Translations under genes and position numbers: made by a program
Notes under the pieces: model-generated
What the model saw: only the letters and a program-made list of their open reading frames with translations
What the model was told of the DNA's origin: nothing
Database searches by the model: none
DNA from: Perna viridis
Taxonomy: Eukaryota
Direction of reading: 5' to 3'
DNA length: 64,000 bases
Assembly: GCA_037379345.1 (NCBI GenBank)
Contig: CM074525.1
Span: 13,321,275 to 13,385,274, forward strand
Shown here: positions 1-64,000 of the stretch, in pieces
Layout: every line of letters starts with the position of its first letter
How positions within the stretch are numbered: the first letter of the stretch is position 1

Positions 1-309
1 ACACTACAGAGAGCAGGATCAATTATTGAATCATCCTATAGGGGTGTATGATAAATAATGGAATGAATTTTTTTTTGTCAAACGATAATTATTTCTCAAT
101 GCTATCACACCACCGATTATCAACTGGCGCTCAGCCGCGATTTAACTGCGAAACAGTGATTGCCTCGGAGGCCCAATTCTCAACGCTACTCAGTCTCAAC
201 CGCGTTTGGGTGAGAAATTAAAATTCATGTTGCGCTCACTATACATGTATATGCAAACACAAGTGGCAGAACAATGCATGCATATATATATAATATAGTC
301 TCTGTGGCT

Positions 310-880
310 GTTGACAGCATTGTTGAAGTGAAAGTTTGTTTTCACTGGTTTCGTTTTTGTTTTTGTATTGGTCAAAGTTCTCACTTTATAAATTGATTTC
401 ATTTTTATAAATATGTTTAACAGATTTCGTGATTGTTTTCGGTTCATGCGCTTCGTTTCTTAGTTTACTATATAGTACCCATTGAAAACGAAAGTAAAAT
501 TCAATAACATTAGAATTTCTAGTTAATGACGGCTCTGCGTAATCAAATAGAACGTATTCAAATATAAAACATCAAGAAGAAGTTCATGAACACATTACAA
601 GTGTGGTCGTGTCTTACATGACGGTATATTCTTCTAATTATGTCAACTGAATTTGCAATCAAATGCACATCGAAACCCAGCATTCCCGAAAGGAAGTCAT
701 ACAGTAAATAAAAATATCAAACTCGGATAGGAGAATTTCCGGAAAATGAAAAAGTTAAAAATATATTTAATAAGTAATTTGCATATTTTTACTTCAAGTC
801 AAAACAATAGAATGCAATGAACTATGGTAGCAAATCAATTAAAGGATTCAGAAACAAGATTTAAATTCTTATATCAATCC
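310..880. repeat. Dispersed repeat, copy A (partner at 36570-37135)
   Basis: Colinear similarity in the same orientation, e.g. gttgacagcattgttgaagtgaaag and acattacaagtgtggtcgtgtcttacatga have near-identical counterparts at 36570-37135. Confidence 0.8.
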
Positions 881-1754
881 CTCTCCTGAAACCATAAATA
901 ATAAATATACCATTAACATACATTCAGTAGAATATGTGCAAAACCTGTATAATTCCATTCCGAGGAGAATTTTAGCCTGCATAAGATCCAAGGGGCACCT
1001 GACAAAGTATTGAAGGTAAGTTTCTTTTTTATTTTATCGTTTTATGTATCAGCATTGTATTTTTATTGTACAAAGCGAGACAACTTCGTCATGACGTCCG
1101 CCATTTTTCCGCGAATACTTTTGGCACGAGACTGTACATATAGCGCAGATGGAAAATTGGGCATAGTATTAACACATTAAATAGCAAGCAGTCATGTCTG
1201 AGAGCACGCATAATAATTTAACTCAATTATGGAAACAAAATTAATTTATGATATATTTGCGATAAAAAAAATCCTGGTCCTAAGGGTCTGTGATATATAG
1301 GATATACATGTAGCTTACGGAAGTGCATTTGGTGAATTAGGTGCAAAGTGAAGAGGTTGATATTTAATGCTCTAAGTATTTAAAAAAATGTATTCAAAAG
1401 AAGTACATGTAATTGTGTAATTAAGGTTGTTAATTTGTTCAGCGCACGGGAGTGGAGAGGGCGGTAACTTTTGTTAAAATTGGGTACGCGTGTGTAGCTG
1501 GAGCTGGAAAACACCCCCATTCATATATTTTATTATACCACATCAATTTAAATTAAGAGAATATAAGAGAACTAAGACACTAATTGAAGATCGATTGGTG
1601 ATAATAGGAAAGTTTGTCTTAGCAATAAATTTTCAGCCTCAATGAGAATATGGCCCGTGGCCGCTGCCCTTCCCTATCACCGTTCCTGAAGGGTATTTGT
1701 TCAATTTTTCAACACATGCAATACACCATCTTGACACATGTAGTATGTTTGTGT

Positions 1755-2140
1755 ATTAATATCACTAAGTAACTTGAGACACAACATTGACAGAAATAAG
1801 TGTATTACTGTGTGTAGCCGGAAGGTCAGGTGTCTATAAGTCGTCAATAAAATTCTAAAAAGTATCCCCCCACATTACCACTTATAAATGTACCAACTTC
1901 GAAGTTCAACAAAGGTCTACAAGTCCATTTTGGGACTGAGATGAGAATTTAGGCCTATTTGAGGACTATCAATTCCCAAAATACTGAGAATTTCAATATC
2001 TTCCTCTGTCGTTGAGTAAATTTAGAAAATGGGACCCCTTACCACTTACATGTATGTACCAAGCTCGTAGATAGACTAATGAACCTTGGCTTGGACCAAG
2101 GTCTATTAGTCCATCTTGGGACTGGGATGAATTTGAGCCC
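1755..2140. repeat. Dispersed repeat with internal subrepeats (ccttaccactta...gtaccaa...accaaggtcta)
   Basis: Related copies at 38940-39140 (same strand) and 41200-41460 (opposite strand). Confidence 0.6.
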
Positions 2141-2691
2141 TTACCACTGCATTAGCCGTTGAGAGACTACACAGTATCATGGATTGTCAAACAACAGTTT
2201 GACCCCTAACAAAGTATTGATCTAATGGTTGCAATAGTATACCAAATGTCCCCCCTTTTTATGATGTTTAGCTCTTACCCTCTTTGGTCGACATTTTAAC
2301 TCCGCGATATTTTGACAAGTTGAATAGAACATGCTAAATTTTTTTTCAGACTGGGGTGTAATTAACTCAGCAGGCCGTAATTTATCATAATGGAGGAAGA
2401 AGTAGTATGGCAGGTTAAAAAAATACAACAGCAAGGAAGTTAATACATCGCAGCAGTATGTTACTGTCCAATCATGTTCAGTGATATTTCAACCCGCCTT
2501 TGATAAATCAACTTTTCCACTGTACAATTTTCCCACCCACTCCCGCCAGCTGCAATGAATTATAGCACCTTACAGTTATAAATGTACCCATTGTCATAAT
2601 ACGTTATCCTCCTTCTGCGATGAACCAACTCTATGATAAATTCCCCGTCGTTATATGTTAAGTCCTTGCCCCGATATTTTAACCTACCTCT

Positions 2692-2920
2692 ATCCCAGAC
2701 AGCATACCTACGTTGGACCAACGTTGGTTCAACGGAGTCATTTACGTTGGGCCAACGTAGGGTACCCATTGTTGGCCCATTGTTGTGAGTGAAAAGAGGG
2801 CCAACGTTGGCCCAACAGAGGCAAACAATAGTTGGGCCAACGTTGGCCCAACGTAATGCCAAAACTGACCCAACAAATCCCCAATGTTGGCCCAACATAA
2901 GCCCAACGTTAACCCAACCA
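2692..2920. mobile_element. Terminal fragment of a non-autonomous DNA element with palindromic ttgggccaa/ccaacgttgg subrepeats
   Basis: Begins cccagacagca and is followed by many direct and inverted copies of ttgg(g)ccaacgttgg; the second terminus was not found. Confidence 0.5.
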
Positions 2921-4781
2921 TATTGTCAGACGATTGTTTTTCTTAAGTTATTAGAACATACTATAATTATGTATTTCCTGGTCATTTCGCAGAGTGCTGA
3001 TGCTGTGCACTCCTTCAGAATAAGGGCTCACATTTCTCCCCAGTTTATCATATAATTTTTTTACAGTAAGAATATACCAATGACAAGCTGATTGTAGTTA
3101 ACAAAATTAAAAAAAAAACATAAAATCTATTATAAAATTAGCAGATACTACGAGCATTGGTATACTAATTATTGAAAATTTGCATTTTTTTTTAATTGAA
3201 TAGACATATGATAATATCTGTCACTGTTTTGTGTTTAGAATGAATTACATTGAAAATTTGTATACATTTGTTCAAAATGAAAGATTATTTTTGTTTTGCA
3301 AACCTAATCCGCCGGAGGTCTGGGGGACTTTGATAGTTACAATTAAATCGGCGCTCCCCTATGTGTATGTACCTGCAGTCTCGACGTTTTGTTTGCGACA
3401 CTGAATTTCGAATTGCAAAAAAAAGTCGGAGAGTTTTCTGTTCATTGATTTTATGTGTACCATGTAAATTGAATAAAACACTAACTTGTGCACTGCCTCG
3501 ATGCCACGTGAACTTTTGCGTACTATTTTAAAGATTGAAGTAGTGTCATTTATGCTGAGCATCGTGGCGAAATTTAATTACTAGGTTTAATGTTAATAAA
3601 TAAATACAAAAAAAATTCTGTTTTGATGTGTTGATCCAGGTTTCTTATGTATATTCTATCCCTTTTTTATTCTAAAGTAAATTTTCAAAAGCGACATTAA
3701 TTGATTCAGTACATGAGTACTTTGATTTCAGTACGATCTTTTCTATTAACCATTTCTACATTCGTGCTTTAATGAGTTTGTATTAAAAATTAAGTATTTA
3801 AAAAAAAGTCAACATTTATTTCAACATATTGAAGAAGGACGAATTTTTGCCACCTTGATGTATAAGGGTAAAAAGTCCTGGGTAATAAGCCCTACAGATT
3901 AACTCCTTCCTCATGCTTCAATTATCCTCGATAATATGGCAATTAACAAAATGCTATGCCTACGGATATCAACCAAGTATAAAGTTTGCAGAGCGAATTG
4001 AACAGCGTGAAAGTCAAAATTTTCGATTTTTTCAATGAATGACTATATTTAAAGATTTAAACACTGCTCTAGTGTAAATTCAGTTTTTAACAGGAAGCCT
4101 TTATAATTGTTCGCCGAAAAGAGATAACATAGTTATACAACGTAAACATTTAAAGGGATAAAACATTGACATCAATCTACAATTTCAGGGCTAAATCCAT
4201 GGTTTTAAAATAACTTAAAGCTGGTCTCTCTAGACTCATGGATAAATCTGTAAATGCTTTCATTGTTTTTTTTATTGCATCGGCATCCATGGTATTAAGT
4301 GGTACTGAAATGACCTTCAAAATCATATCTTGTTGATGGTCTAGAATCATCATGTTTCAACTTGCAAGTTGAGCAGTTTGTCAAGCCAGTTCAGGCAATC
4401 TTTTTTTTAAAGCAACTTGTTTTGAATATGTAGAATTTATTAAAATTTATCTGTAATTTCGTCATTTAAGAGGTCCGATTGGGGTAAATTGGCTTTACTA
4501 ATAAATGAAATGTAATTGATAATCTACATGAAAAATTAGATTTCGTCTTTAATTCGCCAGAAAAAGAGATCGAAATAATTTTCATAAATGATGAACTTTG
4601 ATTAAATTCTGCATTGTCTGAAACATGTTCCGAGTGGCTTTTTTATCGGAGTTTTGGTGGTTTCTGAATATGCTTATGAGTATCTGTTGCATACGTGCTC
4701 GTATTGATTTTAATCAATCTAGACTGTGTAGCAAATCCCCGAAATTAGGATTGTTTAAAGATAACAGGTCATATATATGTA

Positions 4782-5275
4782 TAGTGCAGGCGGTGTTGCC
4801 ATAGATGTCACAGCGGTACGAGTTCGAGTCCCGCGGAGGGAACGACCAAAAATTTGCTTCGCAAATTTGACAGTTCTAACATCGTTGGGAATTTTTCAGA
4901 CCCTTCTATAAGTTTACGTTATCTTCCCTGAATCAATTTGATCCGATGGAGCAGTGTAGCGAATAGAGTCGTCACATTCTGAGACGTTGTATAATATTGA
5001 TTTGTTGTGACATGCATCATTAATTTGATCCTCTTTCCTACATAATAACACCTAGATGAACTGTCCCGTACTACCATACATCGTGTACTAAGTTACAGCC
5101 CTAGATTAATCCTACGAGGAGGAATGACCCGGCCTGCGAAAGCTATATTTTTATATAGCCTAGCTGGCCGAGTGGTCTAGGGCGCTGGACTTGGTGCAGG
5201 CGGTGTTGCCATAGATGTCACAGCGGTACGAGTTCGAGTTCTAACATCGTTGGGAATTTTTCAGACCCTTCTATA
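4782..5275 (+). mobile_element. Short element with tRNA-derived direct repeats at both ends, bordered by (TA)n
   Basis: 4782-4910 and 5193-5275 are direct repeats; A-box TGGCCGAGTGG at about 5165; B-box GTTCGAGTCC at about 4822; TA-rich flanks. Confidence 0.55.
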
Positions 5276-5276
5276 T

Positions 5277-5297
5277 ATACTAAAATCTCAGTTTCCG

Positions 5298-5335
<38 letters not shown>

Positions 5336-5356
5336 CGGAAACTGAGATTTTAGTAT
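5277..5356. repeat. Perfect 80-bp palindrome centred on (TA)18
   Basis: atactaaaatctcagtttccgc-(TA)18-gcggaaactgagattttagtat. Confidence 0.95.
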
Positions 5357-5930
5357 CTAGCTAAACAACATTCTTTCTTTCGGATTTGGTCAGCTATGAA
5401 GTCAGTCTCGTAAGAGAGAAGGAATAGGTCAGCAAGTAGAGGAGCACAATTAATTCCCATTTGAATGCCGACCTTTGGTTGAAAAACGTGTCCACCACAA
5501 TGAACAAATATGTAGTCGATTAAAAATTTCAGCATTTTGTAAACATCTTCCTCTGTATATTTGGAAGTTGATTTGGAATTATTTTTCACAAAGTATGAGG
5601 AATTTTTACCAATAGCTGTATTTTTATCTAGGTGTACCATCTTTTTTGGAAAAACTACGATGTATAATGTGTCGAGTCGGGATTTTAATTGAGCATGGGG
5701 AATAGAAGTATACAGTGTTAAAAAATCATAGGTTTTAATGCTACTATATTACGATAAAATTCCTGAACTTTCAAATTGTTCAGGACCCACATTGAATTAA
5801 TATCACTACGGGGGTAACTAGTGTTGTGGTAGGACTGCAGACTCTCTTTGACAGCTGTGAGTACAGAAGTGAAATGTTTTGAAAGAGGTTTGGTGGTACA
5901 TTTTGCAGATCCAGCAATGTAACGTTAACA
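5299..5930 (-). pseudogene. Penelope-like element reverse transcriptase fragment
   Basis: Minus-strand motifs RYIAGSAKCTTKPLS, KTYDFLTLYTSIPH and GIQMGINCAPLLADLFL, then NLSFRYI running into (TA)n; frameshifts and a stop. Confidence 0.85.
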
Positions 5931-6007
5931 TACAATTTTTTCGTTCCCTAGAACCGGTTGAGGTACATACGATTTTTACAATCCAGGAAACAGTTCATTT
6001 ACAGCAA

Positions 6008-6458
6008 TTGCCGTAAAAGGCGACTAAATAGCGTTCAGAAACCTAGCCGGGGGCTAGGCGCTCTGCCCACAGAGCAACTGGGATGTGTGCCCCAGGTGGT
6101 GGAATGGGGTACCCCTGGCGTGTTACATGCTGGGGTTGTCAGGCTATAATACGAAAAACCTGACCGCAAACCATAGTGGTGCACCGTGTTTGGAAAGTTA
6201 CCACGTTCTTCGCACGTTAAAGAACCCTGCTGTGACATTCGATAGGAGTAGGAACCTTTGCGCTCCGCAACAGCAGGCTAAATTGCCCGACCCTACTCAT
6301 CCCTCCCTTTTGACTTGCGGCAATCAAAATTTGTCGACCCTATCATCCGTGTGCCCCATCCCATTTTTCATTTCATGTTCATTTTATCATCCATTTAATG
6401 TTCATCGTCTGAATATAGCTGAAATATTGCTGCTCGGACGTTAAACCCCAACAATCAA
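6008..6458 (+). mobile_element. 5'-truncated bivalve-type SINE
   Basis: Motifs ccgtaaaaggcgactaa and gcacgttaaagaaccc, plus tail atatagctgaaatattgctg...gttaaaccccaacaatcaa, resemble mollusc SINE cores and tails (from recall). Confidence 0.55.
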
Positions 6459-7253
6459 TATTCTGCCGCACTGCAGATAGCATAACCAACATCGTCTCAA
6501 AGAACATCTTTATTCAACAATGATAGCGGTAAAAAGCTACAATAGAAAAAAAGGAACACATTCTAAGTTCACTATTCTAACTAAAATGAAAAGAAAAATA
6601 CAATAAACACAAAAACAAGAAAAAACATATGATTAAACATCATATCTATCAAGTGGATATCCCTCAAATATAGAATAGAGACACGTGTTTCGACAAATAT
6701 TCGACAATAAATAATATAGAACAAATTACCAAGGTGACACTTTTGGCTTTCCGTACATTTTTTAAACGAAAAAAGCGAGGAGAGGTGTAAAACCAAAAAA
6801 TTCAAAATATCAAAATAAATCTCGGTTAAGGGGAAATTAAGGTTGCGAAAATCATATAATTAGGTTTGGGTAAGTGAAATATGGAATAATAACGCAAAAA
6901 TATAATTCATAATCAAAAACCATAAATAGTACCACAAGGCGCTCCATACATTTTACATAAACACATCTCTTAAATTGATCTTCTGGGGCGTATCCTATAT
7001 AATAAAATAGGGTTATAACAATGCTTAATACATAAATATTGTAACTAATAATACAATTTAACTTACATCGTGAGCTATCATAGATTTAAACGAATTGTTG
7101 ATTGTTTATGTCCACGTGGTTTGTTAACATGAGGAAACTTATTATCGGGGAATGAATCATCTATAGTAGAAATCTGACAGGCCTCAAATAATTATCGCTA
7201 AAAAAAGAAAATGTTTAGAATTGAAAAATAAATTGTTACCCGGTAACAGAACA
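6459..7253 (-). repeat. 3' LTR of BEL/Pao element (about 795 bp)
   Basis: Minus strand starts TGTTCTG directly after the purine tract AGACGGGGAG (7254-7263), ends CAGAATA (near-inverted terminus), and has AATAAA near its 3' end. Confidence 0.75.
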
Positions 7254-7359
7254 CTCCCCGTCTGATATTAAACCATTAATGTCACAAATGAACCAAAATA
7301 ATTACAAAATAACACCTATTGAATGTTACAATTCTCTGACAATTGTCCGTGTCACACGA

Positions 7360-8556
7360 TTAATCTACCACCAAAACCATTTCACTACTTGGTCTTGTGT
7401 AAGTCACATTTTTGCCGTCCCTATGAATGCGGACACTAGCTTTTCTCACTTTACCATCATCGCTCTCGATGGCTTCAACAATGATTCCAACAGGCCATTC
7501 ACCTCTATACAGAGTCTTGTCTCGTAATAGAACTACGTCACCAGATTTCAAGTTTTCATTGTCATTGTGCCACTTTCTTCGCTTCTGCAGAGAATATAAA
7601 TAGTCCGACCTCCATTGCTTGCAAAAGATATCTGACAGCATCTTGACGTGTTTCCATTCGGCTCTATAAATGCCTTTCATGTTCAAAGAGTCCACTTAGA
7701 CAGGTAAGTAATCTTGTTTTCCGGTAAAAAGCATCGATGGACTTAGAATTAAAGGCATTTCAGGATCCGATGATATATCAGCAATGGGTCTAGAGTTAAT
7801 GATTGCTACAACTTCTGCTATGAAGGTAAGAAGAGATTCATTTGTCAATGTTTTGCTCGAAGATGTTAAGATAACTAAGTCTAATATTCTCCTTGTCACA
7901 CCAATTAACCTTTCCCACACTCCTCCCATGTGTGAGGAGTGGGGAGGATTAAATTTCCAAACGGACCCGTTTTCACAAAGATAGTTCTTGACGGCTTTAT
8001 CTTCCACATGAATAGCTTCTATGTCTAGATTGTCAGTTGCACCTATGAAATTTGATCCACGGTCAGAACGAAAAACTTTGACCGGTCCTCTAATTGACTG
8101 AAATCTTCGGAGAGCGTTTATGAACGATGAACCTCTCATTGACTCGATAAACTCAATATGTACTTCCCGGGTTGTCATGCACGTAAAAAGAATAGCCCAT
8201 CGCTTACTATTCGATGATCCTTGTCTCGTCTTGTGGGTCAATACGTTCCAGGGTCCGAAGGTGTCCAGACCGACATACGTGAAAGGTGGACCCGATGTAA
8301 GTCTGTCCTCTTGTAAATCAAACATTTTCTGTTCTTGGAATTTTCCTCTAAGCTTTCGACATACTACACATTTCTGAATGAATGAAAATATCAATCTCTT
8401 TGAACCGATAATCCAGAAACCAGCTCTCCTCAAGGCACCCTCCGAAAAAGGTCTACCCTGATGTTTCACAGCATTGTGGTAGTGATCTATGAGTAATTTT
8501 GCGACATGTGAATTTTTCGGAATTATGATCGGGTTGTTTTCCCTGTCGGAAGACAT
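7360..8556 (-). pseudogene. BEL/Pao integrase (Zn finger, DDE core, C-terminal domain)
   Basis: ORFs 7696-8556 and 7360-7695 are in frame and separated by a stop. Confidence 0.9.
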
Positions 8557-10021
8557 CCTGTAGCTTTGCTTAATCGTCCACCAACACGAAGTATTCCTGA
8601 TAAGTCAGGAAATGGTGAAAGCGCACTGATCGATGATCTCGATGAAACGTTTTGTCCTTGTGTAAGTAAGTCTATCTCCTGTGCAAATACCGATTTCTGA
8701 ACTTCCTTTATGACATATTGTTCAGCTTCGTTAATTGCATCAACTGATATGTAATGTTCGCAAACATGCCATCCTTTACATGACTGTCTGTCTGATCGAT
8801 AGTTCCTAGCGATGTGTTTCAACAGCGCTATTCCTTTGAGAAGCTTTTTCCAACTTGAAATGTTCTCGAAACGATAGACGATTGATCCAGAAGTATCAAG
8901 ACTAGTTACGTTTACGTTACATTCCGGCCTCACTTCCTTATCTAGATTCGGAGTTACAAGCGGAAAAGAAGGTAAGAGTCCACTATTACTACCACACATT
9001 TTCAAAAATGGTGTACCATTTAGCCAAGTGTTATAATCGTCGCTTTCCAGATTAGATAAATATCTAGTTCCACTATCGGCTGGATTCTGAAGCGTTGGTA
9101 TTAAATTCCACTGTGACGAGTCTGACATTCTGAGTATACGATCAACTGGATTTGACACGTAAGTATGAAAACGTCTCGTCTTGTTCCCGATATAACCTAA
9201 TACGACTTTGCTGTCACAGAAATACTTGATTGCTCCAAGAGGAATATCCAAGTTGTCAGATACAATACTAGCAATTTCCGTAGCCATGACTGCACCACGT
9301 TCAAGTCGGGGTATCGTATTCCCGCTTGCTGGGCTAAGCTTCGATTTACCCATGAAAAATCCTATATGAAGCTGTCCTTCATCGTCGACACCTCGTAAAT
9401 ACGCAGAAGCAGAAATAGCCTTCTCAGAGGCATCGGAAAATACGAAGATTGTTCATCTCACTGAAGGAGCAAGGAAAATACATGCGTGGAATACGAAAGT
9501 TTTTCAATGTCACAATTAAATTTCTCCATGCAATCCACTTATCTTGAAAGTCCGATGACAAAGGCTTTCTTAGTACTTGTTGCGCTCGTTTAATTAGATT
9601 TACGACTTTATTACTATCCGGCATCGAAAATCATCCACATAGAAGTCTCTACCGATGAACGACTTGACGTCCGGTCCATACAACCGATCACAATTCTCAA
9701 CTGTGCGTCTTAGTCCATATGTAGCCACAGCGGGAGAGGAAGAGTTTCCAAACACATGAACACACATGCGAAATTCAATAAGAGGGTTGTCGGGATTATT
9801 GTCTCTATACCAGAAGAAACGCAAAATATCTCTATCATTCTCATTCACGAAAAACTGATAAAACATTTGTTCAATGATCTTATCTTTCCTAAAACGTAGA
9901 AGAATGCCTAAGAGACTATTTGTTAAATCCGGACCGGTCATCATAACGCTATTTAGAGACCTTTGAAAATTGCCGATGAGTCAAATACGCCTCTTATTTG
10001 ATGTGGTTTGTTGGGGTGGTA

Positions 10022-10838
10022 GAAAAAGGGGGTAAATACCAGCATTCTGTATCATCACTATCAAAAGGGGTAAATACCAGCATTCTTTATCATCACTATC
10101 CAAAAAGGGGTAAATACCAGCATTCTTTATCATCACTGTCCAAAAGGGGTAAATACCAGCATTCTTTATCATCACTATCCAAAAAGGGGGTAAATACCAG
10201 CATTCTTTATCATCACTATCCAGAAAGGGGGGTAAATACCAGCATTCTTTATCATCACTATCCAAAAAGGGGTAAATACCAGCATTCTTTATCATCACTA
10301 TCCAAAAAGGGGGTAAATACCAGCATTCTTTATCATCACTATCCAAAAAGGGGGGTAAATACCAGCATTCTTTATCATCACTATCCAAAAGGGGGGTAAA
10401 TACCAGCATTCTTTATCATCACTATCCAAAAAGGGGGGTAAAAACCAGCATTCTTTATCATCACTATCCAAAAGGGGTAAATACCAGCATTCTTTATCAT
10501 CACTATCCAAAAAGGGGGTAAATACCAGCATTCTTTATCATCACTATCCAAAAAGGGGGGGGGGGGGTAAATACCAGCATTCTTTATCATCACTATCCAT
10601 AAAGGGGTAAATACCAGCATTCTTTATCATCACTATCCAATAAGGGGTAAATACCAGCATTCTTTATCATCACTATCCAAAAGGGGGGTAAATACCAGCA
10701 TTCTTTATCATCACTATCCCAAAAGGGGGTAAATACCAGCATTCTTTGTCATCACTATCCAAAAAGGGGGGTAAATACCAGCATTCTTTATCATCACTAT
10801 CCAAAAAGGGGGTAAATACCAGCATTCTTTATCATCAC
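10022..10838. repeat. About 41-bp minisatellite, 20 copies, inside BEL pol
   Basis: Unit ccaaaaagggggtaaataccagcattctttatcatcactat; copies differ mainly in A/G homopolymer length. Confidence 0.95.
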
Positions 10839-12069
10839 CAATAGGTGGAGCTACTTCAGCTGCTTTGTTGTCGATAATTCTACGCATAAATTCAACAAAA
10901 TGAGCACGTTTCGTCTGGTCCTTTTTGAGCGAAATGTCTAATGTGTGAGCTCGTCTCAATGCCAATTCCTTGTTATTAGGTAGACGTTGACGGTTCGATT
11001 TGAACGGCAATGGAGCTGACCAGTGATCACTAGAGTCTTTTACGTATTCCTTGTCCATCATTGAAACTCCCGATCTTCTATTGACATCCCTACCTTTTCA
11101 TCGTCCTTAGTTTTACGGAATATGTCACCATAGGAAAACCAAGATTCACTTTGTTGTCTTGTATCAACTTCCTTCTTGACAGGTTCTTTCATGAATACAG
11201 TGTTCGCACAAGGTTCAAGCACAAGCTGTGCAGTTCCGTGAAATGTATTTTGACGACTGACAACACTTAAAGCAAATTCTATGGTCTTTCAAAATTTGTC
11301 TCTTCTCATCATAACTTTTGGCCTTGAACACCCTACAAGTTGCTAAACTATGCTTTGATTTGTGTAAAGGACAAAGTTCAAATTCTCCGTTTTCCTTCTC
11401 TCCGACATTCACATTAGTTCTACGATTGAATACCGTAGTTGCACTATGACCATTTCGACGATTTGAAGTTGGTTTCCTGGAATACACATTGTCTATATTA
11501 TGAAAGTTAAATGCTGGGTCGTTTTTGATTGTACAAATTTCTCTGATGAAATTCACGAAGAACGATAACGGCGGAAATGGAACACAATAGTCAGTTTTGT
11601 ATCTAGTTGCTCGAGATGTCCATTTCTCCTGGATGTTGTAAGGCAACTTTTCAACAATCGGATTAATTCCTGACGATGAATCGAAATAAGACAATAAATT
11701 AGCATATTCAGGATTTGCTTTTGAAGATTCTATCTGAACGAGAATTTCCAAAAAAATAACGTGATGTGTCCTTGCCTCCAATTTTAGCGAATTTCTGAAG
11801 TTTACCGTTTCTTTGATAACCCAAATTCAACCAGACACTCTGCGCAATTAAACGTTTTATTGCAAGATAGTGTCATTATCCGCAACAGTTCCTTTTTGGC
11901 CAACTGGCATAAAAGTCCGAAAATGGATTTCACGAAGTAAATATTTGATTTACGAAGTAAATATAGTGACTCAAATAATATTCATAACGGCTACGTCAAT
12001 TAACTTAATGGCATAGAACTGTAAAGGTGTGATATCCGCAACATCGTACCTCAATTAATTTCTTGAGAA

Positions 12070-13875
12070 TCATGTGTGCGCCCTCTCCAAGCATTGGTTT
12101 GGTCTCTGTTGATGGTGCTGAAGTCATTAAAATGCTTCATAGTCTTCCGCATAAAAAAGCGGTGTTGATGAAATGTGCTACGAATATTTGAAGTATGGCG
12201 GAAATGTGTTAGCAGATCACTTAAGCAAATTGTTTAATTTGATATTTGAAAATGGTGTGATTTCCACCTACTTGGAAAGACAGTGTTATTATCCCCTTAT
12301 TCCAGTACTCTGCAAGGTATTTGATAATTTTCTGGATTGTCGCATGGACGAACTGATCACCACCTTTACCAATCCCCAACAAATTGCATATCAGAAACAT
12401 TTGGGTAGCATGTTCGCATCTTTCAACCTTCAATTGACTGTGTATCACGTCATGGAGAGGAATTATAGTGTAATTGTCACCTTTCTGGACAGCCAAAAAA
12501 CCTTTGACACGGTTGACCATAATGACCTGAAAATAAAATTGTTTGAAATCTGGATTTCGGGAAAATATTAGACTCTTTTGGATAAATTCTATGATAAACT
12601 GTCGAGTTTTATCATATATAACCACAAACATTCTCGTTTCTTTAATATTGAGATAGGAATTCGACAGGGTTGCTCGCTATCGGCTAAACAGTACCTTGTT
12701 TATGTTAATTGATAAACATTACAAGTGAATCATGGAAAGGTGTTGTGGTGATTGATATTCAGGTCTGCTGTCCAATTCAGGCAGATGACATCGCATTAAT
12801 ATCTGGTAATATTCAACTTATGCAAGATATTTTTGACATTTGTGCAAACTACAATAATCAATGGAAGTTCAACTTTTAAAAGTTAAAAGTCAAGTTATGT
12901 TATTCTCAAAGAGACCAATGGAATTAAAATTGAAACTTAATGGTGAAATTCTCCCTGTATGCAGTTCATTGAAACATGTCGATTACATTAGACTAAAATT
13001 TCAACTCCATCGAAAAACTTTAGTAGCATGTAGGACTATACGATCATTGAGCATGTCAATTATTCGTCAAGGTGTACATCCCAGTATTTTAAATGCTAAA
13101 ACTTGCAGTAAAGTGATCAGTCAACTTTGCTACTCAAACGCTATCTATGGTTGTGAACTGTGGAATAATCTAGCCGAAAATTTTACTTCTCGAACGTGCA
13201 TATCAATACGTTTGCAAATACATACAAGGTCTACCAAAAAGAACTGGAACCGATATTTGTATTTCACTTCTTGGTTGGACATCATTTACGTGCATAATCG
13301 AAATCAAGAAACTCTTGTTTTTCGGCAGACAATGCAACCTTCCATCTAGAAGTTTACCTAGTCAAATGTTCCCTACTGGCTTACTCCTCCATCTCAACCA
13401 AGCAGATACGTCAAAAGCCGGTTTTATATACGACTTTATGCAAATCCTCAGGAAGTATGACCTAATTCAGTTTGTTGACAATCTAGTCAGAAAAAGTGAT
13501 TTTCCATCAACACCACTATGGAAACGAATTCTAAAAACAAAGTAGATTCTGAGGACGAAAAATATTTTCTGGATAGACTAGAATCCGGCAGCGAGTTTTG
13601 ATTGAATCTGATCGTGCTTGACAATATCAATGAAGCATAGTCGCCTCACAACGCAGTGTAGGTTCGCCATCTCGTTGTGTGATCTTTTTAAACCTTTGCG
13701 TGATACTCGTAGAACCTTGTGCTATCAATATGACTGTTTTTACGATAATCGTTGTATACACATAATATCATCATGCTCTAGTATCAACTCAACAAGAGAC
13801 AAATTCTGGTGTGACATTATCAAAATTGGGCTTATCAATTTCAGCGTAACTCTGTCTGGTATGGATGATACAACC
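12070..13875 (+). pseudogene. Degenerate non-LTR retrotransposon (LINE) RT
   Basis: FLDSQKTFDTVDH, GIRQG..LS, QADDIAL and YGCELW motifs across frameshifted ORFs. Confidence 0.8.
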
Positions 13876-16190
13876 CATAGACATAGACATAGAAATAAAG
13901 TCGGCAAGACATGAAAACATTAAACATAAGCTCTTTTAAGCTTTTGAACCGATAAACATGATATTTACAGTCATACATAATCATGCAGGTAAGTAAAACA
14001 AGACGTACATATACACACAGAAGACATTTAGACAAACATAAAGAACAAATAATTATATCAGTCAGTAATATGGTATGAGAATATAAGCACTTGAAGCATA
14101 CAAACACTAAACAAAATTATTACTACTACTAGCTAAAGAATAAAATAATAATCAGATAAGGAATAAACCTACCGTGCAACTAAAACAAAGTAATTAAAAA
14201 AAATTAATAAAACTGAACCAAAAAAAATGTAGTAAGTATGGTTGGTATGCTGCATCAGTAAGAAAGTTTTAGTCTGATTTTTTGCATACAAGACAAGTAC
14301 ATTCTTTACCATTCCAGAAAGATAATTGACTTTTGAACTGATTAAAATTTGAAATTTGCATGAAAGATTCTGGCAATGAATTCCAAAGAGCAGGTGCAGC
14401 ATACCTGAAAGATCTCTTACCATAGCTAGTAGTTTCCAAACTTGGAATCTGCAATAAATTTGTGTATCTAAAATTATACTTGCGGTCTTTCTTTTCAACA
14501 AGATTTGATAAGACAGGAGATGCTAAATTGTTAAGTTAAATATTTCTATTGCCATTGTTCTTGTTCTTTTTATATACATTGTTGGCATTTTTGCCTTGAT
14601 TAAAAGATCTTCATATGTTGAAATATAGTCTTCATAAACAAATCTTAGAGCCCTTTCCTGTATTATCTTCAATTTTTCGAGAATCAACTTCTGAACAAAA
14701 ATGCCATGATAGTGGGCAAAAGTTAAAATTTGACTGTATAAATGTGTGAAATATCGTTAGTTGATTTAATTTGCCCAAGCTTTTACCTATTCTTTTTAAA
14801 ATATTTACCTGTTGCACAGCCTTTTTACACAAATTTTGTATATGGGAATTAAAATTTAGTTTAAAGTCTATGTCTACTCCGAATAATTTTACAGTTTCAT
14901 CACAGCTTATTTTTGCAGATCCAGTATCAAAAGTGGGTGTTTTATCGAAAGTCTTTTTGCCAACAGCTATGGCCTGAAACTTTTTAGGATTTGCTTGCAT
15001 ACAATTAAAGTGAAACAAGTTTATCAAAATAGTACTTTCTGATTGTAGTACATCTATTACTTCATTAAAATTTGGCGAATGAAAAGATATTGTGTTGTCA
15101 TCAGCAAAGTTGTATAAATCTCCTTTATGAATAACATAGAAAATGTCATTTATAAGCACGTTGAACAGCAAAGGACCCAAAATTGATCCTTGCGGAACCC
15201 CCTTTTGAATTTTGCCCAGCTACTGACACAAGAGCCAATCTTTATTTGTGGTTACGCCCTGACAAATATGATAATAAAATGTCAGTAGACTTTTTGTTAA
15301 GACCATAGTCTGATAACTTACAAATTAAAATATCATGTGTCATTGACAGGTCCATAAGAGATGCTGCCACATATTCATTATTATCTAACGCCTGTTTCCA
15401 GTCTTCTAATAACCTTAATAATGTTATTTGACAACCATGGCCTTTTCGAAATGCAAATAAAATTTATCAAAAATAGTTTCAAAGAAAGTAGACAACTGAT
15501 TAGCTAAAACTTCGAATATTTTTGAAGGAATAGGCAGTAAACTGACTGGTCTGTAGTTGCTCTCTGTAAAAGGGTCATTCTTTTTATATAATGGAGTGAT
15601 TTGTGCCTCTTCTAGTCTGCTTGGAAATATTGAAGTTTCTATTGAATGGTTAACTAGTTTATTATTGTTGGCACTAAGGATGGTTTGCCATATTTCATGA
15701 GTTTAACTGATATTTTATCAATTCCTGTTGCTTTCTTCACATTAAATTTGTCAATGACCTTTGATACAAAAGATTCATTTGTTGGAACAAATTCAAAGTT
15801 TCTTTAAATCCTTTTTTTCAATCTTCTGAAGGCTTGGGTAGTTACTCTAATCAAAATTATAATCTTTACCTATTTCTTAGGCAACATTTACAAAAAAGTC
15901 TTTAAATACCTCTGAGACTTTTTTGTTATAATCTCATTTTCTTCTTGTAATATAATTTTGTTTTGTGTACCTTTTGATTTTTTGGAGAAATATAGTTTGA
16001 TGGTTTTCAAAAATCAGTCTGTTTATAGCCTCCCCAACATCTTTCTTGAAAATAAACATTTTCAGATTTTCTTTTCAGTTTATTTATTAAATTCCTTTTT
16101 GTTCTATTTTTTCCCCAATTTTTATCATTTTTGACATTGAGATATTTATTATAAAGCATTTCCTTTTCATATATTGCTTTTAAGCCTTAA
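13876..16190 (-). mobile_element. CR1/L2-type LINE 3' portion (RT plus 3' UTR)
   Basis: NYRPVSLLP, GVPQGSILGPLLFN, FADDNT, NPKKFQ, FNFCPL.W and YGKRSFRY motifs; (ctatgt)n tail at about 13876-13893. Confidence 0.88.
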
Positions 16191-16629
16191 GTATATGTGT
16201 AATGAAATCAATGAAATTTTATAACAAGATTCATTGTCATTAAAGTTATACTGGAATTGATTTTGAAGGGTCATCATTCAAAAGCTGGAGAAATTATGAG
16301 CCAAAAGGAGAGGAGACAAAGCATTTTTCTAGTTTCTAGTCAGTAAAATGGTTTTGAATTTAATCAAACTATACTACTAGGACCAACTCAATAAAAGGAT
16401 GGTTTAAGTGCATGCAAAATATACTATGTATCAATGGGGCCACACATTTGTATCAAGTATGTATATATTATTTTTTTCTTTTGTCTAATTATATATCTTA
16501 ATTTTGTGTTTACTTTAATTATTGTCAAAATCACATGCTGTGTCCAACATTTCTTCATAATCTAAATTCCTCCATCTAGTTCGTTTTTTTTTTAATTCAT
16601 ACTTGTAATATCAATTTGTTTAATATCAG

Positions 16630-16830
16630 AAATTCAATTGAATATTTAATATCAAAAATGATTTTGTAATATTATACATCAAATTTGAAATATTAAAAAA
16701 AATGAATTCGTAATATTGAAAAAATAATTCGTAATATTAAAAAACAATATTTCGTAATATTAAAAAACAATATTTCGTAATATTAAAATAAAATATCCGA
16801 AATATCAAAAAATCATTTTTTCAATATTAG
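16630..16830. repeat. Short degenerate tandem repeat (ttcgtaatattaaaaaa)
   Basis: Several 20-23 bp units. Confidence 0.7.
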
Positions 16831-17453
16831 TAAACACTTTTTTTCGTCCATTTTGCCATGTATGTCTCTATAATAGTGGATAATACACATACACTTTATT
16901 TCACATTTCTTACGATTTTAGTAGGAAAAGGCTGTTGTTTAAAGGCTGAAACATCTCACGGCACCCCCTTTTAGTATAATTATGTATTCAGTGATTCATT
17001 TTTATGCGAATATAATCCACAATGACCCTTTGGAAGGGTCCCCTTTAGAGAATTGCAATTTTTAAAGATTGATCAAAAATAATTCAAGAAACCCTCAGAA
17101 TGCAGGGTTTGAGGTTTAATATTTCAAATTTCTCTTGGGGATCACGCCCAGAACCCCGCCCCTAGGAAATTCGGACAACTTCGTGATTCTCACCGGTGAT
17201 CCTGTCAAGAAATGTGTTTGACCCTAATGCTCATAATAGTCTGTGCATATATATATTCCCCTATTGTCTTCATCCAACCAGGAAAAAAGCCATCGACTAC
17301 AAAAAAAAAATATTGTACAGTGCCATTTCTCAATGACATTGGCTACATAGTACCGTAGTGAGATTTGGGGATGTATTTCTTGCAAAACACATGAAAAATA
17401 TATTTAGCAAAATTTCAATCTGACAAGGCCGCAATCAATGTCCGAAACAAAAG

Positions 17454-18560
17454 CTAGGCATCAGCGTATGAAGTGAGGGTGGGGAACTGATCCCTTCTTT
17501 TTCCGGTAAGCAATTCGACAATGAACATAAATTCATTGCTACAGTCACGCTCTGGAAAATTATTTGTATATTGGTCCATAAGCTTGTCAATTGTACGGTA
17601 AAAGGTACGAACAGTCCCTTCCACCAAAGATCTCTGGCTGATAGTATAACATATTTGGAATACCACTTGGCGTTAAAACTTCAGCACGTTGTTTTCTTAT
17701 TCTTGGTGAATTCCAGTTCTCCGCAAACATGTCCAGTTGATATTGGATAACGGAGAGGAAGCAAAATCGAACACATTCTTTATGTACTAGACATGATCCA
17801 TTAAGAACCCCTGTATCTTGGAAATCCTGGAGACGATTTCTCCAAAACTGGGTGAAACACGTTTTAAGGCTACCCCAAAACCTTTCCATATGTTGATTTC
17901 CAACTGACCTGCCGATGAAAAAAGAGTTTTGTCCGCCATATCATCATTATGATTATATCGCAACGGTTTTTGTAAATCCAGAATTGTGACGTTTTCTGTT
18001 CCTGCATCCGATCGAACAACTCTTGGAAACATCTTCCTTTGTTTGATCCAATTAATAAGATACCAGTACCCAACATATCTCGGGTTATTGTTAGAAGGAC
18101 TATCAACCATAAAATTTTACGAGAGTATCCATCGATCGCCCCATGTGTAGCTATGGCGTAGGGTTTTAATTCATCGTAACCATCGACATGAATCAGATAG
18201 TTTGGTCCAGTAATGTAGTACACTCTCCTTCGAAGAACTCAGCGCGATCTATCAAGTACACCCTGTTGGTCTGTTGTTCTTAGGCAGAGCCTGACTCTTT
18301 TTTGCGTAACACAAAGGCCAAAGCCTATGTTTAGAGTCCTCCACATAGTTTTGTAACCGGCATCAGCCATGCCATTCTAGTGTAAAGCCAAGATGGTCCA
18401 TACAACTGTATTTAATGGTGACAGGTTATTACGCCGTCTGAGATGTAATCTTCTCTTAAGTCTCTTTAACATTGAACAACTCTTAAATGTACCGTGAACA
18501 AACAAAAGAAATCCACAAATCTGAAGGGACGTGTAACATAAATGGTGATAGTATCGGACT
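17454..18560 (-). pseudogene. IS3EU-like / rve-type DDE transposase pseudogene
   Basis: N-terminal GYKTMW...LRRRVY, then GPNYLIHVDGYDELKPY..HGAIDGYSRKILWL, PRVVRSDAGTEN and ERFW; split by frameshifts. Confidence 0.75.
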
Positions 18561-20514
18561 TAATCAGGCACAGCAGCATCGTCACCTCGGTACGGAATAC
18601 CTGCTACATTATGCATACCGACACAAAGGAGACAACACAGAACCTGAAACATAAAACTGAAATAACACTTATGTTGTAATGATTAATTTGTTGCAAAAAG
18701 CAATGACGAAAACCTTTATAATTCCTAACAAAGGCTTTTTTGAGATTTTCAGAATAGTATATATAATCAATATATACAGCGGCAAAAATCATATAAATAT
18801 ATGTGACAAGAGTCCTTTCCGGACATCCGTGCCCGATCAAAAATACATTTCTGGGCCTTCTGGGTTCCACACCCGGGACATGTTCTGGTAATTTTCTGTA
18901 GAAAGCATGGGTAAAAAAGGAACGACTGTATTGAAATTTGAACATTTTAGACGTTTATTTAAGGTTTTTTGAAAGTCTAAACATAGCGTTCGGTCGAAAT
19001 AAAATGAAAATCAAGGTAGCATATACATATCTATGTATGCCGACCATCTTGGATTTCGAATCAGCATAAAAAATACAAAAATTGTAGATGACCATCACCT
19101 GATCATATTTGCTTCAGTAATAAAAATCCCTGCCTCAAACCATGTCAATCTACAAAACGATTTTCAAAATTCGACATTCTGTATATTTTTCTGAAAAGGA
19201 TAAATTTTGATCATTTTAATCCTTGTGGCGGCCTTAAAGTTCGGATCGTCTAATTACTTCTTAGTAGTTTAATTGCTAGTATGTTGATCTGGTGTTCCAT
19301 GCATGCAACATATTTCTATTTTACTTTCAACGTTACCTTTGTTACCTTTAAAATATGGCTTCCTTCCATTCTGTTCGACACTTTCAAAAATTTATTAGAC
19401 TGCAGTTGACCGAGCAGGTGAAATAGAGATATTCAATTTAAACATGCGAATAACAGCAAAAACTTCTATTCGGTCGATTGTTTGTTTGTTTTTTTAGTGT
19501 TCAATGTGTGTATTATGTGTTCGCATATTAAGCAAGTTGAAGCAGAAAATGATAAAAGGATGTTCTTTTAGCACCGTCCCTTAATGACCACTGTACTCTA
19601 ATGACTATTATTACTCCTCGGTGTACTTTGGTCACGAGAAGGACACATTCATTTTTTCATTGAAAACTCAAATATATGACCTAATGCATGTGAGGAACTC
19701 TGTAAGATATGAGTCCATAATTAAGCACCGTCACCTGTTGGTCTCAGCTCAAGTATGATTACCCACTTGCACTTGTACTTCGGCCTGCAGAGTGCTCACA
19801 AACAGCAGAGTTTTTTTGAAATATTATTCTACTTAACTTTTAAAACCCAAATTAAAATGACTATCTTTTGCCATCTTTTGCGAGTTCCTTTCTTACACTT
19901 CATCATATGTATTTACATATAAACTTTTACAGGTATGTAATGGCGTAAAGATGATGAAATATGATCAGAAGTCCATGGCTACAGTGATATGATAAATTAT
20001 TGTTATTGTTTTAAATTACATGTGTCCGGTTATTCCGACCTCTGACCAAGATAATCGTGCGGACTAAAAATAGAAAGGCTCTCACAATCTAAAAGTCCGA
20101 CTGATTTAAACCAAATTTGGTTCAACTTGTCGGGAAAAAAATACTTTTCATTTCCCTTCCATTCAAACAATAACTGTCTTGACATGTTTTTCTATCAATG
20201 ATCTCTATCGAGATTGTGCTAAGTATTTATTGATGATACAACACTAGGCATTGGCGGATCCAGGGGGAGGGTCCGGGGGTCGGAACCCTTTTTTTCTTCA
20301 TAGTATATGTAAAAATCACGTAAAAATTGCCGAAAATTAGCTCCCAAAATCGTCCGTTTTTTCTCGAAACCTCTCTTTTACTGGAACCCCCATTTTTATT
20401 TTTTTAAAGACCCGCGACTGCTATATCCCAAATCCTAAAAACAAAACAAAACACAACAAAACTCCTCACCTTTGACTCTTTTACACTCCCGCTATGGTAA
20501 CAACATGATAATTT

Positions 20515-21195
20515 TATTCCAGCTTATAACGCACAACCGACCTTATTATTTTGACTTATTTGCCACAAAGTATCCTTACAAGGGGTGTACCATATGCGTT
20601 TCCATAGTCAATAGATACTTTTTTTCCACCAATACATGGAATTAAAGGTACATGTATTACACAATGTTAGACAACTTTTTTGAAGGTAGTACAGTATATA
20701 AGAAAGGAAAATGATTTACTGTAAAGGACTTTCTGTGATATGTGTACTCCATTTCAATTTAAAATTGGAGATAGTAATAATTTCCTTAAATAAACTTTTG
20801 TTTTATCTTTCCTTCCAAATTTGTGTTACAAACGAAGAAATACATCACGGCAAGTATTGAATTTTTAGACACGAGACTTCAATACATTTGTAACTCCATT
20901 GTTTTAACAACTGATTCCATATGCATATTCATAAGTGGTGAAGTGTTGTCCAAAATATCTTGAAATAACAAATCTACAATTTGTTGACAGGTATTATTTT
21001 CTTATAGCTTACTAATATGTCATTACATTAATATTAGCAAGTCGATATTGTAATTCATTTTTTTCTACATCATTCCGACATGTTATCTTTTACACAGTGA
21101 TTCGATTCCAGCTTATAACACACAATATAACTTATCATTCTGACTTATTTGCCACAAAGTATCCTTACAAGGGGTGTACCATATGCGTTTCCATA
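20515..21195. repeat. About 90-bp direct duplication (20515-20606 and 21105-21194)
   Basis: Shared tgacttatttgccacaaagtatccttacaaggggtgtaccatatgcgtttccata. Confidence 0.85.
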
Positions 21196-21735
21196 TTATA
21201 CTTATGGCGGAATATAGTCACGATAGCATTTTCGAAGGTCAACACAATTTATGGATTCTTCAAATAAAAAGAGTGACTTACTATTGGAATAGAATTCAAC
21301 TTGTCGACTTTCTTTACATTATTTTCACTTAAAAAAAAGCATGTCCACATTGTGCCGAAAATTTATCTACATTATTCCGACATTAGAATCAACATGTTTG
21401 CATTAAGTAATCATGTCGACATTGTATTGCAAACTCGTTTACATGTAAAAGTCGTCATGATAATTGGTTCAAGATTGCTGTATTAAATATAACTCATGAT
21501 TCCGATTTATTTGCAACAAGACTTAATTTCTTGTGTCCCATATACGCTTCCATTAATTTTAAAGACAATATAAAAATTAAAGAAATGAAGGTTTTCAAAC
21601 AACGAATTGCATTTTGCAGTATTCTTAGCTGGAGTGTTGTTTAGAAAAAATAGTTTTGATATGTGATTAACGCGATACAAAGGCATATGTTTCAACCTTG
21701 ATAGACTTTATTGTGATAAATTGTAATACAGGTAT

Positions 21736-22409
21736 TTATCTACCGTTTGGTCTGCTTGGTGTTACTCGCCTCTGACATGATCTCCCACAGGATCTGTTGT
21801 AGCAACACACATTACCTGTAGTAATGATCAAAGTCGTACAGTTGGACATTTCATGTAAATATGTATAATGTATCATTTCATTATAAAGGCAATACCTCTG
21901 GGACAACCAGTACTTACTACAGAGGCACACAACATATTTTACCTGAACAGAATTTTTTAATACATTTCAAATAAACTTTTTGATTTTTATAGAATAATTA
22001 CTCTAATGGTGTTTAAACAATGTGGAAAAGAAATTTCATTGCTACAAAAAGTGACATGCAATAAATGCCGACATTTTTAAATAGCCTATTCAATTGAAAA
22101 AGATTATTAGCTAACTTACATCTGCAGGGAACTGACGAAGTTTCATTGCATTTTAGCAATTTAAAAACTCAGCTAAAAGTCTTATTGTTACCATATTACA
22201 TTTGTAATTAAACAAAATAATTGTACATAAAAATATTATTACTTTTGGTTTTTCGTTTGAATTGGAGTAATTTGTATACAGTCAATAACAGAATATATCA
22301 AGAAAGGTATAGAGCCTTACTTGCCATTTCTACAGTCATTATCTGACAAACATTGATCAGTGGATACGGAACAGTGTTTATTAATAACTGGACATTCGGG
22401 TCTGTTAAC
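21736..22409 (-). CDS. Putative two-exon WAP (four-disulfide core) domain; exons 22325-22409 and 21736-21815
   Basis: Joined translation VNRPECPVINKHCSVSTDQCLSDNDCRNG-NVCCYNRSCGRSCQ has 8 Cys in WAP spacing; AG acceptors at both exons; requires GC donor G|GCAAGT; no start exon identified. Confidence 0.6.
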
Positions 22410-22629
22410 CTGAGAATTATATATTGTTAGTCCTGCTTTAAGCCAAAAACAAAAAAAAAAAAAAAAAAAAAAAAAACAATTGACTTAACATTAAAGATAT
22501 TAAACTCAATCCCGATAATAAAGTAAAAAAAAAGACGATTAACTAGGATATTTATGTTTAAATAGTTACAAAATCGAAATCATTACCAAGCTTAAATGTA
22601 TTTGGCAAAATTTCATCCAAAATCTTAGT

Positions 22630-23441
22630 TTCACTAATTTTGCTTCAATTTCCATACTGCTTGACCGGTGTGAAAACAAATGTTCTCATTACTAGTGACG
22701 TTTTTTGTTCTCAGAGTTCGATTGGCTTTGAATCGCCTCGATTGCCATTTTAGTTATATTTCAGTTAAATGAGATAATGTTGCTGTTTTCGTACCTTATA
22801 TTAAAATTAAGAAGGGATTCGCGAAGATTTGAAGATCATTTAATCTCAGTTTCCGCTATATAGATGACGTTTTATCTTTAAACAATCCGAATTTCGGGAC
22901 TTGATACCTCGCATCTACCCCAAATAATTTGAGATAAAAGATACTACAGACATTGTGAAGTCAGCCTCATATCTTGACCTACACTTAGAAATCGATGGTA
23001 AAGGAAAATTTCTGACCAAACTCTACGGCAAACGTGATGACTTTTCATTCAGATTTGTCATCTTTTCTTTCATCTCTGGCAACTTCCCTTCAGCACCTGT
23101 GTATGGAGTGTTCATATCACAATTCATACGTTATGTCAGAACTTATAAAAACTACGCAGACTTTTTGTATCGTGCTAGAACTGTAATAAATAGGCTTCTG
23201 GAACAGTTGCTACAAGATTAAAATTATCCCTACTGAAGGTTTATGGTCTTCATCATGAACTCTTGAATCACTATGGTGTACCCATCTGCACCATGAAAAC
23301 TGATTTATTCAACGGGTCACGGTTTTCCTTTCCTATTTTTTCTAAACCGGAATTGATTTTTATGAGCAACTCGGCGGGTATTTAAAAAAAAAACCATAGG
23401 ACGCATATCCGGCCGGTGCACCTGGTCCATGCTCCCAGTTT
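22630..23441 (+). mobile_element. Internally deleted Penelope-like element
   Basis: NLSFRYIDDVLSLNN, SYLDLHLEID, LYGKRDDFSF and YGVFISQFIRY motifs; 5' segment shared with 56270-56380; ends in the conserved 3' motif. Confidence 0.85.
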
Positions 23442-24839
23442 TATTATATTGCACAATCACACAACAAACCAATCACAACCGCGAGTTTTTCATATAATTT
23501 CAAATCACATAAATGAAGGTGTAATATCGGAAATGTCTAGCCGTCAACGAAGTAATCATAAGGTATTGTATTGTTGCGACTAGCCGTTGACGTTGCATCG
23601 CTTTTTCTTAATTTATAATTCAAATGATTTTTATAATCCCTAACCACGTGACGAATCATACGTTCATCAAACTAAATCCATTGCAAAAAGGGTTTTGCAT
23701 TCACATGCATTTACTATACGTTCTATTTTATGTCTATACATTTATGTATCCATACTTTTCATGAGACATATTCTCATATTTTTTTATAAAATTTGTAGAG
23801 GTTATGTATTCACGAAACATAACTGTGAGCACATACATATAGATCACGTGAGGAAAACCAACAAAGCTGAATAACCATTTATCGTAACTTTTTTTTTTGT
23901 TTTGTTGATTAGTTCTGACCAGTTTATTATACGTTGTAATTATTTGTATTCTCCGTATTTATATAATCTTTTAAGTGGTGCTTTTATATTGGATTTGGTG
24001 CAATATAAATAACGCGCATTTACATATATTAGTTAATATTTCCAATATTAATTTCCTGTTATACACAAGCAATTAACAAGAAAGGGTTAGCAGGTAGACT
24101 TTTCTTATATGTTGCAACTATTGCATAATAAAATTAGTCTATTATCAACAGGCAAATATCTATAAAATATTTATCACACCTACGTTAAATTATTAGCTCA
24201 ATGCGTCAAAAACAAATTCTACAGTTTATACGCTTTTGTATTTGATCAAGGCCGCTTCCGGCGTTCTCTATAGCTTTTGGGATGACTAATGATCAGTCCT
24301 TACATTATACATGATACGACAATTAATAGTTTCCTTCTTATTTGATTTACATTTGATGCAGTTCGAATTATTTTTAGTCGTAATTGCTGCTCAGATATTT
24401 TTTCAGAGAACCTTTATTAAATCAATAATATAAGTTGTCAGTATTATGAGTATAGCGCATTGAATCTGACGCACACAAATCTTAAAAATAGCATTTTACA
24501 TAAACAATATCATCAGCCCCTTTCATCGAAGTCAAAAGAAGTAAAACTGGAATAAACTGGGCTATAACGGGCAGACAAAATGAGCAGTAATTGTTGCTTT
24601 TTTCTTTGGAGGACACGCCGTTAGATATCTTTGTAGAATCTGTATACCCTAAACTTTCCTGGTAAGCTTTTTTGTAGCATAAATAAATTGCTTTTAGAGG
24701 GAGTCCTCATAAATGAAGTCAATGCAAATTATACCTTTGACCACAAAACACTGAGAGCCTGATTTCACTCTGACAGGAAGTTAACTTGTAATACCAACTT
24801 TAATATACAGTAAGGATCTTTTACACTTTGTATCTTCAA

Positions 24840-25045
24840 GGACGCTTACCCTACCGGTGCACCTGGTCCATGGTCCCAGTTTTTAGTGGAGTCCGAGTTG
24901 TTCATTTACTTTTGTTACTTTGTATGTATGGTTTTAGTTACTTTATGTTCTTTGTTGTGTATGTCTGTTTTCCATGTCTGGTCTTTGTCCCTGGATTACA
25001 TTCTTTTGATTACCCTATAACCTTGGTTCCCTTGATTACTCTTTC
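24840..25045 (+). mobile_element. PLE 3'-end fragment
   Basis: Matches the 3' terminus of the other PLE copies (...cccttgattactct). Confidence 0.85.
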
Positions 25046-26879
25046 AACATCATTGAATGTTTGTTGCTCGCTTTTAAAGTTCTGTTAAGCTGTGGAGTGC
25101 ATTTTACTTGTTCCGAATTGTTATAACTGTCACGTGGGTATTCTCTCAAATTTTCAAGTTGACATTTTAATGAGTACTCAAGGGAACCAAAGCTAAAGTA
25201 GTAATCAAAAGAATCCAGGGGCAAAGACCAGGATGTTGGTCAGACGGTTATGGTATTACATAGATTTTGTGATTCATGTCAAAGACAGTAAGATATTTTT
25301 ATTGACGTGCTAGATAAGCATTAGTTGAATGAAATGTTGCAACACTTGTGCGTTAGATAAACATATGGGGTAACCATTTGAACAGATGTGACTTTGGTGT
25401 ATTAGTCAAATGTGGTGACCTGTCGATCTCTTTTCATTTAGATGAATTACATGATCCACATTGGCGCATTAGATAGAAATTTCAGGGGACTCTTTGATCT
25501 GTTGTGACTTTGAAAAATAAAGTGATCCTAGCTTTGATACTTTATCACACTGGTGTATATGATAGACATATTAAGTGATCATTTGATCTGTTGTGACTGA
25601 TACATAAGACAAATGGGATCATCCTAAAACATGCTCTGACGAATATGTCCTTCGTGTCTGTATGGTGTACAGATGGTGTAGACAAATAACAAAACATCGC
25701 TACATATATGTGTTCACTTTAAGATGTATTTAACAGACGGACAGACAGGTGTATATAACAGGTCAATTAGACAGTGCACATAGACCCCTAGAGCTCTGGT
25801 CCTTTGTGTACAGTGTACTGATTGAAGTGCCTTGAAAAAGGCAGTTAAGTATAGTTCAATCTAAAAATCATTTATGTAAATATTTTGAACACAACTATTT
25901 AGGTTTGAAAACCAGTAAATAAAGTATACAAATTTTTCATATAAAATTTGTACATCCAAGTAACACTTTAATTACTAGGCAGTTAACACAGATCTCTGCA
26001 TGGTTTTTTAATAGAGCAATACTTTAAAGTGAATGTGCTGATGATAAATAAAAGAACTCAATTAGTTGGTGACATTTTAATAATAAAAAAACAAATTATT
26101 TGCAGAAGAAATATTGATCAATGTACTTATGTAGAAATGTAATTATAAAATTAAGGAAAAAAATGTAAAAGTGAAATCATAACTTTATATAAAACCATCA
26201 CAGAAATTACAAAGTAGATGAAAACTTTAAACAATACATCACCAACAAATAGAGCAATACTTTAAAGTGAATGCACTGAAAAAAGAACTCAATAAGTTGG
26301 TGACATTTATATAGAACTATCACAGAAATTACAAGTACATGTATTAAAAACTAAAACAACTAAAACAGAACAATAAATCACCTACAGTGTACATTACAGA
26401 GATTTATTTACAATAAAAAAGTTTGATAATGAAATAAATATAAATTAAAACAGAATTATAAATCACCTACACATTACATTACAAAGAGCTATTTACAGAA
26501 AATTTAAAAAATACAACTTTTTTCATCAAATCTTAAAAATATTTGCATTTTCTGTTTCAGTGAAATGCACTGAGTAAAACAAGACCCCACAAGTGTTGTC
26601 AATTATCAGATATAAAAATATTACACCAACATGAAAAAAATCTATTTTTCTCATTCGAAACACTGAGTTGAATAAAACAAGATCCCCCAAGTGATGTCAA
26701 ATACTTAGAATTAAAAAGATATTTAGATTCTGGTGAAAAAAAAATGTATAATTTATAGAGATCTGACTAATAGTAATCAATATTTTATGTGACTCTTTAA
26801 AAGGTTTCTGAGAGTTTCATTGTATGTTACTTCTAAAGGTGTTCGATCCCAACACCTGTGATGGATCAGCATTTCTATC

Positions 26880-27940
26880 TAACAACAATTGTAAAATATC
26901 GGTATGTCCTTCATTACGCACATCAGACAATAAATCTTTATGTTCATTCATTACTTCCTGAATATTTCCACCTTTAGTTATTAACAGTTTTACAATATTA
27001 AGATGACCATAAAGACATGTATAATACAAAGCTTTCTGAATGTCAGCACCTTTAGTTATTAACTGACATATAATATCAGTATGACCTTCCTCACACACTT
27101 CATACAATAAATCTTTATGTTCATTCATTACTTCCTGAATATTTCCCCCTTTAGTTTTTAATAGGTTTACAATATTAAGATGACCATAAAGACATGTATA
27201 ATACAAAGCTTCCTGAATGTCAGCACCTTCAGTTATTAACAGTTCTATAATATCAGTATGACCACTCCTACACACATCATACAATAAATATTTATATTCA
27301 TTCATTACTTCCTGAATATTTCTACCTTTAGTTAACAGTTTTACAATATCAGTATGACCTCTCCTACACACTTCATACAATAAATCTTTATGTTTATGCA
27401 TTACTTCCTGAATATTTCCACCTTTAGTTATTAACAGTTTTACAATATTAAAATGACCTTTACTACATGTATAATACAAAGCTTTCTGAATGTCAGCACC
27501 TGCAGTTATTAACAGTTCTACAATATCAGTATGACCTCTCCAACATACTTCATACAATAAATCTTTATGTTTATTCATTACTTCCTGAATATTTCCTCCT
27601 TTAGTTATTAATAGGTTTACAAAATTAAGATAACCATAACGACATGTATAATACAAAGCTTTCTGAATGTCAGCACCTTCAGTTATTAACAGTTCTATAA
27701 TATCAGTATGACCTTTCTCACACACTCTATACAATAAATCTTTATGTTCATTCATTACTTCCTGAATATTTCCACCTTTAGTTATTAACAGTTTAAGTAT
27801 AAAAAGATGACCATTTATACAACTATAGAACAATGATGTTCTTCTATAACTATCTTTTTTGTTTAAATTACATTCTATAGAAATGAGATATTTAACTAAT
27901 TGACAAAAACCTATCTTTGATGCTTCAATCAGTGGTGTAG
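26880..27940 (-). repeat. Ankyrin repeat array; 177-bp unit of alternating 26-aa and 33-aa repeats
   Basis: Translation of 26817-28475 shows ALYYTCxxGHLNIVKLLITKG alternating with LLYEVCxxGHTDIIxLLIT; near-identical at DNA level. Confidence 0.92.
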
Positions 27941-29599
27941 TAATATAATGATAGGAATGCATGAATACATGATCTTTGATTACACTGTTCATACATTTAT
28001 CATCTAATTCAAGAAATAATGTTTTACATGATTCTTTGTTCTGTTCCATGTATCTCATCAATTTGTCTTGAAAACTGTGTTTTTTTAATTGTTGGTTGTA
28101 AAATAAGGATTTTCCATCTTGTTCTTTGAGACCTTTGAAAATTCTGTCAAAGTAAAGATGTTCATCTTCTTCTGATAAATACAAATATGAATCATCTTGT
28201 TCTGGATCTTGACCTGGAAAAACACTTTTAAATCTGAATTTTTCAGCTATGAATGATGAAGGTGAATATGTAATGAAAAGTTCTGGATGTTGACGACCAC
28301 AAATTACAGCAACCATATCATACAGTTTATCATGGGCTATTGTGTACGCTGATCCTGTTTTCTTGACATAAGTTCCATCAAGTCGTTTATATGTATCTCT
28401 TAACTGCTTTTTATCCATCTCAATGCCAAGATTTATTATGAAATTAGTTACTATGTCAGTAACTTTCTGTCTCATTTTTTTCTGGTATTCTTCTAGGATT
28501 TATATATGTTTCATCAAATCCATCACTGAACAGTACACATAGAATTAAAGCACAGAACTCAATTTTGTTGGTTTCTATCCTTATTTTTATATCATTCATA
28601 ATACCTTTAATGGGAGATTTGAAAATTTCAGTAACTTCCTTGACTGTTTTTTCTTTTGACATCTTACAAAGTAAAGGAAAATAAGGATACTTGTCCAACA
28701 TTTTACCTAATTTCTTTATATATCATTCTCAGATAGATTTGTGTATTTTTGTATCATTTTGAGTCTTTCATCATGAGTCAGTTGATGCTCTTTTGATTCT
28801 AGATCACATGAGTGTTCAGTTAATATCTTCAAAGACTTAAATTTTGTATCCTTGAATAATCTCATCTGCCTTGTCATACCATGTCTGCAAGTCTTGTTTG
28901 TTAATAAAGTTCTTCCCACAGATATCATCTACTACAAAAACCTGATTCTTCTTAATATCTCGGTTTTGTATGATATCGGCAGGACAAAATGATAGAATAA
29001 TATCATATCCTTTCTTTTTATTTAGTTCCAGCGCCACATGGTGTATTATCGAAGACTTCCCAGACCCAACACCTCCAGTAACTACAACAACATCTTCCTT
29101 TTCAATCAACTCGGTCACATATTTTGTTGCCCTGGTAACCGTAAACATTGCTTCCTCTTTTTCCCATCCTTCTATATTCATTTTGTGTTTTTCTGAAATC
29201 AGATTTAACATTTCAATAATTTACATTTAATCATTTAGATAATTTACATGTTAATTCCTCAATATTATTAGATTGTCCAATATTATTTTAACGAGATGAG
29301 CAGCGAGTTTAATACATAAGTTTTATAAGCGCTGCAAAGTTTCCTTTTGTGACCATATTTTCGTGGAGTGCTACATGAGGTCACGCATGTTGTACTGCTT
29401 TACGATAATTTTCATTTCATTCTCACTTGACTGGTGTTAAGTGATTTTATTGTGTCTGTTGGAATACATAAAACTAAACAAATTTTACCAATTCCCAACA
29501 TACAATCTTAGTGACATAAATAGTATTTCCTAACAAATGTAAACTGCAGTTATTTAGTCCCATTCAGGTTTTGATTATGTTCTAAATCTTCTTTTAATA

Positions 29600-32070
29600 T
29601 TTGAATTGTCAGTCAAATGAACTGTTGTTGGTGTATGTTTTTGTCTGTCAGAATTACTGTTGTTGGTGTCAGCTGTTGTCTGTCACAATTACTGTCGATT
29701 GTGTTAGTTGTTGTCTATCATAATTTTTGACGTCACATATGTTGTACTGCTTAACAATAATGTTCATTCTCACTTGACTGGCGTAAGGGATTTCAAATAA
29801 AATAATGATAATGATATATATAATGATTCAAAATTATATTTTATTTATTTATTAGTCCCACTCAGGTTTTGATTACGTTCTACTTTTCTAAATCTTCTTT
29901 AAAATCTTTAAATGTTTGAAATTTCTATTTACAATACCATAATTACTTTTGTCTGCATTAGTTTTTGTCTGTGATAATTACTGTTGTAAGTGTCAGTTGT
30001 TGCCTGTAATTAATTACTGTTGATGGCACTACTTCATGTCTGTCACAATAACTGTTAATGTTTTAACTGCTGTCTGTCATTATTACTGTTGTTGGTCTAA
30101 GTTGTTGACTGTCAAAATTACTGTTGTCAGTGTTAGTTATTGTCTGTCATAATAATTTTTGATGATGTCAGTTGTTGTCTGTCACAATTACTGTTGTTGG
30201 TGTAAGTTATTACTTGTCATAATTAATGTTGTTGGTCTAAGTTGTTGACTGGTAGTGTTAGCTGCTGTCTGTCATAATTACAATTGGAAGTGTTAGATGC
30301 TGTCTGTCATAATTACCTTTGGTGTCAGTTGTTGTTTGTCATTTTTGCTGCTGTTGAAAGTTGCAGTCAAAGTTACTGTTGATAGTGTTAGTTGTTGTCT
30401 GACATTATTACTGTTGGTGGCATTAGTTGCTGTCTGTCATAATTACCATTGTTGGTGTCAGTTGTTGTCTGTCATTATTACTGCTGTTGAAAGTTGCTGT
30501 CACAATTACTGTTGATAGTGTTAGTTGTTGTCTGACATTATTACTGTTGAAAAAGTTAATTTTATCAGTCATAATTACAGTGATTGGTGCTATTTGTTGC
30601 CTGTTACAATAACAGTTGTTTGCGCTATTTGTTGCCCGTCACAATAACTGTTGATGGGGTTAGTTCTTGTATGTTTGTATTGCAGTTGTTGAAATGAGTG
30701 GTTGTCTGACAAAAAAACTGTTGATTGTGTTAGTTTGTGGTCTGTCAAAATGACTGTTGATGGCGAAAGTTGTTGTCTGCCTTCAATTCTGTTGTTGGTG
30801 GAAATTGTTGTCCATCATAATTACTGATGGTTGTGTGATTTGTTGTCTGTCATAATTACTGTTGTTGGTGAAATTTGTTGTCCGTCTTAAATACTGCTGT
30901 TGGTGTAAGTTGTTGTCAATCTTCAATACTGCTGTTGGTGTTAGTTTTTGTCTGTCAAAATAACTGTTGGTTGTGTGATTTGTTCGCTGTCATAATAACT
31001 GTTGAGGGTGAAAGTCGTTATCTGTCTTCAATATTGTTGTTGGTGTTAGTTGTCTGTCATAATTACTGTTGTTGGTGTAAGTTGTTGTCCATCTTCAATA
31101 GTGCTGTTGGTGTTAGTTGTTGTCTGTCATAATTTACGTTGTTGAAAATTGCTGTCCGTCAAAGTAACTGTTGGTGATTTAATTTTTGTCTGTCATAATT
31201 ACTGTTGCTGGCATTAGTTGTTGTCTGTCATAATTACTGTTGTTAGTGAAAGTTGTTCATTGTCAAAATAAGAGTTGATGGTGTTGGTTGTTTGTCATTA
31301 TTACAGTTGTTGAACTAAGTTGTTGTCTGTCATTATTACAGTTGTTGAACTAAGTTGTTGTGTGTCTTTATTACAGTTGTTGAATTTAGTTGTTGTAAGT
31401 CATAATTACTGTTGCTGGCATTAGTTGCTGTCTGTCATAATTACAATTGTTGGTGTCAGTTGTTGTCTGTCATAATAAGTACTGTTGTAAGTTTATGTCG
31501 CATAATCTGTTGATAGTGTAAGTTGTTGTCTGACATACATGTAATTACTTTTGAAAGTATTAGCTATTATCTTTCCTTAATGTTGACAGTCATAATAACT
31601 GTTGTTGGTGCAAGTTGTTTTCAATTATTTTTACTGTTGGAAGTGTTACTTGTTGTCAATTAAAATTACTTTTGAAATGGTTAGTTGTTGTTTGCCATAT
31701 TACTGTTGACAGTGCAAGTTGTTGTCTGCCATATTTCTGTCGATGAAGTTAGTTGATGTCAGTCATTATTAGTTGTTAAATTTAGTTGTTGTATGTCATA
31801 ATTACTGTGGATAGTTTAATTGTGTAAGTTGTTGACTGTCATATTTAATGTTAGTAACATTTATCTTCAATGCTGTTGTTGGTGGTATTTGTTGTCTGTC
31901 ATAATTACTGTTGTTGTTAGTTTCTGTCACAATTACTGTTGATAGTGTTAGTTGTTGTCTGTCACAATTACTGTTGGTATTATATGTTGTCTGTCATAAT
32001 GCATGCTGTTGTAAGTTGTTGTCTGTCATAAGAACTGCTTATAGAGCAAGTTGTTGTCTGAATTATGTCT
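29600..32070. repeat. Degenerate 35-bp minisatellite (tgttgtctgtcataattactgttgttggtgtaagt), intronic
   Basis: Dozens of diverged units, interrupted at about 29730-29930. Confidence 0.92.
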
Positions 32071-32992
32071 GTCATCTTTACTGTTGTTGTTCTTTGGCAC
32101 CAGCACTGTCTTTGTTATTTCTATTTTTATATTTGTCTTAATTATTTTGAATGAATTTGTTGTCTGATGTAGTTTTCTTTTTTGTATCTTTATTTTGTTG
32201 TTTTTGATGTTTATCTTTTACAGTCCTTTTTTGTCAGTCATTTCCTCCGTTGTGAGTCCTGTTGTTTTTTTTTATTTTGTTGTTTTTTAAGTTTATTCAT
32301 GATTCTCCTTTTTTGTCATTTCCTCTGTTGTCTGTCAGTCTGTCATTATTTATGTTGTTGTCTTTGATGTTTATCTATTCACATTTATTCCTTTTTGTCT
32401 GTCATTTCTTCTATTGTATATCAGTCTGCGGTTGTTTATTTGGTTGTCTTTTGATTTTTAAATATGATTCTCCTTTGGTTTTGTCTGTCATTTCTTCTGT
32501 TGTATTATTGGATCGATAAAGCAATATTATTTATCTACCTCTCATATTCCAGTGTAAAATTTGTTCTTGTTCGTCTGGAAAGTAAATGATTCATTAAAGT
32601 AATAATATGTACTACTTCCCTATATCTTAGTAAAATTCTTATACAAATCTCATGTTTATCTGGAATTTTAAATTTCAAGAAGGTTTGCAATGTTTTTTTG
32701 TTTTGTTTTTAATTCCTTAAGCTCATACTTAAGGAACAATCATATCAACTTTCACTGACTTCCATTAAGTAATTTCGGAGGAGAAAATACTAGAAAGGAA
32801 TAGCATTAAGAAAAGTGAAAAATGTCGAAAAAGGTCAATAACTCCACAAATGGCTAAACAGAATAACAGAAATATTTGGCCACAGATAGATCTCATCCTG
32901 CTGAACACTTTTGTCCTATGTCAGAATTTGGATAAACCTAACAGTATTGTAGATAAATGGAAACAACTTTAGTCAAGGTGAGGCAATAATAT

Positions 32993-32994
<2 letters not shown>

Positions 32995-33048
<54 letters not shown>
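32995..33048. repeat. Poly-T tract
   Basis: More than 50 consecutive T. Confidence 0.95.
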
Positions 33049-33050
<2 letters not shown>

Positions 33051-34294
33051 GCTGTTCCCCTTTTTTCCTTTTGTATTGTTTGTTGGTTTGGAAAACGAGT
33101 CCAGTGAATATTTGAACAATGATAACTGAAAACTTTACAAAATATTTTACTAGGATTTGTCACAGATTACATTTTGAACAGTTGGGCCAAGTACGATGGA
33201 CACACCATTCAAATTTAACGGAGTGCAATCAAATGTTTAAAAGGTTTTCATCAGAATGAAAGTGGCCATAGAACTTAAAAATGTACGGACCATACAGACG
33301 TACGAAATCAGCAATTTATATTGAGGTGATAAGAATGGTGGGTGTGCTATCAGGCCATAAAAGAAGCTAAACAGCTATTTATTTCATATCTTGTATATAC
33401 TTAGACAATTTATCACTACGCCTTTCCATAGTAATGATTGAGCAATAGGACGAACTAATTGACCTCTAGATGGAGTCAAAGGTCATTATTTCTGCCCTTT
33501 TCTTCAAAATTTTCAATAACTAGCCGGAATAATAGAGGACTGTATAGGATTCAACTAAACCGAAACAAGTAAAGTACACATCATTTCACTAGCCAAAATC
33601 AATTTTTACTAGCCCCGGGTTTTGGACTAGTGGTTAAAGGAAAGCACTGTAATAGTTAGAACACATTGAAATGGTCAACTGTAATTACAAATTAGCTTAC
33701 AGATCACCTTAGTCCTAATATTTCAAATTTTCATTTTGACAGTTGGCAAAATTTTAATAATACTTCATCATCAATTAAAAGAATGAATTGATTGACCTGT
33801 ACATTCTTAATATCACCAGATACAGATATCTATATCATTCCTTTTTCACTGGACCATCAACAATCAGCACAATGGGTGCCTTACAAGAAGCAGGAATTAC
33901 TCATCTACCCAGATCACCTAGGATTAATGGGATTCATGCTGTTTGTTTTGTCTGTGTGTACTGTTTCAGTCACTCTGTATAGTACTATTAATTCTACATA
34001 TTTTACCAGTGTAGTGTTCTAGACAAAGTGTTACCCTTATTTATACCGTGGGCATTGCTAATTTTCCTAAATACCTTTATTTTTTTTAAAGTAAAACAAT
34101 TTGGCCCCATTATACATGTATTACAGCCTATTATCTTACCTTGTCTTTTATATAATATCTCAATAGATTCTTTTGAACAAGTTGGCCCTATGATACATGT
34201 ATTACAGCCTATTATCTTACCTTGTCTTTTATATAATATCTCAATAGATTCTTTTGAACAAGTTGGTCGTATGATACATGTATTACAGCCTATT

Positions 34295-34720
34295 ACAACA
34301 GGGTTATGTTGCTACAAGATTGAAGTCATCACTACAGAAGTTTTGTGGTCGTCATCATGAACTCGCGGATCGTTATGGTGTATCCATCTGCACCATGAAA
34401 ACTGATTTATTCAACGGGTCATAGTTTTCCTTTCCTTGTTTGTCTACCCCAGACTTGACTTTTTATGAGCAACTCGGCGGGTGTTTCTAGAAAAGCAGAG
34501 GATGCTTACGCTAATGGTGCACCTGGTCCATGCTCCCAGTTTTTAGTAGAGTAGGAGTTGCTCATTTACTTTTGTTACTTTGTATGTATGATTTGAGTTA
34601 CTTTATGTTCTTTGTTGTGTATGCCTTTGTTGTGTATGTCTGTTTTCCATGTCTGGTCTTTGTCCCTGGATTACATTCTTTTGATTACCGCTATGACCTT
34701 GGTTCCCTTGATTACTCTTT
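34295..34720 (+). mobile_element. 5'-truncated PLE inserted in an 84-bp tandem array
   Basis: QGYVATRLKSSLQKF fragment plus complete 3' end; flanked by copies of gaacaagttggtc.tatgatacatgta.taca.cctatta. Confidence 0.85.
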
Positions 34721-35822
34721 GAACAAGTTGGTCCTATGATACATGTAATACATCCTATTATCTTACCTTGTCTTTTATATAATATCTCAATAGATTCTTT
34801 TGCTTCTTTCATTTCTGCATTTGCTTTTTGACACAGTATCAATTGATTCTGTCTCCAGGTCTGATGCCTTGTCATCACCTTTCTGTTTCTGCGTTTTTTT
34901 AACCGTGAAATTGTAATTGAGCAATAATATTTTCCTCAAAAGTTTATCAACGAAATTTGATCTTTATCATTCTAGTGCTCGATTAATAAAATTTGTAGTA
35001 TGTCAAAAAATGTGTCTGATCAAGCGCAGGTGCGATTCAGACTTGAGAATGGCTAACCAATAGATTGATCTAGTGAATACCTATTCTAAAAATAAAGTTA
35101 TAACTATTTATAAGTCAGGGAATAGAGGAACATAGTCCAAATAATGACAACAAAATCTTTCAAAAAATAGTTTTTATTTTTTTTAGATTTGCCATGCCTG
35201 ACAGACTTATTTCACTGAAAAACGGCAAGTCCGAGGTGCAGTTTTTTAGTCCCGGACGTCGGGCTCTAGGAATTTTTATCCCCTGTTAATGTATTTGAGA
35301 ATGAGATTGAGTTAATAACATACATGTATGAGTAAAAATTGTCGCTTTGATTGGTCAATTCAGTCAACATTTAGTATTTATGCGAGTTCATCGACACACT
35401 TTATCGCTTCTTCTGTATTGTAGATAACCATTCAGGTGTGTAGCACACCGTCTCTACACTGTAAGACTGTTACAGTCTGTACATTCTTTGCTTCTAACTT
35501 ATCTACGGTTATGCCGTTTTCTCATAGGAATGTAACATTCCGAGAGAATGCTTTGGTTTAGATTTATTCGGACCTTTCGGCTTCTTCATATGCTAATTTA
35601 TCATGAAATAATTAGTATTTTTGGTTTTCTGTCAAGCTAAAAATATAGCCCCGTAAACAAACATTAGAGTGTTAAGCCAGTCACTTCCAGTTGCATTGCC
35701 TTTCCGGTTAATTTTGAAGTTGTCAAGCATTTGTTTTATATCAAAGGCTTTGTACTTAGTCAATTAAATTTTGTGTTTCAAAGTGTTATATAAACTGGCC
35801 ATTATCACTGAGAAACTTGCAC

Positions 35823-36526
35823 ACACTACACTCAGCGACTTGTGTTTCTCTAACACTCAAGTCAGAGTTTTAAATCTGTATTAGTCGGTGAAACACGATG
35901 TCAGTCGGATTTTTTCACGGTGAAATGTGAGTGTAACACCCACCCAGCTCGGACATCGTGTATTCCAGTTGTCAATTGTGTACGGAGAACCACCAACCCT
36001 GATTTTACAAGTCCGTCACTCGAATCAAATTACAAATATCAATACTTTCAAAGTGTTTTATTTATATTTATAAATAATAATTATCAATTTACAAATGTAA
36101 AATTAAAGTATCAAAAGATTGCATTATTACTTGATAAAAATACGAAGTCATATTTTTACATGATATCTGCCACTCATTGGATGTAGCTGTAAAAAAAAAT
36201 CTCACACCAAAAAATGAGAAACATGTAAAAATATTTAAAAAAAAAAAGAAGATGCCGTTTTTTTAAGGACATGAGTAATTTTTTATTTTAACTGGAGTGC
36301 TCCGAATTACCTGAGAAACTGAAACACAATATACACCGTATCTTATAATGAATTCCCTGTTATGCCTCATTGACAACATTGAATTTTACGACTATTGCAA
36401 CATACAAATGTTCGGTGTTGGCTGGGTGGAATCTGGGTGGTAAACACTCAAAATGTCGGTGTAACACCATGTTTCACTCAGGTCGGACTTAAGTGTTAGA
36501 GAAATAAATGTCGTTGAGTGTAGTGT
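35823..36526. mobile_element. MITE-like element with imperfect terminal inverted repeats
   Basis: acactacactcagcgacttgtgtttctctaacactcaagtc versus the reverse complement of gacttaagtgttagagaaataaatgtcgttgagtgtagtgt. Confidence 0.65.
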
Positions 36527-36569
36527 ACATGTACAGAACAGAAGACTCCCGTTACATAAGTATACAGTT

Positions 36570-37135
36570 CCTGTTGATAGCATTGTTGAAGTGAAAGTAT
36601 TTTACACTGGTTTCCGTTTTTGTTGTTTGCATTAGTCAAAGTGCTCACTTTATCAATTGATTTCATCTTTAAAATATGATTCAGTAGGAGTTTTATTCGT
36701 TTCGTTTCTTAGTTTACTAGTACCCAATGAAAACGAAAATAAAATTCAATAACATTAAATTTCTGGTTAATGACAGCTCTGCGTAATTAAAGAGAATGTA
36801 TTCAAAAATAAAACATCAAGAACAAGTTCATAAATACATTACAAGTGTGGTCCTGTCTTACATGATGGTATATTCTCCTAATTCTGCCCACCGAATGCTA
36901 TCAGATGTGCCATGATTTGCATAGGTTTTTCCCGACAGCAAATCATACAGTAAATAGAAATATCGAACTCGGATGGGATAATTTCCGGAAAATCAAATAG
37001 TTAAAAAAAAACATATTTATTAATATTACAATTTATAAGTAATTTCCATACTTTAACATCACATCAAAACAATAGAATGAAATGAACAAATTAATTACAT
37101 GATTCAGAAACAAGACTTATAGTCTTCTACCAATC
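36570..37135. repeat. Dispersed repeat, copy B (partner at 310-880)
   Basis: Colinear similarity to 310-880. Confidence 0.8.
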
Positions 37136-37589
37136 CTATGATTTGCTTGATTTTAGTGGGAGATGAATGTTTGATTTTCAAAAAGTGCAGATCTGAATGT
37201 AGAAATGATTATCCTTGTGTGAAAGTATATAGCATATCTAGACCGGAAAAAAAACATCGTTTGTTTGGTGGGTTTTTCTTCACTGTGAATCAATTTACCA
37301 TTGGCAGTGTCTGCATTTTATATGGACTGGTTCTTTAAAATTACTGAAACTTTTGAAGAGGTTAGTATTGTTGGCTATGGTAAAATGAATACTACCGTTT
37401 TTCCTACACGTAACCTGAATGGTATTTTCCATTTTTTTAACACGTGCAATACAATATTTTGACATTTGTAGCATATGCATGTTTGTGCATAGTGTTATGT
37501 AATGGGTCAGTAAACAGTAAATGGAAATACACTGATTGAATTAATTGCTTTTGACAAGTAAATATTTTGGTTCGATTGAACTTAAGAAA

Positions 37590-38835
37590 GTTAGCCATTG
37601 GTCAGAGTTAGAATGTACTGTTTGATGGAATTTTGTTCCATTCTAGAGTAGCGAAAGCAAAGAGAACAAAATGTCTAGACCGATACCAATTTGTTATACT
37701 TGACAGTCTTATTAAACAAGTTCTTGTGTTGTATCATGATTCACCAATGGCAGCGCATGGTGGAATCCAGGATACACTGGATACAATCAAACAATCTTAC
37801 TATTTTGAGTTTATTGCAAATGTCACAAAAGAAGTGCTTAGAAGTAAAACCTGAGTATACACCTAGTTTTGTACATCACTGTTTAGGTGCGTGTGAACGA
37901 ACTCATTCAAGTCTTGCTGAACGTTTGACACCGTATATGATAACTATGTCTTTAGATGGTATGGTTCCAGCAATTACATTTGCCATGAATTCATCTGTTA
38001 ATTCAAGTACAGGATTTTCAGCATACGAAATTATTTATGCACAAAGGCCAAAATTTCCACTGACTCAAAATTTGATTCCAAGGGATTTACTAACATTATC
38101 AAAAGATGTAAGGTCTTATATAGCTTCCCAGCCAAATAAACTGAATGTTATACAAGAGCAAGTCAGACAAAATATCGAGGAGGCACACGTACAAATGCTT
38201 GAAAATGCAAATAAAGATGTAACAGAAGAAACGTTTGAGAAAGGTGATTTTGTTTTTCTTTTTGAAAAACCTACAGGAGACGGTCAGAAATTGTAAAATA
38301 AGTTTACGGGACCATTTATTATTCACGAGGTACCATCTGATCACATGACAATGCTACGTGATCCATAAATCAAAAGACAGTTTCCGGAACTGATTCACAA
38401 AGAAAGACTGAAGCTTGCTCATATTCGAACACCAAATCCGTCACCGTTTTTCAAAGTCATTCATTCTATGAAAGATGTAAATTTGTCAGTGAGTATACCC
38501 AAACGCATCTGCCAACAGAATCGAAGAATGAAGCGACGATTGTACGTTTTGACCGAAGGCGGACCGTTCGTCAAACTAGAAAACCAATCAGATACCGTGA
38601 TAGTGACCACGTAGATCCGATCAGAGACATTCCAACCTTCTTTGTGATGTCAGATACAGATGGGTTTCACAAGATAAAACGTGTATTGGCTCAAAGGACA
38701 ACTAGAGGAAAGAGAGAATGTTTAGTTCATATCTCCGGGGAGCCTGCTGAAAATGCAGTCTGGGTTCCATTTTCTAGATTAAATACTAAGACAAAATTAG
38801 CTATTGAAAGGCTGTTTTGTAAATATTCGTATTAA
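37590..38835 (+). pseudogene. Ty3/Gypsy integrase fragment with GPF motif and chromodomain-like C-terminus
   Basis: YHDSPMAAHGG (Zn-binding), GACERTH, NSSVNSSTGFSAYEIIY, KFTGPF, then FHKIKRVLAQR...ECLVHISGEPAENAVWVP; core partly deleted. Confidence 0.8.
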
Positions 38836-39514
38836 AAGCAATTTTCTTTTAGGAGAAGTCTTTAGATTTTTTATTATTTGGTTGACTTTTCCGGACTTAT
38901 ACTTTAATAGTTGAACAACGTGTCCCAGTTGTTCACAATAGTATCACTAAGTTAAAACTTGAGATACATAAAATGACCGAAGTTAGTGTGTTACTGTGTG
39001 TAATCGGAAGGTCTGTGTCTAAACAATGTATGTCGTCGAAAAAAAATAAAAAAGGGGACCCCCTTACCACTTATGAACCAACTTCGAAGACGGTGGATGG
39101 GACCAAGGCCAATTAGTCCATCTTGGGACCAGGATGATATGTTAGCTCTACTTTAAAATTAGGACTAGTATTTTCCAAAATTTAGTAGGTACCTTTTATT
39201 AGTAGTTAATAAAATCATATCGAAATTTCAGAACTATTCGTCGACCACAACTCAAGTTATCTCACGAAAACGAAGTGTCCCCAGACGACTAGGACAACTA
39301 CGACGGCGACGACTTTGCCAACATTAAACGACCGTGAATAGTTAGTGGTTGTATAAAAAGAGGTATTCCTCCTTACCACTTATGTTCCAACTTCTTTGCT
39401 GGTGGCGGTGCAAGTGTGTAAATAACTGTAGAGGGCAATAATAAGGGTAAAAATTAAAATATCATCCTGGGAGGGGGTTAATTTTAATAAGTGGACACAA
39501 ATTCGCTGATATTT

Positions 39515-40027
39515 TAACCCGATGTCATATGATATTTAGACCCCGCGAAATATTTAACCCGGGGTTAATATATCGTGTGAAATAATGATTTCGGAGTTAT
39601 TCTAAGATAACTCCCTTATGATATCTTAACCCCCATAGCGGGCGTTAACTTATCGCAGAAGGGGGTTAATGTATCACAACATGGTGGGGGTTAAAATATC
39701 ACAGTAGGAAGGTTAAATATATCTGCAGGGGAGATAATTTATTGCAGCAGTGGGTTAAACTATCACAGTAGGAGGGGGTTTAGATGTTGAAGTTATGGGG
39801 GATTTTTAATAAGAGGCATGTGAAATTATTACAGTACGTGGGTTAGCGTATTGTAGCAGATGATTAAGATATCGCAGGAGGGGATGATTTATCATAAGGG
39901 GAGTGTAAAATTGTCGCAACAGGACGGTTAATAAATATTACAGCAAAGGGGGATTTGTCGCAGTTTGGGGTTACTTTATCGCAGCAGGGGGTAAAATATC
40001 ACACTTAATATCGTATGACACCGGGTC
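39515..40027. mobile_element. MITE-like element with ggggttaa subrepeats
   Basis: acccgatgtcatatgatatt is inverted relative to aatatcgtatgacaccgggt; degenerate ggggttaa.atatc.cag units lie between them. Confidence 0.55.
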
Positions 40028-40067
40028 AATATTTCACCAGGATTAAACAATGTATGGAAATTACCGC

Positions 40068-41140
40068 TTTTCAGCTCACCTCGCCATAGGCCATGTGAGT
40101 ATTGCCATCGCATGGCGTCCATCGTCGTCGTCGTCGTCGTCCGTCGTCATTAACAACTTTTCAAGACTCTTCTCCTCTGAAACTACTGGAGCAATCACAA
40201 CAAAACTTGGTATAATGTTTTTAAATGTTTTCTGCATAGAACTTATGTTGGGATTTTTTTTCCGTCGAAAAAACATGGCCGCTGTTATTAAAAGGTCAGA
40301 CAGAAGGTCTTCACACATATCTTCAAAACGATTAGGTTTAGTCAAATTCTGACAGGATAAAAGTGTTCAGTATGATGAGATCTATCTAGTTCTGCTCAAA
40401 TTTTTATTTTAATCTGTACAGCCATGTTGCAGTTATTGCCCTTTTTGGATGTTTTTCCCCTACTTTTAATATTATTTCTTTCAAATATCTTTTCCTTTGA
40501 CATTACATCAGCAGTAGGAACCAAACTTGGTATGAATTTTCCTTAGATTATTCTGCATAGAACACATGTTGGGATATTTGCTTCACCGAAAAACATAGCC
40601 GCTGTTACTATAAATAGAACAAAAAGATAAGTCAGAAGTGTTTCTCATATATCTCCGGTACCACCAGGTTTAGACAAATTATTTCAATTTTGAAAATGAT
40701 CCTTATTATAAGGCGTACAAAAGTCAGCATGCGATCAAAGTTGTCGGTCGATTCCTAAGAGTTATTTTCCTTGAAACGTGAACATGATTTTTTTTACAGT
40801 TTTCAGTCTATATCTTGAAAACTATGATGGATAGAGAGAAACTTCCAATAGCTCAAATGACCTTCATGATAAGGCCTACAAAAGTCTGCAGCGGATAAAA
40901 GTTACAGTTGTCGTACGACTTCTTAGAGTTATTTCTGTTGAAAAGCGAACAATGTTGTTTTTAGCAATTTTCATCCAATATCTTGAAAACTGTAATAGAT
41001 AGAACGAAACTTTCAATTGATGAAATGATCCTTATGATAAGTTCAGGAAAATTGTAAATTGTTACACAACTCTGGTCAGAGTCCTTGCCCTTGCAAAAAA
41101 TTAAGCTGGTAAGCGAGCCAGACTCCTTTGAGCCTCTTGT
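40068..41140 (+). mobile_element. Non-autonomous Helentron (DINE-1/CvA-like)
   Basis: 5' ttttcagctcacct...gtgag inverted motif, (gtc)n microsatellite, internal tandem subrepeats, 3' ggtaagcg...gactc..gagcctcttgtt hairpin-like end. Confidence 0.75.
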
Positions 41141-41460
41141 TGTATAGTGTATACGACAGAGGAAGATATGGAAATTCCCGATATGTGGATAATTGATATT
41201 CCTCAAGTAGGCCTACAATTGTATCCAAGTCCCAAGATGGACTAAATAGACCTTGGTCCCAGCCACCGATTTTGAAGTTGATACACATGTAGTTTCATTA
41301 AAAAAACATTTCAACGACAGAAGGTCCAGATAAGGAAATACCCATTATTATGGAAATTGATAGATATCAAGTAGACCTAAAATCTCCATTTCTATATGGA
41401 CCAGTTGACTTTGATTCCAGACACCAACTTCAAAATTAGTACATAAGTGGTAAGGGGGCA

Positions 41461-41700
41461 TCTTTTTATACAACTGCAAACAATTTGCGGTCGTATAATT
41501 TTATGGCGCAGTCGTCGTAGCAGTCGTCTTCGTCGTCTGGAGACACTTGGTTTTCGTGAAATAACCTGAGTTGTAGTTGATCAATTGTTTAGAAATGTTG
41601 ATACAATTTTACTAACCACTAATGGAAGGTTTCTATTAAATTTTGGGCTTTGTCGCCTTATCGTTTTAGAAAAAAGAGGCCAAAACATGTATTTTAAAAG
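41461..41700 (+). mobile_element. Helentron-like 5' end (inverted copy at 39150-39358)
   Basis: tttttatacaactgcaa...ttgcggtcgtata hairpin followed by (gtc)n. Confidence 0.55.
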
Positions 41701-43224
41701 TTTTATTAAAACCTATGTATATGTTTCCTTCCGCTTGTGATTTTCCTTTATTTAATTCTGATAATCAAATGTTTCAGCAGATTTTATGTGTTTCGGACCA
41801 TTTTCAAGATATACGTGTAGGGGGTCAAAGTATGGCATCGCCTCCAAAAAATCAACTTTTTTCAATTTTTGATCCGATTTTAAAATATTTTTATTTGATT
41901 TATCATTGAAATCCCAGCCTGCATTTATCACTCAGATTTCAGATATTTCTTACGATTTTCGAGTTATATATAAGGAGTCAAAAGGCCACACTAAAAACCA
42001 CTTTAATTAGATTTATAGTGCCGTAAATATAATACGAGTTACAGAAATGAAAATAACAAGAATTAGGTGAATATGTCAGAGAGAAAACAATCCCATCGAA
42101 ATGAAATGTTCAGCCCAAGGCTTCCCTTTGGGCTTAAATGAACGAGGAAATACTAATACCAGAGGGTAGCTGGCTCTAAAACATCATCACTGGTACAGCA
42201 ATAGAGTTGCGCTATATACTCAAGTTACGAGTTACTAAACGTCATCACTGGTCCAGCGAGAGTGTTGCCATATATACTCAAATTACGAGTTACTAAAAAC
42301 GAACTAAAAATGAACACGAAACAAGACGTACAGAGGCCGAAATTTCCTGATTAGGAAAAGGTGCTACAAAAAAATCGAAAAAAATACTATTTTAATACAA
42401 TCATCATGAAGTATAAAGTGCATAATAATTTAAATTTTCCAAATTTCACGTAGTACTTATTATTGAAAAGTAATTATGATAATTCTCTTTTAAAGTTCTA
42501 TAAGAAGTTAATCATTATTGACAGTTTTTTTTTCTAGTAACAGAATGACCTTCAAGGGAGACACTGAGACAATAAATGAAATTATCACAGTTCCCATGGT
42601 CAAAGTATTTTTTTGTTATTATCATTCAAAACTAATCAGAAATCGAATATTCGGTTTTTTATACGTAACAGTCTGATTCATAGGATTATAAGATACATTT
42701 TAGTTGTATGAGTAATATGTACGTGTACTTGTTGATAAAAGTATACTGCACGGGCGCCGATTCCTAAAGCCCTCCCCTTTCCAGTAAGTAGTTTTTTTTA
42801 TCTGAAATCTTGACTTAGTATAAATTGTTACCAAAAGAATTTTCTTCCTTCGCATTCTATTTACGCAAACTAACCTGAAATCTGGATCCGACCCTGCTGC
42901 GTATTCGATACCTTTGTTAATTACACTTAATTTATTATTATTTTTTCAAAATTTCATAACATCATTACAAATTAATTAGTACGTCATAGCATACAGACTT
43001 ACACGTATGTTTTATCATTATTCTTATTCTCTTCACGCAAAATATTTAAAATAGCGAAATCGAATGCGTGCATTTCACTTTTTTAATAATGTTGTTTGAA
43101 CACAGCCCAATCTTATAAATATTCATGAATATAGCTAGCTGCCATGCGGACTGGTTCCAACGGCTAGCTTCGCACTGGTCTCACTGGCCTTGTGCCACAA
43201 ATGTATAACGGCGTCAACATCAAG

Positions 43225-43309
43225 CAGGGTTACTTCCCCTATAACCGTTAGATCAGGGTTACTTCCCCTTTAACCGTTAGATCAGGGTTACTTCCCCTAT
43301 AACCGTTAG
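43225..43309. repeat. Three copies of a 29-bp tandem repeat
   Basis: cagggttacttcccctataaccgttagat. Confidence 0.9.
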
Positions 43310-43704
43310 GATATTATCACACTGAGAACACAAGGACTATTTCTCTACTAGACCAGCACAGATTTCCATTTTAAATCAGCATTAAACAGAGTAAACAACG
43401 ACCAGATCAGTGGGATGTGTGCACATCATTCTGTTTCGACGACGTATCAAAAGTGATACTCGTGACGTTTCCTTAACAATTAAGAACATATTTTATGTGT
43501 ATATGGTTTACTTCTGTGAATATGTTAAGTGTTAAGCTGAATACAAGAAAGGTAACAATATTTTTAATGTGAAATATTTTGAATTAAATTTGTTTTATCT
43601 GAATAAAAGTGTTAACCTTAATAATTTAAAATTTCCTGACACATACAGGTCTCAGTTCATAATAATGATTTCTTTCGCCTGGTGTTGATTTGTTTAAATC
43701 TATA

Positions 43705-44010
43705 CCCTCGAACTATCGCCCAGTATCTCTTATCAATTGTGTGGGTAAAATTATGGAAAGATTAGTTTATAAACATTTTTACAGTGACCTCGTCCGAAAC
43801 AGTTTAATTTGTGAATACCAATCAGTTTCTACGTACCACAACACTGACCTGTGGACCAGCTTTTAGAATAGTACAACACAGTTTTTAACTCAATGGAGAA
43901 AAAAGAATACAGTTGTTACGTCCTTCTTCTGCGACTTTTCGTAAACTATTTCCTCTAACTAAATTGTTTGCGGATGATACGTCTTTGGGTTACTCTATTT
44001 CGAGTCTTAA
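43705..44010 (+). pseudogene. Heavily deleted LINE RT relic
   Basis: NYRPVSLINCVGKIMERLVYKH and LFADDTSL. Confidence 0.7.
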
Positions 44011-46429
44011 ATACATAGAAAATGTCAAGTCCATGTACTGGGAGGGTCCACCGTGCACCCCCACTCATCAACTTCCACTACCGAATCAATTTGTCGCAAA
44101 AGAATATTCTAGGATTATTTTCAGTATAAGCCTATATTTGTATCCCACTGGGTCAAAAAGTCAAGATTTTTGTGACTCAATTGTTTGACCCTCTAAGTCT
44201 TCCTGGGATAGCATGTGTGAACAAACTAAACATATTAAGTTATTATCATATAGCCAAATGTTTCCGCTTTCCAATGATACCAAAAAACAGTCGCGGTAAA
44301 ACTTAGAGTTTAGTAGTAAAATGAAAATAATGTACCACTACCCCGCCGAAAATTGGCATATTTTTCAATGTCAAAACCCCTAGAGGATTTATGCTTAAAA
44401 AAATGCTTATTTGGTATTTTCTTTTTAGCATTTTCAAAATCTATGATTCCGGGGTTCTTTTGATGAATTTGGCCGATTTTCATTGGTTCTTTTGATGAAT
44501 TTTTCCGATTTTCGTAGTCAGAATTGATTCAAAAATACAAAAAAATGGAATTTTCCGTTTAAGTCAGATAAACTCTATTCTACACGTTATTGTTCAACTG
44601 AAACGTCCAAAATTTGATATCATTCGAAAGATAATTTTATTTTTTACATAAATGAACCACATAAAACTAATTTTAAAGAAAGATTCTTCAAAAAATGGTA
44701 AACATATTATCCATACCCCTAGAAAACTGGTCACAGTATCAAACGGAATTCTCATTCACATCATACCATGTTAACAGTGTAGAACTCATATTTTAAGCAT
44801 TCATTATTAAGATAAGGATGTATAAAAACATATCTGATCAAATTAGGCGCTTAGTTTTTTTTTCCTTTTCGGGTGACAGTTACTATAAAATCGGAAATTT
44901 CAGAATTTCAGAATGTTCTTCTATATCACCCGTTATTGTCTTTTCTTCAGAATTCTGTAGTTTAAACGAGCTTGTATATGATACAGCACATTAATATTAT
45001 GTCTAAGCTTCAAAATGAGCCTAATCAATAAATGTTAGGTGGGAAAATGCCACCCCTACCCATGAAAACATATCTGAAACAGACTATCTTTTGTTGTTAA
45101 AAATATAAGCAGTATAATTTGAAGGATCACTTTACGATCATAAATTTAAAATAAGTTTCAGAATCTCAAATAATACTCAGGTCATCCAAAATGAAAACAA
45201 TATCGTCATTGAATTGATACCCATTTATAGTATATAGAACTCAAATGAAATTTGATTCTTGTCAGTTGCTTGTTATGTGATCGAATCTTTTAAAATATGA
45301 ACTTATGTCTATGGATAGAAAATTTTCGATGATATAAATAATGTCCTCTAACTGTCGATGACTTAAACATGATTTGTGGCTTTGATATCATTTTGATCGT
45401 TATGTAAAGGTATCATTTACATACATACGTTATATTTGTTATTGCAATTTGCATGTCAAACGATCGATGTGAGAAACTTCTGACATTCTTACTACATGTA
45501 TTTAAATTTATTACATAAGGGAAGCTTTTAAAGACAATACTTATTCTAAAGTGCGTATACAGTTGCGATCGCTTCTAACCTATCTTCGATTATATCAGGG
45601 TCTGCTCTAAAAAAAAAGAAACAGATCTAAACTGTCCGAAGCAGTTCTGATACCCGACAACACGTCGTCAGGATCTGTCAGAAGTATGAATAAGCCCTTT
45701 CAGAATCTTTCACGGCTCGTGACACTCTCATGTCAGAACTACTCTGTTCTGTTTTACGTCATCCTCATATAATGTCTTAGCCAATCTTATTGAAGCTAAA
45801 TCCGTTTCTAAATGACGTGAATTAGAGACGTTCCTGACCCTACCTGACAGATTCTGGCAGTCACTAGTTAGAAAATACTTTTCTGACTGAATTACATACA
45901 GTACATGTAGTCTACATTATTCAGAAAAAAGGAGGCGTAACACCAAATTCTAGATTCGTACGAGGAGTAGGAAGCCTTACTATGTATTGAACTTGTGTTT
46001 TACAGCCTACAGTACCAAAACAATTGTTCGGAATAGCCCTCGCTTTACCTACCACACCAGGTGCAACGCCGATAACTTTGAAGAATTTGGACAGATATTT
46101 ATTTGTCGCAGCCCCCAGGCCGCAGCGCCACAAAAGTAAATAACTACTTAAGTCAGAATAGTCTTCACTTCCTTGGTAATTTTAATCAACGTCTTTTAAA
46201 TTGTTGACGTCACAAACAGTTAAGAACATGTCAAGTTTAAGAATTTCGAATGAAATACATGTGTAGCAGTGACAGTATGATAATGATTTATGTTATACTT
46301 CATACAAATATCTTAAATTCTGTTTGGATAATGGGTAATGAGTTATTTTAGTCTAATCCTTGAACATCCCTTTACTTGCCCCGCCCCCAATGAACATTGA
46401 TTGGTTGATCGCTATAGCACCCCAACGTC

Positions 46430-46715
46430 AACGATATATCACTCGATATATCACCCTCCTGTACGATATATCACTCGATATATCACCCTCCTGTACGATA
46501 TATCACCTCCGACGTCACGATATATCACCCTCCACTAACATGTATCAGCTCACCCCGACGACACGATATATCACACTGTCGTATTCAGTATAATATAACA
46601 CACTGTCTGTAGTAGAGGGTGTTGCTCTTCGTATCACACTCTGTAAATATATATGACCCTCGACTTCGTCTCGTGTGATACTACAGCGTAACACCCTCTA
46701 CTACAGGCAGTATGT
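46430..46715. repeat. cgatatatcac subrepeats followed by an inverted repeat with about 38-bp arms
   Basis: Arms 46602-46639 and 46673-46711. Confidence 0.75.
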
Positions 46716-46749
46716 GTATGATATATATTTTTACATTTTACAGTATAAT

Positions 46750-47350
46750 ATTAAACACTTTTGGAATTTAAAATGCTCACACTCATACATTTTGCTAAAA
46801 TTAGCATTTTAGTCATTCATTTATAACCCCGTAGAATATAAAAGTGCTCGCACTCATACATTTTGCAAGAATATGTCATTTTATAGAACTTTGTTTCAAA
46901 TGTATCGTCTTGCAGTCAACGACATGATAGTGAAATGGAAATTTAGCACTTTACCCACATTATTGTACTATAAAAAAATAGCATTTTAATCATTACACCC
47001 CCTCATGAAATATAAAACTGCTCTCACTCATACAATAATACCAAAAAAATATAACGTTTAAAGAATTTTGATTTGAATTTATGTGTTGCAGCCACCCACA
47101 TAATAGTTACATGGTATAATTTAGCATTTTACCCATATTAATGCTATATGTAAAAATTAGGATTTTATTTATTAATTTTATGGAATATTAGTGTTCTCAC
47201 CCATACATTATGCAAGAATATGACATATAATAAGAAATTAAATTCAAACTTATGTAGCCACCCACATGATAACAATATTGAACAATTTGAACATATTTTT
47301 TTTCAATAAATTTAGACCTTTATGGACATTGGAAGTGCTCACACTCAATT
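46750..47350. repeat. Degenerate tandem repeat (gtgctcacactcatacatt anchor)
   Basis: Anchor recurs at about 46773, 46843, 47019, 47192 and 47335. Confidence 0.6.
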
Positions 47351-47819
47351 TTTAGAGTTTTAATTAAAAACATAGGTGAAAGCAAGTAAATGAAATCACA
47401 GTGACTAAATCTATAAAAAAACTATTTAACCAAATTTAGATTTATTCTAAAATGAAATAAGTGAAAAAGTTTCATTAGAAAATATTGAAAATCAATGATA
47501 ACATTCTTCTAACCATAGCTACAATATCACAAGCAACAGAAATACTACTATTTATATATTAAACCATGAAATTTAGTTTAACAAGAATCCTAATGAACGT
47601 AGGAATAACCAAAACTGACCGTATTCAAATCAGAAGAAATATGATAGAATACTCAATAATTACTCAAAGATATACAAATGAATAATGCAAATAACCAAAT
47701 ACGGCAAAGGCCGATGATATGACATTCACATGGAAAATGACCTGAGAAAATTAATCACCCTAGATTGACACCTGCAAATAAAACTATATATAGGACAACT
47801 ATTAGTCAAATGGGAATTG

Positions 47820-48350
47820 CGCTAAATATGTTCGACAGACGGGTATTGTTTCACATGTGTTAAACAGACGGATTATATTTTTCATTTGTTTTTCATTGTC
47901 TAACGTATGTTGGACAGATAGAAAGTACTTTACATGTGTTCGACAGACGGGTATTGTGTACCCTGTAACCTGTATTGAACAGACGGGTATTGTGTACCCT
48001 GTAACCTGTATTGAACAGACGGGCTATGTTTAACATGTGTTCGACAAACGGGTATTGTGTTACATTTGTTCGACAGACAGTTATTTTGTTACATGCGTTC
48101 GACAGACGGATATTGTGTTACATTTGTTCGACAGACGGGTATTGTATTACATGTGTTCGACAAACGGGTATTGTTTTACATGTGTTCGTTAAACGGGCAT
48201 TGTTTTACATGTGTTCGACAATCGGAACGTGTATTGTTTTTCATGTGTTGGACAATCGAAACGGGTATTGTTTTACATGTGTTTGACAGACGGGTATTGT
48301 TTTGCATGTGTTCGTTAAGCGGGTATTGTTTGACATGAGTTGGACAGAGT
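47820..48350. repeat. About 30-bp minisatellite (gttcgacagacgggtattgttttacatgt); second, more decayed array at 51110-51720
   Basis: Visible tandem units. Confidence 0.9.
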
Positions 48351-48539
48351 GTTTTTATAAATCATGTATTAAAACAGACTGACAGGTAAAAAATATTATG
48401 CCCTTCACAACTTGGTTGCATGTGGTATAAATACCATCATATCTGTTTAATTGTACCAAACATCTGTCTATAAGGAACTAATTTTGAAGTTTAAATTCTG
48501 TTTATACACTAAAATAATTGACAAAAGGTATAAAGACTA

Positions 48540-49600
48540 CCTCCAAACTTAACGTAACACAGACAGACAGACTAACAGAAGATCACTTTATGCACACGAC
48601 TACTTAACAAGATGTATAAAAACTACCTTCAAACCTTAAGGGTGACAGATAAAAGACAGACTGACATGAGAGCACTTTATACACATGACCAATCAACCTA
48701 ATGTATAAAAACTACCTTCAAACCTAACGTGTAACAGACAGACTGCCATGATATCACTGTTCACACTTGACCAATTAATCAAATGTATAAAAAAAACCAC
48801 AAACATTAGGTGTGACAGACAGACAAACTGACATCAGATCACTACTTACACTTAACTATAAACCCGACATCAACATACCTCAAAACCTAACGTGTAACAG
48901 ACAGACAACAAAACTAACATGAAATCACTGACAGACAGACAGACACGAGATCACTATACATAATTAACATATTAACAATAGCCATAGAGATATAATAACA
49001 TAAAGTGTGACAGACAGACAGACACGAGATCACTATACATACTTGACAAATTAACAAGAGCCATAGAGGTATAATAACCTAACTTGAGACAGACAGACAG
49101 ACACGAGATCACTATACATACTTGACAAATTAAGAAGAGCCATAGAGGTAAAATATCTTTACCTGTGACAGACAGAAAGACACGAAATCACTATACATAC
49201 TTGACAAATTAACAAGAGCCATAGAGGTAAAATAACCTTATCTGTGACAGACAGAAAGACACGAAATCACTATACATACTTGACAAATTAACAGGAGCCA
49301 ATAGGTATAAAAACCTAACGTGCGACAGACATACAGACAGACATGAGATCACTATACATACCTGACAATTTAACGAGAGCCATAGAGGTTAAATAACCTA
49401 ACGTGCTACAGACAGACAAACAGACATGATATCATTATACATACTTGACAAATTAATGAGAACAATAGAGGTCTAATAACCTAACGTGTGACAGACAGAC
49501 AGACAGACAGACAGACACGCAGACACGAGATCGCAATCCATACTTGACAAATTAACAAGAGCCATAGAGGTATAATAACCTAACTTGAGACAGACAGACC
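48540..49600. repeat. About 70-bp minisatellite containing (acag)n
   Basis: gacagacagacacgagatcactatacatacttgacaaattaacaagagccatagagg units. Confidence 0.9.
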
Positions 49601-50029
49601 AGAGGTCCCCCGCCTAATCACGACCTCTTTTAATACACAAAATATAGTTCGGTGCAAATGAAAATGAAAGTAGAAAAAAAGATAAACATAACAGTGTATA
49701 CATTATACAATAACAGCAATAACAAAAACAATATGCAGATTATAAAACAGTAAAACAATAAAGTTTTTTTTACAGACAAACAGAAGCTGTGCTTATAGCT
49801 CAACGTTAAATATTTTACTGAACGATTATGATATCATTTGTTGGCTGATTTCGCAAGATTAGCCTGTTAAGTGCATCTCAACAGTTGGATTTTATTTGAC
49901 TTTTATAACATAATACATAATATATATATAATTTTTAATTTTTCCTAACATTCTTAATTGACTATAAAAATATACAAATATATTTTACATTCATTTATCA
50001 ATGATCCATACGAAAATACATATGGTATA

Positions 50030-50310
50030 TAACATTGGGTTACCCATGGTCCCCTATTGAAACATACATAATAATATAACGTTGGTTACCCATGGTCCTC
50101 TAATATAGGAACAAACAAATATTAATAACCCTGGGTTACCCATGGTCCCCTATAGGAACATACACATATAGATATAAAATTGGGTGACCTTTGGTACCCT
50201 ATATGAACAAACATATATAGATATCACACGGGGTTACTCATTGGTCCCCTATAGGAACATACATATAGATATAACACTGGGTTACCCATGACCCCATAGG
50301 AACAAACAAA
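50030..50310. repeat. About 48-bp minisatellite (gggttacccatggtcccctataggaaca)
   Basis: About 6 units. Confidence 0.85.
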
Positions 50311-50314
50311 ATGC

Positions 50315-51085
50315 TCCCAAAAGTATCAAGATACTTCTTCACAAAAGAATCTAGATGCTTCTAACAACTATCTAGATACATATTAAAAGTATCTCAATAC
50401 CTCTTTCAAGTATCGAGATTCTTTCCACAAATATCTAGAACGTCTCAAAATCAACTAGATGCGTTGCACAACTATCTAGCTACTTCTAAACGGCATTTAG
50501 ATGCTTCTGAAAAGTATTTAGATACTTTGCAAAAGAATATAGATGCTTCTCACAACTATCTAAATACTTATCGAAAGTATCTAGATTCTTCCCACATGTA
50601 TCTAGATACTTCTCACAAGTATTTAAATACTTCGCAAAAGCATCTAAATACTTATCAAAAATATCTAAGTAATTGCAAAAGCATATAAATGCTTGCCACA
50701 ACTATGAAGATACATTTATCAAAGATACATCGATGATATTATTTGGTTGTATCGTATTCATGTGAAGTAAAAGGTACCAATATAATTGTGAGGATCATCT
50801 CTATATGTGTGAAAAAAATAATTAGATAGTTGTGAGAAGCATTTACATATTTTCGCGAAGTATACAGATACTTCGCAAAAGCTTCTAGATGCTTTTGACA
50901 ACTGTCTACATATATGTACTTATCAAAAGTATCTAGACATTTCTTAAATTCTCAGATTCTTTACAAACTCATCAAAAATATCTAAGTAATTGCAAAAGCA
51001 TATAAATGCTTGCCACAACTATGAAGATACATTTATCAAAGATACATCGATGATATTATTTGGTTGTATCGTATTCATGTGAATG
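50315..51085. repeat. 21-bp satellite (aagtatctagatacttctcac) with a 112-bp exact duplication
   Basis: Units at 50320-50690; 50654-50765 is repeated at about 50971-51083. Confidence 0.85.
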
Positions 51086-53821
51086 TTAGAATGTTATTCT
51101 TAATCATGTATTAAAACAGACGGATAGTGCACGTGTCTACCGTGAGTTCGACAGACGGGTTTGTGATACACGAGTTGGACAGACGGGCGTTATGTATCAT
51201 GTGTTGAACAGAAGGATATTATCAAATATGTGTTTGACAGACGGTTTTCTGTCACATGTTTTTGATATACGGGTATCTTTCATGTGTTGGACAGATGAGT
51301 ATTGTGTTATGTTTTCGTCAGATGGGTATTTTTTTACTTTGTTTTGAACAGACGGGTATTGTATTATATGTTTTGAACAGACGGGTACTTTTTAACACAG
51401 GTTTGACAAACTTGTACTGTGTATGTTTTGGAGAGACCGGCGTTGTATCGCATGTATTAATCACATGTATATGACAATCTGGTATTATGATGCACTTGTC
51501 GAAAGACACGTTGTATCACTCATGTTTAAAACAGACAGGTGCATGTCGTTTGCTGCATGTACTTAACTTACCTGCAGCGTGGTTTTTGTATTAAATAGAC
51601 GGATATTGTTTTTTTTTCTTCTGTTTTTACAGTTATGTGTAACATTTACTGTTTTTTTTTTTTTTTTGTTATGTGATTTATAAGACAGACGTGTATTGTG
51701 GTTAATGAAGACAAACGATTATTGAGTTCAATTTGTCAGACAGACGTTTATAAGGCAAATGAGATCATCCTATGCCATGTTGTGATGACTTTGTGTAACA
51801 GAAAGGTAAGTTAAATGACTCTGATATTGTGTGACCTATGTGCATTAGGCAGATAAATGAAATGACCCTTGATCATTTGTGATTTAAGTACTCAAGGCGA
51901 ATGAAATGACTACCTTACTATGTGTTGAACAAATAAATAATTAAATAACTTTACATACTGGATTCATTTTTACGTGTATTTAACAGACGGACGGACAGAT
52001 GCTTATAACAGACCAATTAGAAAGTACATATTAATCTCTAGAGCTCTGGTCCTAATTGTATGGTGTACAGATGGTACAGACAAATAACTAAACATTTATC
52101 CATACTGGGTTCATTTTTATACGTATTTAACAGGCGGACAGACAGGTGTATATAACAGGTCAAGTAGACACTGCATTTGAACCCCTAGGGCTTTAGTCCC
52201 TTGTTAGTGTATGTTATAACAGATGGTGCAGACAAATAACTAAACATCTCTGCATATCTGGGTTCACTTTTATATGTATTTAACAGACAGACAGACAGGT
52301 GTATATAACATGTCAATTAGACAATGCTTATCAACCCCTAGAGCACTGGTCCTTTGTGTGTTGAAGGCGTACAAATAGAAGTGCCTTGAAAGTGCGAGTT
52401 AAGTATAGTTCATACTAAGAATCATGCAAAACAGTCAATAAGTGAATAAAGTATACGTATATTTCCTATTAAATTTGTACACAATGTAACACTATACTAC
52501 AAGGCTAGTTATCATAGATATTAACGTCTGCATGATTTTTAAATAGAGCAATACTTTAACGTCAAAGCACTGATGATAACTAAAAGAAATTAATTAATTG
52601 GTGACATTTTAATTACAAAAAGAACACACAATAATCAATGTAGCTTTGTAGAAACTTCACAAATAAAATTAATGAAGAATATTCACAATAATAATCTACA
52701 ATTGTGTAGAAGTGAAATCATCCATTTTTGTTTTATTAAAACAGAAGTTACAAAGTTCATTAAAAAGAGCTATTTACAATGAAAAAGTTTGATAATGAAA
52801 TAAATATAAACTACAACAGAATTATAAATCACCAACAGTGAAAGGTCATAAGAGATTTCCACATTTCTTATCCTTCCATTGTTGTATGACTACTTCCACA
52901 CAATTTTTACAAACACATTATTTCTCAAATAAAAATAATGTAAATTTTCTAATTCAGTTGAGCTGAATAAAGCAAGTTCCACACAACAAATGTTAAAAAC
53001 AAAATGCGTAAAAAAATAATAGAAAATCAAAACATTTATGTAATTCAATCACCAAAAGAACTCAAGGAAATTTGAAAATACAACTTTTTTCAACAAATCA
53101 TAAAAATACCTTCATTTTCTGGTTCAATGAAATGAACTGAGTAAAACAAGACCCCGAAGATAATGTCAAATATCAGATATAAAAATATTACACCAAAAAG
53201 TAATCATGGGATAATTAGTAAATTGAGTTATAATATTTGCACACGGTGTGATTGTCAAAAAATATTAAAAAAACAAAAACTGAACTGCGTATTAAAGTCG
53301 CAAATTATTTTTTTATTACATATCTTAACAGTGAGAAGAAAATAGAAAAGAATAGAATCAAAGGAAAACCAATGGTAATGGGAGTGTGTGGTAACCATCC
53401 TCCTGACGCCTCTTATCGGTGGAAGCATTGTAACGTCTTACAATCGTTGCACGACGAAACGCCATAGAACAGTCCGGAAAACGTTTTTGAGAAACCGTCT
53501 GCAACTCTCTCGTTCCCTACGTACTTTTTACTTTATCCTGACGTAACAACTTGTGACTTCATAGACGATTAATCGACAGACTTTCCGCCACAGCAGATGC
53601 TGTCAAGCGGACAAATATTCCAACAAAATTATACTGAAAAAAGGTTTCATAACCGAGGCAAGTTCGTTATATTTTTGAAATTAATCATCTTCAGTATATA
53701 TTTTACAATATTCAATTTTCACTTATTATGAAAGAATGAACCACATCACAATGGCAAACATTTCAATCATAAAAAAGTATTGTTTATCGTGATTTACCGT
53801 TCAAGGTTTCTGACCTATCGG

Positions 53822-54130
53822 TCAATACTTAGAATATCCTACTCTGAATGCTTCTAGAATTTCAGTTATAGGAGTAGCAATGCATCCTCGAAAATCTGGA
53901 TGTGAACCAATCAGCATCCCTATACAACCTTTTCTCGTCGGATCGTTTGCATAGATACTGGATCCCGAATCCCCGAGCTGTGAATGGATGTTAGTTATAT
54001 TCAATTGTCCAAACATTCTTCGCTTGATCCTAAATAACTTATCCTCATATTTATGAAGAAGTAATTCCTGTAGATGGACATTTCCAATAATGGCGGAGCA
54101 GTGTGGAAAGGTCCAACCCTTATGAACTAC
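53822..54130 (-). CDS. C-terminal fragment of a trypsin-like (PA clan) serine protease domain
   Basis: SQLGDSGSSIY...CIGMLIG...IATPITEILEAF; the open frame extends upstream of the listed Met; His and Asp segments not seen. Confidence 0.55.
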   Translation of the reverse strand, partial: VVHKGWTFPHCSAIIGNVHLQELLLHKYEDKLFRIKRRMFGQLNITNIHSQLGDSGSSIYANDPTRKGCIGMLIGSHPDFRGCIATPITEILEAFRVGYSKY

Positions 54131-54470
54131 TTAATCTGTTTGGTGATATATTAGAGGGCGGATAAAATTGAAGGAAGCATGCTCTTGTTCTTGAGTTAAT
54201 TTGTGATGTCATGCTTTAAGTAATTACATGTACCTACCATGGCATAGCATTGATAATATACAACTGTTTTCTTCTATTGCTTTCCAGCAAACATAAATAT
54301 ATTAGAGTCGATAATCATTTTGTCGATAATCTCTTTATTCAGTGTAAGGTTTTAAGAAAGGCTTCAGGTATCATTGTGTTTTGGATCTAATCAGCGTGCA
54401 ACACAAAATAACTTGAATGAAAAAGACAATTTACGATATCTAAAAACTATCTGTAGCAGGAGCTTTTCAA

Positions 54471-54822
54471 ATGGAGACGATATTGCGTAAATCAAGAACA
54501 GCAGTGTTTTTGCCGCTGGCACGAAATTTATTTATTTTCCTGAGCTGGTTAATTCATTACATACATTCATATAAGTTCAACGACGCATCTTTTGTCTTGA
54601 AAAAACCTCCATGTTATGCAGAACTCCCAATTTACAGTATAACGGTTGTAACCTCAAGGACAAGTTGTGCCATTATGTGTTTAAAAGATGAATTCAACTT
54701 TTGTGATAAGTTTCTGTGGGACCCTGTGGATGGAAAATGCATGCTGCATTCAAAAAGCAAGAAATCGTCATATACCGCTAAAATTGAAGTCGGTTGGAAA
54801 ATGTACAGAAGGATTACAAGAA
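54471..54822 (+). CDS. First exon of a secreted PAN/apple-domain protein
   Basis: ATG, hydrophobic signal-like stretch, SRTSCAIMCLKD...CDKFLWD...KCML, GWKMY, then phase-1 donor GTAAGT at 54823. Confidence 0.7.
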
Positions 54823-55564
54823 GTAAGTGAATGTTTCTCACTGAAAGACTTAAATCATAATAAACTGTAAAAAATACAACCAATGCGTGTATCATTTCCC
54901 TTATACAGAAAGTGTTCGGCGTTTTATACCTCTATACATAAATCTGAAACCATTCGATATTTTTCTAATCAAAATAATGAGGAATGATGTTTATTTTTAA
55001 ATGTCGTCTTATTTTGACAATCGGAGTTAGAAAAAAACATACTTGAACTATTATCAATAATTTATTACGACATAACAAATAAGTTGTGTTTTAAAAACCA
55101 AATCAGATGCTGATGTGATGTTGCCATATAAAAAAAGAAAGTTTAAAATACGGAATAAGAAACCATCGCGTTCGTCTTTTCCCTTCCAATCGTTTTCTAA
55201 TGGACGCAGACATGCAGTTTTTAAAACATTTAAGTACAGCTCTGCCATAAAACCATGCAGATGCTTATAAAGGGTTATTCATGCATTTCTTAATACCAAA
55301 TATTCCTTTTATTGCAATTTTTTCTGAAGGCCCCATAGAAACTGCATTGGAACATATACAACTGAAATAGTATGGGAACATTTCCCGCGAGAATATTTAC
55401 ACTATAACCAGTCAAAAAATATTTCACAATAAGTAGCAGATCGAAGATCACTAACATAGAGAGAGTTGTGTTGTAGGACCTAACAAATGTATTTACACAG
55501 TTTCATTGATTATCGTAAGACATGATGAGTCATCTCGCTTAGAATTCAGACAGAACTATACTTA

Positions 55565-56385
55565 AAGAGTAATCAAGGGAACCAAGCTTATAGCGGTAAT
55601 CAAAAGAATTTAATCCAGGGACAAAGACCAGACATGGAAAACAGACATACACAAACAAAGAACATAAAGTAACTACAATCATACATACAAAGTAACAAAA
55701 GTAAATGAGCAACTCGGACGCCACTAAAAACTGGGAGCATGGACCAGGTGCACCCGTAGGATAAGCGTCCTCTGCTTTTCTAGAAACACCCGCTGAGTTG
55801 CTCATAAAAAGTCAAGTCCGGGGTAGACAAACGAGGGAAGGAAAACTATGGCCCGTTGAATAAATCAGTTTTCATGGTGCTGATGGATACACCATAACGA
55901 TCCACGAGTTCATGATAACGACCATAAAACTTCTGTAGTGATGACTTCAATCTTGTAGCAACATAACCCTGTTCCAGAAGTTTATTTGTTGAAGTTCTAG
56001 GGCGATACAAAAAGTCTGTGTAGTTTCGGAAAGCTCTGGCATAACGTATGAGTTGTGATATGAACACTACATACGCAGGAGCCGACGGGATGTTGCCACA
56101 GATGAAAAGAAAGTTGACAATTCTGAATGAAAAGTCATCACGTTTGTCGTAAAGTTTGATCAATATTATTATATATGCTGTAACCAGTTTTTGGCAAGTG
56201 AGAAAAAACATAAATACATTTGATATAAAATCTTATTAACATACAAGAAAGCTACACATGAAGTGAATAGATATTTTTCTAAGCCAATCGACCTCTGAGA
56301 ACAAAAAAAAGTCACTAGTGATGAGAACATTTTTTTTCCACACCGGTCAAGCGGTATGAAAATTAAAGCCAAATTAGATAAACAA
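55565..56385 (-). mobile_element. Internally deleted Penelope-like element
   Basis: KLYDKRDDFSFRIVNF...YVVFISQLIRYAR...KFYGRYHELVDRY plus a full 3' end. Confidence 0.88.
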
Positions 56386-58009
56386 TTTTTTCCAATAGAA
56401 TGCAATAATTTCAATAATTAAATCATAGCCTGGTTACACCACAACTTTGTTACACTGGAGAAGATATCTGACTAGTTTCCTAAATGTTTTTCTTACAAAT
56501 TAATAATGGTGACTGTCAAATATATCATTTTAAAATAAAAAAGTATCCATCGTATTTGCTTTTGTATTTGAATTTTCTTTATTAGCGAACACAAAATTCC
56601 ATCATTTCTCTGCTATGTCATTTTCTGTAATTTTAACCCTGAGTTGTAGCTGCAATATTTTGTCAGCACACTTGCAGAAATATGTTTTGAATTTATCAGT
56701 AACGAAACCTACGTTGGTTTATACAAATCTTTGTATGTGGGATGTTGGTATTCTGAACCATAGTTTATATGTGTGTCTCGATTCGATTCAGAGTTTACAA
56801 ATAATGGTTTTTTATAGTATAGTTACAATATTTAATGATATAAAATTGATTAGATAGATATATTACTTTGAATTAAGTTCGTTCGTTATTAATTATATCA
56901 ATCACAAATCAATTGCAACAATGTGTGCATCTTTGTCAAATAAAGTACCTTTGAATTGATATTTATAAAATTTAAGAGCTGCACTGTCCAACTAATGAAA
57001 TACTGTTCGATTAAACAGATGCATTCTCCAAATGAAAAAAAAAATGTCAAATTTAACATTGCACGTGATCTTATCTCGCACAGACATGTCAAAGATGTTT
57101 AATTACTGTTGAGGTCTCGATGTCTACATTTAAATGGCAAGAATAGAAACGAGCACTTAGATCACATTGGAACTCTTATTTAGGTTTTCTGTACTATGTG
57201 AGAACGTCCTAATGTCTTGCAAGATTCCCTTTCTAGTAGAACACAATCTATGTGGCATTGGTTGTAGAAGTGTTATCGAATCAAGCGAGAAAGTAAAATG
57301 CAAGGTCTTGGAGTAAAAGTGTCATTCTTTAAATATCCTAAACAATGTTAACTTTGAACAAAGACTGAGATTCGATAACAAGAGTCTTAAAACAAAGGTC
57401 ATTTACATTAAGTAACCCTGAACAAAGCAAACAGTTTTACTGCAAAACGCTCCCTAGTTAAAGTATTTTGTCATTAGTTAATTTAATCAGAACCCTGGCT
57501 AGCAAAGCCTATTGTCAGTTATTGATGAAGGAAGACAGACTAACCCGAGAACAAAGTCCTCGAACGAGGAATAGAGGAGGTGTAAATAAATCATATAAGT
57601 AAGTGGTTGATTGTTGAAAGACTGGTCACAAAATCTAACAGCTACGATCTTCAAAGTCCAAAGAACTTAAAATTGGGGGTGATATTATTTATAAATAGGG
57701 ACAACTGAATAAAACAGATATAACACAAAAAGTAAAGAAATGTTTAACAGCTTGCGCCATAATCATGTGTACCAGTTATAAACAACTTGACAGGAAACCA
57801 TCAAAGACATGATAAAAACAAACAATGAGCAAGTTAAGAGTCAAGATGCTACTGGTTTGAAACAATCAGTATAAATAAATGAATTATAAATTTATGATTC
57901 ATTTATGAATACTTTTTATCATTTAAATATATTTATAAATACCTATTTTTGTCCACTTTGACTTGTCATAAAATTACCCATCTAAATAGTTCGGTGTGTA
58001 AGAGAATAT

Positions 58010-58440
58010 TTAGCAACTCGGCGGGTGTTTCGAGAAAAGCAGAGGACGCTTACCCTGCCGGTGCACCTGGTCCACGCTCCCAGTTTAAGTCAGTCTCATA
58101 TCTTGACATACACTTAGAAATCGATGGTAAAGGAAAACTATTGACCAAACTTTACATAGTTTTCCTCTCCTCGTTTGGCTACCCCGGACTTGACTTTTTA
58201 TGAGCAACTCGGCGGGTGTTTCTAGAAAAGCAGCTGACGCTTACCCTACCGGTGCACCTGGTCCATGCTCCCAATTTTTTTGTGGGGTCCGAGTTGCTCA
58301 TTTACTTTTGTTATTTTGTATGTATGATTTTAGTTACTTTATGTTCTTTGTTGTGTATGTCTGTTTTCCATGTCTGGTCTTTGTCCCTGGATTGCATTCG
58401 TTTGATTACCGCTATAACCTTGGTTTCCTTGATTACTCTT
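58010..58440 (+). mobile_element. Mini PLE with partial-tandem pLTR structure (mirror at about 62492-62921)
   Basis: Partial 3' motif, then a short RT piece (SYLDIHLEIDGKGKLLTKLY), then the full 3' end. Confidence 0.8.
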
Positions 58441-58561
58441 ACAAAAGATTAATATATAATACGTACAAAGCAACAAAAGTAATTCAGCAACTCGGACTCA
58501 ACAAACAGTTGAAATAATGCGTGTATCAAATTAAATATATATTTGCGCGTTAATCATAAAG

Positions 58562-59020
58562 TCCTACACTCTTATGGGTAGAAGTAAAGTACTAGCTATC
58601 CGACCTCACTGCTGGGTAAAGATATCCGACCACACTCTTATGGGTAGAAGTAAAGTACTAGCTATCCGACCTCACTGCCGGGGAAAGTAAAGTACTAGCA
58701 ATTCGAACACACTGGTGGATAGAAGTAAAGTACTAGCATTCCGACTACACTAGTGAGTAGAAGTAAAGTACTAGCTTTCCGACTACACTTGTGGGTAGAA
58801 GTAAAGTACTAGCATTCCGACTACACTGGAGGGTAGACGTAAAGAACTAGATACCCGACCACACTGGTGGGTAGAAGTAAAATACTAGACATATCTGACC
58901 ACACTGGTGGGTAGAAGTGAAGTACTAGCTCTCTGACCACACTGGTGGGCAAAAGTAAAATACTAGCTATATGACCACACTGGTGGGTAGAAGTGAAGTA
59001 CTAGCTATCCGAGCACACTA
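58562..59020. repeat. About 39-bp minisatellite (gggtagaagtaaagtactagctatccgaccacactggt); mirror at 61891-62365
   Basis: About 12 units per arm, with unit composition differing between arms. Confidence 0.92.
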
Positions 59021-60063
59021 GATATGATTTTTCGTCTTTCGATTTATTGGAATTTTTCCTTATGAATCACGAGATCATTTCGTGACATCTATCAACTCAG
59101 CTATAAAATGCTTGTATTATTCGAAAGCACATTTATTAAATTTGGCAAGAATATGTGTATTAGTGTATTCGTCCTGAATTTTTCTGGAATTAGAAATGAA
59201 TTGTGATATATATCTTCCCGGAAATTCATGTCAAAGTCGCCGTATTTTTTTTTTATTCTACTATGCCTCGTGAATTTCCAGATGTATATAGTTTCCTTAT
59301 CTTAATAAAATTCATTTGATGTATGTAAAAAATAAATCGATTAAGTGGAACAGGTCGGGCGAAATCGACATAGTACGTGTCCAACTTTCGTTTGACTTTT
59401 GTTTATAAACGCTCAAATGATCTTTTTTGTTAGATTCAAGATTAAGTTATAATACTCGATTTTTCTTTCACTTGTTCGCGATATTTAACCATGCCCATTC
59501 GTTACTTATTCATTGTATCGCTATGAATGCTTTAAATTTGTAATACAAGTGTGCATGATGCTGCATATTTCGTTGATCTATAAAGCACTGAAACTGCGTT
59601 GTGAAGGAAATTCCTTTTATTGGATTTACACGTCTATGTTCATAATGTCATGAATATCTTTAATATAGTTAATATATAGACAAACATGATTTCGTAGGTA
59701 AATTTCGCATAATACTGAAACCCTGCGTAATAAAGGTATTTGTAATCAATGGCTTGTCCATGTATGGAAAATAAGCCGTCAAAATCGTAAGAAATGTGAA
59801 ATAAGCAAATTTATTAAGAATATCTTAAGCTAAAAACTCATGTGATGCGTAACCTGTTTATATATCATCTATTTCTTCCAATGTTTCAAGAAAGAATTTC
59901 CAAAAAAGTGTCTGTTGATAGAAAATTGTGTTTGACTTAGATGTTGCTTATGGCATTGTTGTATTTCATGATTTGAAGTGCCTTAACTATCCTGAACAAC
60001 AAATTAAGATTGCGGGAAATTTTAAGTGTCATTTTTCCATAGTGCATTTCAACTGAATTTAAG

Positions 60064-60340
60064 TGGATCGTCATGGTGTACCCATCTGCACCATAAAAAA
60101 CGATTTATTCAACGGGTCATAGTTTTTCTTTCCTCGTTTGTCTGTCCCGGACTTGACATTTTATGAGCAACTCGGCGGGTGTTTCTAGATGTTTCTAGTT
60201 GAGTCCGAGATGCACATTTGCTTTTGTTACTTTGTATGTATGTTCTTTGTTGTCTATATATGTTTTCCCTGTCTGGTCTTTGTCTCTGGATTACATTCTC
60301 TTGACTATTGCTATAACCTTGATTCCCTTAATTACTCTTT
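60064..60340 (+). mobile_element. PLE 3' fragment in the palindrome spacer
   Basis: Matches the other PLE 3' ends but lacks the interior of the structured motif. Confidence 0.8.
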
Positions 60341-60905
60341 CTCATGAAAGTTTAATCCCTGTTAATTGCACCTTTAAAATCGTTATTACAAAGTGAAGTT
60401 TAAAACGAAAGCTGTTTGTGGAATATATATTACAATACAACATGATATCAACAAGCATGAACAAAATTGCATCTTTTCCGCTTAAGTATTAAAATATATT
60501 TCAAACCGTCATCAAGGCTTATACAGATTTTAACAGTAAGATGGTCGGTATTAAATCAAACATTGACTGTACTTACAGCCACCAAGGCTTATACAGATTT
60601 TAACAGTAAGATGGTCGGTATTAAATCATGCATTGACTGTACTTACATGCCGCCATATTGAACAAAAAATCCCTTGTATCATTGTTTGTTATGGTTGCCA
60701 AATTACCACCGTCTCCCTGACAAATAAGTTGCGAATTCATCCACGTTTTCTTCACTCTGTGTAGTTTGTAACAGGCATTACCTATAGAATGGTAATGGTA
60801 TCCCGTAATGTTACATGCTTCTGAAAGAATAAATTACGACATTCTGTTATACCAATATACATTTCCTTATGTTTGTCTTAATGACCTGTTTTCTAGTGTT
60901 TTCTG

Positions 60906-63900
60906 TTAATTTGTTGTTCAGGATAGTTAAGGCACTTCAAATCATGAAATACAACAATGCCATAAGCAACATCTAAGTCAGATACAATTTTCTATCAACA
61001 GACACTTTTTTGGAAATTCTTTCTTGAAACATTGGAAGAAATAGATGATATATAAACAGGTTACGCATCACATGAGTTTTTAGCTTAAGATATTCTTAAT
61101 AAATTTGCTTATTTCACATTTCTTACGATTTTGACGGCTTATTTTCCATATATGGACAAGCCATTGATTACAAATACCTTTATTACGCAGGGTTTCAGTA
61201 TTATGCGAAATTTACCTACGAAATCATGTTTGTCTATATATTAACTATATTAAAGATATTCATGACATTATGAACATAGACGTGTAAATCCAATAAAAGG
61301 AATTTCCTTCACAACGCAGTTTCAGTGCTTTATAGATCAACGAAATATGCAGCATCATGCACACTTGTATTACAAATTTAAAGCATTCATAGCGATACAA
61401 TGAATAAGTAACGAATGTGCATGGTTAAATGTGGCGAACAAGTGAAAGAAAAATCGAGTATTCTAACTTAATCTTGAATCTAACAAAAAAGATCATTTGA
61501 GCGTTTATAAACAAAAGTCAAACGAATGTTGGACACGTACTATGTCGATTTCGCCCGACCTGTTCCACTTAATCGATTTACTTTTTACATACATCAAATG
61601 CATTTTATGAAGATAAGGAAACTATATACTTCTGGAAATTCACGAGGCATAGTAGAATAAAAAAAATACGGCGACTTTGACATGAATTTCCGGGAAGATA
61701 TATATCACAATTCATTTCTAATTCCAGAAAAATTCAGGACGAATACACTAATACACATATTCTTGCCAAATTTAATAAATGTGCTTTCGAATAATACAAG
61801 CATTTTATAGCTGAGTTGATAGATGTCACGAAATGATCTCGTGATTCATAAGGAAAAATTCCAATAAATCGAAAGACGAAAAATCATATATAGTGTGCTC
61901 GGATGGCTAGACTTTATTTCTATTCACCTGTGTGGTCGGGTATCTAGTTATCTACGTCTACCCTCCAGTGTAGTCCGATGGCTAGTACTTCACTTCTACC
62001 CACCAGTGTGATCAGATAGCTAGTATTTTACTTTTGCCCACCAGTGTTGTCAGAGAGCTAGTACTTCACTTCTACCCACCAGTGTGGTCAGATATGTCTA
62101 GTATTTTACTTCTACCCACCAGTGTGGTCGGGTATCTAGTTCTTTACGTCTACCCTCCAGTGTAGTCGGAATGCTAGTACTTTACTTCTACCCACAAGTG
62201 TAGTCGGAAAGCTAGTACTTTACTTCTACTCACTAGTGTAGTCGGAATGCTAGTACTTTACTTCTATCCACCAGTGTGTTCGAATTGCTAGTATTTTACT
62301 TTACCCAGCAGTGAGGTCGGATAACTAGTACTTTACTTCTACCCATAAGAGTGTGGTCGGATATCTAGGACTTTATGATTAACGTGCAAATATATATATA
62401 ATTTGATACACGCATTATTTCAACTGTTTGTTGAGTCCGAGTTGCTGAATTACTTTTGTTGCTTTGTACGAACTATATATTAATCTTTTGTAAGAGTAAT
62501 CAATGAAACCAAGGTTATAGCGGTAATCAAAAGAATGCAATCCAGGGACAAAGACCAGACATGGAAAACAGACATACACAACAAAGAACATAAAGTAACT
62601 AAAATCATACATACAAAGTAACAAAAGTAAATGAGCAACTCGGACTCCACTAAAAACTGGGAGCATGGACCAGGTGCACCGGTAGGGTAAGCGTCCTCTG
62701 CTTTTTTAGAAACACCCGCCGAGTTGCTCATAAAAAGTCAAGTCCGGGGTAGACAAACGAGGAAAGGAAAACTATGTAAAGTTTGGTCAATAGTTTTCCT
62801 TTACCATCGATTTCTAAGTGTATGTCAAGATATGAGACTGACTTAAACTGGGAGCGTGGACCAGGTGCACCGGCAGGGTAAGCGTCCTCTGCTTTTCTCG
62901 AAACACCCGCCGAATTGCTAAATATTCTCTTACACACCGAACTATTTAGATGGGTAATTTTATGACAAGTCAAAGTGGACAAAAATAGGTATTTATAAAT
63001 ATATTTATATGATAAAAAGTATTCATAAATGAATCATAAATTTATAATTCATTTATTTATACTGATTGTTTCATACCAGTAGCATCTTGACTCTTAACTT
63101 GCTCATTGTTTGTTTTTAACATGTCTTTGATGGTTTCCTGTCAATTTGCTTATTACTATTACACATGATTATGGCGCAAGCTGTTAAATATTTCTTTACT
63201 TTCTGTGTTATATCTGTTTTATTCAGTTGTCCCTCTTCATAAATAATATCACCCCCAATTTTAAGTTCTTTGGACTTTGAAGATCGTAGCTGTTAGATTT
63301 TATGTGACCAGTTTTCCAACAATCACCCACTTACTAATATGATTTATTTACACCTCCTCTATTCCTCGTTCGAGGACTTTGTTCTCGGGTTAGTCTGTCT
63401 TCCTTCATCAATAACTGACAATAGGCTTTGCTAGCCAGGGTTCTGATTAAATTAACTAATGACAAAATACTTTAACTAGGGAGCGTTTTGCAGTAAAACT
63501 GTTTGCTTTGTTCAGGGTTACTTAATGTAAATAACCTTTGTTTTAAGACTCTTGTTATCGAATCTCAGTCTTTGTTCAAAGTTAACATTGTTTAGGATAT
63601 TTAAAGAATGACACTTTTACTTTCTCGCTTGATTCGATAGTACTTCTACAACCAATGCCACATAGATTGTGTTTTACTAGAAAGGGAATCTTGCAAGACA
63701 TTAGGACGTTCTCACATAGTACAGAAAACCTAAGTAAGAGTTCCAATGTGATCTAAGTGCTCGTTTCTATTCTTGTCATTTAAATGTAGACATCGAGACC
63801 TCAACAGTAATTAAACATCTTTGACATGTCTGTGCGAGATAAGATCACGTGCAATGTTAAATTTGACATTTTTTTTTCATTTGGAGAATGCATCTGTTTA

Positions 63901-64000
63901 ATCGAACAGTATTTCATTAGTTGGACAGTGCAGCTCTTAAATTTTATAAATATCAATTCAAAGGTACTCTATTTGACAAAGATGCACACATTGTTGCAAT
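60906..64000. repeat. Right arm of large inverted duplication (runs to window end)
   Basis: 64000 pairs with 56912 and 60906 with 60007; mirrored ORFs 57949-58517(+) and 62415-62982(-). Confidence 0.95.

What the first reader, a model, noticed from the sequence alone, without database searches (positions are those of the whole stretch)
26880..27940. Natural DARPin-like sensor: homogenised ankyrin array with hypervariable binding positions on an NLR-like NTPase
Seen: the 59-aa two-repeat unit is nearly invariant apart from two residues before GH. Long repeats read VC-EK/WR/RR/RS/EE-GH; short repeats read C-IN/RY/SK/LY/LY-G. One short repeat is missing (IVKLL-TKGRNIQEV), consistent with unequal crossover. 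Alternate repeats are only 26 aa and lack the usual loop. Known: these helix-1 positions are the ligand-contacting positions randomised in DARPins, and repeat shuffling diversifies fungal NLR sensors. Inference: a repeat-shuffling, diversifying immune receptor system in a bivalve nSTAND3-ANK family.
Basis: partly seen in the sequence, partly recalled or inferred. Interest (0 to 1): 0.8.

Follow-up and report, generated by a model that had tools for sequence, protein, structure and literature searches.

The report
Broken copy of hypervariable ankyrin sensor
This is a recently disabled copy of a mussel-like bivalve gene family whose ankyrin-repeat sensor arrays are kept almost uniform except at a few surface positions that change fast, much like fungal immune receptors and laboratory-made DARPin binders.

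Summary
The array is real and lies on the minus strand (26820-27938). It has an N-cap, alternating 33-aa and 26-aa ankyrin repeats (177-nt double unit), one head/tail hybrid repeat and a terminal repeat. 'Nearly invariant' is overstated: the two pre-GH residues hold 24-33% of the differences, about 4x expectation.

I pooled 47 repeats from this copy and two intact paralogues (1264 and 1005 aa). The 26-aa repeat shows 74.5 nonsynonymous against 4.5 synonymous changes (dN/dS 4.3, P=5e-4), concentrated at codons 3, 4, 7, 8, 20 and 26. The 33-aa repeat shows no excess (1.2). NTPase and linker give 0.4-0.6. Hybrid repeats occur in all three genes, and identical units sit at different array positions.

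The window copy itself is disabled by a 95-nt deletion in nSTAND3 plus two frameshifts.

In the wider family (over 100 loci, many with HEPN exons upstream), canonical repeats vary at the beta-turn and pre-GH positions, which are DARPin library positions.

Verdict: a pseudogenised member of a bivalve STAND-ankyrin family that evolves like fungal high-internal-conservation NLR repeats. Immune function and concave-face location are inferred.

The parts
26820..27938 (-). Ankyrin array, aa 180-552 of the ORF. In minus-strand order: N-cap 27938-27837; B1 27836-27738; A1 27737-27660; B2 27659-27561; A2 27560-27483; B3 27482-27384; hybrid 27383-27288; A4 27287-27210; B4 27209-27111; A5 27110-27033; B5 27032-26934; terminal repeat 26933-26820; stop codon 26819-26817.
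   Evidence: Segmentation; Pfam Ank_2 E=7e-59; TRF period 177; AlphaFold2 pLDDT above 90 over most of the array.
27288..27383 (-). Hybrid repeat of 32 aa: the head of a 26-aa-type repeat joined to the long tail of a 33-aa-type repeat within the shared IVKLL(I)T motif, with one further codon lost.
   Evidence: The same kind of hybrid is found in the intact paralogue at aa 545. The reciprocal kind is found at aa 486 (1264-aa gene) and aa 614 (1005-aa gene). Model confidence dips to 75 here.
27939..28475 (-). Helical linker between NTPase and array. It is in frame with the array. The ORF's ATG at 28475 corresponds to an internal Met of the intact paralogues.
   Evidence: dN/dS against the paralogues is 0.5-0.8.
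28476..28836 (-). Middle of the NTPase/winged-helix region, thrown out of frame. There are 2 extra bases at about 28722-28723 and 1 extra A in the A-run at about 28476-28482.
   Evidence: DNA alignment with two intact paralogues; stop codons seen.
28837..29211 (-). N-terminal part of nSTAND3 with Walker A (GGVGSGKS) and Walker B (VFVVDD). It is truncated by a 95-nt deletion whose junction lies between 28859 and 28858. There is also an in-frame 3-nt deletion near 28991/28992.
   Evidence: Pfam nSTAND3 E=4.9e-15 covers only profile positions 1-95 of 155, against 1-152 in the intact paralogues. Alignment.
26777..26851 (-). Relic of the family's canonical C-terminal capping repeat, readable only in the +1 frame. 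The frameshift is shared by all three subfamily genes.
   Evidence: Three-frame translation of the three gene tails, compared with the in-frame cap of L033.
29193..29198 (-). Candidate splice acceptor (tttcag) just upstream of the NTPase exon. It and its flanks are conserved in both intact paralogues. It was not tested.

Best explanation
The window holds a recently disabled paralogue of a lineage-specific subfamily of the bivalve nSTAND3-ankyrin family. These are STAND NTPases with an NLR-like layout, and many wider-family members carry a DZIP3-type HEPN exon upstream.

In working members the C-terminal ankyrin solenoid is most likely the ligand sensor. It would hold the NTPase switch off until a target binds, after which the protein oligomerises and activates its N-terminal effector.

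The sensor diversifies in two ways:
1. Unequal recombination or slippage between near-identical 177-nt double units, and exchange of units between paralogues, changes repeat number and order and makes head/tail hybrids.
2. Diversifying selection keeps a few inner-helix and loop residues of every second (26-aa) repeat variable, while the scaffold is kept uniform.

Shown here: the architecture, the homogenisation, the hybrid repeats, the excess of nonsynonymous change and where it falls, and the broken NTPase of this copy. Inferred: ligand binding, exposure of the hot residues on the binding face, the switch mechanism, and an immune or non-self role.
For: Broken copy:
- There is a 95-nt deletion without GT..AG ends, a 2-nt insertion and a 1-nt insertion relative to two intact paralogues of 1264 and 1005 aa.
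- nSTAND3 coverage is 1-95 of 155 here and 1-152 in the intact genes.

Diversification:
- The 26-aa repeat (22 copies, 20 unique) has 74.5 nonsynonymous and 4.5 synonymous tree changes, dN/dS 4.3, P=5e-4.
- Codons 4, 7, 8, 20, 26 and 3 each exceed the neutral expectation at P between 1e-3 and 5e-10.
- Without the window copy the result holds: dN/dS 4.9, P=2e-4.
- As a control, the NTPase and linker of the same genes give 0.42-0.59.

Shuffling:
- Four hybrid repeats occur across three genes.
- Identity is 0.88/0.93 within genes and 0.86/0.92 between genes. Units with 100% identical DNA sit at different array positions, while flanking dS is about 0.1.

Family:
- There are at least 112 matching stretches in the genome.
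- HEPN_DZIP3 exons lie 7-24 kb upstream, on the same strand, of at least 12 paralogues.
- Canonical paralogues show pN/mean pS of 1.9-2.4 at the two pre-GH residues (2.4 and 1.9) and the beta-turn (2.2 and 2.3), and far below 1 in the framework.
- The pre-GH residues align to DARPin positions 13/14.
- The predicted fold is an ankyrin-like solenoid.

Precedent: fungal NLR ankyrin repeats show the same regime (PMC4986451).
Against: - No function has been tested for any family member.
- No HEPN or other effector exon was found within about 10 kb upstream of this subfamily's three genes.
- The 33-aa repeats show no significant excess.
- For the two pre-GH codons alone, the codon-own N:S test is not significant (16:1, P=0.28). 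Their significance rests on the array-wide synonymous rate.
- Trees of 78-99 nt repeats that recombine are unreliable, so absolute counts are rough, although the N:S ratio is little affected.
- Exposure on the concave face could not be measured.
- Like repeats are about 79% identical in protein, below the 85% used to define the fungal class.
- The whole subfamily carries a frameshifted C-cap, which could mean reduced function.
- RNA reads that fit at 97% carry fixed differences, so transcription of this copy is not shown.
Confidence: 0.68

Rival explanations
1. The 552-aa ORF is itself a working product: an ankyrin-only protein started at the internal ATG (28475). It could act as a decoy or regulator of its full-length paralogues, or the locus could serve as a reservoir of repeat units for exchange with them.
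For: - A 1659-nt frame is still open in an AT-rich genome although the upstream part is broken.
- The ATG coincides with a conserved internal Met.
- Units identical to those of intact paralogues are present.
- Strand-consistent RNA reads fall on the region.
Against: - The open frame is equally expected if the disabling events are recent; flanking dS to the paralogues is only about 0.1.
- The RNA reads carry fixed differences, so they may come from paralogues or other alleles.
- The array has its own damage: one codon lost and a Gly-to-Arg change in the hybrid repeat, where model confidence drops.
- No promoter or transcript start was shown.
Confidence: 0.12
2. The frame breaks are assembly or haplotype artefacts, and the locus encodes an intact receptor in most individuals.
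For: - Two of the three breaks are slips in a dinucleotide run and a homopolymer run, a typical long-read error type.
- Contigs of other runs carry the undeleted sequence next to 28857/28858 (table 7).
Against: - A 95-nt deletion is not a typical consensus error.
- A 58-nt unitig of an independent run (X2, record 15, no mismatches) crosses the junction with 30 and 28 letters on its sides. This is just under the tool's bridging criterion.
- The undeleted contigs match the paralogues' sequence, so they are explained by those genes.
Confidence: 0.1
3. There is no diversifying selection. The pattern reflects a few old repeat types that were copied around, plus relaxed constraint in a decaying gene cluster.
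For: - The subfamily shares a frameshifted C-cap.
- At least three of its loci are broken: the window copy, L035 with six stops, and L033/L034 fragments.
- Some units are exact copies.
Against: - Relaxed constraint gives dN/dS near 1, not 4-5.
- Two members keep 3.0-3.8 kb open frames, with NTPase dN/dS of 0.42.
- 20 of the 22 26-aa repeats are unique, with 9 different pre-GH dipeptides.
- The same hot positions recur independently in canonical paralogues.
Confidence: 0.1
4. The family is a sensor system, but not for pathogens. It might act in allorecognition, defence against transmissible cancer cells, or surveillance of transposons and their RNA.
For: - Fungal counterparts act in allorecognition (PMC4986451).
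- Transmissible tumour cells and RNA elements have been proposed as triggers for bivalve expansions of death-fold/STAND/HEPN proteins (PMC8195603; PMC9646362).
- The window is rich in retroelement ORFs.
Against: Nothing here separates these targets from viral or bacterial ones. The sequence evidence is the same for all of them.
Confidence: 0.15

Closest known systems
Fungal NLRs with highly internally conserved ANK/TPR/WD repeats (e.g. [quoted passage not shown] 2014, PMC4986451)
   Same: Both have a STAND NTPase with a C-terminal ankyrin array whose repeats are kept alike. Both show repeat-number differences and shuffling. Both show positive selection at a handful of positions in the inner helix and the loop.
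   Different: - The NTPase here is nSTAND3, not NACHT or NB-ARC, and the host is an animal.
- Protein identity between repeats (about 79%) is below the 85% used to define the fungal class.
- This subfamily has a 26/33-aa double unit without beta-hairpins.
- Variation among alleles was not tested here.
DARPins (designed ankyrin repeat proteins; 6 randomised positions per 33-aa repeat, PMC6590788; positions 2, 3, 5, 13, 14, 33 from my own knowledge of Binz et al. 2003)
   Same: Both have a consensus-like uniform scaffold with variation focused on the two residues before GH (positions 13/14). In the canonical paralogues variation also falls on the beta-turn (positions 2/3, with 5 weaker).
   Different: - This is a natural, germline-encoded system.
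- The window's subfamily has lost the hairpin after every second repeat, and the remaining loop is invariant and predicted helical. Variation therefore sits on helix 1 (DARPin positions 9, 10, 13, 14) plus positions 26 and 32.
- The superhelix fits DARPin and ankyrin structures only moderately (TM 0.4-0.53).
Bivalve expansions of DZIP3-like HEPN / NACHT / STAND genes (pearl oyster, PMC9646362; Crassostrea, PMC8195603) and Mytilus nSTAND3-ankyrin proteins
   Same: They share the domain vocabulary (HEPN, STAND NTPase, repeats), large clustered copy numbers, and bivalve hosts. Mytilus proteins are the nearest named relatives, at about 40% identity over the NTPase and linker.
   Different: - Those papers describe copy number and architectures, not homogenised ankyrin arrays with hot positions.
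- The Mytilus relative I inspected has divergent, not homogenised, repeats.
- Nothing with the 26/33 array was found among 5.8 billion proteins; the best match was 36% identical.

Membership tests
Ankyrin repeat (Pfam clan Ank) | Significant match to ankyrin repeat profiles and a helix-turn-helix solenoid fold | tested here: met
   Ank_2 E=7e-59 and Ank E=9e-42. PDB sequence hits to DARPins and ankyrin-1 at E about 1e-39. Foldseek top hits are all ankyrin arrays.
Ankyrin repeat (canonical 33-aa form) | A beta-hairpin or loop of about 7 residues between successive helix pairs | tested here: not met
   Every second repeat is 26 aa. HMMER opens a 7-residue gap after it, and AlphaFold2 predicts a continuous helix into the next repeat. 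The other loop is predicted as a short helix.
nSTAND3 NTPase (PF20720) | Full-length match with Walker A and Walker B in one reading frame | tested here: not met
   The window copy matches profile positions 1-95 of 155 only (E=4.9e-15), because of a 95-nt deletion and frameshifts. The intact paralogues meet the feature, matching 1-152 of 155 at E about 5e-20.
NLR in the strict sense (NACHT or NB-ARC plus LRR) | A NACHT or NB-ARC domain above threshold and leucine-rich repeats | tested here: not met
   NACHT scores E=0.0055 at 17 bits, below the 26.7-bit cut-off, and there is no LRR. The protein is NLR-like only in the broad STAND-plus-repeats sense.
High-internal-conservation repeat receptors (fungal NLR class, PMC4986451) | Repeats at least 85% identical over at least 100 aa | tested here: not met
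   Mean protein identity among like repeats is 0.74-0.88, and 0.79 in the window. DNA identity is 0.88-0.93.
High-internal-conservation repeat receptors (fungal NLR class, PMC4986451) | Positive selection at a few repeat positions | tested here: met
   The 26-aa repeat gives dN/dS 4.3-4.9, P at or below 5e-4, with six hot codons. Canonical paralogues are hot at the pre-GH and beta-turn positions.
High-internal-conservation repeat receptors (fungal NLR class, PMC4986451) | Repeat-number polymorphism between alleles | not testable with these tools
   Paralogues have about 11, 17 and 27 repeats and carry hybrid repeats. Short contigs show alternative junctions (table 5), but alleles cannot be told from paralogues.
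High-internal-conservation repeat receptors (fungal NLR class, PMC4986451) | Hot positions on the concave binding face | tested here: inconclusive
   Alignment puts codons 7/8 at DARPin positions 13/14. Codons 3, 4, 7 and 8 share one helix face opposite the conserved L2/V5/C6, as read directly from the sequence. No model coordinates were available to measure exposure.
HEPN-STAND-repeat tripartite architecture (bivalve DZIP3-HEPN genes) | A HEPN_DZIP3 exon upstream on the same strand | tested here: inconclusive
   It is present 7-24 kb upstream of at least 12 wider-family paralogues. It was not found within about 10 kb upstream of the window gene or the two intact subfamily genes. The only trace is a 26-aa fragment with an R-x4-H motif in L036.

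The most novel reading that the evidence does not exclude
This bivalve carries a germline repertoire of a hundred or more intracellular STAND-ankyrin receptors whose binding surfaces are diversified as in a natural DARPin library: a uniform scaffold, hot beta-turn and helix-1 positions, and unit shuffling between arrays. It would be an animal counterpart of the fungal high-internal-conservation NLRs.

Within it, one young subfamily has invented a hairpin-less 26/33-aa double repeat that moves recognition entirely onto the inner helix of alternate repeats. Disabled copies such as this one may still feed repeat units to working paralogues.
Probability: 0.4. Interest if true: 0.75.

Novelty: new variant of a known kind. 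Interest (0 to 1): 0.58.

Why it matters
Repeat-based receptors that diversify through uniform scaffolds and hot positions are well documented in fungi, and are imitated in protein engineering. I found no description of this for animal STAND-ankyrin proteins in the searchable literature.

If the family is a working sensor repertoire, three things follow:
- It would show that the same evolutionary solution arose in a long-lived, filter-feeding invertebrate.
- It would give concrete residues to test for ligand specificity.
- It would offer a natural, hairpin-less ankyrin scaffold of possible use in binder design.

For this particular locus the message is more modest. It is a dead copy that still preserves the pattern.

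Tried and rejected
- Upstream effector exon. I ran tblastn with Mytilus HEPN-bearing proteins over the whole window, and with six HEPN exons of this genome over window 29200-40000 and 10 kb upstream of both intact paralogues. Nothing was significant. The effector of this subfamily stays open.
- Exact-sequence look-up of the 1005-aa paralogue in public assemblies: not on record.
- Search for the 26/33 array elsewhere: only canonical ankyrin proteins, at 36% identity or less.
- Reads. Contigs of older runs are too short to phase repeats. Raw RNA reads are few, lie in the orientation expected for a minus-strand transcript, and carry fixed differences. They show neither transcription of this copy nor allelic repeat-number variation.
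- The 95-nt gap as an intron: rejected. The segment present in the paralogues has no GT..AG ends and is coding there.
- Plus-strand reading: there is no ORF of 80 aa or more on the plus strand under the array.
- I did not run the large representative-protein search, because no claim here rests on the absence of distant relatives.

Full report
**What is in the window**

The feature lies on the minus strand. One ORF of 552 aa (26817..28475) contains a helical linker followed by an ankyrin array. Pfam gives Ank_2 at E=7e-59. Tandem Repeats Finder reports a 177-nt period at 89-91% matches.

Cutting the protein at the start of each first helix gives this order:
- an N-cap (27938-27837);
- five 33-aa repeats (type B, ALYYTC-xx-GH...KGGNIQEVMNEHKD) alternating with 26-aa repeats (type A, LLY-x-VC-xx-GH...GADIQK);
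- one 32-aa hybrid;
- a terminal repeat.

At aa 365-396 an A head is joined to a B tail inside the motif IVKLL(I)T that both types share, with one more codon lost.

That only reflects where the unit is cut.

**How uniform the array is**

The array is less uniform than stated. In the window 9 of 26 A columns and 15 of 33 B columns vary, and like repeats are about 79% identical in protein.

The two pre-GH residues hold 33% (A) and 24% (B) of pairwise differences, against 8% and 6% if variation were even. The enrichment is real, about four-fold, but it is not exclusive.

**This copy is broken**

Upstream of the ORF, the nSTAND3 P-loop part (28837..29211, Pfam E=4.9e-15, profile positions 1-95 of 155) and a middle piece lie in other frames.

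A genome search found two intact single-exon paralogues on the same chromosome piece, of 1264 aa (about 45 kb away) and 1005 aa. Their nSTAND3 match is complete, at positions 1-152 of 155.

DNA alignment with both shows the following in the window copy:
- a 95-nt deletion, with its junction between 28859 and 28858, which removes about 31 codons after Walker B;
- 2 extra bases near 28722;
- 1 extra A in the run near 28480;
- an in-frame 3-nt loss.

The 95-nt segment is coding in the paralogues and has no GT..AG ends, so it is not an intron.

A 58-nt unitig of an independent run crosses the junction without mismatch, but with 30 and 28 letters on its sides it falls just under the tool's criterion. 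I therefore read the window copy as a recent pseudogene. The other first-reader note on this locus (s1-766626) said the same, and I confirmed only that part of it.

**Where the variation falls, and whether it is selected**

I pooled 22 A and 25 B repeats of regular length from the three genes.

Counting changes on a tree of unique repeats:
- Type A has 74.5 nonsynonymous and 4.5 synonymous changes (dN/dS 4.3, binomial P=5e-4).
- Type B has 56.5 and 11.5 (dN/dS 1.2, not significant).

In type A, six codons hold 64% of the nonsynonymous changes:
- codon 4 (10.8 changes), codon 7 (9), codons 20 and 26 (8 each), codon 8 (7) and codon 3 (5);
- each exceeds the expectation from the array-wide synonymous rate, at P from 1e-3 to 5e-10.

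Leaving the window copy out changes nothing (dN/dS 4.9, P=2e-4).

As a control, the NTPase and linker of the same genes give dN/dS of 0.42-0.59 at dS of about 0.11.

Caveats:
- Repeats recombine, so trees of 78-99 nt are rough.
- For codons 7 and 8 alone, the codon-own N:S test (16:1) is not significant.
- In type B only codons 7 and 1 stand out (P=0.002 and 0.008).

**Shuffling**

- Hybrids of both polarities occur in all three genes: A head with B tail in the window (aa 365) and in the 1264-aa gene (aa 545); B head with A tail at aa 486 and at aa 614 of the 1005-aa gene.
- Repeats are as alike between genes as within them: DNA identity 0.86 against 0.88 for A, and 0.92 against 0.93 for B.
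- Units with identical DNA sit at different array positions in different genes, while the non-repeat flanks differ at dS of about 0.1.
- Repeat counts are about 11, 17 and 27.

This fits a shared pool of units moved by unequal exchange and conversion. Variation between alleles could not be tested: one contig skips 78 nt and five RNA reads join repeats in another order, but these may come from paralogues.

**Structure**

HMMER aligns the array to a DARPin (6mol). The pre-GH pair falls on DARPin positions 13/14, and a 7-residue gap follows each A repeat, so the hairpin is missing.

AlphaFold2 was run on the single sequence. Mean pLDDT is 83, and above 90 over most of the array. It predicts five helices per 59 aa:
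- the DIQK end of A extends the first helix of B;
- the IQEVMNE loop of B forms a short helix instead of a hairpin;
- confidence dips to 75 at the damaged hybrid repeat.

Foldseek finds only ankyrin arrays, at moderate TM-scores of 0.4-0.53. This is consistent with an ankyrin-derived solenoid of altered curvature.

Codons 3, 4, 7 and 8 lie on one face of helix 1, opposite the conserved L2, V5 and C6. That is read directly from the sequence. By homology this is the groove-facing side, which is inference. Codons 20 and 26 correspond to DARPin positions 26 and 32.

**The wider family**

- The protein has at least 112 matching stretches in this genome. nSTAND3 has 205 first-look candidates, of which 21 were scored and all passed the cut-off.
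- Most paralogues have canonical 32-35-aa repeats of the type TPLYVAC-xx-GHTDIVQLLLDRNADVSQC plus a loop.
- Within their arrays, the framework has pN far below pS. The two pre-GH residues and the two beta-turn residues reach 1.9-2.4 times the mean pS. These are DARPin positions 13, 14, 2 and 3. That each DARPin repeat has six randomised positions is in PMC6590788; the position numbers are from my own knowledge.
- HEPN_DZIP3 exons lie 7-24 kb upstream, on the same strand, of at least twelve such paralogues.
- None was found upstream of the three subfamily genes.
- The nearest named relatives are Mytilus nSTAND3-ankyrin proteins, at about 40% identity over the NTPase and linker, some with HEPN or CARD domains.
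- Nothing with the 26/33 array was found among 5.8 billion proteins.

**Comparison with what is known**

The evolutionary regime matches that described for fungal NLR ankyrin repeats: internal conservation, repeat-number changes, and positive selection in the inner helix and the loop (PMC4986451).

Expansions of HEPN, NACHT and STAND genes in bivalves are published (PMC9646362, PMC8195603). My searches found no account of homogenised ankyrin arrays with hot positions in them.

Tested and not met:
- strict NLR membership (no NACHT above cut-off, no LRR);
- the fungal 85% identity criterion.

The family therefore works like those systems without being a member of them.

**Verdict**

Only the 26-aa repeat class shows clear diversifying selection. 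The immune role is plausible but untested.

Noticed in passing
window 26777-26851 (minus); also the tails of L031 and L032: All three genes of the 26/33 subfamily share a frameshift just after NADP[ST]Q. The family's canonical C-terminal cap (..RTPLEVTYNETLRNLLKSHIKY, then a stop) survives only in the +1 frame, and the proteins end early in VLGSNTFRSNIQ.
   Followed up: partly
L033 (C15:26338000-26343000), minus strand, 395-aa open frame: This is a chimeric array. A/B-type hairpin-less repeats are followed by two canonical hairpin repeats and an in-frame canonical cap. It looks like an evolutionary intermediate or a recombinant between the subfamily and the canonical family. Its N-terminal part is broken.
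   Followed up: no
L008-L030 (canonical paralogues), second and third repeats: Canonical family members already have one hairpin-less junction (..LLITNGGNIQD followed directly by [AI]LCEAC-xx-G). The two repeats around it resemble the B and A heads, so the 177-nt unit may have arisen by amplifying this pair.
   Followed up: no
window 29606-31000: A 35-nt minisatellite of about 30 copies at 65% matches, with nested 63- and 133-nt periods, lies just upstream of the NTPase exon, in what would be the upstream intron or promoter region.
   Followed up: no
window 34006-34935 (minus): Tandemly repeated open pieces read ESIEILYKRQGKIIGCNTCIIGPTCSK. The same motif occurs upstream of the 1005-aa paralogue (L037). 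Another first-reader note links such repeats to a HEPN exon start. I found no significant HEPN similarity.
   Followed up: partly
window 7696-9353, 11215-11781 and 14632-15180: These are ORFs that look like retroelement parts, with integrase-like and reverse-transcriptase-like motifs. The gene sits in transposon-rich DNA. They were not scanned against profiles.
   Followed up: no
C15:13288000-13292500 (L035): A third subfamily copy lies in the same 60-kb cluster. It is 62% identical to the query and carries six stop codons, so it is an older pseudogene.
   Followed up: no
window 32976-33166: A long A/T homopolymer tract, which reads as a run of Lys codons on the minus strand.
   Followed up: no
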